Assembly: GCA_040376635.1 (NCBI GenBank)
Contig: JBEIQF010000001.1
Span: 1 to 55,529 of the forward strand
Origin: Halobacteriovoraceae bacterium
GTDB taxonomy: Bacteria; Bdellovibrionota; Bacteriovoracia; Bacteriovoracales; Bacteriovoracaceae
Direction of reading: 5' to 3'
DNA length: 55,529 bases
Shown: piece after piece, positions 1-55,529 of the stretch
How the letters are laid out: every line of letters starts with the position of its first letter
How positions within the stretch are numbered: the first letter of the stretch is position 1
Made by a program: the position numbers and the translations under genes
Notes under the pieces: model-generated
Seen by the model: the letters and a program-made list of their open reading frames with translations, nothing else
Databases searched by the model: none
What the model was told of the DNA's origin: nothing

Positions 1-1112
1 AACGCAGTGTTCTCGTGGAACATCTTGTTGTAACCAGCTCTGTCGTAAGCAAGGTTCATTGCCTGACGAAGTTTTTTATTCTGGAAAAGTTTTTCTTCGT
101 GGTTGAATGCGAAGTAAGTAACATCAAGCATTGGCTTCATAAGTAGACGGATGCCTTTCTCTTTGTGCTCAGGACGAAGTTCTTTATTCTCATTGATTGT
201 CTGAGGAATGTTTACGTCTTTAACTTCAAGAAGATCATCTTTAGCTTTCTGGAACGATAACCATTTCGGCTGAGACTCAACGATGATGTGGACATTGATC
301 TTATCAACAAGTGGAAGTTTCTTACCGGCATCAGCAAGAAGGCCTAGCTTGTCATCACCCTCTTCACCTTCAGAAGGATAAAACTTCTCGCGGAATTTCG
401 GGTTACGAACATAAGTGATCATCGAAGTTTGTTCAAACTTAGGAAGAATGAATGCGCCTGTTCCAACTGGATAGTTAAGGAACTCTTTCCCGTGATGTTC
501 AACAGCTTCTTTAGCAACGATGAAAGTGTATGGCATCGCGAGAGCATAGAGGAACTGAGGGAATGGTTTTTTTAGTTTGAACTGAATTGTGTAATCGTCG
601 ATCTTTTTAAGACCTTCAATTTCTTCAGTGTAGTTTGCAGCTTCAGCTGTAGAGTATTTTGTTCTCCACTCGTTAAGACCTGCAAGACGATCATCAATGA
701 CCCACCAGCCTTTAGCGTTGAGTTTTGGATCAGCAAGACGCTTCAATGAATAAAGTACGTCATCAGCTTTTAGCTCACGACCTTTGCCTTCAGGAAATGC
801 AGCACTGTCGTGAAACAGAACGCCTTTGCGAAGTTTGATTGTATAAGTAAGACCATCAGCACTTACTGTCGGAAGAGATTCAGCAAGGTTTGGCATAAGC
901 TCATAAGGACGCTTAAGCGGATGGAATTCGAAAAGACCTTCATAAACTTTTCCGCACTCGTTACCAGAGTAACGGTCAGAAGCATTGATCGGATCGAAGC
1001 CTGAAATTTTCTCCGGAGAGATGAGATTGATTTCTCTCTCGTCGAAGTTATTCTGCTTACTACATCCGAAGATGAGCAAAGCTGCACTCACTAGCAAAAC
1101 CAAACTCTTCAT
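1..1112 (-). CDS. ABC transporter substrate-binding lipoprotein, family 5 (OppA/DppA-like); 3' end runs off the window
   Basis: Not in ORF track; manual translation from ATG at 1112 (GGAG SD upstream): MKSLVLLVSAALLIFGC (lipobox) ...GFDPINASD...VYEGL...LMPNLAESLPTVSADGLTYTIKLRKGVLFHD, typical SBP_bac_5 N-terminus. Confidence 0.9.
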   Translation of the reverse strand, partial: MKSLVLLVSAALLIFGCSKQNNFDEREINLISPEKISGFDPINASDRYSGNECGKVYEGLFEFHPLKRPYELMPNLAESLPTVSADGLTYTIKLRKGVLFHDSAAFPEGKGRELKADDVLYSLKRLADPKLNAKGWWVIDDRLAGLNEWRTKYSTAEAANYTEEIEGLKKIDDYTIQFKLKKPFPQFLYALAMPYTFIVAKEAVEHHGKEFLNYPVGTGAFILPKFEQTSMITYVRNPKFREKFYPSEGEEGDDKLGLLADAGKKLPLVDKINVHIIVESQPKWLSFQKAKDDLLEVKDVNIPQTINENKELRPEHKEKGIRLLMKPMLDVTYFAFNHEEKLFQNKKLRQAMNLAYDRAGYNKMFHENTA

Positions 1113-1227
1113 GTACTGCTCCTGAAAATTAAATAGAAATATTGTAAGCTATTAGTCCGACATTAATCACTATAAAAACAATGCGTTCCTGACAAGAGGT
1201 GCAATTTGCTACCAAATTAGTCTGGGA

Positions 1228-1896
1228 TTAGTTTTTCCAGAAAAGTTCGAGTGAGAAACTCGAGGTCTTTTTGAACATTTCTTTTTCATTTGAGTATAAG
1301 CGAATGTCGGTTTGCTCGAAGAAAGAATCAGTAAGATTTTTTGCTACAAGCTGTATCCGATTTTGCGGACCGAGTGATTTATTGATGTTGAGTTCTTTTT
1401 CTGTGACCTCAATCTCGAACTTTTCGCCATCAAGATGACAAATAAATTCCATTTGCTGCGCCTTGCAATCGCGGACAAGGCCCAATTTTTTGGCAAGGCC
1501 GAAACGGATGAGTGAGCGCAATTCTTTCAAAAATTGTTGTGATGTGAGTTTTTCGTTAAGTTTCAGACGTTGAAATTCTTTCTCGATTCTCTCTTCGAAT
1601 GACTCTGTTTCTTCATCCGCAATTTGACTCTTACGAAGATCTGGGAGAATCATCACTTCTTCACCATGAAGAGGAATGGCCACAGCAAGAATCCAGTCGA
1701 ACGAGTCTTCTTCTTTAAGCACACTGTCTACACTGAAAACATATTGGCTTTGACCGAGAGTGAGCCTACCTCTGCCTTCTCCCGTCATTTTGACTGACTC
1801 GAGAAGTTTTTCAGTATCTGTTGATTTTAAGGAAGGGCCTGTTTTGAACAATGAACAGGAAGAGACAAAAAATAAAAGGGCCATGATTTTAAGCAT
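1228..1896 (-). CDS. Hypothetical lipoprotein (possibly LolB-like)
   Basis: 222-aa ORF, signal peptide with lipobox-like VSSC; directly downstream of TPR lipoprotein gene. Confidence 0.7.
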   Translation of the reverse strand: MLKIMALLFFVSSCSLFKTGPSLKSTDTEKLLESVKMTGEGRGRLTLGQSQYVFSVDSVLKEEDSFDWILAVAIPLHGEEVMILPDLRKSQIADEETESFEERIEKEFQRLKLNEKLTSQQFLKELRSLIRFGLAKKLGLVRDCKAQQMEFICHLDGEKFEIEVTEKELNINKSLGPQNRIQLVAKNLTDSFFEQTDIRLYSNEKEMFKKTSSFSLELFWKN

Positions 1897-1941
1897 GACC
1901 CCATGATGAGATTGTTTTTATTGAAACGCAAGGGACAAGTG

Positions 1942-3798
1942 CTAATTCCCCGATGCAGGAACACGGTCGTTATCGAGTTCATCGATCTGAGATAAAATCT
2001 CCTGGCGATCAGACTGATAGCGCACGTGCTTCAAGGCCGACTCTAAAAATCCTTTTGCACGGGAGAAATCTTTCATTTCCTTATGCACGATCGCAAGATG
2101 CTTAAGGATCTCGATATCGTCAGGAACTTTTTTAAGAGCTAGCTGAAGTTCAGACAGGGCCTTCGCCATGTCACCTTTCTTGAAGTAATACCAGCCGAGA
2201 GAATCACGGATGTATCCATCTTCAGGATTAATCTTAAGAGCAGTCTGGATATATTCGAAGGCCTTATCCATTTCTTCACCACGAACCAAAAGTGAGTAAC
2301 CAAGGAAGTTCCACGCATGAGCGTTTTTTGGCTCTTTCTCAAGGATTGTCATAATAAGTGCAGTTGATTCAGCGAATTTCTTTTCTTTCTCATAGAGATT
2401 GGCGAGGTAATACTTGTGCTGAGTCGAGAAGCTCTTCTCGTCCTGAACAACCATCATTGTTTCCATCGCGTCTTTATATTGAGAAACACCTTCATAAAAA
2501 CCGGACTTGATAACACTGAACTCTACTCTCATGTCTTTAAACTCAGAGATTTTATCGTTCACATGCTTAAGGAATTTTCCTTTCCACGGACCCTCTTCCT
2601 TAGACAGAACTTCAACTTGAGCAAGTGTAGAGAGCATGTTCGCCATCTGCACTGAGCTATCTGTATAGAGTCCGCTAGTCGCAGGGATCTGGTTAAAATA
2701 TTCAATCGAAGCCTGATACTCATTCATTTCCTGGTGAATTGCACCAAGGTAATAAAGAATTTTGTCTGATGACGGTGCAGCAGCAAGAAGGTCTTTAAAA
2801 ACTGAGATCGCTTCAGGGTATTGCTTGGCATCTGTATAAAGGATCCCAAGTTTCACTTTGAGATTAAGGTTATCAGGCTCAATGTCTGAAAGACGTTCTG
2901 CATACGGAATAACTTCTGCAAAACGCTCTTTAAGGAAAAGAGTCTGCACAATTCTCGTAAGGATCGTTGCATCGTTTGGCTGACCAGAAAGAAACTTCTG
3001 GTAAATTTTGATCGCTGCTTCGTGCTGTTCTCTTTCTTCCAGAAGAATTCCAAGTGCACTTACTGCCTGACCAAGACTTGGCTGACGGTTATAAGCTGAC
3101 TTGAATGACTCCATGGCCTTTGGCACCTGGCCCATATCAAGTTGGATTTTTCCGATATAGTAGTCATACATGCCATTCTTTTTATCTTTGGCAGAGCAAG
3201 ATTTCAGCTGAGCGATTGCCTGGTTAGTTTCTTTTGACATGGCCATCGACTTACCGAGGAAAATACAGGCGTCTTCATTCGTAGGATTCTTTGCGAGGAT
3301 CTGCTTGTAAATTTTACGCGCGTTCTCTTCTTTATCCACACCTGTATAGACGCCGGCCAGGATCAAACCCACCTTTTCGTCTTTAGATTTGCTATAGAGT
3401 TTTTCTAAAACAACCATCGAACTTTCAAGATCACCAGTTCTGATCAAAGCAATCGCGAATTTCTTTTGAAGAAACTCATCATCGGGAACAAGAGTCACAA
3501 GATGCTTGAAAAGAACAGAAGCAGTTTCGTAGTCACCTTCGAGAAGTGACATATTTCCTTTGAGGAAAAGATCAGTGGCTAAATAATTTACTGTTGATTG
3601 ATTCGCCTTCGCCTGAATCACCATTTCTTCGAGTCTCTTCGAAGCAATCACAAGAGCATCACGATTCAATTCTTCTAATTGTTCAGGAGTGAAATCTGCG
3701 AGTGTAGGTTTTCGACTATTTTGTTGAGTAGCACACCCAACGAGCATGAGAGATGAGAGTAGTACTGGAATAAAAGTGGAAGCAAATTTCATATACAT
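1942..3798 (-). CDS. Tetratricopeptide repeat lipoprotein
   Basis: 618 aa, lipobox LVGC, many TPR-like helical repeats; C-terminal NAHAWNFLGYSL...ALKINPEDGYIRDSLGWYYFKKG typical of large periplasmic TPR proteins. Confidence 0.9.
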   Translation of the reverse strand: MYMKFASTFIPVLLSSLMLVGCATQQNSRKPTLADFTPEQLEELNRDALVIASKRLEEMVIQAKANQSTVNYLATDLFLKGNMSLLEGDYETASVLFKHLVTLVPDDEFLQKKFAIALIRTGDLESSMVVLEKLYSKSKDEKVGLILAGVYTGVDKEENARKIYKQILAKNPTNEDACIFLGKSMAMSKETNQAIAQLKSCSAKDKKNGMYDYYIGKIQLDMGQVPKAMESFKSAYNRQPSLGQAVSALGILLEEREQHEAAIKIYQKFLSGQPNDATILTRIVQTLFLKERFAEVIPYAERLSDIEPDNLNLKVKLGILYTDAKQYPEAISVFKDLLAAAPSSDKILYYLGAIHQEMNEYQASIEYFNQIPATSGLYTDSSVQMANMLSTLAQVEVLSKEEGPWKGKFLKHVNDKISEFKDMRVEFSVIKSGFYEGVSQYKDAMETMMVVQDEKSFSTQHKYYLANLYEKEKKFAESTALIMTILEKEPKNAHAWNFLGYSLLVRGEEMDKAFEYIQTALKINPEDGYIRDSLGWYYFKKGDMAKALSELQLALKKVPDDIEILKHLAIVHKEMKDFSRAKGFLESALKHVRYQSDRQEILSQIDELDNDRVPASGN

Positions 3799-3843
3799 CC
3801 TGGGCTTTCAGAGCGGTCACTCAATCGACCCCTCTCCCTTCTT

Positions 3844-3870
3844 TTATCGGTCGATAAAAGTGGATTCTTA
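3844..3870 (-). promoter_or_regulatory. Putative sigma28 (FliA) promoter for the TPR gene
   Basis: Minus strand TAAG-N15-ACCGATAA versus consensus TAAA-N15-GCCGATAA; about 45 bp upstream of the start at 3798. Confidence 0.55.
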
Positions 3871-4021
3871 GAAATGACTTTTTTTAACGCAAGACAAACA
3901 GGGGCCCATTTTTGGGCCATAACTGCCTGTTTTTCATAATGTAACCTTTACTTGGTAAGGAAAAATTTACCCCTTTTAGTGATTTTTTTTTCATCTTTAG
4001 GATTATTTATGACCATCTGGG

Positions 4022-4050
4022 TTGACATGATTAGTGTGGCATCGTAAAAC
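4022..4050 (+). promoter_or_regulatory. Putative sigma70 promoter for the phaR-like operon
   Basis: TTGACA-N17-TAAAAC, about 140 bp upstream of ATG 4190. Confidence 0.55.
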
Positions 4051-4189
4051 CGCCCTCGATTCGAAAGCGATAGCGCGCAAAAACAAGATTCTTTGAGTGC
4101 GCTGCCTCTTTTTAAACAAATTAAAACTATTAACGAATGTACCTTTGAAATGATTTTAAAAGGGTATAACCACAAATTAGGGGAACAAA

Positions 4190-4582
4190 ATGAAAGACGT
4201 ACGTATCATCAAGCGTTACCAGAACCGCAAGCTCTACGACACTTTCCAAAGCTGCTATGTAACTCTCGAAGAGATCGCTCAGATCATCCGCGAAGGTCAC
4301 GAAATCCAGGTTATCGACAACAAGTCTAAGAACGACATCACTTATATGACTCAGATCCAGCTTCTTTTCGATCAAGAGCGTAAGTCTCTTAAGCCAGGTA
4401 ACACTGAACTTCTTAAGCGCGTAATCCGTTCTGAAGAAGGCACTCTTACTGGTTACATCGGTGCTCTAGAAGGTAAGCTAAACCTTACTTTCGATATGCC
4501 AGCAGCTGTTGTTTCAACAGATATGCCAGCTTTCGTAACTGGTCTTAACTCTTCTATGGAAAACTCTGCTACTTTGAACTAA
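4190..4582 (+). CDS. PhaR-like polyhydroxyalkanoate synthesis regulator DNA-binding domain protein
   Basis: IIKRYQNRKLYDT..SCYVTLEEIAQIIREG.EIQVIDNKS..DIT matches the PHB_acc_N/PhaR signature. Confidence 0.85.
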   Translation: MKDVRIIKRYQNRKLYDTFQSCYVTLEEIAQIIREGHEIQVIDNKSKNDITYMTQIQLLFDQERKSLKPGNTELLKRVIRSEEGTLTGYIGALEGKLNLTFDMPAAVVSTDMPAFVTGLNSSMENSATLN

Positions 4583-4591
4583 TCTTAGTTC

Positions 4592-5320
4592 ATGAGTAAA
4601 AAAAATTCTGTAATGCTCATGGCCGCTTTTGCGGCCATGTGTTTTTTAAGCCCTTCTATTTCTCTAGCCCAGGGAACGACAACGCCTAAAGCGTTCAGTC
4701 CCAAAATCAAAACACCAAACACAGCAAGTGAACTCTCGACGAAAGAAGAGAAGAAAGTTTCTGTGGAAGATGTTGAAGAGCGTGATGCGAATCCCCTTCC
4801 CATCAACGGTGGCGCACCAAGAAGACTCCAGCAGCACGGTCTGGGTTTCGGTCTTGGTCAAACATTCCTTCTCGGAAATTATTCAAAGCACGGCAATGAC
4901 AAGATCACTGTTGATGTATTGTATTCGTATGCGGCCAGCTACTCGTTTGATCTTCTCGTAAATGCTCACATGTCTGAGCATAAAGATGAGAGTGAAAAGA
5001 TGAGACTTCTTGGACTCACCAGTTCAATTAAAGGCCGCTTTGTTGAGTATGATAATCTTTCGCCATTCTTCCTGGGTGGTCTTGGATTTTATGCTCCTCA
5101 GGCGAGACGCAGTAAGAGCGGTGGCGGCACGAAGTGGACTGATCAGAAAGTTACTTTTGGTTTAAATTTTGGTGGCGGTGTTGATCTTCGTCTGAATGAA
5201 CATTATGTTGTTGGTGTTATGGGACAAATGCACTGGCCGTTCAAATTACAGCAAGAAAATCAGTCGGACCTTAAAGGTTACTACTTCAAACTTCTCATCA
5301 CGGGAATGTACCTCTTCTGA
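4592..5320 (+). CDS. Outer membrane beta-barrel protein
   Basis: Signal peptide; alternating amphipathic strands (SPFFLGGLGFY, FGLNFGGGVD); C-terminal GMYLF aromatic beta-signal. Confidence 0.8.
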   Translation: MSKKNSVMLMAAFAAMCFLSPSISLAQGTTTPKAFSPKIKTPNTASELSTKEEKKVSVEDVEERDANPLPINGGAPRRLQQHGLGFGLGQTFLLGNYSKHGNDKITVDVLYSYAASYSFDLLVNAHMSEHKDESEKMRLLGLTSSIKGRFVEYDNLSPFFLGGLGFYAPQARRSKSGGGTKWTDQKVTFGLNFGGGVDLRLNEHYVVGVMGQMHWPFKLQQENQSDLKGYYFKLLITGMYLF

Positions 5321-6138
5321 TGAACCAATCACCACGTCGTCTCTACATCTTTACAGGTAAAGGCGGCGTGGGAAAAACCACTCTCGCAAAAGCATTTGTT
5401 CGATACTTAGTTGAACACGATCACGAAGCAGTCTATCTCACTTTCCAGAACTCATCTCTTGGCGACAATCACATCGGAAATACTGAAAAAACAGTCAATG
5501 GGATCAAAGAGATTTCTCTCGATCTCGAAGAGTCTGCGCGTGGTTATATCGAACGAAGATTAAGTTCTAAAATGATCTCAACCTGGATTGTGAAGACGCC
5601 TTTTTTCAGAGCGTTGATCAACATGACTCCAGGATTTAATTATCTTATTTTCCTCGGAAAAATGCTCCAGATGGGAGTGGATAATCCGCGCCTCATCGTC
5701 GTTCTTGATGCTCCGGCCTCTGGTCACGCTCTCACGATGGTTGAAAGTACGACAAATTTTCAGCAAATTTTTGAATCAGGTGTCATCTTTGAAGACACAA
5801 TGAAAATGCTCGGCCGTCTGAATGATCCGAATTACACAAAAATCCACGTCGTAAGTTTACCTAGCCTCATGTCATGGCAGGAAGCAGTCGAGTTAAAAGC
5901 AGGACTGCGTGAGCGCACCCCTGTGAATGTCGATATTACGGTGAATAATTGCCTTTATCCGCTCTTGGAGAATGATCTCGATCAATTGCCTCAGGGGCTT
6001 CGGGAAAAGGCATTAAACGAAAAACAACTCGTTGAAGAAAACCAATCTGAGATGCAATGCATTCTGCCACACTCTCTCAATAAGAACTCGCTCGACATTG
6101 AGTCGGATTTAGTTGGGTCTCTCTCAAAACTCATATAG
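5320..6138 (+). CDS. ArsA/Get3-family ATPase, subunit 1
   Basis: Deviant Walker A GKGGVGKTT, switch II DAPASGH; TGATG overlap with upstream gene. Confidence 0.85.
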   Translation: MNQSPRRLYIFTGKGGVGKTTLAKAFVRYLVEHDHEAVYLTFQNSSLGDNHIGNTEKTVNGIKEISLDLEESARGYIERRLSSKMISTWIVKTPFFRALINMTPGFNYLIFLGKMLQMGVDNPRLIVVLDAPASGHALTMVESTTNFQQIFESGVIFEDTMKMLGRLNDPNYTKIHVVSLPSLMSWQEAVELKAGLRERTPVNVDITVNNCLYPLLENDLDQLPQGLREKALNEKQLVEENQSEMQCILPHSLNKNSLDIESDLVGSLSKLI

Positions 6139-6159
6139 AATAGTCGTCACACTCAAAGG

Positions 6160-7212
6160 ATGACTGTGACTCTTTCTACCAAATCATTCGAGATTTTTTG
6201 CGGTACGGGCGGTGTAGGTAAAACTACGCTGGCGACGGCGCGCGCTTTAAGTCTTGCGAGAACTGGAAAGAGAGTTCTTCTTGTCACGATCGATCCTGCC
6301 AAACGTCTGAAAGATTTATTGAAACTAAGTGGTGATTCAGTCGGTGAAGTAACGGAAGTTGAACTATCCGGAACAAAACTTCATGCCCTCCTCATGTCTC
6401 CTGAGAAAACTATTCGCAGGATGGCAGCAAAAAACAATACTCCAGACCTTGCGGAAAACAGAATCGTGCAGATCTTATCGAAACCATATGGCGGGATGAA
6501 TGAAATCCTTTCGATGGTTGAGGTCCAGATGCAGTTTGATTCAGGCAATTACGATGTCGTGGTACTCGATACCCCACCAGGCGCGCATTTCCTGGACTTC
6601 CTTGAATCACTTTCAAAAATCAGAAATTTCTTTGATCAGAACTTTGTTGAGATCTTTACATACCTCGGACAGAAGACTGCGAAGGCCGGTAAAAAAGTTT
6701 TCGGTCTTGGTTTTATCAATCGCATTGTATCAGGCGGAGTGAGAAAACTTCTGAGTTATCTTCAGGCCGTGACTGGTGCTCAGTTCATTGATGATTTTAT
6801 TCAGGCCGTGCAGGTCATTTATCAATCGAAAGATGCTTTCCTGAAAGGTCTCTCACTTCAGGACAGACTCAAATCGCGAGAAGCGTGTAACTGGTTTTTA
6901 GTAACAAGTGTTGAGCAGGGCAAAGCTCAGGAAGCGATAGAGATTCGTTCACACGCAAGTCACTTCATTCACCAGGATCACTTTCTCGTTCTGAATAAAT
7001 GCCTTGAGCAGGAGCTTGTCGGTTGGAATCCAACTGGTGAGAAGCTCACAAAAATTAAAGACACTCTTGAATCAAAAGAAAGAGATTTAAAAAAACAATT
7101 GAAAGAATTATTTCCCGTAGTCCTCGAGTTCCCTGAAGTTATCAGTCTCTCTCCTACGGATCATATCCAACATTTAACGGAAAAGTGGAACTCATATGTC
7201 TTACAAAGTTAA
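6160..7212 (+). CDS. ArsA/Get3-family ATPase, subunit 2
   Basis: CGTGGVGKTT, switch I TIDPAKRL, switch II DVVVLDTPP, LVLNK. Confidence 0.88.
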   Translation: MTVTLSTKSFEIFCGTGGVGKTTLATARALSLARTGKRVLLVTIDPAKRLKDLLKLSGDSVGEVTEVELSGTKLHALLMSPEKTIRRMAAKNNTPDLAENRIVQILSKPYGGMNEILSMVEVQMQFDSGNYDVVVLDTPPGAHFLDFLESLSKIRNFFDQNFVEIFTYLGQKTAKAGKKVFGLGFINRIVSGGVRKLLSYLQAVTGAQFIDDFIQAVQVIYQSKDAFLKGLSLQDRLKSREACNWFLVTSVEQGKAQEAIEIRSHASHFIHQDHFLVLNKCLEQELVGWNPTGEKLTKIKDTLESKERDLKKQLKELFPVVLEFPEVISLSPTDHIQHLTEKWNSYVLQS

Positions 7213-8431
7213 TACGAAACAGGAAATCGAGCAGTTCATCTGCCATAACTGGAATGCAGTCAACAAATGGATCGACGACACTCAGAAAGAAGTTTGCCAG
7301 CCTCTCACATCAAGCGTTGATGTTCGTGAAAGCAAAACAAAGTATGCTCCAGTCGATCACAATATGTATCCCGCAGGATTTAACAATCTCTGTAACAAAG
7401 ATCTATTAAACTGCGCTGATCATTTCAAAGAGCGTTTTGAAAAAGTAAAACCAGGTCTTAAACGTGTGGGAATTCTTCCAGAATCTCACACAAAGAATAA
7501 GTATTACCTTGATCACCTCTATAAATTAAAAACGACAATCGAGATGGCAGAAACAGAAGTCACTCTGTTCTCTCCTGATCCGAATCTTTTTGCCGAAGTT
7601 CAGGGCAATGTTGCTGAACTCGAATCTTTTTCAGGACACAAACTGCAGATTCACAGAGCTCAGGTTCAGGACGGACAGTTCATCTCTTTTGATCCTTCGA
7701 TCAAATTTGAATTTGAAATCATTGTCTTGAATAACGATCAGTCTGTTCCGCTTGATATCAACTGGAAAGACATCAAAACTCCGGTTCATCCTTCGGCCTA
7801 CGCCGGATGGTATAAGCGTCAGAAGATTCATCACTTCAAACACTATCGTGATGTTGCCAATAAATTTGCGGCTCACTTCAACATCAATCCTGATCTTATT
7901 CAGGCGCACTTCTCTCAGGTAGAGAATGTGGACTTCAATACGAAAGAAGGTCTTGATGAGCTTGGAAACGAAGTAGATAAACTTTTAGCAACGTTGAATC
8001 CTGGTTCTTCAGTTTTTGTGAAAGCTTCACAAGGAACTTACGGTATGGGGATTTCTGTTGTTTCGAGTGGTGAAGAAATCAAATCCATGAACCGTAAAGT
8101 CCGTAACAAAATGGACGTTGGAAAAAACAACCTCAAGTTCACGTCAGTGATCATTCAGGAAGGCGTCGAGACGATCGTTAAATATGACGACGCTCCGGCC
8201 GAAGTAACGATTTATCTCGTGAATGGAAGAAGCTCAGGTGGCTTCATGAGAACAAACCCTTTGAAAGGCACTCAGGCCAACCTGAATGCTCAAGGGATGA
8301 TCTATCAGAAACTTTGCCTATCAGATGTAAAACAAGATTGTGACCATACTATTAAAGAAGCTGTTTATTCGGTGATCGCTCGACTCTCAGTCCTTGCCGC
8401 ATCATATGAAATGAAAGAGTTAATGGAGTAA
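7196..8431 (+). CDS. gshA: Glutamate--cysteine ligase (ATP-grasp-type GshA)
   Basis: SVDVRE..K.APVDHNMYPAGFNNL, PESHTKN.YY, VKASQGTYGMGI, R.KM...K, IIQEGV.T, GGF.R, NLNA.GM motifs of the betaproteobacterial-type GshA family. Confidence 0.85.
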   Translation: MSYKVNTKQEIEQFICHNWNAVNKWIDDTQKEVCQPLTSSVDVRESKTKYAPVDHNMYPAGFNNLCNKDLLNCADHFKERFEKVKPGLKRVGILPESHTKNKYYLDHLYKLKTTIEMAETEVTLFSPDPNLFAEVQGNVAELESFSGHKLQIHRAQVQDGQFISFDPSIKFEFEIIVLNNDQSVPLDINWKDIKTPVHPSAYAGWYKRQKIHHFKHYRDVANKFAAHFNINPDLIQAHFSQVENVDFNTKEGLDELGNEVDKLLATLNPGSSVFVKASQGTYGMGISVVSSGEEIKSMNRKVRNKMDVGKNNLKFTSVIIQEGVETIVKYDDAPAEVTIYLVNGRSSGGFMRTNPLKGTQANLNAQGMIYQKLCLSDVKQDCDHTIKEAVYSVIARLSVLAASYEMKELME

Positions 8432-8435
8432 AAAG

Positions 8436-9593
8436 ATGAGTACTAAAGAAATGAAATTTGAAACGAAAGTTATCCACGTCGGCGGCGAACCGGATCCTGT
8501 TACTGGTGCGATCATGCCACCTATTTTCCAGACCTCTACTTACGTGCAGAGTTCTCCAGGTGAGCACAAAGGTTATGAGTACACTCGTTCTCACAACCCT
8601 ACTCGTACACGTCTTCAGGAGTGCCTGGCTTCACTAGAGAATGCGAAACACTGTTTTGTTACAGCTTCGGGCCTTTCTGCATCTACACTTATCATGCACA
8701 TGCTTCCTAAAGGATCTAAGATTCTTTGCGGTGATGATGTATACGGCGGAACATACCGTCTTTTCTCAAAAGTATTCCCTGACATTCACCAGTTCAAATT
8801 CGTTGATACAACTGATCTCAAGAAACTTGAGAAAGAAATCAACGACACGAAACCAGCTCTTGTATGGCTTGAAACTCCGACAAACCCTCTTCTGAAAATT
8901 TCAGATGTGGCAGCGATAGCAGCTCTTGCTAAGAAAGCTGGTGCTTTGACTGTTGTAGATAACACATTCATGAGTCCGTTCTTCCAGAACCCTCTTGATC
9001 AGGGTGCTGACATCGTTCTTCACTCAATGACAAAATTCATCAACGGTCACTCTGACGTTGTTGGTGGTGCTTTGATGTTCAACTCTGATGAGCTTAAAGA
9101 AAAACTATTCTTCTACCAGAACGCTATCGGCCCTTCTCAGTCTCCATTTGATTCATGGTTAGTTCTTCGTGGTATCAAGACTCTTGCAGTGAGAATGAAA
9201 GCTCACCAAGCAAACGCTATGAAGATTGCTGAGTATCTTGAAAAACATCCTAAAGTTGAGAGAGTGATTTACCCGGGTCTTAAGTCTCACCCTCAATATG
9301 AACTTGGAAAAAAACAAATGAAAGGTGCTGGAGGGATGATTACATTCTTCCTTAAAGGCGGCATCACTGAATCAAGAAAGTTCCTTGAGAACGTAAAACT
9401 ATTCGCGCTTGCTGAATCACTTGGTGGTGTTGAATCTCTCGTTGATCACCCGGCGATCATGACTCACGCTTCGATTCCAAAAGACGTGAGAGAAGGACTA
9501 GGTATCTTTGATAACCTAATCCGTCTTTCTGTTGGTATTGAAGATTGTGATGATCTGATTCGCGATCTTGAAGTCGCTTTCAGCAAAGCTTAA
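8436..9593 (+). CDS. Cystathionine gamma-lyase/gamma-synthase (PLP-dependent trans-sulfuration enzyme)
   Basis: YEYTRSHNPTR, DDVYGGTYRL, ETPTNP, VDNTF, HSMTKFINGHSD (PLP lysine), AESLGGVESL, IRLSVGIED. Confidence 0.92.
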   Translation: MSTKEMKFETKVIHVGGEPDPVTGAIMPPIFQTSTYVQSSPGEHKGYEYTRSHNPTRTRLQECLASLENAKHCFVTASGLSASTLIMHMLPKGSKILCGDDVYGGTYRLFSKVFPDIHQFKFVDTTDLKKLEKEINDTKPALVWLETPTNPLLKISDVAAIAALAKKAGALTVVDNTFMSPFFQNPLDQGADIVLHSMTKFINGHSDVVGGALMFNSDELKEKLFFYQNAIGPSQSPFDSWLVLRGIKTLAVRMKAHQANAMKIAEYLEKHPKVERVIYPGLKSHPQYELGKKQMKGAGGMITFFLKGGITESRKFLENVKLFALAESLGGVESLVDHPAIMTHASIPKDVREGLGIFDNLIRLSVGIEDCDDLIRDLEVAFSKA

Positions 9594-10237
9594 AGCGTCT
9601 TAACTGTTTCTTTTACAGCGGGAAGCGGAGTTACAATCTTCGCTTCCTGATCTTCCTTCTTCACCTCTACTTCAGGCTTAGGAACAATCTGATCTACCGG
9701 AAGCGGCTTAGGCCCTTCGAAGATATCAGGAACTTCTGTGTAACGGCTGAAGACAACCGATTCATTAAGATACTTTTTCATCAGAAGATAAGTGCAATAA
9801 GTCTTACCGTGATTTGAAGCAAGATTATCACGATCACCTTCAGCGAAGATAAGACCATCATCTTGAATCACGTCCATCATGTCGAAGTACTGAGAACAGA
9901 AATCTGAAGTGTCTTTTGTCTTATCAACATTCAGACAGTTGTTTTCTTTCTTCGCTACATCAACACCAGTAGCTGAAGTTACCTTGATGTGAACAGGTTC
10001 ACGGCAAACATCAACAAACCATTCTTTCGGAAGATATTTTTTGTGAGTGATGTGAACGATACAGTTCTTTTTGTCGATGATGAATTCCTGCTTCAGGAGA
10101 CCAAACAAAGGACCTTTCTGAACCATCTTCATATTATAAGAAGAATCTAGGCATGATTTAGGGCTGAAGCGTGTCTGCTGCGCGAATGCAGAGGAAATAG
10201 CTAACAGTAGTACGAGACTAAACTTTGTGAATACCAT
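9590..10237 (-). CDS. Hypothetical secreted Cys-containing protein
   Basis: Signal peptide ending AFA; six Cys; Pro/Lys/Glu-rich tail; overlaps upstream gene. Confidence 0.7.
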   Translation of the reverse strand: MVFTKFSLVLLLAISSAFAQQTRFSPKSCLDSSYNMKMVQKGPLFGLLKQEFIIDKKNCIVHITHKKYLPKEWFVDVCREPVHIKVTSATGVDVAKKENNCLNVDKTKDTSDFCSQYFDMMDVIQDDGLIFAEGDRDNLASNHGKTYCTYLLMKKYLNESVVFSRYTEVPDIFEGPKPLPVDQIVPKPEVEVKKEDQEAKIVTPLPAVKETVKTL

Positions 10238-11345
10238 GTCTATTAACCTCCATCATGACAACAGTCGCATCTTTTTGCAGGAACGTTTCTTTATGCCCCT
10301 CTTTCAACTGGATGAAAAATTCAGACATGAGCTCGTTTGATGAAGCTTTCTGATGATTCTTCAGGAAGTTGAAAAGGTCTTTCTCTGAATGCCCTTCACT
10401 CCAATTAAAGAGGAAACCTGTAGAGAAAACAATCACTTTCTCACCCTTAGCGAGTTGGTAGTGCTGATCTTTTTTAAGATTCAGTTTTCCATTCATCTGA
10501 CTATAGAGCTCAGCTTTAGAGTCGCTGTGCACTTTCAGGTTTAAAGTTCCAAGATCAAGTTCGAGAATCATGAGATCCACTGCGGACTTTTTCTTCTTCG
10601 CTCCATTGATCGTTTCGATTTCAGAAAGTGCGTCTTTTAAAAATGCATCCGCATTGAAGTCTTTCTCACGATGCTGTCCCAGAATTCCCAGGATCGCACT
10701 GGAGATCAGGTAAGACTGACTTGAAACCAGAATCTGGAAAACCTTGGAAGGAGTCTGGAGAAGATCGTAGAACTCTCCGCCACCACCATCTCCGGCCGCA
10801 TATTTATTGGTGAAGAGGACTCCTTTGATCTCATCATTCCTTCTCGGAACGAGAGCTTCGTGAATCTTCTTAGCTTTCGTCATTTCGACTTCCGCATTCT
10901 GCAACACCTGATCAAGCTCGACACTGAATTGGGCCATATGCTTCTGAAGTTTTCTCTGATCTTCGATAAGGTTCCAAAAAAACTGCATTTGGTTTGAAAG
11001 GATCGTCCAATTAAGTTGGGGCATCGGTAGTGAATACTCGCCGATGATCTTTGTAAGGAAAGCGCCTTCGTTCTGAACCCAGCTTTGAGCTTTCTCATTA
11101 CTGTGTTCATGGAAAAAGACTGCACCCAGAAAAGTGTTCATGACGGATTTGAAAGTTTCCTGACCTTCCGGATGATTTAAAAGAGTCTGTGTATCGACTA
11201 AAAGAAACTCGCCTCGGCGTTTGAGTTCAAGAGCATTGAACGACTTCAAGTCCATTACCTGATGGTTCTCATAGAAGTCGAAAACTTCAAAGCCTTTAGA
11301 TTCAAGCTCTTTCGTGAGGAATTTGCGCTCATCCAGGATGATCAT
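10218..11345 (-). CDS. SpoIIE/RsbU-like PP2C domain protein, degenerate
   Basis: Coiled coil then AKKIHEALVP, GGGGEFYD, GEKVIVFSTG, KDATVV resemble PP2C motifs with metal-binding Asp residues replaced. Confidence 0.65.
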   Translation of the reverse strand: MIILDERKFLTKELESKGFEVFDFYENHQVMDLKSFNALELKRRGEFLLVDTQTLLNHPEGQETFKSVMNTFLGAVFFHEHSNEKAQSWVQNEGAFLTKIIGEYSLPMPQLNWTILSNQMQFFWNLIEDQRKLQKHMAQFSVELDQVLQNAEVEMTKAKKIHEALVPRRNDEIKGVLFTNKYAAGDGGGGEFYDLLQTPSKVFQILVSSQSYLISSAILGILGQHREKDFNADAFLKDALSEIETINGAKKKKSAVDLMILELDLGTLNLKVHSDSKAELYSQMNGKLNLKKDQHYQLAKGEKVIVFSTGFLFNWSEGHSEKDLFNFLKNHQKASSNELMSEFFIQLKEGHKETFLQKDATVVMMEVNRHGIHKV

Positions 11346-11465
11346 TTTGGGGTCCTTAAGCGGGTAAAAGCACTGTCTTTTTATGCACTTAGACCCTGAG
11401 ATTCGATTTTAAACATTTTACCGTTTATTTTTCCGCAAAACAACCGAAGAGAATTTATCAGGTGG

Positions 11466-12221
11466 ATGTTAATTCACTGCTCTTTAGTTGGAAGAACTAT
11501 GAAAAAAAACAATGTATTTGAGCTGCCCTCATTGAATACTGCGCTTTCCCTGCTGGGAATGGCGTCGCAAGTGGAATTGCTCAAATCAGAAAATAGAAAG
11601 ATCAGTGAACAAGCTGCGCGCACAATTCTTAAAGCTCTCGACGTAAAAGACAATTATACATTTGGTCACAGTATGCGTGTTGCATACTTCTCTCTTGTTA
11701 CGGGGACTGAAGCTGAGTTTACGGCAGAAGAAATGTATGACCTTGAGCTCTCTGCTATTTTCCATGACATTGGAAAAATTGGTACGCCGGATGCAGTTCT
11801 TAATAAGCCATCACGTCTTTCTGAAGAAGAATTCCAGATCATGAAACAGCACCCTGAGCAATCATATGTGATTCTTCAGGACTTTCCGATGTTTGAAAAA
11901 ATCGCCATGAATGCTCGTCTTCACCACGAGCGTTTTGATGGTAAGGGATATCCTCTGGGCCTCAAGGGAGAAGAAATCCCGACGGCAGCAAGAATCATCC
12001 TTATCGCAGATACATTTGATGCTATGACGTCAACTCGTCCTTATCGTAAAGGACTTCCCTACGAAGTTGCTTTCGAAGAATTGATCCAATTCTCCGGAAC
12101 GCAATTCGATCCGAATCTTGTGAAGCTATTTATCCAGGGTATGAAGAAAGAAGCGCTTAAAGGCGAAGATGAATTTTTCATTCCGCTTATGGATAAAAAA
12201 TTCCTGAAAAACGCAGCTTAA
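11466..12221 (+). CDS. HD-GYP domain cyclic di-nucleotide phosphodiesterase (start may be ATG 11499)
   Basis: KDNYTFGHSMRV, FHDIGKIG, HHERFDGKGYPLGLKGEEIP, ADTFDAMTSTRPYR, GTQFDP. Confidence 0.93.
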   Translation: MLIHCSLVGRTMKKNNVFELPSLNTALSLLGMASQVELLKSENRKISEQAARTILKALDVKDNYTFGHSMRVAYFSLVTGTEAEFTAEEMYDLELSAIFHDIGKIGTPDAVLNKPSRLSEEEFQIMKQHPEQSYVILQDFPMFEKIAMNARLHHERFDGKGYPLGLKGEEIPTAARIILIADTFDAMTSTRPYRKGLPYEVAFEELIQFSGTQFDPNLVKLFIQGMKKEALKGEDEFFIPLMDKKFLKNAA

Positions 12222-12230
12222 TCAGCAAAA

Positions 12231-13349
12231 CTATTCAGCGCAAAATGCAGTTTTAGCAGATGATGAGACCATCCGGTTTTGCATCGACTCGCACCCTCTC
12301 GGTGTTTCGTAAACGTTAAACGGATAACATTCAGTTTTCTTCTTGAGGTATTTGACTGATGAAGAGTTGTCTTCACATGTCTTGTAGCTTGGAGCATCCA
12401 CACACGCCCAGTGTTTACCCTGGCAGTTATAGACTAATCCACGACCACGATATTCGTAATCAGGAGGAGAAACGTACTCTTTTTTCTGTTCAACAGGCTG
12501 AGTGTCCTTAGCTTGTTTTTCTAGATCCTGAAGAATCTGATCCGTAATGCTTTCATCACCCGGAGTGACTGTTTCACCACCATCCACAGAATCTACGTTC
12601 ACTGAAGTATCAGTAGTAGGCTCAGTGACAGTCGTATCAACCGGAGTATCAGTCGGCGTATCAACAACAGTTGTATCTGTTGGGGAAGTTTCGATTGGCG
12701 TATCAGTTGTTACTGGCTCAGTGACAGTTGTATCAGGAGTTGTCGTTGTATCAGTTGGAGTGTCTGTGACAGTGGTATCGACCGGAGCTGCATCAATTGG
12801 AACATCTGTTGGAGTCTCAGAAGTGACAGTGACTGGTGAGTCAGGAGTCGTCTCTGTCGTTGTGGAGGCTGCATCAACCGGAGTATCTGTAGTCGTTCCA
12901 TCTGCAGGAGTTGTTGCTGCTGTATCTGCAGGTTGAACTTTTTTGTTAGGTCTCTTGCGTGGCTTGAGAGTCGGAGTCGCAACGGGCTCTTCAGTCGGAA
13001 TAATGTAATCAGAAAGAAGAAATCCTACAACCAGAACACCGATCGTGATCTGAATGATTTTACTTTTTTTCTTTTTCTTTGCAGCTTCATCATCAACGAC
13101 TTCTTCTTCATCATCAGATGCTTTGGAAGCAAGTTTGACGTTCTTTTTCTGAAGCGCCTGAATTTTCTTTTTGAGTTTATAGACTAAAGACTTACTCTGA
13201 GGCTCGTCGTCCTCTTCTTCTTCAACTTGAGAGATGTCAGTCGCATCTGTTTTATCAGCTCGCGATGACTCAGCACTCTCTTCTTCAATTTCTTCTGACT
13301 CGTCGTCCTCGGCCTTTGGTTTTTTTCCAAAAGGGATTTTGGCCTTCAA
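12231..13349 (-). CDS. Single-pass membrane protein with Thr/Pro/Asp-rich stalk and Cys-rich C-terminal domain
   Basis: Charged N-terminus, one TM (IIQITIGVLVVGFLL), TTDTP/DTTV low-complexity linker, six-Cys C-terminal domain. Confidence 0.8.
   Translation of the reverse strand: MKAKIPFGKKPKAEDDESEEIEEESAESSRADKTDATDISQVEEEEDDEPQSKSLVYKLKKKIQALQKKNVKLASKASDDEEEVVDDEAAKKKKKSKIIQITIGVLVVGFLLSDYIIPTEEPVATPTLKPRKRPNKKVQPADTAATTPADGTTTDTPVDAASTTTETTPDSPVTVTSETPTDVPIDAAPVDTTVTDTPTDTTTTPDTTVTEPVTTDTPIETSPTDTTVVDTPTDTPVDTTVTEPTTDTSVNVDSVDGGETVTPGDESITDQILQDLEKQAKDTQPVEQKKEYVSPPDYEYRGRGLVYNCQGKHWACVDAPSYKTCEDNSSSVKYLKKKTECYPFNVYETPRGCESMQNRMVSSSAKTAFCAE
12560..12935 (-). repeat. Degenerate low-complexity repeats encoding T/D/P/V motifs (DTP, DTTV, TTDTP)
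   Basis: Recurring gtatca / ggagt / gtgacag units on the + strand within the CDS. Confidence 0.6.
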
Positions 13350-13485
13350 GTCATTAACGATTTTATCGAGGATAACTACTCCTGGTGAAATGGGTCTTGT
13401 ACTTAGCCCTTGTTATCCAGTATTCTCATTATAAGGCAGCCTGTGGCATTTGCAATCAAATCCCATAGGAGATCAAGGACTTAAC

Positions 13486-14103
13486 GTGAATAGTAACCGT
13501 GACGAAGGTGTCATCAAGTTCAAACTGACATTAAAACGTGCGCCTGCACCGGAGATGAATCAGGTTATCGCTCTCGAAAAGTGGCGCGCGCTATTCTTTA
13601 AACTTGCTTTAGTTGGTGAATACCCGATCGATAAGATCGGCTACGGAAACCTCTCTTCACGTCTCTCAAAGAAGACATTTATCATCACCGGATCTCAGAC
13701 TGGTCACCTGGCCCACCTTCAGGCACACCATTATACCAAGGTCATTGATTGCGATTTGAAGAAAGGGTCTGTGACAGCAGAAGGCCTCATTCCACCATCG
13801 AGTGAGTCGCTTACTCACTATGGAATTTATGAAGCGAACCCTGCCATTCAATATGTATTCCATGTCCATCATCAGAAACTCTGGCAACTATTAAAAGACG
13901 GACCATACGACTCCATCAGCGACAATATTCCTTATGGGACGCAGGAAATGGCAGAAGCCGCGAGCACTCTTCTTGGTAATAAATCATCAGGAATTTTTGT
14001 GATGAAGGGCCATGAGGATGGAATTATTTCATATGGAACGACAGCAGAAGAGGCCGGAAAACCGATTCTAGAGCTCTACCGCAAACTCGCAGTCAGGCAG
14101 TAA
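13486..14103 (+). CDS. Class II aldolase/adducin family protein
   Basis: GNLSSR, PSSESLTH..IY, VFHVHH, MKGHEDG; GTG 13486 follows an AAGGA SD (ORF track begins at TTG 13450). Confidence 0.85.
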   Translation: MNSNRDEGVIKFKLTLKRAPAPEMNQVIALEKWRALFFKLALVGEYPIDKIGYGNLSSRLSKKTFIITGSQTGHLAHLQAHHYTKVIDCDLKKGSVTAEGLIPPSSESLTHYGIYEANPAIQYVFHVHHQKLWQLLKDGPYDSISDNIPYGTQEMAEAASTLLGNKSSGIFVMKGHEDGIISYGTTAEEAGKPILELYRKLAVRQ

Positions 14104-15108
14104 ACTTTTCAGTTCATTCAGAAGTATTTTTCCTTCGGCTTCATCGAGAGCAGAAAGGAAAAACATATCGTAACGAACATCACCTGGTGAAAGAAGAATC
14201 ACGCCTCTTGAAGTATCCGGTTCCCATTCAAGCTCAAGAAGTTTCTTTTTCGTTCCCAGAAAATCATTCCTCGATTTCGTCAGAAGGAATGCAGACCACT
14301 TTCTGATCCCGCCAAATTTCAGAGAAAGTTCAAACGCAGTTTGTCCCATCGTACGACGATAGTTAACTTCACTCAGACTTCTGACTTTTAACCCATTTTC
14401 TTCATAGATAAATGAATCAATGGAAAAACCTGTTTTTAAATCAGACTTATAGAGGGAGAGAATCTTCTGATAATCTGACTTGAACTGAGTCCAGTCCATA
14501 TCGGAAGCGAAGCTCAGATTCTCAATTGTCGGCTGAGTGTAATTTTTGAAAATAGTTCCACGATACTGAAACTTCTTATCAACGATATTTTCATAACAAA
14601 TGCTCACGCCATTCGGAAACACGTAGTGAGAAAAATCAAATTTGCGGTCAAAGAATGGCTCTATGACAACCGGACCTTTTTTCAACATCACTTCGAGGTT
14701 GTCTAGTCTTCCCTCTTCCACCATCGCAAAATTCTGTCCCGACATGCCGAAAGGATTTTTAGCAAGGTACGTTTTATCAAGCTTAGGAAGATCGCTGAGT
14801 GCATTCACAATGAATGAATCTTTGTTGAAACTGGCACTCATCTCTTTTGAGTTCAGTTTTTTTTCCAGATCAAGATTTGTAAGCGGGCCCCACCAGTTTT
14901 CTGACTTCCCTTCTTTTTGAAGGAGCGGTCTTTTACCTGTGAATGATTCCACATGATCAAGAAATTCTTTTGAATATGATTTTGAAGTGACGAGGGGTCT
15001 TGAATCAAGATACATAGCGAGGAATTCAAGAGCTTCGTTAACAACCGGCATAGGTTTGTTAAAGAACAGAACCGATTCATAATCAGCATTCACTTTAATC
15101 GAGCTCAT
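14068..15108 (-). CDS. Hypothetical protein, ATP-grasp-like
   Basis: LAKNPFGMSGQN, VVIEPFFDRKFDFS, GFSIDSFIY, SEVNYRRTMG resemble ATP-grasp motifs; abuts the DUF455 gene. Confidence 0.6.
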   Translation of the reverse strand: MSSIKVNADYESVLFFNKPMPVVNEALEFLAMYLDSRPLVTSKSYSKEFLDHVESFTGKRPLLQKEGKSENWWGPLTNLDLEKKLNSKEMSASFNKDSFIVNALSDLPKLDKTYLAKNPFGMSGQNFAMVEEGRLDNLEVMLKKGPVVIEPFFDRKFDFSHYVFPNGVSICYENIVDKKFQYRGTIFKNYTQPTIENLSFASDMDWTQFKSDYQKILSLYKSDLKTGFSIDSFIYEENGLKVRSLSEVNYRRTMGQTAFELSLKFGGIRKWSAFLLTKSRNDFLGTKKKLLELEWEPDTSRGVILLSPGDVRYDMFFLSALDEAEGKILLNELKSLLPDCEFAVEL

Positions 15109-15972
15109 TTACCACCGCTTTGTGATGAGGAAATCATCTTCATAAAGATCAAGCTGGCGCGAGAACTCTTTATCGTTCACTGCTTTTTCATGGAGTGCCG
15201 GATCGAATCCCACACCTTTCGCACGCGCTGGAGTCAGTGGGAAAGGCAGGCTCGACATATAATAAGTCCAGAGTTCCTGGTCTTCACGCCAACGCTTCAA
15301 CCAGTGTGACCCGAAAGCAACATGACTGATTTCATCTTCCAGGACGACATCGAGAATATCGGCAGTCTTAGTGTCTCCAAATGAGCGAAACACTTTTGCA
15401 TAGTATTGAGCGAAATCAAGATTAGCGGCTTCAAACGTAAGCGCCATCACGGCCGCGTATTGAGAAGCAGTCTTGAGTTTCGGCATTTGTTTCCAGAAAA
15501 AATCATTCAAAGGGAAATCGCCGAATTCATATCCAAATTCATTGAGCCTTGAAATGTACATCCCCAGATGCTTTTGTTCATCTTTTAGGGCAGTCACGAT
15601 GCCTTTCTTGAATCGAATGTCTTCATCCGTCGTGTGTGGATACACAAGAATGGCAGCGGCCATCATCTCGATGGCGAGAAGCTCATGATTGGCAAAACTG
15701 TGAAGAGCAATCGCTGTATTCTGTTTTTGATTAAGATTAGGCGCTTTCGGAAATTTGATTGTTCTGCCTGAGAAGGCAATTTTGCCTGATCGTCCTGGTA
15801 ATTCAGGAAGGGTGAATTCCTGATACGGTGTCCATTCTATAGGTGCACTAAAATATTTTTCTTCCAGGCTTTCACCCATAAGAATTGTTTTAGCAAATTC
15901 AAAGTATGAAACGGATTTATCTGTGTTTTCTGAAGGCTTGTGCAGCATTTTTCTTGGCCCCACCACCACCAC
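15109..15972 (-). CDS. DUF455 family ferritin-like (di-iron) protein; exact start uncertain
   Basis: LHSFANHELLAIE, DEQKH, FEAANLDF, EDEISHVAFG.HW di-iron ligand pattern. Confidence 0.85.
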   Translation of the reverse strand: MVVVGPRKMLHKPSENTDKSVSYFEFAKTILMGESLEEKYFSAPIEWTPYQEFTLPELPGRSGKIAFSGRTIKFPKAPNLNQKQNTAIALHSFANHELLAIEMMAAAILVYPHTTDEDIRFKKGIVTALKDEQKHLGMYISRLNEFGYEFGDFPLNDFFWKQMPKLKTASQYAAVMALTFEAANLDFAQYYAKVFRSFGDTKTADILDVVLEDEISHVAFGSHWLKRWREDQELWTYYMSSLPFPLTPARAKGVGFDPALHEKAVNDKEFSRQLDLYEDDFLITKRW

Positions 15973-18751
15973 TCTTCATTCCTGAAGGCTTCGGAGGTCT
16001 GATTCCCTGACTTTCACCAGCTGGTCTTGAAGGTCTCGCCGATTCATTCCCAGATGGTTTATGAGCAACAGACTTCTCATGTTGATGACCACCTTCGCGT
16101 TTAGGTCCACGGTCATCACGACGATCACTCTTACGGTGGTCTTTTTTACCGCCGCCAGATCCGCCACGTCTGTTTCCGCGATCGCGGTCACGATCACGTC
16201 CACCTCGATCACCTCTGCTATCCTGAGAACCATCGGCCGAACGAGGGCTTCTGTGGAAGCGACGTTTAGCAAAACATTCATCACAGATATTGAAGCGAGC
16301 ATTGGCCGGCATTTTACAGCCGCAGCTTGAACATGTTTTTCCGATTTTATCAGAAAGTAGCTCGTTCAAACGCTCAATTGCTTTTGTCTTATTCTCGAGA
16401 AGTTGTTTCTCATCAAAATCAAAATTCTTCTGATTGAAATGACGAGATAACCATTGGAAGAGCTCAACACATTTGATCGACGTTTCAAGATAATCGATAT
16501 TATCTGAACGATCATCAATCGGTTCATTGTAAATACTCTGGTTACTAACATAGTGGTTAAGAATCCAGAGGTAGTATTGAACGTGCTCAATCAATCCAAG
16601 GTTTACCGGAGCACAAGCGAAACCGAAAATCTCTGCATTTGATAAAGTTCTGTCTTCATCAGCAGCTTCCACCATTTCAGCAAGCTCGATCATTTCTTTC
16701 ATATCCACGCAATAGAATGGCTTTTGGAAAGTCATCGTATTGAAGAGACGAAGGAATTCAGAAAGCATCAGAGTTGGAAGACCATGAGAATCAAGAGCGT
16801 TATTCACAGAACTGAAAATATCAAGATCAGGACCAACCATTGCTTTATCACTCTGGCCTAGATGATGTTGAAGAGCATTTTTCAATGTTCTCAGACCATC
16901 TTCAACTTTATTCAGAGTCGTCACCTGACCAACAGGGAAACGTTTGAAACGTCCTGCTCGACCGGCAATCTGCTTAATTTCAGAGAAAGTAAGCGGGTGC
17001 TCTTTATCATCAACAAATTTTGAAAGTGCAGAGAAGACGATTCTCTTCACCGGAAGGTTCATCCCCATCGCAATGGCATCAGTAGACACCATGATGTCTG
17101 TTTCACCTTCATCAAACTTTCTTGCCTGCTCACGACGAACTTCCGGAGAAAGACGTCCGTAAACAATTGAGACTTTAAAGTCTAATTCTTCAAGGTCAGC
17201 TTTATATTTAAGAGCATTTCTTCTTGAGAAAACAATCAAAGCATCATTCTTCTGCATTTGAGACAGAGGAATCTGGTTATCGAGGACATTCAACTCTGTC
17301 ATACGTGTGTACTCTTTCACTTCAAGAGTATCACCGCAAAGAGCGAGAACTTTCTTCACAAGCTCAAGAACTGAATGGTCACCACAAAGGTGAATTTCAT
17401 CAGCTTGAATATTAACAAGCGCACGTGTCCACGCCCATCCACGCTGAGGATCAGTCAGCATCTGAATTTCATCGATCACACAACAATCAAAACGAGTTTG
17501 AAGCTTTGCCATCTCGATAGTTGATGAGAAGTGAGTTGATCCTTCGATCTCGATAACTTCTTCACCAGTGAGAAGAGTTGTCTTCACACCTTTAGAGTTC
17601 ATCGTATCGTAAAGTTCCGAAGCAAGAAGTCGAAGTGGAGCGAGATAACATCCCTTCTTCGCCTGACAAAGAGCTTCGATCGCGTGATATGTCTTACCTG
17701 AGTTGGTAGGACCCATATGATAGATAATTTTACGGTTCAATCTTCTGGCATCAGTGTGGAGCCAGAATTGACCGAGGTATTCACGGAGAATTGTTGAAGA
17801 AACGTCCTTACGTTTAAGGGCAAGGATGGCACCAGTGAAGCGTTCAAACTCTTTACGAAGGAAAGCTTCCCCTTTCCAGATATTTGTTTCAAGCTGAAGG
17901 TAGAATCTGTCGTATTCTTCTGGGGCCACGAGTTCAGGCTTAAGCCCTTGCTCAACCAACAAAGTATTGAAGAAGACAGTTAGTTTCTCTTTATAAACTT
18001 TTCCTAAATCTGATTTAGGACCGAATTTCGTACGGAAATGCGCCTTAACATCGTTCTCAAGCTTATTTACTGAAGAACGCTTAAGCTTATTTCTCATCTG
18101 ATGAAAATTCTTATCAAGATTCTTCTTCAGATCAAAAACAGCATTTGATACGTCACCAATTTTTCTCGTAAGCACCCATTCATGAAGCTTATCTTCAGTC
18201 GAATCGATCAGGCCGGATTGAGTTGCATAAACAGCTTCTCTTACCTGCGTACGATAATCACCGAGACACTGAACACACTGGCACTTCAGGTCTTTATCAT
18301 TGATCTTGATATCGAAATTTAACTTAACGAGATTTTGAGTTTCTTCGTGATTAGCGGTCTTCTCATCAACCCATGCTTTATAAATGTCTTTATAAGAAGC
18401 AGTGACTTCCTTGTTGAACTGGCCATCCACAATCATGGGATAAGTTGTCGTCACCGGAAAGATGAAATCTTCAATGAGACATGTTTCAACAATCGCTTCA
18501 CGGTCAAAAACTTCTCTTACTCGACCGAATGATTTCTCAAAGAGCGATTCGAGAGATGGATGCTTATCAAGCATCTCTCTTGTATCAACGGCAATGGCTT
18601 CGAGAGTTTCGAGGACAATTTCAGAATCTTCTAAAGGCCGCATTTCGGGAGATTTATCATCTCCCAAAATGCTGGTCGTTATAAGTGCTTTACGTGAAGT
18701 ATCTAGATTAGCGCGGATGTCCTGGTAAAGGGACCGTATTTCATTACTCAA
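15917..18751 (-). CDS. SUV3-like superfamily 2 RNA helicase
   Basis: GPTNSGKT, APLRLLA.E, STIEM, DEIQM.D.QRGWAWTRAL, YGRLSPEVRREQA, STDAIAMGMNL, QIAGRAGR. Confidence 0.92.
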   Translation of the reverse strand: MSNEIRSLYQDIRANLDTSRKALITTSILGDDKSPEMRPLEDSEIVLETLEAIAVDTREMLDKHPSLESLFEKSFGRVREVFDREAIVETCLIEDFIFPVTTTYPMIVDGQFNKEVTASYKDIYKAWVDEKTANHEETQNLVKLNFDIKINDKDLKCQCVQCLGDYRTQVREAVYATQSGLIDSTEDKLHEWVLTRKIGDVSNAVFDLKKNLDKNFHQMRNKLKRSSVNKLENDVKAHFRTKFGPKSDLGKVYKEKLTVFFNTLLVEQGLKPELVAPEEYDRFYLQLETNIWKGEAFLRKEFERFTGAILALKRKDVSSTILREYLGQFWLHTDARRLNRKIIYHMGPTNSGKTYHAIEALCQAKKGCYLAPLRLLASELYDTMNSKGVKTTLLTGEEVIEIEGSTHFSSTIEMAKLQTRFDCCVIDEIQMLTDPQRGWAWTRALVNIQADEIHLCGDHSVLELVKKVLALCGDTLEVKEYTRMTELNVLDNQIPLSQMQKNDALIVFSRRNALKYKADLEELDFKVSIVYGRLSPEVRREQARKFDEGETDIMVSTDAIAMGMNLPVKRIVFSALSKFVDDKEHPLTFSEIKQIAGRAGRFKRFPVGQVTTLNKVEDGLRTLKNALQHHLGQSDKAMVGPDLDIFSSVNNALDSHGLPTLMLSEFLRLFNTMTFQKPFYCVDMKEMIELAEMVEAADEDRTLSNAEIFGFACAPVNLGLIEHVQYYLWILNHYVSNQSIYNEPIDDRSDNIDYLETSIKCVELFQWLSRHFNQKNFDFDEKQLLENKTKAIERLNELLSDKIGKTCSSCGCKMPANARFNICDECFAKRRFHRSPRSADGSQDSRGDRGGRDRDRDRGNRRGGSGGGKKDHRKSDRRDDRGPKREGGHQHEKSVAHKPSGNESARPSRPAGESQGIRPPKPSGMKSGGGGAKKNAAQAFRKHR

Positions 18752-18766
18752 CTAGGTTAAATCCTC

Positions 18767-19963
18767 TTAGTTCGCTAGCTCAACAACAAATGCAGTAGCT
18801 AGTTTTGCAAATTTAGTAGCGTGCTTAGCATCGCCACCAGCAGATTCTACCGTATCCTTCGCCGTGTGGATAGCGCGATTGATGTCGTCCATAGTTGACT
18901 CAAATGGAATAGAAGCTGGGTAACCATTCGCTGTCCAAGATGCGTGGTCTGAACAACCGTAGCCGCACTTCGAGTAACCCCAAGGTACTTTTACATATTC
19001 ATCAATCAAGCGGCCAAGGAACTCATTCTGCGCCTGGTTTGTGAAGTCAGACATCATCACGATGTCTTTATCAGCTGTACCGTGCTTAAGAGTCATATCG
19101 AGTTGCATTACGCCAAGAACTTTTGTTGATTTGCTCTTGTACGAAGCAGCGATTTCTTTTGAACCAAGAAGACCAACTTCCTCTGCAGCGTAGCCCATGA
19201 ACTGAACAGTGCGCTTAGGTTTGAAATCAGACGCCATAAGGATTCTGATTGTCTCAGTGATTGTAGCGATACCAGAAGCGTTATCATCAGCACCTGGAGC
19301 ACGACCGCCGCCGCCGAACATTCCCGCAATTGAATCTGCGTGACCACCAACGATAACAACTTCGTCAGGTCTTTCAGAGCCTGTGATTGTCATGATGATT
19401 GAAGCTTGAGGCCAGTTTTTGTGCTTATAAAGCTCAACTTTAACATCGTTACGCTTCTTAGCGAGAGATGCCCAAGTATCACGGATGAACTCAGATGATT
19501 TAACACCAGTTTCTGATTTGTAATAACGAGTGTTGAAAGCAGTAAGTTTATCAATCATTGAGCGGATTGAAGGTTCTGCAACCATATCAACCATTGGACG
19601 AACTGTGCTTGCCTGATCAATTGAGTAGTCAGAGAAAACAGCGTTTTTCGCGAAGTGAATATCACCCTGCTGAGTCAAAGCGTTTTTAGCTTCTTCAAGT
19701 GACTCATGCTGAATGAATCCACCGCAGCGGTGAAGGTCGTGGTGAATTAGTTGTGAAAGTTGTTCAACTTCTAGAGCTGACAACTGAACAACTGATGCGC
19801 CTTCAGCAGTGTGTAGAGTCTGAACTGATTTATTAAGTTTAGGGCGGATTTTCGCGAGAATTTGATTATCAACTGTTAACCACTGCTTTTGAGCAGGTGC
19901 CGCCATCGTGGCCGCTGATAATGTCAAAGCGACGAGTCCTAAGATTTTTTTCATTTTTTCCAT
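18767..19963 (-). CDS. Secreted M28 family (leucyl) aminopeptidase
   Basis: Signal peptide; RCGGF pro-region; GGHADS, GADDNASG, AAEEVGLLGS, QLDMT, CGYGCSDHASW, IHT as in Vibrio/Aeromonas aminopeptidase. Confidence 0.92.
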   Translation of the reverse strand: MEKMKKILGLVALTLSAATMAAPAQKQWLTVDNQILAKIRPKLNKSVQTLHTAEGASVVQLSALEVEQLSQLIHHDLHRCGGFIQHESLEEAKNALTQQGDIHFAKNAVFSDYSIDQASTVRPMVDMVAEPSIRSMIDKLTAFNTRYYKSETGVKSSEFIRDTWASLAKKRNDVKVELYKHKNWPQASIIMTITGSERPDEVVIVGGHADSIAGMFGGGGRAPGADDNASGIATITETIRILMASDFKPKRTVQFMGYAAEEVGLLGSKEIAASYKSKSTKVLGVMQLDMTLKHGTADKDIVMMSDFTNQAQNEFLGRLIDEYVKVPWGYSKCGYGCSDHASWTANGYPASIPFESTMDDINRAIHTAKDTVESAGGDAKHATKFAKLATAFVVELAN

Positions 19964-20066
19964 CCTTAGCTATGAAAATGACTGTTACAATTAACCCATA
20001 CATTAAACTTGTTTGGCGAGGAAAAGTTCTGTGACTATTCCTTACAAAGACTCGGAGCGCATTTAT

Positions 20067-21050
20067 ATGAAAACAGCACTAACAGAGATGTTGGGAATCG
20101 AATTACCGATCATTATGGCACCAATGTTCCTCGTAACGAACACGAAGATGATAGTGGCCGCTGCTGAAAGTGGAGTTGCTGGTTGCATTCCGGCCCTGAA
20201 TTTCAGAACCATTGAAGATCTAGAGGCCGGCATCAAAGAAATCAAATCCAAGACGAACAGGCCATTTGGTGTGAACCTGATCGTGAACAAATCTAACGTG
20301 ATCGCTAAGAAGCAACTCCATAAATGTCTCGATCTCGGAGTAAACTTCTTCATTACTTCCCTGGGCTCACCGGAAGAAGTGATTCGTGAATCAAAGAAAC
20401 ATGGCGTCCGCGTTTTCTGTGACGTGATCGAAGAAACATACGCTAAAAAAGTTGAAGACCTCGGAGCTGACGGTGTGATCGCTGTGAACTCTGGCGCCGG
20501 CGGACATTTAGGGAATATTCCTGCGAGTGTTTTGATTCCTGGACTCAAATCAGTTTGTAAAATTCCAGTGATCTCTGCTGGAGGAGTGGGAACAGGTGCC
20601 GGTATCATGTCGATGCTCTCTTTGGGAGCTGACGGCCTCTCAATCGGTTCTCCTTTCATTGCAACAACTGAATCAGACGTTTCTCAGGAATACAAACAGG
20701 CCTGTATTGATTACGGCAGTGAAGATATTGTTGTGACGACAAAATTGTCAGGTAGTCGATGTACAGTTATCAACACTCCTTATGTTCAGAAAATCGGAAC
20801 TGATCAGAATATTGTTGAGAGTCTCTTGAATAAGAATAAGCAGCTGAAAAAATATGCCAAGATGGTTACTTACTATAAAGGGATGAAGATGCTTGAGAAG
20901 GCTGCCTTCAGTGCTTCTTATAAAACTGTCTGGTGTGCCGGCACTTCAATTGAGTTCACGAAGAAAATTGAAAGCATTCACGACATCGTTGCCCGCTACA
21001 AATCAGAAATGCACACTGCTCATGAGAATATGAAAAAGGTTATGGTTTAA
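20067..21050 (+). CDS. Nitronate monooxygenase/FabK-like flavin-dependent oxidoreductase
   Basis: LGIELPIIMAPMF, PFGVNLI, AGGH, PVISAGGVG, LGADG..IGSPF; ATG 20067 preferred over TTG 20013. Confidence 0.88.
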   Translation: MKTALTEMLGIELPIIMAPMFLVTNTKMIVAAAESGVAGCIPALNFRTIEDLEAGIKEIKSKTNRPFGVNLIVNKSNVIAKKQLHKCLDLGVNFFITSLGSPEEVIRESKKHGVRVFCDVIEETYAKKVEDLGADGVIAVNSGAGGHLGNIPASVLIPGLKSVCKIPVISAGGVGTGAGIMSMLSLGADGLSIGSPFIATTESDVSQEYKQACIDYGSEDIVVTTKLSGSRCTVINTPYVQKIGTDQNIVESLLNKNKQLKKYAKMVTYYKGMKMLEKAAFSASYKTVWCAGTSIEFTKKIESIHDIVARYKSEMHTAHENMKKVMV

Positions 21051-21051
21051 G

Positions 21052-21561
21052 ATGAAAGCTGTTTATAAAATGATCGATAAGCTTCTTGCTAATCCTACTT
21101 CACTCAATCTGATGGCACTGGATAAGCTTCTCCGCCTGGGAATTCCATTCAATGCTCCTCATGGGTTTAAGATTAAAAATCTTGATAAAGAAGCAGTCAT
21201 CATTTCTCTTCCCAACCGGAAACTAAATCACAATCACATTGGCGGTATTCATGCCTGTGCGATGGCGACTGTAGGTGAGTACTGCGCAGGAATGTCACTC
21301 CTCTCTTCTTTCGGCATCAGTAAGTATCGACTTATTCTTTCTGAGCTGAATGTGAAATACACGTACCAAGGTCGCGTGGATCTAGAAGGTATTTGTTATC
21401 CGAATCAGATTGATGTTGAAGCTGTAAGAGAAGGTCTGGAAAAAGAGGGTAAATATCTTCAGCCGTTAAAAACAATTATTCGTGATCTGAATGGTAAGGA
21501 AGTCGCGGAAGTCATGACCACGTGGCAGTTAAAAAACTGGGAACAGGTTAAGACCAAATAA
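21052..21561 (+). CDS. Hotdog-fold thioesterase-like protein (DUF4442/PaaI-like)
   Basis: IPFNAPHG, NHNHIGGIHACAMATVGE. Confidence 0.8.
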   Translation: MKAVYKMIDKLLANPTSLNLMALDKLLRLGIPFNAPHGFKIKNLDKEAVIISLPNRKLNHNHIGGIHACAMATVGEYCAGMSLLSSFGISKYRLILSELNVKYTYQGRVDLEGICYPNQIDVEAVREGLEKEGKYLQPLKTIIRDLNGKEVAEVMTTWQLKNWEQVKTK

Positions 21562-23401
21562 TAAAGAGTTGTCTCGCAAGGAAAGCAAATCCATAGGCCA
21601 GGGTCATGGTGTAAAGAACCATGATCACGGGCCACTTCAAAGAATCCGTTTCTCTCTTCATCACAGCGAAAGTTGAAATACACTGAGGCGCGAAGACAAA
21701 CCAGATAAGAAGGGCAACAAGAGTTCCTAAACCGAACTGCTCAACCAGAGCAGCTGACATGTGCTCCTGATTATCGCCTTCAATCGAAAGAACAAGTGAA
21801 AGAGCACTCACAACCACTTCTCTCGCTCCAATACTTGGAATAAGAGCAGTTGTAATTCTCCAGTCAAATCCAAGAGGTCTGAAGACTGGCTCAAACACAT
21901 GGCCAATCTGAGCTGCGTAAGATTGTTCAATATGAGAAACGCCATCTTTCTGTGGGAAAGTCACAAGTGCCCAAATCACAACACTGACAATAAGAATGAT
22001 TCCGCCTGCTTTTTTCAGGAAGATCATCGCTTTGTTTTTCATCGTCATGATGAGGTTCTTCGCTTTAGGCACGCGATATGGTGGAAGCTCCATAAGAAGC
22101 ATTGATGGAGATGAATAAGGAAGCGTCTTCTTAAAGATAAGAGAAACTGCAAGAGCTGAAGTGAACCCCAGCATATAGAGACCAAACAATACGAGTCCCG
22201 GCAGTTTAAGCCAACTTAATCCCGCTACAGGAATATTAGGAATCAAAGCACCAATAAGAATCGCATAGACCGGGAGTCGCGCTGAACATGTTGTGAGAGG
22301 AATCACAAGCATCGTAATCAGACGCTCTCGATAATTATCAATGACTCTTGTCGAGAGGATGCCCGGAATCGCGCAGGCATGAGAAGACAAAAGTGGAATA
22401 ACAGATTTGCCAGGAAGACCAATCTTTCTCATGAGTGAATCCATGAGGAATGCTGCTCGACCGAGATAGCCGAGATCTTCAAGGAACTGAATAAAGAGAA
22501 ACAGGAGAACGATTTGTGGAAGGAAGACGATCACTCCGCCTACTCCACTGATAATTCCATCAACTAAAAGTGACTGAAGAAGTGGATGAGAGATGTAAGT
22601 GGTCACTAACTCGCCAGCATATGAAAAAAGAGATTCAATGCCGTCCTGAAGTGGAGAAGCCCAGGTAAAGAGAGTCTGAAAAATGAAAATCAACGTTGCA
22701 AACAAAATGAATATTCCCCACACCGGGTGAAGAACGAGATGATCAATTCTTTCTGAGAACGTATCAGGTTTAAGTCTTGTGATGGTAACTTCTTTGAGAA
22801 GTAAATCGATCTGCTTAAAAATGTTGTTCACGTAAGCTGGAGAACGAAAAGTCTTTTGCGCGTTCTCAGGGATTTTTAATTCCACTTTCTGATGAGTCTT
22901 CATGACACTCTTGAGTGTTTCAACCAGATCTTTTACCCCATCACCTGTTGAAGCACTAGTCGGAACAACAATTGCATTCAGCTTTTCAGCAAAAACTTTT
23001 AGATCAAGACTGAAGTTTCTTTTCTTCGCTTCATCCATCAAGTTAAGAGCAATGACTAAGGGGTAACCAAGCTCTTTGAGCTGGTAAGCGAGATAAAGTG
23101 ATTTATCAAGATTGGTGGCATCGAGTACCAGGACAAAAAGATCCGCAGAACTTTGTGTTTCTTTTTGAAGAAGGAAATCTTTTGTTACTTTCTCATCAAG
23201 TGTTGTGGCATCAAGCGAGTAGATTCCGGGAAGATCAGTAACTTCAAAAATCTTCGATCCATTCTCACTGATCCAGCCCGTTTTTTTCTCAACAGTCACA
23301 CCTGGGAAGTTAGCGACACGCTGAAAGCTACCAGTCATTTTATTGAAAAGAGCGGTCTTACCGACATTGGGCATGCCAATGAGAGCAACTTTAGCGATCA
23401 T
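21548..23401 (-). CDS. feoB: Ferrous iron transporter B
   Basis: GMPNVGKT, VANFPGVTVE, DLPGIYSL, LNLMD GTPase motifs; membrane domain with CSARLPVY, MELPPYR, REVVVS, APQC. Confidence 0.95.
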   Translation of the reverse strand: MIAKVALIGMPNVGKTALFNKMTGSFQRVANFPGVTVEKKTGWISENGSKIFEVTDLPGIYSLDATTLDEKVTKDFLLQKETQSSADLFVLVLDATNLDKSLYLAYQLKELGYPLVIALNLMDEAKKRNFSLDLKVFAEKLNAIVVPTSASTGDGVKDLVETLKSVMKTHQKVELKIPENAQKTFRSPAYVNNIFKQIDLLLKEVTITRLKPDTFSERIDHLVLHPVWGIFILFATLIFIFQTLFTWASPLQDGIESLFSYAGELVTTYISHPLLQSLLVDGIISGVGGVIVFLPQIVLLFLFIQFLEDLGYLGRAAFLMDSLMRKIGLPGKSVIPLLSSHACAIPGILSTRVIDNYRERLITMLVIPLTTCSARLPVYAILIGALIPNIPVAGLSWLKLPGLVLFGLYMLGFTSALAVSLIFKKTLPYSSPSMLLMELPPYRVPKAKNLIMTMKNKAMIFLKKAGGIILIVSVVIWALVTFPQKDGVSHIEQSYAAQIGHVFEPVFRPLGFDWRITTALIPSIGAREVVVSALSLVLSIEGDNQEHMSAALVEQFGLGTLVALLIWFVFAPQCISTFAVMKRETDSLKWPVIMVLYTMTLAYGFAFLARQLFIIWS

Positions 23402-23661
23402 TTTGTCACCTCTACCTGAACAAGTTCAGCTTCAGCAAATGACAGAGCGACCGAGCGACCTCTTACTTCTACTAATAATGGCTCTTTAAAAAGTGGGGCC
23501 TTCTTTGTGACTTTGACGATTTCACCATCCAAAAAACCTAAATGCATCAGGCGAGATTCAATGTCTGAAAACTCCCTAACTTCGTGAATTGAAAATGAGC
23601 GCACTACCAGACTTGTCTGCATCGGCGCTTGATTAATCGTCATGTCCGTTTGGTATATCAA
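23398..23661 (-). CDS. feoA: Ferrous iron transport protein A
   Basis: RLMHLGF..GE.V.V..KAP..EP..VEVRG..VALS; ATGA overlap with feoB. Confidence 0.9.
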   Translation of the reverse strand: MIYQTDMTINQAPMQTSLVVRSFSIHEVREFSDIESRLMHLGFLDGEIVKVTKKAPLFKEPLLVEVRGRSVALSFAEAELVQVEVTK

Positions 23662-23763
23662 ACTGGTACCTTTTTGGCCACCGAATCTTAACAGAGTTGT
23701 AAGTCTAAGTTTCTGGCCAAGCTCCCGCCACCACGATAAAAATTCAGCACATCTGGAGGACCT

Positions 23764-25290
23764 ATGAAGTTTATTTTTGCTGTTGCAATGCTTGCTCTAA
23801 TTGCTCCCCGCTCTCATGCTTACACAAAAGGCAAAACGTACAAATTCACCATTCTTCACACAAATGATCACCACGGTCGTTTTTGGGCCAATAAAGACGG
23901 TGAATATGGTCTGGCTCCACGTGCAACACTAATCAAAGAATTGAAAGCAGAAATTGAAAAAGATGGCGGTACCGCTCTCCTTCTTGATGCAGGGGATGTG
24001 AACACAGGTGTTCCTCAATCAGATCTTCTTGATGCTGAACCAGACTTTAAAGGTATGGCAGCAATTGGTTATGATGTGATGGCCGTTGGTAACCACGAAT
24101 TTGATAAACCACTTAAGACAATTTTGAAGCAGCAGAAACAATGGGCAAAATTCCCATTCATCTCTGCTAACATTTATAAAGGCAAGAACAGAGTCTTCCC
24201 TTCTCACATCACAAAAAAATTGAGCGACCTGAACGTAACGATCTTTGGCCTTACAACTGAAGATACTCCGAAAAAATCTCGTCCCGAAAATTCTAAAGGC
24301 TTAACTTTCAAGCCAACAGTTGAAGAAGCAAAAACTTTAGTTCCAACTCTACGACCGAAAACAGATGTTCTTATTGCTCTTACTCACATGGGTCACTATC
24401 CGGATGAAAAACACGGTGCGGATGCTCCAGGTGACGTAACTCTTGCACGCTCTGTTCCCGGCATCGACCTTATCGTTGGCGGACACACACAGAAACCACT
24501 CTTTGAACCTGATATCCAAAACAACACGATCATCGTCCAGGCCTATGAATGGGGTAAGTATGTTGGTCGCGTGGATCTAGAATTCCTTGATGGAAAAGTA
24601 ACTCTCAAGAGTTACAAACTCATTCCCGTTAACATGAAAGATTCAGCTGTAAAAATCAAACCTGATGAAAAAATTGAAGCTCTTCTTAAACCATTCAAAG
24701 ATAAAGGTGATAAATCACTTCTCATCGAAGTTGGTTCTGCAGATCAGGAATTCATTGGTAAACGTGATGTCGTAAGAACTCAGGAAACAAATCTTGGTAA
24801 TCTTGTTGCGAAAGCATTCAAGGAAAAATTCAAGGCCAATCTTGCTGTAGTAAACTCAGGCGGTATCAGAGATTCAATTTATCCGGGCAAAGTGACGATT
24901 GAGACTGTTCTCATGGTTCTTCCCTTCGCAGGTGAAGTTGTAACTTCTGAAATGACAGGCGAAGAACTTAAGAAATTCCTTGAATACGTTGTCATCAATC
25001 AGACTCCTGGCTCAGGAAGTTTCCCTCAGATGTCTGGCGTTGAAATCGTAGTTGATAAAGCTTCGAAAAAAATCAAGACGCTTAAAATCGAAGGCAAAGA
25101 CGTTGCCCCAGAGCAAAAATATGTCATGGCACTTCCGGAATTCATCGCTAACGGCGGAGATAAATATCCTGTCGTAACATTCAGAAAATACGGTTACGTT
25201 GATGCAGACCTCCTTAAAGAATACATTCAGAAAGTGAAAAATCTGAAGTCTGCTGACTACGCCCCTACAGGTTACATCAAAGCTGAGTAA
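23764..25290 (+). CDS. ushA: Bifunctional UDP-sugar hydrolase/5'-nucleotidase
   Basis: Signal peptide; ILHTNDHHG, DAGDVNTGVP.SD, GNHEFD, THMGHY, GGHTQ, QAYEWGKYVGR, NSGGIR. Confidence 0.92.
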   Translation: MKFIFAVAMLALIAPRSHAYTKGKTYKFTILHTNDHHGRFWANKDGEYGLAPRATLIKELKAEIEKDGGTALLLDAGDVNTGVPQSDLLDAEPDFKGMAAIGYDVMAVGNHEFDKPLKTILKQQKQWAKFPFISANIYKGKNRVFPSHITKKLSDLNVTIFGLTTEDTPKKSRPENSKGLTFKPTVEEAKTLVPTLRPKTDVLIALTHMGHYPDEKHGADAPGDVTLARSVPGIDLIVGGHTQKPLFEPDIQNNTIIVQAYEWGKYVGRVDLEFLDGKVTLKSYKLIPVNMKDSAVKIKPDEKIEALLKPFKDKGDKSLLIEVGSADQEFIGKRDVVRTQETNLGNLVAKAFKEKFKANLAVVNSGGIRDSIYPGKVTIETVLMVLPFAGEVVTSEMTGEELKKFLEYVVINQTPGSGSFPQMSGVEIVVDKASKKIKTLKIEGKDVAPEQKYVMALPEFIANGGDKYPVVTFRKYGYVDADLLKEYIQKVKNLKSADYAPTGYIKAE

Positions 25291-25333
25291 TACACTCTTA
25301 TGAGATTTCGGCCTTATCCTTTAAACTTAGAGG

Positions 25334-26086
25334 ATGAGGCCAAATCTTAAAACACTCTTCTCTCTCATTCTCATTTCAACTTCAGTTTTTTCTTCTGAAG
25401 AAATCATCCGAAAAAAATACTTCACCCTGAACTACAACGAAGAACATGAAGTTGCTAATTGGATTTCATACGAACTTGATGAAACAAAATTACAAAATTG
25501 CGTAAAGCGAACTGATAGTTTCCGTCCTGATCCTGACGTCACAACTGGCTCTGCAGTTGATGACGATTACAGAGGCAGTGGATTTGACCGTGGGCATCTC
25601 GTACCAGCTGGGGATATGAAGTTTCATAAAGATGCCATGAGAGATACTTTCGTATTCAGCAACATGACTCCTCAACCTGCTAATTTCAACAGAGGCAGAT
25701 GGGCGACTCTCGAGAATCTCATGCGTGCGTGGGGATCAAAGTATAAGAAGATCTGGATTGTTACCGGTCCCGTACTTCGTAATGACCTTCCTGCCATTGG
25801 AAAAAAGAACAAGGTCTCAGTACCAGAAGATTACTTTAAAGTGATTGTACGTCAATCTGGAAGCTCATATGAGGGCATGGCGTTTATCATGCCGACAAAC
25901 GTTCCAAGTCCTGATTTAAAATCTTATGTCGTCACAATTGATGAAGTTGAAGAAGCGACTGGCTTTAACTTCTTCACTTTCGTGAATGAGTCAGTTGAGC
26001 AGAAGTCAGATATTGCTAAATGGGATTTTAGTGGGAAATTTGAGTACTTTCCATGTCGAGCTTCGGTAGTTCAATCACAAATGTAG
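25334..26086 (+). CDS. Secreted DNA/RNA non-specific endonuclease (NucA-like)
   Basis: Signal peptide; DYRGSGFDRGHLVPA, TF.FSNMTPQ..FNRG.W..LE, VTGP, VP..YFK. Confidence 0.93.
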   Translation: MRPNLKTLFSLILISTSVFSSEEIIRKKYFTLNYNEEHEVANWISYELDETKLQNCVKRTDSFRPDPDVTTGSAVDDDYRGSGFDRGHLVPAGDMKFHKDAMRDTFVFSNMTPQPANFNRGRWATLENLMRAWGSKYKKIWIVTGPVLRNDLPAIGKKNKVSVPEDYFKVIVRQSGSSYEGMAFIMPTNVPSPDLKSYVVTIDEVEEATGFNFFTFVNESVEQKSDIAKWDFSGKFEYFPCRASVVQSQM

Positions 26087-28088
26087 TGTTCTGAGCTTCA
26101 TCTTGATAGTAAAGCTTCCCTTTGTGTTCTTCAATGATCCCTCGTGAAATACTTAGTCCAAGACCAGTACCAACCCCAATATCTTTTGTCGTGAAGAATG
26201 GCTGGAAAAGTTTCTGTCGGATGGCCGAGGAGATTCTTTCTCCACAGTCAGTTACCTGAATGCGGTATTGATCACCAATGTCTTCCATCTTGATGTTAAT
26301 CCATGGATGAGGATAACTTGAAGTGGCCTGATATGAGTTGTTGATGAGATTCAAGAGAACCTGAGAGATCTCAACCGGACGACAGAAGATCATCGCATCG
26401 TCTTTTAAGAATTCAACGTTAACCGCTGTACCATTGTTATTGATTCGCTCCTGACAGATATCAAGAGTCTCTTCAACGATCTTGTTCAATGAATAGCGAA
26501 CTTTCTCATCCATTGAAGACTCACGCGAGAATCTTCTCATACCATTCACAATTCTTGAAATTCTCGCAACGGTCTGATCCATCTTCTCAATGTATTGAAG
26601 AAGAAGTTCAGGGCTTAATGAATGTCTTGAGGAGTGACGTCTCAAAAGGTCGATATAACCCTTGATGATTGAAAGTGGATTGTTAATCTCGTGCGCGATA
26701 CCTCCGGCCATCTCACCAAGTGCGGACAACTTGGAAGCTTGCGTAAGTTTCATCTCAGCTTCTTTACGGCTGGTAATGTTCTCCGCCATGACAATCACGC
26801 CACCAATTTCTCCATTGGCAGTTTTCCACGGCTGAATAGCCCAGCGAAGCCAGAACTCATTTCCGTTTCCGAAATCAAGCAGGTCTTCATCACGTCCAAG
26901 CGTTTCACCTTTAAGGGCACGCTCCATGCTCTGAAGCCATTCTTTCCTGAAGTCAGCACGTACTGCCTGTCCTTCTTTTGCTTTCCCGAAGTTCTGCCAT
27001 TCTTCAAGCCATCTTGATGAGAACGCCAGATATCGTAATTCTTTATCAAACATCGCTACCGGAGTAGGAAGTGATTGAATCATGGATTTGAGCTGTTGCT
27101 CAGAAATGATGACGGATTGTTCCCACTTCACAACCGGAGTAACGTTTACGTTTACACCAATGAGACGTTGTGGAACACCGTCGTTAGATCGATGAATGAT
27201 ACACCCACGATCCAGACACCATTGAATCTCACCTGTTTTAGTGAGCATTCGATATCTGCATTCGTAGAAAATTGTTTCGCCTTTTAAGTGACGATCTAGC
27301 TCTTCAAATACTCTTGGAGCATCTTCAGGGTGAAGAACTGACTTAAACGTTTCAAGATTCTGCGGGAGTTCGTTATAGTTATAACCAAGTTTTGTGTACC
27401 AGGTTTTATTCAGAACCAGTTTATTCGAAATAAGATCCCAGTCCCACTTACCAACCTGGGCACCTTCAAGGGCAAGATCAAGACTGAGTTTTGCTTCATT
27501 CAAATCATCTAACTTACGCTTGAGATCGTTCTCAAGATAATTGATTCGGTGACGGAGTTCTTTTTCGTATGTGTGACGTTTTTCTGTTTCGATCAGACGT
27601 CCAATGAAATCAGAAAAACTTGCTGCAAAATTCTTATCGAGAATATCCCATGTTCTTGTCATTGATTTCTGCTCAAGGCAGATAATCCCGATCATTTCAC
27701 CATCTGAGAAGATGGGAGCATCAAGAAGCGCACGAACATCGAGCGGCTTCATGTAGCTGTCTACAAATTCCGAAGTAGCAGGATCAATAAAAGTGTCAGG
27801 GCTTGTGACGACTCGTTCTTCATTGATGTGCTGGAAATAAATTGGATAATCAGATTTTTTAAGAATTGAACCTTGAGTTGTCGGCTCGCCTACGACGTAG
27901 GTCATCTCTTCGTAGATCGCTTCTTTATCGATAGTATAAAACCACACACCCACTCTTTGGATGTTCATAGTCGTGGCCATTTTTTCGCAAAGGATTTCTA
28001 AAGCGCGGTGTCGGCTTGAACGATAGATTTCTGAATTTTTAGCAAACCAGCTCTGGGCGGTGTGATAAAGCTCGAACTTATCTACCAT
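26028..28088 (-). CDS. Cytoplasmic GAF-PAS-PAS sensor histidine kinase
   Basis: GAF (RALLDAPI), PAS3 (WDWD, LHPED), H-box GIAHEINNPL, N-box QVLLNLINN, FQPFFTTK, GTGLGL; no TM segment. Confidence 0.93.
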   Translation of the reverse strand: MVDKFELYHTAQSWFAKNSEIYRSSRHRALEILCEKMATTMNIQRVGVWFYTIDKEAIYEEMTYVVGEPTTQGSILKKSDYPIYFQHINEERVVTSPDTFIDPATSEFVDSYMKPLDVRALLDAPIFSDGEMIGIICLEQKSMTRTWDILDKNFAASFSDFIGRLIETEKRHTYEKELRHRINYLENDLKRKLDDLNEAKLSLDLALEGAQVGKWDWDLISNKLVLNKTWYTKLGYNYNELPQNLETFKSVLHPEDAPRVFEELDRHLKGETIFYECRYRMLTKTGEIQWCLDRGCIIHRSNDGVPQRLIGVNVNVTPVVKWEQSVIISEQQLKSMIQSLPTPVAMFDKELRYLAFSSRWLEEWQNFGKAKEGQAVRADFRKEWLQSMERALKGETLGRDEDLLDFGNGNEFWLRWAIQPWKTANGEIGGVIVMAENITSRKEAEMKLTQASKLSALGEMAGGIAHEINNPLSIIKGYIDLLRRHSSRHSLSPELLLQYIEKMDQTVARISRIVNGMRRFSRESSMDEKVRYSLNKIVEETLDICQERINNNGTAVNVEFLKDDAMIFCRPVEISQVLLNLINNSYQATSSYPHPWINIKMEDIGDQYRIQVTDCGERISSAIRQKLFQPFFTTKDIGVGTGLGLSISRGIIEEHKGKLYYQDEAQNTTFVIELPKLDMESTQISH

Positions 28089-28198
28089 TAGAGGGACCTC
28101 TTTCTTAGTAATTCCGGAAACTAACCCTGATTGAGCTGTGAGTAAACTTAAAATTCCTTAGGCCTGAAAGATTCGGGTGCCTAAGCACCCGATAATTC

Positions 28199-30229
28199 CT
28201 AGTGTAGCCCTGCTCTTCTTAGTAAAGCTCCAACGTCCGGTTCCTGACCTCTGAACTTCTTATAGAGCTCCATAGGATGTTCCGTACCGCCTTTCTCGAG
28301 AATAAATTCACGGAATTTTTTGGCAACTTCACGATTGAAGATCCCAGAAGTCTGGAAAAATTCAAACGCATCAGCATCAAGAACTTCGGCCCATTTGTAT
28401 GAGTAATACCCGGCTGAGTATCCACCAGCGAAGATATGAGAGAAAGAGGTTGAAATACTTGTTCCAGGAATTTTTGGAAGAAGTGTTGTTTTATCAATTG
28501 TCTTAGTCTCAAACTCGCCGATGTCTTTGATCGTATCAGGATTCTGAGTGTGGTAGGCCATATCAAGGAACGCAAATGAAAGCTGTCTCATTGTTCCGAG
28601 ACCTTCCAGGAATTTTCCACTCGCTTTGATTTTTTTCACAAGATCTTGTGGGATTTTCTCACCTGTTTCGAAGTGAACTGCAAAAAGATCAAGGCATTCT
28701 TTTTCAAGAACCCAATTCTCCATGATTTGTGAAGGAAGCTCTACAAAATCCCAGTACACGTTTGTGCCTGAAAGATCGCGATACTTAACTTTCGACAAAA
28801 GCCCGTGAAGAGCGTGTCCGAATTCATGATAGAGCGTCAGCACTTCATCAAGAGTGAGAAGTGATGGTTTTGTTTTCGTTGGTTTCGTGAAGTTACACAC
28901 GATCATAATGTGAGGACGCTCAACTTTACCGTGATACATCCCCTGCTCTTTGATTCCAGACATCCATGCGCCACCACGCTTAGTAGCGCGTGGGAAGAAG
29001 TCTGTATAGAAAAGTCCTACGAATGATTTAGTCTCATCATCGTAAACTTCGAATGTACGAACATCTTCATGATATTTAGGAACGTTGAACACTTCCTTGA
29101 AGTTCAGATTATAAAGAAGGTTTGCCACTTTAAAGATACCGTCTACCACGTTCTCTAGTTTGAAATAAGGACGAAGCATTTCATCATCCATATCAAGCTC
29201 ACGTTTCTTTAAAATTTCAGAATAGTAAGCGGTATCGTACGATTGAAGATCTGTAATACCATCGAGTTCTTTGGCAAGATTCTTCAGGCGATCAATATCT
29301 TTCTGAGCATGTGGTTTAGCTTTCGCGAGGAGCTCTTCAAGGAAATCCATGACCTTCTTCGGAGACATCGCCATACGTTCTTCCAGAACGTAATCAGCAT
29401 GAGTATTGAAACCCAGAACTTTTGCTCTTTCTGTTCTAAGCATCAGGATTTCTTTCAACGTTTCCTGGTTATCGTATTTAGTGTTGAAAGTTTTTGATGA
29501 GCTAGCAGTAAGAAGCTTTTTACGAAGATCGCGCTTCTTAGAATAAGTCATGAAAGGAAGCATCGAGGGAACATCAAGACTGATGGCCCATTTTCCAGGA
29601 TGACCTTTTTTCTCTGCGAGTTCCTGAGCTGCTTCTACTACACCTTCAGGAAGACCTTCAAGATCAGACTTATCTTCAAGCACCATCAGATATTCATTCG
29701 TAGCTTTTAATACGTTTTGCGAGAACGTCAGAGTAAGCTTTGCAAGCTTCTCATCAATCTCACGCATGCGATCTTTCTCGCTGTCAGCGAGAAGAGCACC
29801 GTTACGAACGAAAGATTTATAAGTTTTTTCAATGATCGTCATTTCTTCGTTATTGAGATTTTGCTGCATACGAGATTCATAGCATGCTTTAACTTTCGCG
29901 AAGATTTGAGGATCTAGAGAGATGTCATTCCCAAAACGAGTTAGTGTTTCAGAAATTTCAGGAGAGATCTTTTCAAGATCTTCCGTGCATTCTGCTGAAT
30001 GAAGATTGAAGAAGATGCCAGCGATATAATCCACTTGTTCCGTGATATCACCTTTCTCTACAACGACATGTTGAAAGTCAGTGCGTGAATCTTTTTTGAA
30101 TGCTTCAAGTTTGGTTCGAGAAGTTTCTATTGCTGCTTTCAGCGCTGGAAGAAAATGTTCGGCTTTGATTGTATCAAATGGATAGGCCCCATGGCTTGCC
30201 GTGGGTTTTTCAAGAAGTGGATTCTGCAT
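28199..30229 (-). CDS. M3 family metallopeptidase (Dcp/oligopeptidase A-like)
   Basis: NPLL N-terminus, KRGGAWM, HEFGHALH, DFVELPSQIMENW, GGYSAGYYSYKWAEVLDAD. Confidence 0.95.
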   Translation of the reverse strand: MQNPLLEKPTASHGAYPFDTIKAEHFLPALKAAIETSRTKLEAFKKDSRTDFQHVVVEKGDITEQVDYIAGIFFNLHSAECTEDLEKISPEISETLTRFGNDISLDPQIFAKVKACYESRMQQNLNNEEMTIIEKTYKSFVRNGALLADSEKDRMREIDEKLAKLTLTFSQNVLKATNEYLMVLEDKSDLEGLPEGVVEAAQELAEKKGHPGKWAISLDVPSMLPFMTYSKKRDLRKKLLTASSSKTFNTKYDNQETLKEILMLRTERAKVLGFNTHADYVLEERMAMSPKKVMDFLEELLAKAKPHAQKDIDRLKNLAKELDGITDLQSYDTAYYSEILKKRELDMDDEMLRPYFKLENVVDGIFKVANLLYNLNFKEVFNVPKYHEDVRTFEVYDDETKSFVGLFYTDFFPRATKRGGAWMSGIKEQGMYHGKVERPHIMIVCNFTKPTKTKPSLLTLDEVLTLYHEFGHALHGLLSKVKYRDLSGTNVYWDFVELPSQIMENWVLEKECLDLFAVHFETGEKIPQDLVKKIKASGKFLEGLGTMRQLSFAFLDMAYHTQNPDTIKDIGEFETKTIDKTTLLPKIPGTSISTSFSHIFAGGYSAGYYSYKWAEVLDADAFEFFQTSGIFNREVAKKFREFILEKGGTEHPMELYKKFRGQEPDVGALLRRAGLH

Positions 30230-30236
30230 AATTTCC

Positions 30237-31454
30237 TCAATTAAATAATCTACGGTGTATTCCGAAAATTCTGACGACTAAGATCAGCCATACCAGAAGG
30301 AAACCGATCATCATCATATTAAGGATGAAAGAGGATTGAAGATAAATCAAGACTGCAGCAATCAAGGCCTTTGAAGTTCTATACACGAGCATATCAGTGA
30401 GATATTTAGCGCCGTATTTTTGCTCTGGTTGGAGTGGTTGGTAGAGAAGTTCCTTCCCTCCACTAAACAAAGAATAATCAGAAGCCTTGAGGTAGGTGTA
30501 AAAACCTGCCGTCAGGATCAGAATGTTGCCTCCGGCCAGTATCAATCCAGTGGAGAGCGCAAGATATGAAACAGGAATGAAAATATGCAATGAGCGCTCT
30601 GAAATCCGAGGCAATAAAAATGGAAGCATCACGAATTGAAAGATGAGGCTCAGGAAATTGGTCCAGGTATAAACCGTTCCAAGATAGGCCGTGCGTTCAC
30701 TTGATAGCGAAATGGCCTGTTCAAATAGGAGGTTGAACTTAAAGTCAGCGATGTTGATCACGAACTGCGAAAGCATCACGATCATGGCGATATGGAAAAC
30801 GTACTTCTTGATATCCGGAGTATTGAGAGTCGACATCGGAGATTCTTTTTCACTATGGGCCTCTTTAGCGAGAACCGGAGTGAAAACGAAAAGGACAGCA
30901 GGCAAAAGAACAAAGATCAGCGCAATCCAGGAAACGTGATTTGTCCCCCATCCCTTACTGATATAGGTCGTCAAAAGACCACCAAGGATTCCACCGACGC
31001 TCCCCACTGCTCCGACTGGGCCTACGATCTTCTTAAAATCTTCTTTTTTGAAATAGTTGTTAGCGTAAGCAAGCATCAAGTGAACTTGTAAAACGATACA
31101 GATTTCTTTCCAGATAAAGGAAATATACGAGAGCGGTTTTATTCCTGCTGAAGCTCCGAAAGAACTGATTCCGAACAAGACAGTAGAGAGAATTGAGGCC
31201 CAAAGAAAAACTTTCTGAACGGTATGTTTCGCCTGGAACTTATTGAAGATAAGAATGGTAAACGTGAGAACGACTACGGTGTAAAGCCATGCAATCGGAG
31301 AGGATTTAGCGCCATAGGACTCAAAGAATATGGTGGTAGAAGCTGCTCGGACTAAGGGGTAGTTAAAGAGTACAAAGAAGTAGGCAACAAGGAAAATCCA
31401 GAGACGACCTTTATATTTAGGGTCGTCACTACGGAGAAGTTCGACAATTTTCAT
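30237..31454 (-). CDS. Npt1/Npt2 (TLC, ATP/ADP translocase)-like MFS transporter
   Basis: About 12 TM; FNYPLVR, G.VGGILGG, IADFKF, ERTAY, KASDYSL...KELLY.PL...KY.AK...D..VYR.SK resemble the TLC family. Confidence 0.72.
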   Translation of the reverse strand: MKIVELLRSDDPKYKGRLWIFLVAYFFVLFNYPLVRAASTTIFFESYGAKSSPIAWLYTVVVLTFTILIFNKFQAKHTVQKVFLWASILSTVLFGISSFGASAGIKPLSYISFIWKEICIVLQVHLMLAYANNYFKKEDFKKIVGPVGAVGSVGGILGGLLTTYISKGWGTNHVSWIALIFVLLPAVLFVFTPVLAKEAHSEKESPMSTLNTPDIKKYVFHIAMIVMLSQFVINIADFKFNLLFEQAISLSSERTAYLGTVYTWTNFLSLIFQFVMLPFLLPRISERSLHIFIPVSYLALSTGLILAGGNILILTAGFYTYLKASDYSLFSGGKELLYQPLQPEQKYGAKYLTDMLVYRTSKALIAAVLIYLQSSFILNMMMIGFLLVWLILVVRIFGIHRRLFN

Positions 31455-31972
31455 TCTGTTTTAAGATACGTATCGCCCTTCTGAATTTCTTCGAAATCAT
31501 GTTGATGCTCAAATTGAGAGAAATCAAATGAAGTCGAGTAATTGTTTTTCTTGTGATCTTCGTTCGTAAGAGTCTTCATGAAATTGAAGAATTTCTCACG
31601 CGTTTCAGAACTCATTAAGTGTTCCATGAGACATGAATCTTTATGAGCAACTTCTTCATCAACACCGATGATGTCTTTTAAGAAGTAGAAAAGAAGAGTT
31701 CTTGAAGAAAGAATTCCGTGAACCGCTTCGTGACCAGTAGGTGAAAGCGAAAGGAATTTGCTTTCATCTTCAAGAACGAGTTCGCGCTTTTTCAGGTTAG
31801 TCAGAGCTGTAGAAACTGAACCTTTTGTAAGGCCCATTTCATGAGCGATATCAGTCACACGAGCATAGCCTTTTGCTTCTTTCAATTTATGAATAGCAAG
31901 AAGGTAATGAACCATCGAATGAGTTAAGTCGTTATCGTGAGTGTGCTGAATGGCGATCTTTTTGTCTGACAT
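31451..31972 (-). CDS. DtxR/MntR family metal-dependent transcriptional regulator
   Basis: YLLAIH.L...GYARVTDIA.EMGLTKGSVS.AL..L winged HTH; A.KDSCLMEHLMS metal-site motif. Confidence 0.88.
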   Translation of the reverse strand: MSDKKIAIQHTHDNDLTHSMVHYLLAIHKLKEAKGYARVTDIAHEMGLTKGSVSTALTNLKKRELVLEDESKFLSLSPTGHEAVHGILSSRTLLFYFLKDIIGVDEEVAHKDSCLMEHLMSSETREKFFNFMKTLTNEDHKKNNYSTSFDFSQFEHQHDFEEIQKGDTYLKTE

Positions 31973-31978
31973 GCCTAT

Positions 31979-32007
31979 AAGGTACTTATCCCCTAAATAC
32001 CCGTCAA
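31979..32007 (-). promoter_or_regulatory. Putative sigma70 promoter giving a leaderless transcript of the DtxR/MntR gene
   Basis: TTGACG-N17-TACCTT followed by 6 nt then ATG. Confidence 0.45.
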
Positions 32008-32161
32008 ACGATAAATATTTGTTGCAGTTCCCGACGGAGGGCCCTCTTTCAGCTCCTAGTCTAAACCCCCGAAATCACTGACCACTCCTCTCTGGAAAGA
32101 ATTTCTCTCCCTTCTTCTCGCGGAAGTGCGTGATAAAATTATGTTTATCCAAGGTATGCTT

Positions 32162-33745
32162 ATGAAAAATTTGATTTCACTCACTCTCCTCTGCCTCATG
32201 CTTCCATCATTCGTGATTGGTGACGACACGTCTATCGATGGTCAGTTCGCTACACCAACCAACATGACTGATAAGCAAATGGAAGGTGCTAAGAACTTCA
32301 CTCACCAAGGGATCAAAGATCGTAAGATTCAGGAAGGGTGCGCGAAGGTTAATGACTGTCAGGAAGATGGTAGTGGCTTCCCTCTCGAGAAAGTGATCGG
32401 AACAATGTATGCGACCATTGGTATGATGGGAGGAACAGAACTCAATACTGGAAAGGAAACGGCTGCTTCCGAAGCTAATAGGGCTTCAGTCGCAGAAGCT
32501 AATAAAGCTCCAGGTGCTACTCAAAAAGAACTTCCTAAGAAAGAAACAGAGAAGAAAAAAGACTACTGTATCATGATCGCAATGGGTGCCGAGATTGTAG
32601 GAGGTGCTCTACAAACAACGATGCAGAAGAAAGCTGAAAACGCAGCATCTGGCATCAATGATGCTCAATTAGCTTCTCTTGTTAATCTAAAAGAAACTCA
32701 TAAAGCTCGTGCGAAGACTGCCTCATTCCAGAGAGCAATCTACGCGGGTGTATCAGCTTGTTACGGATATATGCTCGCAACAGGTGCAGTGATGGATTTC
32801 AATCTTGGTCTGAAGATGGCAGGTGCAGTGGCCCTAACAGGTCTGTATTGGAAAAAAGTTAACAAGCATAAAAACGCAGCTGAAAAAGTTCAGCTTGTGA
32901 TTGATTCACTTCCTAAGGCCGGTGATTGTAACCCTTGGACTGGAACAAAATGTTTTTGTTCAGAGGCTACTTCGAAAGATAAATATCCTGGCGAGTATCA
33001 GGAAGTGTGTGTACTCAACAATGGAAATTTTGAAACGCCAAAAATCGCCATGGGTTGCGGAACTTTAGTTGATAAGAAAGTGACTTTCGATAAAGAATGT
33101 AAATGTAAAGCTACCAACACTTGTATCAAAGGAACACTTTCAGCTGTCAGAGGGATGTCTGACCTAGGTATGAACATGATGAATGAGGCCAATAAGAATT
33201 TTGAGCTTCTGAATTCAGGTGAATTTGATCAGGGTAAATTTGATTCAGCAGCACTTACTGCTTCGGCACTTGCAGCAAGAGTTAAAATTCCTAATCCGAA
33301 AGTGAAGGCCAATCTCACACCAGACCAACAAAAACTTGCCGGTGAATTATCAAAATATCTTCCACCAGGCTATGCTGCAGTTGCAGCAACAGCTCCTGCT
33401 AATTCCGGCTTTAAGAGCGGAGTATCAGAACCATCTACTTCTTCAGCTGCTATCAGCAAACTTTCACCTGAACTAAAACAGAAAGTCGCAGAAGCTATCA
33501 AAGTTAACTATCAGCAAGGAAGCGGCGGAACTGATTTCTCAGATGGTGGTGAAGAAGAAATTGTTATTCCTGGTTTTGGCCCTCAAGCAGAAAGCTCGAA
33601 AGGCGGTACTGAGGTTATCAGCTTTGCTGAAGCGGCCGTGAATAAAGCGGATGTTTCAAATGCTCCGGATACTCCGATCTTCGATATCATCTCAAACAGA
33701 TACCGCAGATCAGGCTGGAACAAGCTTGATACTGAAGGGAAGTAA
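32162..33745 (+). CDS. Hypothetical secreted Cys-rich protein
   Basis: Signal peptide MKNLISLTLLCL from ATG 32162 (ORF track begins 32126); Gly/Ala hydrophobic helices, Cys cluster, C-terminal IFDIISNRY. Confidence 0.75.
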   Translation: MKNLISLTLLCLMLPSFVIGDDTSIDGQFATPTNMTDKQMEGAKNFTHQGIKDRKIQEGCAKVNDCQEDGSGFPLEKVIGTMYATIGMMGGTELNTGKETAASEANRASVAEANKAPGATQKELPKKETEKKKDYCIMIAMGAEIVGGALQTTMQKKAENAASGINDAQLASLVNLKETHKARAKTASFQRAIYAGVSACYGYMLATGAVMDFNLGLKMAGAVALTGLYWKKVNKHKNAAEKVQLVIDSLPKAGDCNPWTGTKCFCSEATSKDKYPGEYQEVCVLNNGNFETPKIAMGCGTLVDKKVTFDKECKCKATNTCIKGTLSAVRGMSDLGMNMMNEANKNFELLNSGEFDQGKFDSAALTASALAARVKIPNPKVKANLTPDQQKLAGELSKYLPPGYAAVAATAPANSGFKSGVSEPSTSSAAISKLSPELKQKVAEAIKVNYQQGSGGTDFSDGGEEEIVIPGFGPQAESSKGGTEVISFAEAAVNKADVSNAPDTPIFDIISNRYRRSGWNKLDTEGK

Positions 33746-33759
33746 TTACTTCGTAACGA

Positions 33760-34191
33760 TTATTCGCCTAAGTTATTGAACTGATCAATACGTGTCTGGT
33801 GTCTTCCGCCTTCAAAAGAAGTAGTCAGGAAGACATCAGCAATTTTCTTCATATATTCAGGATGAGTTTTACGGCCGGCAATACAAAGCACGTTGGCATC
33901 GTTATGCTGACGTGTCATGCGAGCATCATCTTCATCACGGCACAGAGCTGCTCTGATGCCTTTAAAGCGATTTGCCGTCATACATACGCCCTGGCCTGAC
34001 CCACATAAAAGAATTCCCAAAGTCTTCTCTTCAATGACTTTTTGAACAAGCTTTGTTGCCCATTCAGGATAGTTTGTTGATTCAGTCGAATGCGTCCCAA
34101 GATCCACTACTTCGTAGTTTTTCTTCAGGTATTCAAGAAGGAGTGTTTTTTCATTGAAGGCAGCGTGATCTGAGGCGATGAAGATTTTCAT
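33760..34191 (-). CDS. rpiB: Ribose-5-phosphate isomerase B
   Basis: ASDHAA, DLGT, CGSGQG, ANRFKGIRAA, HNDANVL, FEGGRH..R. Confidence 0.95.
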   Translation of the reverse strand: MKIFIASDHAAFNEKTLLLEYLKKNYEVVDLGTHSTESTNYPEWATKLVQKVIEEKTLGILLCGSGQGVCMTANRFKGIRAALCRDEDDARMTRQHNDANVLCIAGRKTHPEYMKKIADVFLTTSFEGGRHQTRIDQFNNLGE

Positions 34192-34208
34192 GATGAAAGT
34201 GTAGCAAG

Positions 34209-34233
34209 AAAAAGGGGGCTTTTAAAAGCCCCC
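34209..34233 (-). terminator. Intrinsic terminator after the OmpA-family gene
   Basis: GGGGCTTTT/AAAAGCCCC inverted repeat with a T-run on the minus strand. Confidence 0.75.
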
Positions 34234-34239
34234 ATCGTT

Positions 34240-35313
34240 TTATTGTGAAATGACACCGATAACTCGTCGATTCTGTGTTCGACCTTCAGGTGTATTGTTG
34301 TCTGCGACTGGTTTTTCATCACCATAACCGTACGCACTCACTCGTGATGCAGGGATTCCTGCTTTCTCAACAAGGTAAGTTCTCACTGAATTCGCACGTG
34401 ACTCAGAAAGTTTTTTGTTTTTCGCTTTAGATCCTGTGTTATCAGTGTGACCTTGGATTTCTAATTTAGTGTTCGGATGTTCATTGAGGAATGCTGCGAT
34501 CTCATCTAAGTGAGGACTTGCTTCATCACCAAGTGTCGCGCTTCCTGTAGGAAACAGAACTTCAATGGTCATTGATGCTTTTTCTTCCGGCATACAACCG
34601 TAAGCATTGACGAGTTTTCCTGGTTCAGTGCCAGGACATTTGTCCTTAGAATTTACGATCCCATCTTTATCATCATCCATCTCAGTTGCTGCTACTGCTG
34701 CAACAGGAACTGCTTTTTTGGGCTTATCATCCTCGATCTCTTTGTCCGGACCAAAATAATAAGTGAGTCCTACTTGAGGAATGATGGCGAAGATTTCACG
34801 ACCAGGAAAAGCTTCATCCCCTGTATCTTCATCTTCATCATTAAAAGGCATCTTCCCAATGAACTGATAGTCTGCGAACACTGAGCCAACCAGATCATCA
34901 GTGAATGCATATTCCATCCCTGCTCTCGCTCGACTCGCGAATTTCAGGCCATCGTGATAAGGCCCAATGTTTCCCATGTCGGCAACACCAGCACCGATAC
35001 CAAGAACGGGTGTAAGCTTATCACCTTCATTGATTCTGTATTGGTACATGAGATCCATGACTTTCGCATTGATGTCTGTATTTTCAAATTCAAGATGAGA
35101 GTAATTTAACTGTAAGCTATCTTCGGGAGTGAAGTGGTACCGCAAGTGACCGTTCCACATCACTTCGTCTTTTGCAAAATCATCAAAATCATTTCCCTGA
35201 ATAGGAAAGGTGTAACCACCACCGCCCCCGATACCGAAACGTTCTGAGAAATCGTAGGTCTTCGCCCAGGATGAAACAGGAATCAACAGCATTATTAACA
35301 TTAGATTTTTCAT
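34240..35313 (-). CDS. OmpA/OprF family outer membrane protein
   Basis: Signal peptide, beta-barrel, TSP3-like DDDKDGIVNSKDKCPGT...GC linker, GHTDNTG...N..LSESRA.SV, NRRV peptidoglycan-binding domain. Confidence 0.93.
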   Translation of the reverse strand: MKNLMLIMLLIPVSSWAKTYDFSERFGIGGGGGYTFPIQGNDFDDFAKDEVMWNGHLRYHFTPEDSLQLNYSHLEFENTDINAKVMDLMYQYRINEGDKLTPVLGIGAGVADMGNIGPYHDGLKFASRARAGMEYAFTDDLVGSVFADYQFIGKMPFNDEDEDTGDEAFPGREIFAIIPQVGLTYYFGPDKEIEDDKPKKAVPVAAVAATEMDDDKDGIVNSKDKCPGTEPGKLVNAYGCMPEEKASMTIEVLFPTGSATLGDEASPHLDEIAAFLNEHPNTKLEIQGHTDNTGSKAKNKKLSESRANSVRTYLVEKAGIPASRVSAYGYGDEKPVADNNTPEGRTQNRRVIGVISQ

Positions 35314-35385
35314 AATAATTCCTCCGCTCGAGAGATGATCGCAAAGAATGATTATTGAATGTAGGGCGGGAGTGTTGAAGAAGAG

Positions 35386-35414
35386 AAAAAGGCCTGACTA
35401 AATAGTCAGGCCTT
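35386..35414 (-). terminator. Intrinsic terminator after ahcY
   Basis: AAGGCCTGACTA-AA-TAGTCAGGCCTT hairpin with a T-run on the minus strand. Confidence 0.8.
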
Positions 35415-35421
35415 AGAGTTT

Positions 35422-36762
35422 TTAGTAACGGTAGTATTCAGGCTTGTAAGGTCCAGAAGCAGATACACTTAAATACTCAGATTGAGCTGGCGTAAGTACA
35501 TCTAGTTCAACACCGATTTTCTTAAGGTGTAGACGAGCAACTTTCTCATCTAAATGCTTAGGCAACATATACACTTTCTTTTCATATTTTGAAGCATTTG
35601 CCCAAAGTTCAAGCTGCGCAATAACCTGGTTTGTAAATGAGGCAGACATAACGAAACTTGGGTGACCAGTAGCACAGCCAAGGTTCACAAGACGGCCCTC
35701 AGCTAGAACGATTACCTGCTTATTGTTCTTAAGCGTGTAAAGATCTACTTGAGGTTTAACTGTGTCTTTTGTGTGACCATAGTTTTTATTCAACCATGCC
35801 ATATCAATTTCGATGTCAAAGTGACCGATGTTACAAACGATCGCTTTGTCTTTCATCATTTCGAAATGCTTACCAGTGATGATGTCTTTACAACCAGTAG
35901 TTGTAACAACGATGTCCGCTTCTTTAACAGCGTCATCCATCTTCTTCACTTCGTAACCTTCCATAGCTGCCTGAAGAGCACAGATAGGATCGATTTCAGT
36001 TACGATTACACGTGCACCAGCACCTTTAAGTGAATCTGCAGAACCTTTACCAACGTCACCGAAGCCAGCAACAACAGCAACTTTACCTGCCATCATGACG
36101 TCAGTCGCGCGGCGGATAGCATCCACACATGATTCACGACAACCGTATTTGTTATCGAATTTAGATTTAGTTACAGAGTCGTTTACGTTGATACATGGAA
36201 CAGGAAGTTTTCCTTGCTTCTCAAGTTCGTATAGACGGTGAACACCTGTAGTCGTTTCTTCTGAGATACCTTTGATGCCTTTATAAAGCTCAGGGTATTT
36301 ATCAAGGATAAGCTGAGTAAGATCTCCGCCATCATCAAGAATCATGTTTAGAGGCTCTTTCTTCTCACCGAAGAAAACAGTCTGATCGATACACCACATG
36401 AATTCTTCTTCGTTCATGCCTTTCCAAGCATAAACCGGGATACCAGCAGCAGCGATTGCAGCAGCAGCGTGATCCTGAGTTGAGAAGATGTTACATGATG
36501 ACCAAGTAACGTCAGCACCAAGCTCAACAAGAGTTTCAATAAGAACAGCTGTTTGGATTGTCATGTGAAGACAACCAGCGATACGAGCGCCTTTGAGTGG
36601 CTTAGTTTTTCCGAATTCTTCACGAAGTGCCATTAGACCTGGCATTTCCGCTTCAGCTAGCTTGATTTCCTTGCGACCCCAGTCTGCAAGAGAGATGTCT
36701 TTAACTTTGTACTTTAGGCGAGTTGTGTTCCCGTAAGTACCCTCTGAAAAAGTTGCTTTCAT
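35422..36762 (-). CDS. ahcY: Adenosylhomocysteinase
   Basis: [57 protein letters not shown]-terminus. Confidence 0.97.
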
Positions 36763-36900
36763 TTATTAATCCTTTTCCATAACCGTGGAGGTCTGGTAAA
36801 TAAGCAAAAAATATCGTTAATTTGCCCTCAAAACTAACATTTTAAGCATAGAGTCTCAAGTGTTCGTTCCAGGCATCAAAGGTTTATCTAAGGTCTTCAT

Positions 36901-38139
36901 ATGAAAAAATACCGTTTCGAGTACTTTGCCTCGTGTCCTATGGGCGTAGAAGAGCTTTTGACACAGGAAATCCTGGGATTTGGGGCCAAGTCGGCCAAGG
37001 CAGTCAGAGGTGGGGTTCAGTTTGAGGCCTTCCACGAAATCGCTCTCAAAACCATCCTCTACTCTCGCCTGGCGAGCAGAGTCTTCAAATATTTGTTCTC
37101 ATTCGATTGTATTCACGAACAGGACTACTATCTTGAAGCGACAAATATCAAATGGAAGAGCTTGATGGATGTTAATCATACATTCCGTCTCACAACTATC
37201 TTCGGTGATCTTCCAGGTGAACGTGAAGAGTTCAGAAACTCACAGTTCGCGAACTTAAAACTTAAAGATGCTATCGTAGATTATTTCCGTCATCACGAAG
37301 GCGAGCGTCCGAGTGTTGTAAAAGATATTCCTGACATCGCTTTCCTTGCACGTATTGAACGTGGTGATGAGAAGCCTTATCAAGCAACCATTATGTATGA
37401 CTTGGTTGGTGATCCGATGAACCAGCGTGGATACCGTATTGCTGATACCCCGGCCCCATTAAAAGAAAATCTTGCTGCCGCTATTCTTACTACAGTGAAA
37501 TGGGATCCCTCTCAGGAAGGATTGATCGATGCTATGTGCGGTTCAGGGACATTTGTTATAGAAGCTGCGCTCATGGCCGCTAAAATTCCTCCAAGCTACT
37601 TACGTGTAGAAAGATATCTCAAGAATAACCAATTCAAGATGTGGACGTTCCTGAATTATCCATGGCTCACAAAAGATGAGCACCTTCAGGAAAACTTCAA
37701 AATCATGCTCAAAGATGTGATGGATGAAACTGAAAAAGGTCTCGCTTACCTTCGCTCGAAAAAAGGTTCAATCGTTGGTAGCGATATCAATCCTATGGCC
37801 CTTCAAGCAGCTAAGGAAAATCTTAAAAAAGCAAAACTCGAAGGCATTATTGAACTCTCTGGTAAAGATGCTCTCGAAACATATCCACCGACCGACAAAT
37901 CATTATTCATCGCCAACCCTCCTTATGGAGAACGCTTAGAATTTGGTGAGGAAGAAAAACTTAAGGCCCTCTATAAAGGCTTAGGGGATCACTGGAAAAA
38001 AGCTTATAAAGGCCACAGAGCTGCTTTATTCACAGGTAATCTTCAGATGCTTAAAGTCGTTGGACTTAAAACGTCGAAGAAACACATTCTTTATAATGGT
38101 GATATTGAATGTAGACTTGCTGAGTACGCACTCTACTAG
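36901..38139 (+). CDS. THUMP domain class I SAM-dependent RNA methyltransferase (RlmL-like)
   Basis: SRLASRV, RGYR...APLKENLAAA, DAMCGSGT..IEAA, GSDI, NPPYGERL, LYNG.IEC. Confidence 0.9.
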   Translation: MKKYRFEYFASCPMGVEELLTQEILGFGAKSAKAVRGGVQFEAFHEIALKTILYSRLASRVFKYLFSFDCIHEQDYYLEATNIKWKSLMDVNHTFRLTTIFGDLPGEREEFRNSQFANLKLKDAIVDYFRHHEGERPSVVKDIPDIAFLARIERGDEKPYQATIMYDLVGDPMNQRGYRIADTPAPLKENLAAAILTTVKWDPSQEGLIDAMCGSGTFVIEAALMAAKIPPSYLRVERYLKNNQFKMWTFLNYPWLTKDEHLQENFKIMLKDVMDETEKGLAYLRSKKGSIVGSDINPMALQAAKENLKKAKLEGIIELSGKDALETYPPTDKSLFIANPPYGERLEFGEEEKLKALYKGLGDHWKKAYKGHRAALFTGNLQMLKVVGLKTSKKHILYNGDIECRLAEYALY

Positions 38140-38810
38140 ATCTTATCTTTTTTCTGAATGAGAATATTATCTTCACGGACCTTGATCTGGTGATCCCAGT
38201 TATCAATTTTAGGTTTAAGGTTCGTGAGGTGAGTATTAATCGTTCCAGGCTTAACTGAATCATTCCCCCACACTCTCTGAATTAAATCCATTCTCGAAAG
38301 AGTACGTGGAAATGCACGCAATAAATGGCTTAGCATTCTAAGCTCAAGAAGAGTCAGATCCAGATTTTTTGAATCAATAGAAGCTTTCATCGACTTTACA
38401 TCAACCTGGAGATTCCCAAGTTCAAGAACTGTCGACATTTGAAGGAAGAACTTAATTTTGTTTTCGAGACGAATCGCAATTTCTTCAATTTTCAGATCAC
38501 GAGAAAGAAAATCAATGCCCCCACCCTCGTATGATTTGATCTTGTTTTCATCACTCGCATCGCCGGAAATAAAAATTACCGGACAACCGTTATAAAGTGG
38601 GTGCTGAGAAATTTTCTTATAGAGGGTATGTCCATCCATGATGGGCATGTGAACATCGAGGAGAATAGCATGAGGATGATTTTCTTCTAGGATTCGCGAA
38701 AATGCAGTAGCGTCCGAACAACCAGTCACGATGAACTTATCAGATAAAATTTCTTTGAAAGCTTCTATATTCTGAATCTGATCATCAAAATATACTAAGT
38801 TCCATTTCAT
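38136..38810 (-). CDS. OmpR-type response regulator (paralog 2)
   Basis: YFDD, LDVHMP.MDG receiver; LTLLE.RML, VWG, HLTNLK.K winged helix. Confidence 0.88.
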   Translation of the reverse strand: MKWNLVYFDDQIQNIEAFKEILSDKFIVTGCSDATAFSRILEENHPHAILLDVHMPIMDGHTLYKKISQHPLYNGCPVIFISGDASDENKIKSYEGGGIDFLSRDLKIEEIAIRLENKIKFFLQMSTVLELGNLQVDVKSMKASIDSKNLDLTLLELRMLSHLLRAFPRTLSRMDLIQRVWGNDSVKPGTINTHLTNLKPKIDNWDHQIKVREDNILIQKKDKI

Positions 38811-39484
38811 GCCGTTACTTTTTTCATTAACTGCACACCTTTCGTTTTGAGACCGTTGATCTCATAATCCCATTCTCCAAGTTTAGAGTTTAGGTTTGAA
38901 ACGTGTGTGTAGATTGTTGCATCCAATACGTGGTCTGTTCTCCAGACCTGTTGAATGAGTTGATCTTTTGTAATCACATCGGGGTAATTTCTCAAGACAA
39001 GGCACAGAATTTTAAACTCAATAAATGTGAGCGGTAATTCTTTATTGTTCAGATAAGCTTTGAGGAGCGTCAGGTTTACGCGAAGGTTTGTAAACTCGAT
39101 GATACTTCTATGCTTTTGATAAAACTGAATCTTTGATTTAATTCGCGCAATCATCTCTTCAGGATTGATATCGCGATTCAGGAAGTCTACAGCACCGAGG
39201 ACAAATGACTTGATACGAGCATTGTCTGAGTCATCAGAAGAAATGAAAAGAATCGGACATCCATTATAGTGAGGATGCTCAATGATTTTTTCATAGAGAG
39301 TAAATCCATCAATCGTTGGCATGTGAATATCAACGAGTATGGTTGTGTATGAAGATTGATCGTAAGTTGCGAGAAAGTTTTCAGGTTTGTTAAAGATCTG
39401 AACATTAAAATCCTGGCTCAGGATTGTTTGCACAGCTTCGAGGTTCAACTTGTTGTCGTCGATATAAGCAATTTCAGATTTCAC
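38807..39484 (-). CDS. OmpR-type response regulator (paralog 1)
   Basis: YIDD, VDIHMP.IDG, GAVDF; LTFIEFKIL, VW, HVSNLNSKL; ATGA overlap with paralog 2. Confidence 0.88.
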   Translation of the reverse strand: MKSEIAYIDDNKLNLEAVQTILSQDFNVQIFNKPENFLATYDQSSYTTILVDIHMPTIDGFTLYEKIIEHPHYNGCPILFISSDDSDNARIKSFVLGAVDFLNRDINPEEMIARIKSKIQFYQKHRSIIEFTNLRVNLTLLKAYLNNKELPLTFIEFKILCLVLRNYPDVITKDQLIQQVWRTDHVLDATIYTHVSNLNSKLGEWDYEINGLKTKGVQLMKKVTA

Positions 39485-39506
39485 AACATGCTCCAGCAGT
39501 AGAGAC

Positions 39507-40331
39507 TTACTTAAGTCTATCTTCTAGTTTCATCGCAAGAGTAGGGCTTGCGAATTTAAGTAGCGCAGTCTTATTCACAACTTTGTCGAAATGCTTGTCT
39601 GACTTACTAAAAAAATACCCAGCGACGTCTTGATCCTTAAGAAAGATCGTGTGTCCTTTGGTGTCAAATTTCCTGAGAATAAACTCAGAGTCTAAAAACA
39701 AGATGTCCCTAATTGTAAAATTCTTAGCTACATACATGATAATGCAATAATCTGATAATTCAGCTAAAGATTTCTTGATCTTTACGCCCTTCGGCGAAGT
39801 CGAGTCATGCCAGTGAACTTTTACTTCGACAGTACTTCCATTCTCAGTCTTGAAATCGAAACCACGTTGTGAAGAAGATTTAATCTGATGCAGCCCAAAA
39901 ATAATCTTTGAATACCACTCACCTAGCTGAATCGGAAGGTTCTTACCGTTCATCAGAACTTTGTGATCTTTCAAAATCTGGAAAGTCTGGTGCACAACTT
40001 CGACAGTGTCGAAGATGGCCTTCTGATCTGGAAGATGAAGAATACCGATATTCTTCATGACCTTACTTGAAAGTCGTTTGTTGAATTGATTAAGGTACCA
40101 TTGATCGAACTCGTTGATTTCGAGGAAATCATACGAGCTGAAAACGAAACCTTCTGACTTGAGGAGGTTGATGGAATCAACATCTGGCATTTCTTTCTGA
40201 AGGAAGCTGTAGGGAACGTATTCTCTATCGCTACTTCCTCTGACATAGATAGTATCTTTGTCATAGTCGGAACTGCCATGAGTTGTCCCAGAGAACTTCT
40301 GGGCCAACTCAAAGACTTTATCTTTTAACAC
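39507..40331 (-). CDS. Hypothetical protein with putative PD-(D/E)xK restriction-endonuclease-like domain
   Basis: LGEWY...FGL...QRGFD...G.TVEVK pattern. Confidence 0.55.
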   Translation of the reverse strand: MLKDKVFELAQKFSGTTHGSSDYDKDTIYVRGSSDREYVPYSFLQKEMPDVDSINLLKSEGFVFSSYDFLEINEFDQWYLNQFNKRLSSKVMKNIGILHLPDQKAIFDTVEVVHQTFQILKDHKVLMNGKNLPIQLGEWYSKIIFGLHQIKSSSQRGFDFKTENGSTVEVKVHWHDSTSPKGVKIKKSLAELSDYCIIMYVAKNFTIRDILFLDSEFILRKFDTKGHTIFLKDQDVAGYFFSKSDKHFDKVVNKTALLKFASPTLAMKLEDRLK

Positions 40332-40379
40332 GGTGTAACCTTTTAAACTTAAATTACACCTATCCTACCATGATATGGA

Positions 40380-42107
40380 TCAAATCTCTAGGGCTGTAAC
40401 ATCTTCCGTGAACTCAGAAATCGTTTTTGCCATAGATAAATTGTGAATCAGATAATGCGAGCAATACACTTTGAAATCTGTCACTTTCGTCTGGTAATAC
40501 TTCTTGTCTTCAGCGTTTGCTGAAGCGATTTTTGAATCCGCTAGTGTCGCAGACTCGAGAAGTCGCCATGCAATGACCATCTGAGAAGCGAAGTTGAGAA
40601 ATTCAGTACAGTTCTGAAGGATCAGATTGTATTGATTGTTCTTAGCGTAACCAGAAATCTGCTGCATCACAGCCTGAGCACTCATAAGCACTTTGCCGAA
40701 AATTTCTTTTTCACGTTTAAATTTAGCTTCATCAAGACCTTGAACGGCCGTCACGATTTCCTGAGTAAGTGCAGAGAGAGTTTTACCTCCATCTTTCAGG
40801 ATCTTTCTCATCACAAAATCGATCGCCTGAATTCCGTTTGTTCCCTCGTAAATCATCGCGATCTGAGTATCACGCACGAACTGCTCTACTCCGTACTCAG
40901 TACAATAGCCGTAACCACCGTGTGCCTGAAGTGCGAGAGAAGAAACGTTGAAGCCTTGCTCAGAACAATACGCCTTACAGATTGGAGTTAGTAGTCCAAT
41001 GATGGCTTCGTATTTGTGATCCTGGTGAGCTTTGTTGAACAAGTTAGCAGTATACAAACAAAGCGCTCTCATCCCGCGAGACATCGCTCTCATGCGAAGA
41101 AGATTTCTTGCAACGTCCGGGTGATGAATAATTTCTTTGTTAAATTGTGAACGCTCTTTCGTGTATTTTTCGGCCATCATGTAAGCGAGATTCGCCTGAG
41201 ACTCACCTTGAATACCGCAATAAAGACGTGCTTCGTTCATCATGATGAACATTGTTTCCATTCCGTGGAATTCGCCACCGATCAACCAGCCTTCTGACTG
41301 ACCATCCTGACCGAATTGAAGCTCACATGTTGCAGAAGCATGGATCCCCATCTTGTGCTCGATCTTCGAACATACAACGTTGTTCGAAGCACCCATTGAA
41401 CCGTCATCGTTTATTTTGAAACGAGGAACTACGAAAAGAGAAATACCTTTTGTACCAGCTTCTCCACCCGGAGTACGGGCAAGGCAAAGGTGGATATTGT
41501 TTTCATAAAGATCAGATTCACCTGAAGAAATGAAAATCTTAGTTCCTTTGATAGCGTATTTTCCGTTACCAAGAGGCTGAGCAGTTGAACGAAGAGCACC
41601 TACGTCTGAACCCGCACCAGGCTCAGTCAAACACATTGTTCCGCCCCAAGTTCCCGCCATCATTTTAGGAATGATGTGAGTCTTCATGAACTCATCACCT
41701 TTCAAGTTGATTACGTTTAGAGCTGCACGAGAAAGGCCCGGATACATTGTCCAGGCACAGTTTGCGCCTGTCGCAAGTGACATACATGCAACGTAAAGTG
41801 ATTCAGGAACCGGAGTACCGCCGATTTCAGCAGGCATACCGAGAGCGAACCAACCATTGTCATAAAAAGATTTTTGAACGCCGTGAAGAACTTCTGGCAC
41901 AATGACTTTTCCATTCACATGCTTCACACCAACCTGGTCAGAAGGTTCACGCGTAGGAAATACTTCATTCTCAACATACTTGTTATATTCAGCAACGATG
42001 CCTTTAACATCGTTCTCTTCAAGACCGAAGTCTTTCCAATCTTGTACTTTTAAAAGTTCAGTAAGGTTGAATTCAACGTCACGAATATCAGCTTTGTAGT
42101 AGCCCAT
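40380..42107 (-). CDS. Acyl-CoA dehydrogenase
   Basis: GTMCLTEPGAGSDVG, GTKIFISSG, EHKMGIHASATC, MNEARL, HGGYGY..EY.VEQ..RD..I..IYEGTNGIQA.D. Confidence 0.95.
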   Translation of the reverse strand: MGYYKADIRDVEFNLTELLKVQDWKDFGLEENDVKGIVAEYNKYVENEVFPTREPSDQVGVKHVNGKVIVPEVLHGVQKSFYDNGWFALGMPAEIGGTPVPESLYVACMSLATGANCAWTMYPGLSRAALNVINLKGDEFMKTHIIPKMMAGTWGGTMCLTEPGAGSDVGALRSTAQPLGNGKYAIKGTKIFISSGESDLYENNIHLCLARTPGGEAGTKGISLFVVPRFKINDDGSMGASNNVVCSKIEHKMGIHASATCELQFGQDGQSEGWLIGGEFHGMETMFIMMNEARLYCGIQGESQANLAYMMAEKYTKERSQFNKEIIHHPDVARNLLRMRAMSRGMRALCLYTANLFNKAHQDHKYEAIIGLLTPICKAYCSEQGFNVSSLALQAHGGYGYCTEYGVEQFVRDTQIAMIYEGTNGIQAIDFVMRKILKDGGKTLSALTQEIVTAVQGLDEAKFKREKEIFGKVLMSAQAVMQQISGYAKNNQYNLILQNCTEFLNFASQMVIAWRLLESATLADSKIASANAEDKKYYQTKVTDFKVYCSHYLIHNLSMAKTISEFTEDVTALEI

Positions 42108-42216
42108 AAAAATTCCTCATCCTTGGGAAATATTGATGGATATAGAATACCGTATGTCTGAATTTTTTGGAGAAATGTGAGTGAAAAAATGGAGAAGTTG
42201 AGTGAATCAGTAAATG

Positions 42217-42241
42217 AAAAGGGCACCCGGAGGTGCCCTTT
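42217..42241 (-). terminator. Intrinsic terminator after the lipoprotein gene
   Basis: AAAAGGGCACC-CGGA-GGTGCCCTTT. Confidence 0.8.
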
Positions 42242-42253
42242 AGAAGCTATGAA

Positions 42254-42850
42254 TTAAAATCCGCTCAATACTGTGTCAGTTCTTTGTGAAGAAGTTGTTA
42301 CTCGCTTGAACTCTGGGTTCAATTTAGAATTGATCCCTCTGTTAATACCATAAACAATCACTTCGCCAGTTGAGTTGTTAAGGTAAGTAAGCTGAGTTCT
42401 ATACTGATCGATGGCTCTTGCATCCAATAAAGTTCTGCCTGAAGTGCTGAAAGCTTCAGCTAATTCTGCATTACCTTTATCTTTGATGGCTTTATTTTCT
42501 GGAACGATAGCCACTGTAGATGTTGTAGGTACTTCAGAAGTTGGACTTCCGCTAAAGCTACATGACTGATATGGAATGCCTAAGAACTTTTTATTCTCAC
42601 AAGTCGGTTGTGTATTATAAATGCTTACGGTTTTCGTAACATTCACCATGCCAGCCGTTGTGGGGTATGTGCCTTCTACTGAACCGTTATACCAGCTGTT
42701 CAGAGATTGAGCAGCTTGCTGGCTGATCGCTCCGAGATTGTTATAGTTAATCCCGTTGCTGCTTCCGCCGCCTTTAGATTCTTTACCGCAACCAACTGCG
42801 AATACTAATAATGAAGCACATAAAATGCTGTTAAAAAGTGATGTTTTCAT
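42254..42850 (-). CDS. Hypothetical lipoprotein
   Basis: Lipobox AVGC followed by Gly/Ser linker; GGGGG SD. Confidence 0.78.
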   Translation of the reverse strand: MKTSLFNSILCASLLVFAVGCGKESKGGGSSNGINYNNLGAISQQAAQSLNSWYNGSVEGTYPTTAGMVNVTKTVSIYNTQPTCENKKFLGIPYQSCSFSGSPTSEVPTTSTVAIVPENKAIKDKGNAELAEAFSTSGRTLLDARAIDQYRTQLTYLNNSTGEVIVYGINRGINSKLNPEFKRVTTSSQRTDTVLSGF

Positions 42851-42895
42851 AAGTTCCCCCCTGAAGAGAATTTTCTAATTGTTTGACTCTCTACA

Positions 42896-42912
42896 TCCAA
42901 GATCCGTGCCAA
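42896..42912 (-). promoter_or_regulatory. Putative sigma54 (-24/-12) promoter
   Basis: TTGGCACG-GATC-TTGGA versus TGGCACG-N4-TTGC; about 45 bp upstream of the lipoprotein ATG. Confidence 0.55.
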
Positions 42913-42951
42913 CACTCCTAGCCTTTTTTTGATTAGTTACGAGGAGAAAAG

Positions 42952-42968
42952 TGTCTACTTTTTAGACA
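42952..42968. promoter_or_regulatory. Palindromic operator / enhancer candidate
   Basis: TGTCTA-N5-TAGACA perfect inverted repeat upstream of the sigma54-like motif, in a divergent intergenic region. Confidence 0.45.
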
Positions 42969-43011
42969 GTGTGAAAAACCTAACATAGAATGACGTTATC
43001 TGGAGACAAGC

Positions 43012-43593
43012 ATGGCCTATACATTAATCGGTTCAAAAACCTCCCCTTTCGTCCGTCGCATTCGTATGTTGATGGAAAACATTCCTTATGAATTTAAGGA
43101 GCTCAATATTTTTGAGACAGATGATTCCATCACATTAAATAAAGTGAATCCTGTGAATCAGGTTCCGGTACTTCTCGATGGAGAAGAGCCTATCTGGGAT
43201 TCAAGACAGATCTTCAATTACATCAATATGAGGTACAAGCTTCATAACATGGAATGGAAGGATGAAAATACTTTGACTGCGATTGAAGGTGCGATGAATT
43301 CAGCCGTGTCTTTGTTGTTGATGAAAAGATCAAACATGAACGTAGATGAGCCTTACATGTTTGTGAATCGTCAGAAGGAAAGAATTGAATCAGTACTCGA
43401 TTATTTGAAACCATACATTGAGAATCAAGGTTTGAAAGAATGGACTTTCATAACGATGACTATCTATTGTTTCCTGGATTGGGCAAAATTCAGAAACCTC
43501 GCAAGCTTCGATCATCGTCCTGAGTGTCAGAAATTTCTCGTCCATCATTCAGATAAAAACATTGTTAAGCTTACAGAAATTCCAAAGGTATAA
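43012..43593 (+). CDS. Glutathione S-transferase family protein
   Basis: [24 protein letters not shown]. Confidence 0.88.
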
Positions 43594-43595
43594 AG

Positions 43596-44261
43596 ATGAA
43601 CTTCAATAAATACATAGATCACACTGCACTTAAGGCCGATACAGATTTAAAACAAATTGAAAAACTTTGTGCTGAAGCTAAGGAATATGATTTCTTCTCA
43701 GTTTGTGTGAATTCATATTACGTAAAAAAGGCTGCTGCTCTTCTTGCAGGAAGTTCAGTGAAAGTTTGTACGGTCGTGGGATTCCCGCTTGGTGCTTCAA
43801 CGATGGAGACAAAACGTTTCGAAGCGATGAAGGCATGTGCTGAAGGTGCAAAAGAAATTGATATGGTCATTAACGTGTCAGCGATCAAGTCTCAGGACTG
43901 GCAGTATGTTCTGGATGATATGTCTTCACTAGCTCAAGTGACTCATCAGCAAGGTGGTTTACTTAAAGTGATTCTTGAAACAGCTCTACTTACTGATGAA
44001 GAGAAACGCAAAGCTTGTGAGCTAGCAGTTAAGGCCAACGTTGATTTCGTAAAAACGTCGACAGGATTCTCAACATCGGGCGCGACAGTTGAAGATGTTA
44101 AGCTCATGCGTTCAATTGTTGGTACGTTGGGAGTTAAAGCTAGCGGAGGAATTCGTGATGCTGAGACAGCTCGTAAGATGATTGAGGCAGGTGCTACCCG
44201 CCTCGGAACAAGCGCAAGTGTTGAGATCGTTAAAGGGTTAAAAGGAGCGGGAAGCTATTAA
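43596..44261 (+). CDS. deoC: Deoxyribose-phosphate aldolase
   Basis: [49 protein letters not shown]. Confidence 0.96.
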
Positions 44262-45481
44262 GCTTCCCCTACCAGTTTAATCATTCTTAGTTTTCCGATT
44301 TTCAAAATCAATTCCTGGCCAGCGCCAAGATTCAACGTATCCGTCGTGTGACTTTCAGAATTTACTTTCACAGCATTCTGCTGAATAAGTCGGCGTCCAT
44401 CAGATTTCGATTTGATGAGTTGTAATTCCAGGAACAAATCGAGAAGAGCAACAGGTCCTGCAGGACGAGTGATCGTCTGGATATCATCAGGGATTTCTTT
44501 CTTTTTGAAACGAGCTTCAAACTTATCGCGTTCTTCTTTACCTGCTGCTTCACCATGATAGTAACCAGTAATTTCTGCAGCGAGAGATTTCTTAGCTTCC
44601 ATGGGATGTAAAGAGCCGTCTGTTAAGCCTTTGATAAGCGCTTCGACTTCAGAAGCAGGCCTTCTGCTTAAGAGAAGATAGTACTTCTTCATCAGTTCAT
44701 CTGAGATCGACATGAGTTTACCGAACATATTTGTCGGAGTGTCTGTAAGTCCGATGTAGTTATCAAGAGACTTTGACATTTTATTAATGCCGTCAGTTCC
44801 TTCAAGAAGAGGCATTGTCAAAATACACTGCGGTTCTTGTTCATATGAATGCTGAAGATGGCGTCCCATCATTAGATTAAATGTCTGATCTGTTCCACCA
44901 AGTTCAATATCGGCCTTTAAATGAACAGAGTCATAACCTTGAAGGATTGGATAAACTGCTTCATGCATATAGATAGCTTCGCCATTATTATAGCGTTTTG
45001 AAAAGTCGTCTCGCTGAAGGATCGCACCAACAGTCGCTCTTCCCATCAATTTGATAAGATCTAAGCCTGAAAGTTTGCCAAGCCAATCACGGTTAAAGAC
45101 AATATGAGTTTTGTTCATATCTAGAACTTTGCCGATCTGATCGCTGTAGGATTTAGCGTTTTCTTTAACTTCTTCTTCTGTAAGGATCGGGCGAGTTTTA
45201 TTCTTTCCAGTCGGATCACCAATTTGAGCAGTATAATCGCCGATCAAAAAATAAATTTCATGACCAAAATCTTGAAGGAGTTTCATTTTTTGAAGAACGA
45301 CTGTGTGTCCAAGGTGAATATCTGGACGCGAAGGATCGGCTCCAAGTTTTACAACCAGAGGCTTCTGCTTCTCATAAGACTTTTTAAGTTTCTTGAGAAA
45401 TTCTTCTTCTGGAATGATTTCAAAACATCCACGTTTAAGTTCTTTGAGCTGCTCTTCAGGCGTGACAGTAATACGGGCCAT
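44258..45481 (-). CDS. tyrS: Tyrosine--tRNA ligase
   Basis: [39 protein letters not shown]-terminal S4 domain. Confidence 0.96.
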
Positions 45482-45536
45482 AGGATCTCCTTTAACCCGT
45501 TTAGTTTAATGTAGGGGGGCAATTTAGTGAATTAAT

Positions 45537-45830
45537 TTAACGACATTGAACCGGAAATCTCTTCGATTGAATGAAAATATAATTGTCCGGGGACGCCTTT
45601 CCGACTTTGGCAAAGAGGGTCATCTCCCCTACCGTCTTAAATCTGGCAACAAGATCAACTTCCTCGGAATTAGCAATCCCGTCCGCAATCACCGTCTCCC
45701 CTTTCAAAGTGACCTTCAAATCTGCGTCCGCAACGATCGAAATCTTGTGTTCAGGTGATACACATTCAATCCTTACACCAGCAAAGGCATTTAAAGTCAT
45801 GAGGGATAAAACGATTGTTAGAAGTTTCAT
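45537..45830 (-). CDS. Small hypothetical secreted protein
   Basis: Signal peptide ending AFA; one Cys near each end of the mature protein; 6 bp after the upstream gene. Confidence 0.7.
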   Translation of the reverse strand: MKLLTIVLSLMTLNAFAGVRIECVSPEHKISIVADADLKVTLKGETVIADGIANSEEVDLVARFKTVGEMTLFAKVGKASPDNYIFIQSKRFPVQCR

Positions 45831-45836
45831 ATAATC

Positions 45837-47480
45837 CTACTTTTTAAAACCGATTGTTGCATTTGCGCGGCCATTGCCATCAGAGCGGAATTCCAGCTCA
45901 TTTAAGTAAGTACCTTTGAGTTCCTTCATTTCAACATCGATGAGAGTTTGACCATTAAACGTATCAATCTCTTCATGAATAGCCTTAAGCACTTTGTTTC
46001 TGAATCTTGGAACTGAATTGACTGTCGTCGGCAGTCCGTATTGATCAGCACCTTCAAGGAGAAGTTTATCTTCAGTCGCAACTTTCACAACTTTTATTGT
46101 AAAGTGAGGAACTGAATCCACTTCAACAATATTCAACGCAATCATGAATCTGATCGGGAAACGAATTTCCGAACGACCGACCATGACTCTCTGAGCACCT
46201 TTGAGTTTATAGATGATATCGATATACATCGACAGCAATTCACCTTTTTCTTCAGCAAGGATGAATGATTTCTCAGGACCCATAACGAAGTCTTTACCTT
46301 TGAAAGACTCCTCCCATAATCCAGCCTTAATCGTCGTGTTCACGATTTGGTTCAGATAATGTTCACTCATGCTCATTGCTACGTTCGTTTTCTTTTCAAT
46401 AAGACCACGGTTCAGTTCACGCATGGAACGCTGGAACTGAGTTGGGTCGATTTTTCTGCGGAGTTTAGTTGGGATTTTATTGTCTTCACAAAAACCTTCA
46501 CGAAGAAAAGTACTTTCATTGCAATAATGCCCATCAAGATCGAATTGTACGATACCGGTATTGTTCACGCTCATTTGCTGAACATCAAACACACCTGGAA
46601 TCTCACCCTCCATCCCAAACTTACGTGGCAGTGTTAGTTTCTTCGGATCATCTTTGATGACGTTCGCAAATCGTTCATTAAGTTTTACATTAAGAAGATC
46701 GAGAACACCTTTTTTCATTTGCTCTTCACGCTTGATGAAGAAACGTTTGATTTTCTGCTTATCAAAAGTGATTTCTTTGTGACCGATGCGAATAGAGACA
46801 TCAGGCATGATCATGTCACGAACTTTCAGATCAATCATGTCAGGACTATTAACGACTCTTTCCATGATCTTTCTGATGTCGACACTTTCAAGATTCAGGA
46901 AAATATTGTTCGGGGCTATTGAAGTAGACCATCCCATAGAAACTTCTGCCATGAGTTCAGGACTCACTATAAACTCTGGCTCGATCAATTCGACTGAAAA
47001 AATAATTGGTTCACGAGTCTGAGTTTGTTTTAATTGAACTTCAAAGCTGATTTTGTCCGCTTTGAGATGAACTCCACGCACGTAACTTGTCGTTACGTAT
47101 TCCACTCTTTGCTGAGTTGAAGTTCCAGGCTTAAATTCGGCATTAAAATCACTGATGTTATAAGCGAAATTTTCTACTCTCAGTTTATAATCAGATTCAA
47201 ACAACTGAATCTTCACCACTGATTGAAATTCCCGAATCCAATTCTGAGTATCGCGCGGGACTTCATCAAGGACCTTCGCGAGATCGATGACAATAGGTTT
47301 TTTGATTGTCTGAGAGTAAGGATCACCAAAATTATTGTTAGCGAGAAAAATACGAAGTTGAGTGATGAAATTTTCAGAAGAATCCAGATCAAAGCGGGAT
47401 TTGAAGACAATATCCTGCTGTTCCTGAGCAGATACACCCATTGAGAGGATCAACATAAATAAAGAGATAAGGAATTTCAT
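45837..47480 (-). CDS. Hypothetical secreted protein, possibly BPI/LBP (TULIP)-like
   Basis: 547 aa, signal peptide, beta-rich; AMSMSEHYLNQIVNTTIKAGL segment. Confidence 0.65.
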   Translation of the reverse strand: MKFLISLFMLILSMGVSAQEQQDIVFKSRFDLDSSENFITQLRIFLANNNFGDPYSQTIKKPIVIDLAKVLDEVPRDTQNWIREFQSVVKIQLFESDYKLRVENFAYNISDFNAEFKPGTSTQQRVEYVTTSYVRGVHLKADKISFEVQLKQTQTREPIIFSVELIEPEFIVSPELMAEVSMGWSTSIAPNNIFLNLESVDIRKIMERVVNSPDMIDLKVRDMIMPDVSIRIGHKEITFDKQKIKRFFIKREEQMKKGVLDLLNVKLNERFANVIKDDPKKLTLPRKFGMEGEIPGVFDVQQMSVNNTGIVQFDLDGHYCNESTFLREGFCEDNKIPTKLRRKIDPTQFQRSMRELNRGLIEKKTNVAMSMSEHYLNQIVNTTIKAGLWEESFKGKDFVMGPEKSFILAEEKGELLSMYIDIIYKLKGAQRVMVGRSEIRFPIRFMIALNIVEVDSVPHFTIKVVKVATEDKLLLEGADQYGLPTTVNSVPRFRNKVLKAIHEEIDTFNGQTLIDVEMKELKGTYLNELEFRSDGNGRANATIGFKK

Positions 47481-47544
47481 GATCCTGAAATTCTATCAGT
47501 TTAAAGACGATTGATTGGCCTCGGAGTAAAAAATACAAGGGCCG

Positions 47545-48126
47545 TTAAGGATTTCGCCACCCGGTTCGGATAAGCCATTCCTGGAATTCCCTCGCCTTCT
47601 TTTCCGGCTCCTTAGGCGGTTTATCCAAATGAGTCTGGATGGGATTCTGCGAGATTGGGGGGAGCCCCATGGCCTTTCGTCTTATATCAACCTTCATTAT
47701 ATCCTCAATGGGAGTCCGTTTAAGCTCTCCATCAATCCAATCAGCGTTGGTGCCATAAAGCTGTGGTCGTCCTTCAAAGTATGCGACCCTGTCTTCAGTG
47801 TAGGCTATTAGTTCGAGAATATAGTCGTTTTGTCCGGCCGCAAGCCTCATCTCGATAAGGCATTCTTTCACAAAAGTCGGCCAGGAGATCGCATGCTGAA
47901 TAATGAGCCATGAAAGACGCACACCTTTTTCACCAGCATTACTCAAAACTGGAAAGCCCATCTTCTTGATCATCTCAGAAAGTTTACGAGCATTATTGAG
48001 ATGAACTTTTTCCATTTCGGGATGGTAGGTATCAGAGAGCACACCACGCTGAAGAAGAATATCTCTCATCTGGTGATCTTGCTCGACAAGAAAATGAAGC
48101 TTCTCTTCCCAGGTTAGATCTAACAT
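47545..48126 (-). CDS. DUF6624-like protein
   Basis: D..MR, N...L...I...GFP, WLIIQHA, AY..DRV....G.PQLYGT, VD.RR..MGL.P. Confidence 0.75.
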   Translation of the reverse strand: MLDLTWEEKLHFLVEQDHQMRDILLQRGVLSDTYHPEMEKVHLNNARKLSEMIKKMGFPVLSNAGEKGVRLSWLIIQHAISWPTFVKECLIEMRLAAGQNDYILELIAYTEDRVAYFEGRPQLYGTNADWIDGELKRTPIEDIMKVDIRRKAMGLPPISQNPIQTHLDKPPKEPEKKAREFQEWLIRTGWRNP

Positions 48127-48128
48127 AA

Positions 48129-48563
48129 CTAAATTTTGACGGAAGCACGTAAATCTCCCAGTTGCTTGTTAGCAGCTTCGAGGCGTACCAATAATGGGGA
48201 AAGCTCAGCAGGATCTGGACGATTTCCTTTTCGAAAACCTTTGATAATACCATCGAGTGCTTTGTGAAGTTGAGATAACAGACTATGAATCACAAGAAGT
48301 TTATTTGTGTCCTGAATCTGGCTTGATTTATAACCGAGTTCTTTACCGTATCGTGCAAGCGTCCCTACATCATTTAATGAGAGTGTGAAAGCTGCTCCCA
48401 TAATCCTGTCGACCTTTTGACCATACTGTTCAAAAAAATGATTATCAGAAGCTTCACGAAAACTTTCCAAGAACTGCTTCATTTCATCGAGAACTTCCTG
48501 TGACTCATCCAGAAAGATCTGAAGAAACTCATCATCAATTTCAATTCCAGAATCGTTTAGCAT
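48129..48563 (-). CDS. HPt/CheA-P1-like four-helix protein lacking the phospho-accepting His
   Basis: FLQIFLDESQEVLDEM N-helix; VDRIMGAA at the position of AHxxKGxA. Confidence 0.6.
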   Translation of the reverse strand: MLNDSGIEIDDEFLQIFLDESQEVLDEMKQFLESFREASDNHFFEQYGQKVDRIMGAAFTLSLNDVGTLARYGKELGYKSSQIQDTNKLLVIHSLLSQLHKALDGIIKGFRKGNRPDPAELSPLLVRLEAANKQLGDLRASVKI

Positions 48564-48568
48564 AAAAC

Positions 48569-48826
48569 CTATCTGAATGAATTGAAGACGAAGTAATTAG
48601 ATAGTCTTGTCGATGGATCTTTAACTGGAGCATCAAAATCGAGAGTCTCCGGTTTGTACTTCATAACAAAAATAGATTGGCCGGTTTTAAAAAGCTCAAC
48701 TGAATGTCCGTAGCACAAATTAATAGGAGTCGCCTCAGATCCATTTTGGTAAATGAAGTCTTTCTGATTAGCGTAAGTATTCTTCCCAAGACTCTTGCAT
48801 GCAGCACATTTTTTCATGTGAAACAT
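48569..48826 (-). CDS. Small hypothetical protein, possible zinc finger
   Basis: CAAC ... LCYGH.VELF..GQ. Confidence 0.6.
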   Translation of the reverse strand: MFHMKKCAACKSLGKNTYANQKDFIYQNGSEATPINLCYGHSVELFKTGQSIFVMKYKPETLDFDAPVKDPSTRLSNYFVFNSFR

Positions 48827-48919
48827 ATCGGTATTTTCTTAATAGTTCTTTCTGAATTTAGGTAAAGATCATGCAAAATTAAGGTTATTAATTCGCTCGG
48901 CCATCACTAGAATCTCTGT

Positions 48920-49333
48920 ATGGATACGCAAACTACCCCTAATTATGACAATGTGATTTTTTTTGATGGTTACTGTGGGCTCTGTAATGGATTCGTCGAC
49001 TTTGTGATGTCTATCGACAAAGAAGAGAAGTTTAAATTCTCTCCCCTACAAAGCGAATTTGCACAGAGAAATCTCCCACCAGAGATGACTGCAAATCTTG
49101 ATTCAGTCGTTTTTCTGAAGCAAGGAAAGACATATAGAAAATCAAAAGCTGTGATTCGTATTCTGGAAGACATGGGTGGAATCTGGAAATTTGCGACGAT
49201 CGGAAAAGTCATGCCTGAAAAGTTTCTCAATAGCGCGTATGACTTGGTAGCAAAAAATCGATATAAGCTATTTGGCAAAAAAGAAACTTGTCGACTCCCT
49301 ACGCCGGCTGAGCGCGCACGATTCATTAGCTGA
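48920..49333 (+). CDS. DCC1-like thiol-disulfide oxidoreductase (DUF393)
   Basis: IFFDGYCGLCNG.V.F, F.F.PLQS, Y.LVAKNRYKLFGK.ETC.LP. Confidence 0.92.
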   Translation: MDTQTTPNYDNVIFFDGYCGLCNGFVDFVMSIDKEEKFKFSPLQSEFAQRNLPPEMTANLDSVVFLKQGKTYRKSKAVIRILEDMGGIWKFATIGKVMPEKFLNSAYDLVAKNRYKLFGKKETCRLPTPAERARFIS

Positions 49334-49473
49334 AGACAAACTTAAAATCCCTTAAAAACCTTCTTAACTAAATCTAAATTAACAACAATGTAGTCATAGA
49401 TTGAGGTTCCCTTAATATTCTTTACGAAATCACTCTGGCATAAAGTCGAAAACTTTTTCTGCGAGGTGAAAGA

Positions 49474-50820
49474 ATGAAGAAATTTATTGTAGTCGTTGCT
49501 TGGGCAATAATGCTCGCTACGAGTGCTGAAGCATTTGATGTAAAACTACTGGCCAACAACAAAGAGGCCTTCTCCAGGGAGCTTACAAAAGAGCAAACTT
49601 CCCAGGCTGTTCAATGGTCTTCAAAGCACCACTTGAAATCTGATCTGAAAGTTCGTGCACTTGCCGCACTTGCAAACACATTTAACGTGATGGAGAAGAT
49701 CGACACGACATGTGAAGTTGGTCTAGTGAGACAACTTCAAGCTGACGCTAAAGCACATCAGGTCATTTCTGGTACTGAAGAAACTAGCGTTCTTCTTAGC
49801 TACCTTCGTCAACAGGACCTGATCGACGACGTACTCTATAAACTTCTTAGTGACTCTGCAGGTGTAGAATCAGACTTCATCAAAAATATTGATGAACGTC
49901 CAGCTCGTCCATTCAACGTTTATACAAGACAAAATGCTGATATCGATGTTGAGAAAATGTACGCACCGTTCAAGCAATGGCCTGACGATGTGAAGAAATG
50001 TACGCTCAACACTTACTTCGATCTCGTTAACACACTTACATTCAAGAATGCTAAAGACCGTGATAGCCAGATGTCTAAGCTGAATTACATTGCATATGTT
50101 AACGGCACTATTGATCTTGAGAAATACAACAAGCTCATGGCCCTTCAGGAAAGAGGCGTTTATGACTGGCCTATCTATTTCAGAAGATATGCTGACATCA
50201 TCAATAACGCTAAAGATAAACTAACAAAGACTCCTGAAGCAAAAGCTACTCACAACTTCACTGTTGAGTACGTTTCTAAAAGAGACAAGCTTACTCAGCG
50301 TGGAAATCTCTACCGCACATATAACAGTACTCAGGTGATGATGCTTGCTCAGATCATCGAGAAGACTGCTAAACGTATGGACGCTCGTAACGTTTCACTT
50401 AACTGGCAATATACAGATGATCCGAATGGCGAAAGAGAAATTTATGTTCTTTCTCCAATGGAGCAGTACCGTGCAGCTATCAAAATGCTGAGAAAAGATA
50501 TGGCCGAAGTGATGAGATCAGACGCATTCCGCGGAACAGGTCTTGAATACGATCACCTTATCGCAGCTGCATACGAAGCTGGTTTCATCAAGTCTCATGA
50601 ATTAGACCAGGTTCTGAAGTTTGAAGATTTCTGGAATCCAAAAACTCCAAAGTGGAAAGCTTATGCAAACTTTGCATTCTCTCTGGCAGGAACGGCAACG
50701 TTCTACCTTCCACCTCCATGGAATATCATCGGCGCTATCGGTCTCGTACTTACACAGTCAAGACTTGTTAACGGTGATGTGGCCCCTGATGCAGATGAAA
50801 ACTGGAACGTGATTATTTAA
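49474..50820 (+). CDS. Hypothetical secreted protein with C-terminal hydrophobic segment
   Basis: Signal peptide, GAGG SD; helical; FAFSLAGTATFYLPPPWNIIGAIGLVL near the C-terminus. Confidence 0.75.
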   Translation: MKKFIVVVAWAIMLATSAEAFDVKLLANNKEAFSRELTKEQTSQAVQWSSKHHLKSDLKVRALAALANTFNVMEKIDTTCEVGLVRQLQADAKAHQVISGTEETSVLLSYLRQQDLIDDVLYKLLSDSAGVESDFIKNIDERPARPFNVYTRQNADIDVEKMYAPFKQWPDDVKKCTLNTYFDLVNTLTFKNAKDRDSQMSKLNYIAYVNGTIDLEKYNKLMALQERGVYDWPIYFRRYADIINNAKDKLTKTPEAKATHNFTVEYVSKRDKLTQRGNLYRTYNSTQVMMLAQIIEKTAKRMDARNVSLNWQYTDDPNGEREIYVLSPMEQYRAAIKMLRKDMAEVMRSDAFRGTGLEYDHLIAAAYEAGFIKSHELDQVLKFEDFWNPKTPKWKAYANFAFSLAGTATFYLPPPWNIIGAIGLVLTQSRLVNGDVAPDADENWNVII

Positions 50821-50838
50821 TTAAGGGAGATATATAAA

Positions 50839-52068
50839 ATGAAAAGCAAAAAGCTGCTGGCACTTGTTGCCTTGATGTCCTTCTCTGCTCTTGCAGACGT
50901 AGGTCCATCATTCAAAGTCCTCATGAGACAAGAAGGATCAAACAGAGTTTATTACACTCAAGCCGAAATGCCGGATCTTGAGAGCAACAACTCTTTTGAC
51001 GGAAAGTATTTCAAGGTAGTGAAAGGCAAAGATAAAGAAGCCATTTCTTTTGATGAAAAAGATCCTGAAATTCTTTTGAAAGCTGCTAACACTTACTACC
51101 ATCTCAGCAAAGCACGTGAGTTTTGGGTAAAAGAGATGGAGTCTGAAACGGCTGCGGCTCTTCCTAAAATGATCGTTCGAGTAGAGATCACAAACCAATT
51201 TGATGATCTTGGACACTTTGCTCACCAGAACAAAGCGCCACAATACAATAACGCTCTTTCTGTTCCAGAAGGTGAAACACCATCATGGGTACCTGCTGAC
51301 AAGCAAGACAAATGGGGCAAAGAGATCTGGTTCCGTCCAATGAAGAAGATTCTTACTTCTGAACTTGGACCAATGGGACCGAATCCACTTACTCAAGGTC
51401 TGATGGCACTTGAACGTCCACTGCTTAGTTACACTGTTAACCAGTTTAACCAGAGACTCATGGAACAGTTCTTCTATCCTGCTTATGTATCAAGACCTCT
51501 TCACGAAGATGTTATCCGTTACGTTGGTACGATGGCCCTTATGCGCGTGATGATCTACGGATCAAAACATGCTGACAGACTATTCATCGACAAATACTAC
51601 TATCTTGATACAGCAATGCTTCCAGAGATTGCTTATCACGAATACGCACACGTAGTTCTTGCTGATAAACTTGCAATGTCACACTCAACTCCAATGAACG
51701 AAGGTATGGCGGATTACTTCGCAGCTGTTCAATCTGGTAAGAGAAAAGTTTACGGCAAAGTACCAGGTCGCAGTAATGCTGCTCCAAAAGACACTCAAGA
51801 AAAGAGAACTTATACTCACTGGGATGAATCTAACCGAAATGCCACAGCGGACTTCACTCTTTCAGTTCTTTGGGACGTAAGAGAAACGCTTGGCGAAGAA
51901 GTTGGTGATAAAGTTGTTTATCAGGCCAGACACTATCTCAAAACTGAATCTTCAACGATCAGTGATGGATTGTTAAGAGCGATCCTTCGAGCATGTGAGG
52001 ACAAATGTCCTGAACCTCGAAATGATAAGTACAAACTGTATCAGACGTTTGGAAGAAAAGGTTTCTAA
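50839..52068 (+). CDS. Secreted gluzincin metalloprotease (M4/M36-like)
   Basis: Signal peptide; ANTYYH, YNNA, HEYAH...MNEGMADYFA, LWDVRE.LG. Confidence 0.8.
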   Translation: MKSKKLLALVALMSFSALADVGPSFKVLMRQEGSNRVYYTQAEMPDLESNNSFDGKYFKVVKGKDKEAISFDEKDPEILLKAANTYYHLSKAREFWVKEMESETAAALPKMIVRVEITNQFDDLGHFAHQNKAPQYNNALSVPEGETPSWVPADKQDKWGKEIWFRPMKKILTSELGPMGPNPLTQGLMALERPLLSYTVNQFNQRLMEQFFYPAYVSRPLHEDVIRYVGTMALMRVMIYGSKHADRLFIDKYYYLDTAMLPEIAYHEYAHVVLADKLAMSHSTPMNEGMADYFAAVQSGKRKVYGKVPGRSNAAPKDTQEKRTYTHWDESNRNATADFTLSVLWDVRETLGEEVGDKVVYQARHYLKTESSTISDGLLRAILRACEDKCPEPRNDKYKLYQTFGRKGF

Positions 52069-52072
52069 CCGC

Positions 52073-52098
52073 AAAGGGCTCCGGAAGGAGCCCTTTTT
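52073..52098 (+). terminator. Intrinsic terminator after the metalloprotease gene
   Basis: AAAGGGCTCC-GGAA-GGAGCCCTTTTT. Confidence 0.85.
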
Positions 52099-52187
52099 AT
52101 TTGCCCGGAAGATCCAGCAAATCCTCAGAACTACCTTCCAAATTGCATTTTAAACAGTTTTCATTATTACAACTGACATTCAGGCAC

Positions 52188-52220
52188 AAAAAAAAGCCCC
52201 TCTTTAAGAGGGGCTTTTTT
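52188..52220 (-). terminator. Intrinsic (bidirectional-type) terminator closing the HTTM operon
   Basis: A8-GCCCCTCTT-T-AAGAGGGGC-T6. Confidence 0.85.
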
Positions 52221-52221
52221 A

Positions 52222-53154
52222 TTAAGCTGGTGATGGTGATCTTGAAGGTAGAAGTCTAACAAATCTTTGTTTGAACCAATCTATCTCTCTCGGTTCCAGG
52301 AACAATATGTAAGCTGCGATCATAACCCATTCGAAGAATCCGATACTCATTGAAACTTCGATTCCCAGGTGAAGAAGAAGTCCGGCAAGTAAAACCCAGA
52401 TCCTCAACTCTTTTACCCAGACCAGGGTTCCCATCGCAAATTCAATAAAGAGGGCCGACCAGGTTGCGAATTTAACTAAGGATGGAAAATCAAATACAAT
52501 CGGTAAAACAATTCGCTGGAAGTTTACTAACCGGGATGTGTAGTAAACGGCCGTTCCATCTACCCAGTCATATCCTTTTAATTTAAAAAGCGTTGTTGCG
52601 AAGTAAACCAGAGAGAACTGAAGCTGCATCAGTCTTATGGTGACCAACGATATTTCAGGGCCGTAGGGAGTTCCTCTTTCTTTTTTTAAGAAAGCATCGA
52701 CCGAATACTTCACATGGGTCGGAGCAAAGATCATCAAAAACAACATACATCTCATAAGAGTGTCACCGCTGTTAAGGATCGAGTAGTTCCGGTTCTGCAT
52801 AGAAACCATCAGGATAAAGCACACGATCGTCGAGATGCGTGTTTTGAAGCCGATCATGATAAAGACTGAAGACACAATATAAGAGATCAGGACGAACCAG
52901 GCAGAGAATTCTGTTGGTGAAAGCCAGTTATAAATATTAAAACGGAAATTGCTGTAAAAGTTTACAGCTTCTTCGAGCGGAATTAGGGACTTATCCCCTA
53001 ACCCATACCACTCATGAAAATCTTCAACTAAGCTGATTCCGTTTATAAAGAGAAAGACACCGAACATGATGCGAAAGATGCATAAGGCCGAAGCATCGGT
53101 CTTCTTGTAGAAGAAATTATCCCAGCCAGTCATAAATGAGTTAAGTGAAAACAT
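52222..53154 (-). CDS. HTTM domain membrane protein (vitamin K-dependent gamma-carboxylase/SdpB-like), copy 2
   Basis: L.IFRI.FG, GFKTR, RN...LNSGD, SVD, RLMQLQ..VYF....KL...W.DGTA, W....E, LHLGI.....IGFF..M. Confidence 0.88.
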   Translation of the reverse strand: MFSLNSFMTGWDNFFYKKTDASALCIFRIMFGVFLFINGISLVEDFHEWYGLGDKSLIPLEEAVNFYSNFRFNIYNWLSPTEFSAWFVLISYIVSSVFIMIGFKTRISTIVCFILMVSMQNRNYSILNSGDTLMRCMLFLMIFAPTHVKYSVDAFLKKERGTPYGPEISLVTIRLMQLQFSLVYFATTLFKLKGYDWVDGTAVYYTSRLVNFQRIVLPIVFDFPSLVKFATWSALFIEFAMGTLVWVKELRIWVLLAGLLLHLGIEVSMSIGFFEWVMIAAYILFLEPREIDWFKQRFVRLLPSRSPSPA

Positions 53155-53156
53155 AA

Positions 53157-53684
53157 TTACCTCTCAACCTGTTGAGTGATCAGAACTTCGTTTTTTTCCT
53201 GTCTTGGAGTCTTGTAGATAGACGGAATTGAATGATCGGAGAAAGCGTGGATCTCAGACCACTTTCTCTTAATTTGAACATTCACAATTGGATTCCCCTC
53301 AATCTGATACTTACGAGTGAAATATCTAATTGCAGGTTTAAGAAGAACTCTTTGATTAGGATTACGAAGGTTGTCCTGTGAATATTTCATCCAGCGGGCC
53401 TTTCTGAATGGCGCCAACAATCCCTCAGGATTTTTCTCTACATCGTATTCTTTCACATCACCGTTTTGGTAAGTGATCGCCACATAACTTTTTGAATCGA
53501 ACTTGATCGGATTTGGTGCGAACATCGACCAGCTCGGCCAGATACCTACTGCGAAAGCAACTTTCATCGCTTTATCTTTCAATCTGAAATTGAGAGTATT
53601 CGTTTCAGGTACTCCTGCAAAATAGATCACAGCCAGATAGGACACAATTAATGTGTTCAGAATGTACTTAGTTAACCGTCTCAT
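53157..53684 (-). CDS. SdpA/DUF5819-like membrane-anchored partner protein, copy 2
   Basis: N-terminal TM, WPSWSMFAPNP, R..RW.KY; overlaps the upstream HTTM gene. Confidence 0.72.
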   Translation of the reverse strand: MRRLTKYILNTLIVSYLAVIYFAGVPETNTLNFRLKDKAMKVAFAVGIWPSWSMFAPNPIKFDSKSYVAITYQNGDVKEYDVEKNPEGLLAPFRKARWMKYSQDNLRNPNQRVLLKPAIRYFTRKYQIEGNPIVNVQIKRKWSEIHAFSDHSIPSIYKTPRQEKNEVLITQQVER

Positions 53685-54639
53685 GTTGACCTCTTACTGT
53701 TCTGATTAGTTTTTCTTTTATTTCATTCGCTAAATTCGTGTCATTGATTCCAGAAATGAATGCCTCTTTCATCTTCACAACGAATGCCTTCAATTCTTCA
53801 GGAGTGAAGAAGTTCATCAGAAGAACAATCATCGACAATTCAAAGAATGGAATACTCATCGTGTATTCAATCCCCAGATGGAAGAGGACACCTACGATAA
53901 TGACTGGTTTACGAAGCTTTTTAACCCAGATGAGAGACCCCAGAGAGAATTCAACTAACAAAGCTCCCCAAGTAGCGAGCTTGAGGAACAGCGGCGAATC
54001 TAACAAAAATGGCACAGGGAAATTTGTTAATCCTTCGATTCTCGTCGCATAGTAAACAGCTGTACCATCTAACCAAGTATCCCCTTTCAGTTTGTGCCAC
54101 GTCGTCCAAAGATACACGACAGAGATCTGAATCTGAATGAGGCGTAGTGCCCAAACAGGCCACGTTCTCTTTTGACGAAAACTTTCAAAGTATCTTCCCA
54201 GTAAAGAATCCACTGAAAATGAATGTCCACATGGAGAGCAAATAAGAAGCAATGTAATGGCCCTCATTAACATTTCAGACGAGCTTAGAAGCCATATGTT
54301 GCGCTGGTGAAGACTCGCCATACAAATGAATGCAATCATCAATGAACCGCGTGTAAATAATCCCAACATCGCAGTGATGAGTGAGATTCCGTAAACAATC
54401 ATCACTCCATAAGCAACTTCATAAGTTGGTTTAAAAAGTTTAAACAAACTTATATGCAAAAATGGGAATTCATTTTCAGCAGTTGTATGGGAAATAATGG
54501 CATGAGGACCATAGAAGTCAGTGACATTACCGAGATCCATAAGGAAATAACAGAAAAGTAATCCGGTCCAGATGATTCTGAAAAGTGCGATCCCTTCTGT
54601 TGGTCTCTCTTCAAAGAAGAATTTATTAAGCGCGTTCAT
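53668..54639 (-). CDS. HTTM domain membrane protein (vitamin K-dependent gamma-carboxylase/SdpB-like), copy 1
   Basis: IALFRI..G, GLFTR, RN, FSVD, W.LRLIQIQ.SVVY....KL...W.DGTA, FHLGI.....IPFF..M; TAATG overlap with upstream gene. Confidence 0.88.
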   Translation of the reverse strand: MNALNKFFFEERPTEGIALFRIIWTGLLFCYFLMDLGNVTDFYGPHAIISHTTAENEFPFLHISLFKLFKPTYEVAYGVMIVYGISLITAMLGLFTRGSLMIAFICMASLHQRNIWLLSSSEMLMRAITLLLICSPCGHSFSVDSLLGRYFESFRQKRTWPVWALRLIQIQISVVYLWTTWHKLKGDTWLDGTAVYYATRIEGLTNFPVPFLLDSPLFLKLATWGALLVEFSLGSLIWVKKLRKPVIIVGVLFHLGIEYTMSIPFFELSMIVLLMNFFTPEELKAFVVKMKEAFISGINDTNLANEIKEKLIRTVRGQHETVN

Positions 54640-55169
54640 TACAGCACCTCATGGGTGTAGAATTTATGTTTTGAATGGGACTTTGCTTTAGATAAATGAG
54701 GAATGAATTTTTTATCCATGTCTGGAATAATGTTCCAATGACGATAAAGATGAACTTTCATAGGGATTTTGTGAAAGTTATTTTCTTTTAACTTTCTCAA
54801 TGCAAACTTCGAAGTATCAGGCCACAAATGACTGTTTACATCTTTACGAATAGCTTCTGTGATCACGCGATATCTTTCACCATGGGTATATTTATCGGCT
54901 AGGTTCATTTTAGATGCATCTGGAAAATAATAAACATCAGTTGAACCATCATCAAACTCCACTTCTGCAGTTAAATGAACATTTGTCCTGGCGGGATTGG
55001 GTGAAAACATCTTCCAGCTTTGATAAAGACTAAAAAATGAAAGATAAGAATCAATAGGCCTGTAGAGACTTGCCACAATTTCATTTTGCATTGGCATGTG
55101 AATGCGAATCATGGTGAGAAAATTGAAAACAATGAATCCCGAAATCAAAAACTTTTTTGTTTTGCTCAT
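54639..55169 (-). CDS. SdpA/DUF5819-like membrane-anchored partner protein, copy 1
   Basis: N-terminal TM, YQSWKMFSPNP, ERYR. Confidence 0.72.
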   Translation of the reverse strand: MSKTKKFLISGFIVFNFLTMIRIHMPMQNEIVASLYRPIDSYLSFFSLYQSWKMFSPNPARTNVHLTAEVEFDDGSTDVYYFPDASKMNLADKYTHGERYRVITEAIRKDVNSHLWPDTSKFALRKLKENNFHKIPMKVHLYRHWNIIPDMDKKFIPHLSKAKSHSKHKFYTHEVL

Positions 55170-55204
55170 AGTAAAGCCTTAGTATTTCAGTTGATGAGAT
55201 GGCT

Positions 55205-55232
55205 AAAAAAGACACCCCTGTTAAGGGGTGTC
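55205..55232 (-). terminator. Intrinsic terminator/attenuator between the NGS-repeat gene and the HTTM operon
   Basis: Minus strand GACACCCCT-TAAC-AGGGGTGTC-TTTTTT. Confidence 0.8.
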
Positions 55233-55338
55233 AACTTAGATCAAAATTGTTAAAAAAACTATTTAGGTTTTGCGCCTTTAGGAGAACTCATTATTAGCTT
55301 GCGATTAAGTCAATGATCACAACCTAACTCTGATTTCC

Positions 55339-55529
55339 CTACCAAAGATTCATGCCGCTACGGCCATTTCGTCCATTTGAACCATTGCTTCCATTCGAAC
55401 CGTTAGAACCATTCGATCCGTTAGAACCATTTGATCCGTTAGAACCATTCGATCCGTTAGAACCATTTGATCCATTAGAACCATTTGAACCATTTGAACC
55501 ATTTGAACCATTTGAACCATTTGAACCAT
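55339..55529 (-). CDS. 3' end of an Asn-Gly-Ser repeat (collagen-like Gly-X-Y) protein; 5' part outside the window
   Basis: Manual translation: (NGS)x17-NGR-NGR-SGMNLW-TAG; variation among the NGS units is synonymous (AAT/AAC, GGT/GGA, TCA/TCT/TCG/AGC). Confidence 0.8.
   Translation of the reverse strand, partial: GSNGSNGSNGSNGSNGSNGSNGSNGSNGSNGSNGSNGSNGSNGSNGSNGSNGRNGRSGMNLW
55378..55529 (-). repeat. 9-bp tandem repeat (AATGGTTCA consensus), at least 17 units, with 18-bp higher-order units
   Basis: Directly visible: tgaaccatt repeats and cgatccgttagaaccatt variants. Confidence 0.95.

Follow-up and report, generated by a model that had tools for sequence, protein, structure and literature searches.

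A 55,529-nt stretch of DNA from a member of the predatory Bacteriovoracaceae (the window, which is the entire contig C304 of the assembly) ends in two pairs of genes for membrane proteins, A1/B1 and A2/B2, adjacent to a gene for a protein with a Gly-Ser-Asn repeat tail. Our leading but tentative reading is that A1+B1 and A2+B2 are two split membrane enzymes of the GGCX fold and SdpAB/linaridin type, which would act at many positions of the Asn/Ser/Thr-Gly tail next door, epimerization to D-residues being the most likely reaction. The repeat would be the substrate, a quinone the presumed cofactor, and the periplasm the place where active site and repeat would meet. In this reading, the system would be an SdpAB/linaridin-like maturation acting on protein-length repeats. 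A literature search found no paper on this repeat-protein/HTTM system.

Gene organization of the locus

The repeat gene (family S) lies on the minus strand at 55339-55529 and is open at the contig end. The 5′ part, for which the preliminary description recommended a look beyond position 55529, was not found in the 515-contig assembly; the leader of this protein is presumed from its relatives. Further along the same strand follow a terminator-like hairpin (55203-55232, with 9 pairs and a T run at 55232-55211), A1 (54639-55169, 176 aa), B1 (53668-54639, 323 aa), A2 (53157-53684, 175 aa), and B2 (52222-53154, 310 aa). Another terminator-like hairpin, 3′ of B2 (52197-52213), is readable on both strands. 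A1 and B1 share a TAATG overlap, B1 and A2 overlap by 17 bp, and A2 and B2 are separated by 2 bp. Gene order and junctions agreed with the preliminary description. The 169-nt gap between the repeat gene and A1 contains the first hairpin, and no promoter-like site was found in it. Comparable hairpins occurred in the S-to-A gap of 15 out of 16 relatives, compared with 0-1 of 50 shuffles each. This hairpin likely sets a high substrate:enzyme ratio.

On the plus strand, the window encodes a DCC1-like thiol-disulfide oxidoreductase (48920-49333; same block in several relatives), P448 (49474-50820; 448 aa), and P409 (50839-52068). The preliminary description had missed the linked P409 and P448 and had not named the linaridin enzymes. 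P409 is a zinc peptidase with a signal peptide, in which H267-E268-x-x-H271 and E288 are invariant across 27 rows. It did not match Pfam M4; its fold is that of thermolysin/aureolysin (M4), with a best Foldseek E of 6e-7 and TM of 0.51/0.67 to aureolysin. P409 is linked to S genes in relatives and is a candidate leader peptidase; in Staphylococcus simulans, sdpABC likewise has an M4 peptidase next to it. P448 has a signal-like N-terminal segment, belongs to no known family (nothing in Pfam, NCBIfam, or PDB sequences), and precedes P409 wherever both were found.

The repeat protein and its linkage to the predicted enzymes

The open reading frame in the window (55339-55527) comprises 17 Gly-Ser-Asn units followed by GRNGRSGMNLW. 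It has an uninterrupted run of 20 Gly-X-Y triplets. Its 17 Ser codons are mixed (TCA 8, TCT 5, TCG 3, AGC 1), which indicates that the repeat is kept at the protein level. An assembly or microsatellite artefact was rejected on account of this synonymous mixing and of the complete genes found in genomes assembled into a single contig. Relatives that occupy the same position and are full-length consist of a signal peptide, an undescribed helical domain, a hydrophobic helix, a Ser/Thr linker, and a (Gly-Asn/Ser-Asn)n tail. The S alignment was assembled from A-linked loci. Comparison of the leader with Pfam, NCBIfam, and PDB sequences gave no meaningful match. Its predicted model (pLDDT 78.7) had neither a Foldseek match at E 0.001 nor a usable Atlas match, and the best structural Z of 9.0 (rmsd 6.8) is common among helical bundles. 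The lack of a match need not mean a new fold. Members of the S family occur together with a B1-type protein in the completely sequenced strain Peredibacter sp. HCB2-198.

Tails linked to A/B pairs are diverse (GNN, GSN, GST, GKTS, NGNQ), a range easier to reconcile with chemistry on the backbone than on side chains. The A-linked tails L044 and L045 are almost free of Asn, so that Asn is dispensable; the summed Asn, Ser, and Thr fraction is at least 0.49 in 23 of the 26 A-linked tails. An unlikely alternative is that the repeat is the substrate of reactions that change its mass: Ser/Thr might lose water (−18 Da), or Asn as the Y residue of Gly-X-Y might be hydroxylated in an O2/quinol-dependent manner (+16 Da), comparable to hydroxyproline in collagen. 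Of 1088 triplets, 702 have Asn and 223 have Thr as Y, Ser/Thr stretches are present in every linked tail, and Thr dehydration defines the linaridins and requires their HTTM part plus LinL. With two pairs of enzymes and two segments in the tail, there might, moreover, be two reactions; however, A2B2 is present in only 10 of 27 relatives, though both segments are common. A strict triple helix is also a poor fit, since the tails of L043 and L045 have a period of four and the residue between Asn-Asn pairs (Gly 341 times) is Ala in 12 and Ser in 20 cases; the Gly-X-Y register is not strict in L039, L043, and L045. No HTTM hydroxylase was found in the literature consulted.

The proposal in the preliminary description depended on linkage between HTTM pairs and repeat genes in other genomes. 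This linkage is conserved: of the 27 same-genus genomes having A1, 25 carry a clear repeat gene adjacent to the A/B pair, and the remaining two have short Asn-Gly tracts only. A (Gly-Asn-Asn)4 DNA pattern was detected in 21/27 genomes of the genus with A1 and in 3/23 without it; outside the genus, it was found in 12/20 genomes with an A-type domain compared with 8/167 others (cross-read by hand), all these counts including related, non-independent genomes. Three genomes of the genus (G019, G070, and G032) contain the pattern without a split A1, and G019 has a fused HTTM gene 1.2 kb away. A repeat neighbor was missing from the split pair in 3 of 7 cases outside the genus, one of the three lying on a contig of 1.9 kb, and in both of the more distant cases.

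In a quick tree, split and fused HTTM enzymes formed separate clades. At 11 of 23 loci of the fused lineage, an Asn/Asp-Gly repeat gene lies directly upstream, 10 times with an unrelated carrier, whereas none was found at 20 control loci; the 12 fused loci without a repeat gene include two lacking upstream sequence. Since repeats recur with separate HTTM lineages and unrelated carriers, it is the repeat rather than the carrier that tracks the enzyme.

These counts bear on a rather improbable explanation, namely a co-regulated surface module whose members are not enzyme and substrate: the target of the HTTM pairs would be a lipid, a quinone, or some other protein, and the repeat protein would stay unmodified as a collagen-like or polyproline-II fiber. 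Adjacency is the sole link between enzyme and repeat, DUF5819+HTTM pairs exist without repeats, and tails of relatives score as Pfam Collagen (PF01391). Furthermore, about three Lys/Arg residues follow the hydrophobic helix of S and about two precede it, a charge balance that could, on sequence grounds, place the tail in the cytoplasm. Against this explanation stand the recurrence of the link across unrelated carriers and enzyme lineages, its selectivity for uncharged tails (for none of the 11 collagen tails of charged Gly-Asp-Lys type that share the leader is there an A gene within 2.5 kb), and similar pairings in Streptomyces and Ralstonia.

Still less probable, in our view, is that the pairs aid export, folding, or cleavage of the precursor without altering repeat residues, or that their target is the hydrophobic helix. 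All that is described of SdpA and SdpB is a need for them in toxin maturation, S and SdpC share the order of signal, helical domain, and hydrophobic segment, and mature SDP is such a helix. Yet the same leader and helix also carry Cys-rich, His/Asp, and charged collagen tails without an A/B pair, the partners of the fused lineage do not have the S leader, and a dedicated peptidase candidate exists in P409.

The A and B proteins and the proposed reaction

B1 and B2 scored 61.9 and 81.2 bits against Pfam HTTM (PF05090; gathering score 27.7), in line with their earlier assignment, and B2 is 35% identical to B1. Sequence comparison confirmed the claimed homology to GGCX and SdpB: human GGCX, the vitamin K carboxylase, aligned with both (E about 1e-16) over GGCX residues 112-330, and the SdpB model TIGR04033 gave 58.3 (B1) and 66.3 bits (B2), below its cut-off of 178.4. 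K183 of B1 corresponds to the catalytic Lys218 of GGCX and is invariant across 33 rows; H254 and F266 correspond to GGCX H287 and F299, and GGCX W223 is kept as well. GGCX N158-N159-H160-S161 reads S-S-S-E in B1 and N-S-G-D in B2. Thus, Asn159/His160 of the Glu pocket, residues that hold the carboxylate of the substrate and cannot be mutated without impairing activity, are replaced by Ser/Ser and Ser/Gly, respectively, next to a conserved acid, and N290 is replaced by Ile. The Lys, His, and Phe together with the small-small-acid motif are common to annotated SdpB and DUF5819-linked HTTM proteins. The GGCX-type protein of this genome, encoded by a separate gene (P0004), retains Asn-His.

As described previously, A1 and A2 each have one N-terminal hydrophobic segment (residues 7-25) and a W-x-M-F-x-P-x-P motif (WKMFSPNP and WSMFAPNP, respectively). 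A1 reached 27.6 bits against Pfam DUF5819 (PF19136), narrowly above the gathering score of 27.1; A2, which has the same invariant motif, reached 16.9 bits (E 0.01), and 20 of the 31 members of the A alignment matched DUF5819 at E 0.1. A2 is an old paralogue of A1 (18% identity). Neither protein matched an NCBIfam family at E 0.1, SdpA models included, and the A profile matched neither PDB sequences nor the GGCX-type protein of this genome. By analogy to a preprint prediction on a homologous pair and to fused relatives, A may form the C-terminal half of the GGCX fold.

Among the chemistries considered in the preliminary description, epimerization is preferred in our best reading. Vitamin K-dependent carboxylation like that by GGCX and MloH, here on the side chains of Asn/Asp (+44 Da), is very improbable because the Glu-binding residues are replaced, as in SdpB, and the tail in the window has no acidic residue, despite the GGCX homology with K218, W223, and F299 kept, Asp-rich repeats next to some fused enzymes, menB in the genome (MqnA of the futalosine route was not found), and the carboxylation proposed for DUF5819+HTTM in a preprint (bioRxiv 10.64898/2026.08.19.745780).

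For epimerization, the following sequence of events may be envisaged. A would complete the GGCX fold with B, as predicted in print for a homologous pair. The S protein would be exported via its signal peptide, with the helical domain as a pro-domain, and P409 may cut near the conserved G-x-x-F-x-G-G motif, leaving the hydrophobic helix and tail as a membrane-anchored fiber or lytic peptide. A base derived from Lys/menaquinol would remove the alpha-proton from a tail residue, and the conserved acid replacing the Glu pocket would return a proton on the opposite face, yielding a D-residue. Ser/Thr dehydration could be a sister outcome of the same alpha-proton chemistry.

A broader generalization is possible, though doubtful: HTTM/DUF5819 pairs may be widespread quinol-powered membrane epimerases that place D-residues at hundreds of positions in exported Gly-periodic repeats, giving D/L-patterned fibers or membrane-active helices on predators, with S leader, P448, and P409 as a family-wide secretion and maturation platform that takes different tails and tailoring enzymes. 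For the chemistry of SdpAB, LinG/LinL, and many DUF5819+HTTM pairs, these loci offer simple, monotonous candidate substrates. In pure Gly-Asn-Asn or Gly-Ser-Asn runs, a change in mass or chirality would be easy to read, and the copies of the leader that bear charged tails and lack the enzyme provide a built-in negative control. If epimerization holds true, ribosomal proteins with long D-rich tracts would be a novel material, and the vitamin K carboxylase fold would have found a further, new use.

Comparison with known systems

In Bacillus SdpA/SdpB/SdpC (TIGR04034, TIGR04033, and TIGR04032), as here, an A-then-B pair adjoins a signal-peptide precursor with a helical domain and a hydrophobic segment; SdpB resembles B in its Lys, His, Phe, and small-small-acid motif, and SdpA resembles A in W-x-x-F-x-x-x-P. 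Unlike in that system, scores lie below the family cut-offs, the pair is duplicated, the host is a diderm predator, and the S tail comprises 60-400 repeat residues. Precursor homology to SdpC was not detected: no SdpC family was among the NCBIfam matches, and hhalign gave a probability of 0.7% against two SdpC sequences, a comparison of low power. SdpI/SdpR were absent from the neighbors scanned.

The bacterial collagen-like proteins Scl1/Scl2 and Lcl share Gly-X-Y runs with Pfam Collagen scores, and S paralogues have charged Gly-Asp-Lys runs. However, scores here are far under the Scl/Lcl cut-offs, relatives show register breaks, S triplets are of uncharged Asn/Ser/Thr, and Pro is missing from the ten most frequent X or Y residues.

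With GGCX/MloH, the B proteins have in common the fold family, the catalytic Lys, and the Phe/Trp of the quinone pocket, and they differ from GGCX in the replaced Glu pocket. The DUF5819/HTTM split corresponds to the split-GGCX model already presented in the above preprint, whose available part names no substrate for the pair (bioRxiv 10.64898/2026.08.19.745780).

Linaridin clusters, nearly all of them actinobacterial, encode an HTTM protein. At the domain level, LinG (the HTTM part of CypH/LinH) and LinL likewise combine an HTTM protein with a small partner for many-site modification of a ribosomal peptide. The precursor here is a large signal-peptide protein, in contrast to the short leader-core peptide of linaridins, and no LinE alpha/beta-hydrolase, methyltransferase, or decarboxylase was present in the 10 neighboring proteins scanned on this contig. 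Type A linaridins contain several D-residues, and grmL is the proposed epimerase according to a review. CypH/CypL reportedly epimerize and dehydrate. Among relatives for which a change in the product has been reported, the linaridin enzymes come closest.

Window locus and the repeat-gene family

Gene order, overlaps, hairpin, terminator and A/B motifs were all re-found in the window sequence as the preliminary description had them. Both HTTM proteins, B1 (53668-54639, minus strand) and B2 (52222-53154, minus strand), passed the Pfam cut-off for HTTM and scored against the SdpB model, far under its cut-off. For DUF5819, A1 (54639-55169, minus strand) was barely above the cut-off and A2 (53157-53684, minus strand) below it. 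The repeat-gene fragment (55339-55529, minus strand) comprises 17 Gly-Ser-Asn units, in which Ser is encoded by a mixture of codons.

The host genome is 92.8% complete, and the window spans an entire contig (C304). Contig C7 probably lies before it, since a fused HTTM + A-like gene and trpS sit a few kb upstream of the repeat gene in close relatives; in the host, one such gene is split over C179 (1282-2691) and C7 (2-742) and followed by trpS. The window also encodes a secreted-looking 547-aa protein (45837-47480) of no clear Pfam family.

At the equivalent position in relatives (those bearing names are Bacteriovoracaceae, Peredibacter among them), the repeat gene, here termed S, encodes a signal peptide, a helical domain of ~115 residues, a G-x-x-F-x-G-G motif, a hydrophobic helix, a Ser/Thr linker and a repeat tail. 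As the window copy's leader is unassembled, we infer its membership from position. The S domain matched 540 representatives (50% clustering) and was present in 51/51 genus genomes; sequence-family and structure comparisons gave no recognised family or fold. Four tail classes were found: (i) Cys-rich; (ii) His/Asp-rich; (iii) charged, Gly-Asp-Lys collagen-like; and (iv) uncharged Asn/Ser/Thr-Gly. Seven further host matches (contigs C40, C87, C115, C118, C221 and C280) have Gly-Asp-Lys collagen, Cys/Tyr-rich or Asp-His-Asp-Tyr tails. In relatives, as many as five Cys-rich S genes lie in tandem (L124, L128), and they look like genes for secreted disulfide peptides. Eight tails end in a conserved G-x-G-N-G-D-Q-D-A-P-G-x-x-C-x(2,3)-N-N-A-E-N-x-G-C (L042, L048, L050, L094, L096, L117, L118), and these tails include both uncharged and charged classes. 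Indications of where the tails reside diverge: basic residues after the hydrophobic helix suggest the cytoplasm, but paired Cys at the ends of eight tails point to export, as do signal-proximal repeats on another carrier (below).

Linkage of predicted enzyme pairs and P448/P409 genes to S

A1 had strong matches in 28 of the 51 genus genomes, host included, and its locus was inspected in all 27 relatives. The preliminary description had proposed looking for repeat-gene neighbours of HTTM pairs in other genomes; a clear one adjoins the pair in 25 of these 27 (in four as a tail only, at a contig end), and the other two have only short Asn-Gly tracts. A2B2 was found in 10/27, and a terminator-like hairpin occupies the S-to-A gap in 15/16 relatives. 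Three relatives carry a repeat-less, strongly diverged S-like gene between S and A1 (L035:11414-12142, L036:13539-14282, L039:12584-13306). As counter-evidence, outside the genus no more than four of seven split pairs have a repeat gene beside them or within 4 kb, and the neighbourhoods of two more distant pairs contained none.

An enzyme-independent DNA search of 238 genomes (four Gly-Asn-Asn codon units, 2 mismatches; tables cross-read by hand) detected the pattern in 21/27 genus genomes with A1 versus 3/23 without, and outside the genus in 12/20 genomes with an A-type domain versus 8/167 others, kin not being independent in either comparison. Of the 26 S tails separated from an A gene by no more than 2.5 kb, 23 had Asn+Ser+Thr of at least 0.49, while 0/11 charged collagen tails lay that close; this count omits tails that were shorter than 15 residues or in which no helix was detected, e.g. 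a GNN tail lacking an A neighbour (L109).

Two genes absent from the preliminary description converge on B2, encoding a 448-aa protein (P448; 49474-50820, plus strand) and a candidate zinc peptidase (P409; 50839-52068, plus strand) with invariant HExxH + Glu and a predicted thermolysin fold. All three host P448-P409 pairs adjoin S genes, and a P409 copy is followed by an S match within ~1.2 kb in at least 43 of 50 genus genomes (150 of 255 S matches listed; cross-read by hand). S, P448 and P409 are thus the core, with A/B an add-on accompanying uncharged tails.

Fused HTTM proteins and plasmid loci

Fused HTTM + A-like proteins also occur in Bacteriovoracaceae. Among 23 fused loci outside the genus, selected on profile score before neighbours were considered, 11 have a repeat gene directly upstream (Asn/Asp-Gly, one Thr/Asn/Ser-rich), compared with 0/20 lower-scoring control loci. 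Ten of the 11 repeats sit on an unrelated 530-residue carrier, N-terminally and, in copies with an assembled start, behind a signal-like segment; Pfam matches nothing in it but the repeat. Carrier genes that lie upstream of HTTM genes include those at L176 (5831-8185), L177, L175 and L194, and their repeats are of the Asn/Asp-Gly or Ser/Gly kind. In a quick tree, split B1/B2 formed one clade (SH-aLRT 97) separate from fused proteins, and 9/11 repeat-linked fused proteins fell into a single subclade (SH-aLRT 99) including the genus's copy near the S locus.

A plasmid search gave 74 hits. Of six loci opened, two are sdpABC, two have an upstream repeat protein and two show none by annotation. One repeat protein, from Streptomyces (L222:2513-3763), belongs to the ice-binding family and ends in a long Thr/Gly/Ala/Ser repeat; its gene immediately precedes those for DUF5819 and HTTM. 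The other, from Ralstonia, has an Asp/Ala/Gly repeat.

Putative chemistry and known systems

The B profile aligned to residues 112-330 of human GGCX (E about 1e-16). K218, W223, H287 and F299 are retained; N159/H160 are replaced by Ser/Ser or Ser/Gly, with a conserved Glu/Asp next in line, and N290 by Ile. Two structure papers assign K218 as the base and N159/H160/Y395 as the Glu pocket. This small-small-acid motif is shared by annotated SdpB and DUF5819-linked HTTMs, whereas the host's own GGCX-type protein (C267:3252-4550) retains Asn-His, along with His-x-x-Asn. Its gene adjoins those for two similarly built small secreted proteins, and it is a better candidate for bacterial carboxylation. 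The host has a further HTTM system, an HTTM-DCC1 fusion (C232:1995-3726) with a 172-aa one-TM partner upstream.

Among HTTM systems with a known product, linaridins bear dehydrobutyrine, and type A members also contain several D-residues. Since the linked repeats differ in side chain yet keep periodic Gly, we tentatively favour alpha-carbon epimerisation by the A/B pairs. A mass-changing dehydration or hydroxylation, ranked next, is doubtful. That HTTM pairs and repeat protein share no substrate link is unlikely, and a role of A/B in processing only quite improbable. Carboxylation, with the lysine base kept and the Asn-His pair replaced, is very improbable. Under epimerisation, the conserved Glu/Asp of B could be the proton donor; S would have a cleavage site, and its product might serve a fibre or lytic function.

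No paper describing this locus type turned up in the full-text literature searched, which covered few subscription journals; DUF5819+HTTM has been modelled as a split GGCX (bioRxiv 10.64898/2026.08.19.745780). Other sources consulted were 10.1101/2020.07.09.196543, PMC9927463, PMC10849128, PMC10373908, PMC10406935, 10.1101/2025.02.09.637231, PMC12647623 and PMC13343845. The tests run place the locus outside SdpABC, linaridins and GGCX, but it likely works in the manner of SdpABC and linaridins. The system is real and conserved, a new variant of the SdpAB/linaridin type.

Follow-up and report, generated by a model that had tools for sequence, protein, structure and literature searches.

The window analysed here, 55,529 nucleotides long, is one entire contig of a 515-contig genome assembly (92.8% complete) and ends within a tandem array of nine-nucleotide units encoding the C-terminal tail of a truncated gene. 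The tail is adjoined on the same strand by a terminator-like hairpin and a doubled pair of DUF5819-type and HTTM membrane proteins, with a thiol-disulfide oxidoreductase gene beyond them (Table 1).

Table 1. Features of the repeat gene and its neighbours in the window
Feature	Coordinates	Strand	Basis
Truncated gene 3' end: (GSN)17-GRN-GRS-GMN-LW-stop	55339..55529	-	ORF reading; syntenic same-genus orthologs, one ending (GSN)n-GRNG
Intrinsic-terminator-like hairpin, 9 pairs, T6 tail, between repeat gene and DUF5819 gene	55211..55232	-	fold; 20/27 loci similar
DUF5819 protein A, 176 aa, SdpA-like small subunit	54639..55169	-	PF19136 27.6 bits, cut-off 27.1
HTTM protein A, 323 aa, SdpB-like, homolog of vitamin-K-dependent carboxylase membrane part	53668..54639	-	PF05090 E 9e-17
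Second DUF5819-like protein B, 175 aa	53157..53684	-	PF19136 16.9 bits, below cut-off
Second HTTM protein B, 310 aa	52222..53154	-	PF05090 E 1e-22
DCC1-like thiol-disulfide oxidoreductase	48920..49333	+	PF04134 E 3e-24

The array reading frame, running on the minus strand from 55527 to 55339, contains 20 uninterrupted Gly-X-Y triplets and matches the collagen family PF01391 at 41.8 bits (cut-off 27.2). The initial annotation had counted at least 17 NGS units; these comprise 16 complete N-G-S units and a 17th in which the contig end truncates the Asn. Compared with the commonest 9-mer, the 17 nine-mers carry 20 differences, all silent as that annotation had described, with 18 at third codon positions and two arising from one TCN-to-AGC serine switch. 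The array encodes a single tripeptide in the GSN frame, versus 4-7 in the other five frames. The silent changes bear out the claim of selection on the peptide, and the array is a selected, Pro-free Gly-X-Y protein tail with a collagen match. The GSN array is real and coding. Two further frames over it, one on the plus strand beginning MPLRPF and one on the minus strand beginning MVQMVQ, were rejected as shadows because the changes are silent in the GSN frame only. The five identical units reported at the window edge are present; because they sit at the assembly break, where copies could be collapsed or genuine, they are no guide to the ongoing slippage which that annotation suggested. The array is the sole tandem array in the window and the only place in the whole assembly with runs of three or more NGS.

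The hairpin that separates the repeat gene from DUF5819 gene A has counterparts after the repeat gene at 20 of 27 loci, versus 1 of 270 shuffles. HTTM proteins A and B score 58 and 66 bits against TIGR04033, both below its cut-off of 178, and protein A also aligns to human GGCX (phmmer, E 2e-4). DUF5819-like protein B aligns to protein A at a W-x-M-F-x-P-x-P motif. With GGCX numbering set by a 31-residue offset in the alignment table, HTTM A residues K183, W189, E230, and F266 align with GGCX K218, W223, D263, and F299, and the first three are kept in at least 93% of 36 aligned HTTM sequences. The His at the GGCX H160 position is absent from all 36; the GGCX Asn159/His160 site is occupied instead by an L-(S/N)-S-x-(E/D) motif, where the pairwise alignment contains a 2-residue gap. 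Carboxylation itself is doubtful, because the His that GGCX needs for this reaction is missing (roles of the GGCX catalytic-site residues: PMC12647623). In a 2026 preprint, DUF5819 and HTTM proteins have been modelled together as a split vitamin-K-dependent carboxylase like MloH, with DUF5819 as the clamp part and no substrate named in the accessible part of that report (10.64898/2026.08.19.745780). The genome encodes menB, indicating menaquinone supply, and VKOR, both above cut-off, and the futalosine pathway family was not found in it. The DCC1-like protein is a possible redox accessory, and DCC genes also adjoin DUF5819/HTTM genes in Bacillus, Streptomyces, and Ralstonia loci. A search for related loci using the lone DUF5819 protein as the query found none.

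Several other genes recur around these loci. The two proteins encoded at window positions 49474-52068 (448 and 409 aa) look secreted, match no Pfam family significantly, and flank the cassette in many relatives; by eye, similar-looking secreted pairs adjoin family paralogs on contigs C40 and C87. A fused HTTM-DUF5819 protein of ~600 aa with an MloH-like layout, missed by Pfam, precedes trpS near the cassette in relatives (L014:6907-8718) and also lies beside a family paralog in two genomes (G010 and G183). Contigs C179/C7 and C267 of the window's own genome belong to the same set of loci, and this genome also has a 435-aa HTTM frame (E 4e-59).

The 5' half of the repeat gene is absent from its own assembly. 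Most contig overlaps in this assembly measure 141 nt, less than the length of the GSN array; the break falls inside the array, and no contig start in the assembly overlaps the window end. Comparison with eight public sequencing runs, one of which may be the source sample, revealed contigs extending 24-96 nt beyond position 55372 and ending within the array in seven of the eight, with no difference from the window listed at 55339-55372; none of the contigs from these runs bridged the array. No RNA data set was listed as containing the sequence, a result with no bearing on expression. Searching the assembly for the missing half recovered seven paralogs of the N-terminal domain, none of them the syntenic partner, and the trpS neighbour seen in relatives continues here into unrelated genes. 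Five other genomes have the same kind of contig-end tail ahead of DUF5819.

Same-genus genomes carry full-length orthologs at the matching position, ahead of the same small gene, and the layout of these proteins is constant. A signal-peptide-like start (judged by eye) is followed by a ~120-aa domain, then by a G-x-x-F-x-G motif and a hydrophobic helix with basic residues on either side; a Ser/Thr linker leads into the Gly-X-Y tail. One ortholog ends in (GSN)n-GRNG, and another carries about 55 GSN units. By gene position and synteny, the window tail is very likely the truncated end of a member of this family of probably exported proteins. The family comprises 512 clusters at 50% identity and occurs in each of the other 50 genus genomes. 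Its ~120-aa domain is predicted to form five helices (AlphaFold mean pLDDT 81). No consistent match to 137 members of the domain was found in NCBIfam or Pfam, nor any match to the domain in the PDB. Foldseek returned nothing at E<=0.001, and the best VIA fold match (Z 8.2, to ABC-transporter helices) was judged generic, neither of which shows a new fold; the best ESM Atlas score of 0.80 serves as a lead only. A full-text literature search found no paper on the family or its linkage to DUF5819/HTTM, and the main text of the Peredibacter genome paper (PMC13147790) contains no mention of collagen, HTTM, RiPP, or bacteriocin.

Two features bear on the location of the tails. Among the 149 of 164 fetched family proteins long enough to score, 89 have an even number of Cys residues after the helix, 20 an odd number, and 40 none; this parity, which would fit disulfides, suggests that the tails are exported. 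Against export, basic residues come after the hydrophobic helix, and by the positive-inside rule such residues would put the tail in the cytoplasm. In the AlphaFold monomer of a GSN-tailed ortholog, the tail is unfolded (pLDDT <50), so that the model shows no triple helix and no polyglycine-II bundle.

Tails and copies elsewhere in the family vary. Paralogs bear conventional GKD/GEK/GPQ collagen, and one on contig C40 of the same genome (G000:C40:1-1218, L022) carries 62 charged Gly-X-Y triplets (GDK/GEK) and is likewise cut by a contig end. A recurring two-Cys C-terminal motif, NNG-x-GNGDQDAPG in form, caps several tails (L031, L038, L039, L041, L044) and is possibly a small disulfide or Ca-binding module. 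In three genomes, the repeat gene and DUF5819 are separated by an inserted, divergent family domain (e.g. L014:11414-12142, L017:12584-13306).

The split DUF5819 operon is present in 28 of 51 genus genomes, and a family gene or Gly/Asn-rich end lies beside it in 27 of these, the other (G176) keeping a remnant. The 27 include three with one intervening gene, one frameshifted gene, and six contig-end tails, the window's own among them. A close family member (E<1e-60) occurs in 24 genomes, 22 of which have the operon. The cassette, one copy of which is carried by the complete genome of Peredibacter sp. HCB2-198 (L137), is placed among at least three neighbour sets and in several gene orders, holding together throughout. 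These counts are not independent, because kin share synteny. The linkage is not obligate. Among the other genomes of the genus, the family is found in 50 of 50 and the operon in only 27, and most paralogs with the same motif and helix have no HTTM gene seen alongside. Stand-alone copies nest among linked ones at two places in the tree; the split operon was not found in G019, which has a GNN tail, and has been lost at the site in G011.

Linked tails have a distinct composition. Across 25 operon-linked orthologs (1,072 triplets), GNN accounts for 37%, GSN for 12%, and GST for 12% of triplets; Pro is absent from all 1,072, and the median charged fraction is 8%. Twenty of these orthologs have at least 14 triplets, and the median tail length is 201 aa. 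A composition table was compiled without five linked genes, of which four have other periods or only short runs and one an N gap, and without two unlinked ones, G019 (whose GNN tail lies at a contig end) and G011 (whose tail is GGTT). In this table, Asn/Ser/Thr make up at least 71% of X/Y, charged residues at most 19%, and Pro is absent, in 20 of 21 linked Gly-X-Y tails; all five stand-alone Gly-X-Y tails tabulated have at most 25% Asn/Ser/Thr, four being 60-71% charged and one 40% Pro.

Beyond the genus but within the same family, a repeat neighbour was found at only three of seven HTTM loci and none at the other four; across the phylum, 9 of 20 HTTM loci read have no repeat-rich neighbour. 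In genus g116 (family f9, same phylum), split HTTM occurs in 25 of 26 genomes, and 23 of these 25 encode, about 6 kb or less from HTTM, an unrelated secreted protein of ~1000 aa. Of the remaining two, one (G377) carries next to HTTM a 365-aa GNN gene that consists of repeat only, and the other has neither. Nine of these secreted-protein loci were read, eight containing Gly-X-Y runs, of which six are uncharged and two charged (52-60%). This second carrier shares the repeat, not the helical domain, with the window family. Fused HTTM-DUF5819 genes adjoin four more carriers. At 11 second-carrier loci with Gly/Asn/Ser repeats, several of them at contig ends, no HTTM lies in the fetched flank. HTTM was not found in 7 of 10 genomes of these carriers (four by two queries, three by one), including the complete genome G411, whose carrier has GNS triplets.

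Further arrangements were seen in family f9 and outside the phylum. A ~590-aa secreted domain, with no Pfam match beyond collagen, occurs in 56 of 121 f9 genomes with interchangeable N-terminal repeats (GNN, GNSN, GSSS, Pro-Thr; L067:9989-13228 and relatives). In G377, the signal and GNN part form a separate gene (L075:8448-9545) beside the HTTM operon, and the globular domain is located about 1.3 Mb away (L107). At three of four plasmid loci read outside the phylum, a gene for a ~110-aa signal-peptide protein precedes DUF5819 and HTTM; in Bacillus and Streptomyces plasmids, these proteins (L087:2848-3183, L088:520-852, L089:2980-3312), which lie ahead of DUF5819, HTTM, and DCC genes, have no Pfam match and are candidate bacteriocin-like precursors. 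In a Ralstonia locus, an ORF with Asp/Ala repeats lies two genes ahead of the small partner gene.

We tentatively propose, at a little short of even confidence, that the Pro-free, uncharged Gly-X-Y tail of the exported protein is the substrate of the adjacent DUF5819-HTTM membrane enzyme. The protein would leave the cytoplasm by Sec, and DUF5819 and HTTM would form one periplasm-facing enzyme, using menaquinol and O2, via the conserved Lys, to generate a strong base. This base would take a proton beside a carbonyl in the repeat, most likely at the Asn C-beta, and the resulting carbanion would be carboxylated or otherwise captured. Capture would make the neutral, unfolded strand acidic and cation-binding, and so able to form a collagen-like or surface fibre, by analogy with the charged residues in the stand-alone collagen tails of the family. 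The terminator after the repeat gene would keep the substrate in excess over the enzyme. The initial annotation had suggested that an uncharged, Pro-free repeat may need modification to fold or to bind metal or surfaces; the gene context lends real support to the idea that such a repeat may need modification.

The main competing reading, unlikely but of appreciable weight, is an ordinary prokaryotic collagen-like or disordered surface protein whose tail is a length-variable spacer without a dedicated enzyme, the operon being inherited synteny or acting elsewhere. The conventional collagen of the paralogs, the existence of similar repeats without HTTM, and the low tail pLDDT all agree with it, as does the stability that bacterial collagens can derive from polar and charged residues (PMC8968730). 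It accounts poorly for a cassette that moves and rearranges as one unit, for the tracking of linkage by tail composition, and for the presence of these enzyme genes next to both an unrelated carrier and a repeat-only gene. Gly/Asn/Ser/Thr richness like that of the tail is found in only 9 of 3,295 long reading frames of the window's own genome. Processing of the SdpC kind is somewhat less probable still. Here, DUF5819/HTTM would release or mature a hydrophobic peptide starting after G-x-x-F-x-G, with the repeat as unmodified, variable polar cargo or spacer. The ortholog layout matches that described for SdpC (PMC6818787), in which a signal and a conserved N-terminal part precede a hydrophobic C-terminal domain that varies; both HTTM proteins weakly match TIGR04033, a terminator follows the precursor gene, and the ~110-aa plasmid proteins occupy the corresponding place. 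However, TIGR04032 matched neither the window's own genome (its control matched in B. subtilis) nor appeared in the 25 families listed for the N-terminal domain, and the family does not match the ~110-aa precursors (probability 1%). Most paralogs, moreover, share the motif and helix with no HTTM gene seen beside them, the family far outnumbers the operon in the genus, and the second carrier has the repeat in common rather than the domain.

The remaining two readings are both very improbable. A dense N-glycosylation array or deamidation clock, as the initial annotation had it, is compatible with the frequent Asn-Gly (median 29 per linked ortholog tail) and with the 20 or more N-X-S/T sites of the window allele and three orthologs. 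Any Gly-X-Asn repeat yields Asn-Gly, and back-to-back sequons do not hold up as the point of the array: the 25 linked tails, dominated by GNN, have a median of three, with three or fewer in 15 and at least 20 in only three. The extended bacterial sequon requires Asp/Glu; the window tail has none and therefore no such sequon, and the ortholog tails counted have 0-1. The STT3/PglB oligosaccharyltransferase was not found in the 92.8% complete genome, its control matching in four archaea; an HMW1C search of the genome was also empty, with a control that matched nowhere. From the low ortholog count and the STT3 result, the sequon array is a property of the window allele, not of the family. Equally remote is an origin of the tail in another gene, such as the 3'-open collagen paralog on C40, or in a decayed remnant. 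C40 does run into its own contig end with Gly-X-Y, and G176 illustrates a tail persisting as a remnant, but charged residues make up 64% of the C40 repeat, the domain of this paralog forms a long branch apart from the linked group, every change in the window array is silent, and the same contig-end tail precedes DUF5819 in the five other genomes.

The locus resembles several known systems in part. SdpA and SdpB of Bacillus subtilis are needed to process SdpC, by a chemistry left unstated in the available part of the source (PMC6818787). SdpABC/YitPOM, in the portion described, shares with the locus a secreted precursor (signal, conserved N-terminal part, hydrophobic segment) beside SdpA-like and SdpB-like HTTM proteins, a linkage that is conserved here. 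Unlike SdpABC, the enzyme pair is doubled, the HTTM proteins score far under the SdpB cut-off, the precursor has a long polar tail, no immunity gene was noticed, and no SdpC (TIGR04032) homology was detected in the window's own genome, where the 5' half of the gene is unassembled, or in six full-length orthologs. The GGCX likeness lies in the HTTM domain, the equivalents of catalytic Lys218 with its Trp223/acidic 263 surroundings and of Phe299, and the presence of a menaquinone pathway and VKOR; the differences are the split into two genes, the absence of His160 and the variable Asn159, and a presumed substrate tail without Glu/Asp. Like the prokaryotic collagen-like Scl proteins, the family has an N-terminal globular domain followed by uninterrupted Gly-X-Y triplets, but the linked triplets lack Pro and carry little charge, X/Y positions rich in Pro, Thr, or charged pairs being confined to the stand-alone paralogs; an anchor-like helix precedes the repeat, and scores fall far below the Scl cut-offs. 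Neither the oligosaccharyltransferase nor the conserved extended sequons of a bacterial N-glycoprotein (PglB/STT3) were detected, the genome being 92.8% complete. On the features tested, the locus works like a secreted-precursor-plus-SdpAB system but falls outside SdpC, SdpB, and canonical GGCX.

Genes for HTTM and DUF5819 proteins are widespread, and the literature found does not define which bacterial proteins are their substrates. Here, such genes adjoin Asn-rich repeats of one kind in two unrelated secreted families, and the analysis also names a predator protein family of considerable size that lacks a Pfam, NCBIfam, or PDB match. The substrate question is directly testable, as the highly repetitive tail should give a large mass shift and the cassette is available in the complete Peredibacter sp. 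HCB2-198 genome. A bolder version, which we consider improbable as a whole, is that a split, menaquinone-dependent vitamin-K-carboxylase homolog in predatory Bdellovibrionota processively modifies Asn (or Ser/Thr) along exported Gly-X-Y repeats, and that a collagen-like, metal-binding surface fibre folds through this modification rather than through Pro or encoded charge. If true, the system would be a bacterial counterpart of Gla proteins, and the DUF5819/HTTM enzymes would gain a defined substrate and a new residue.
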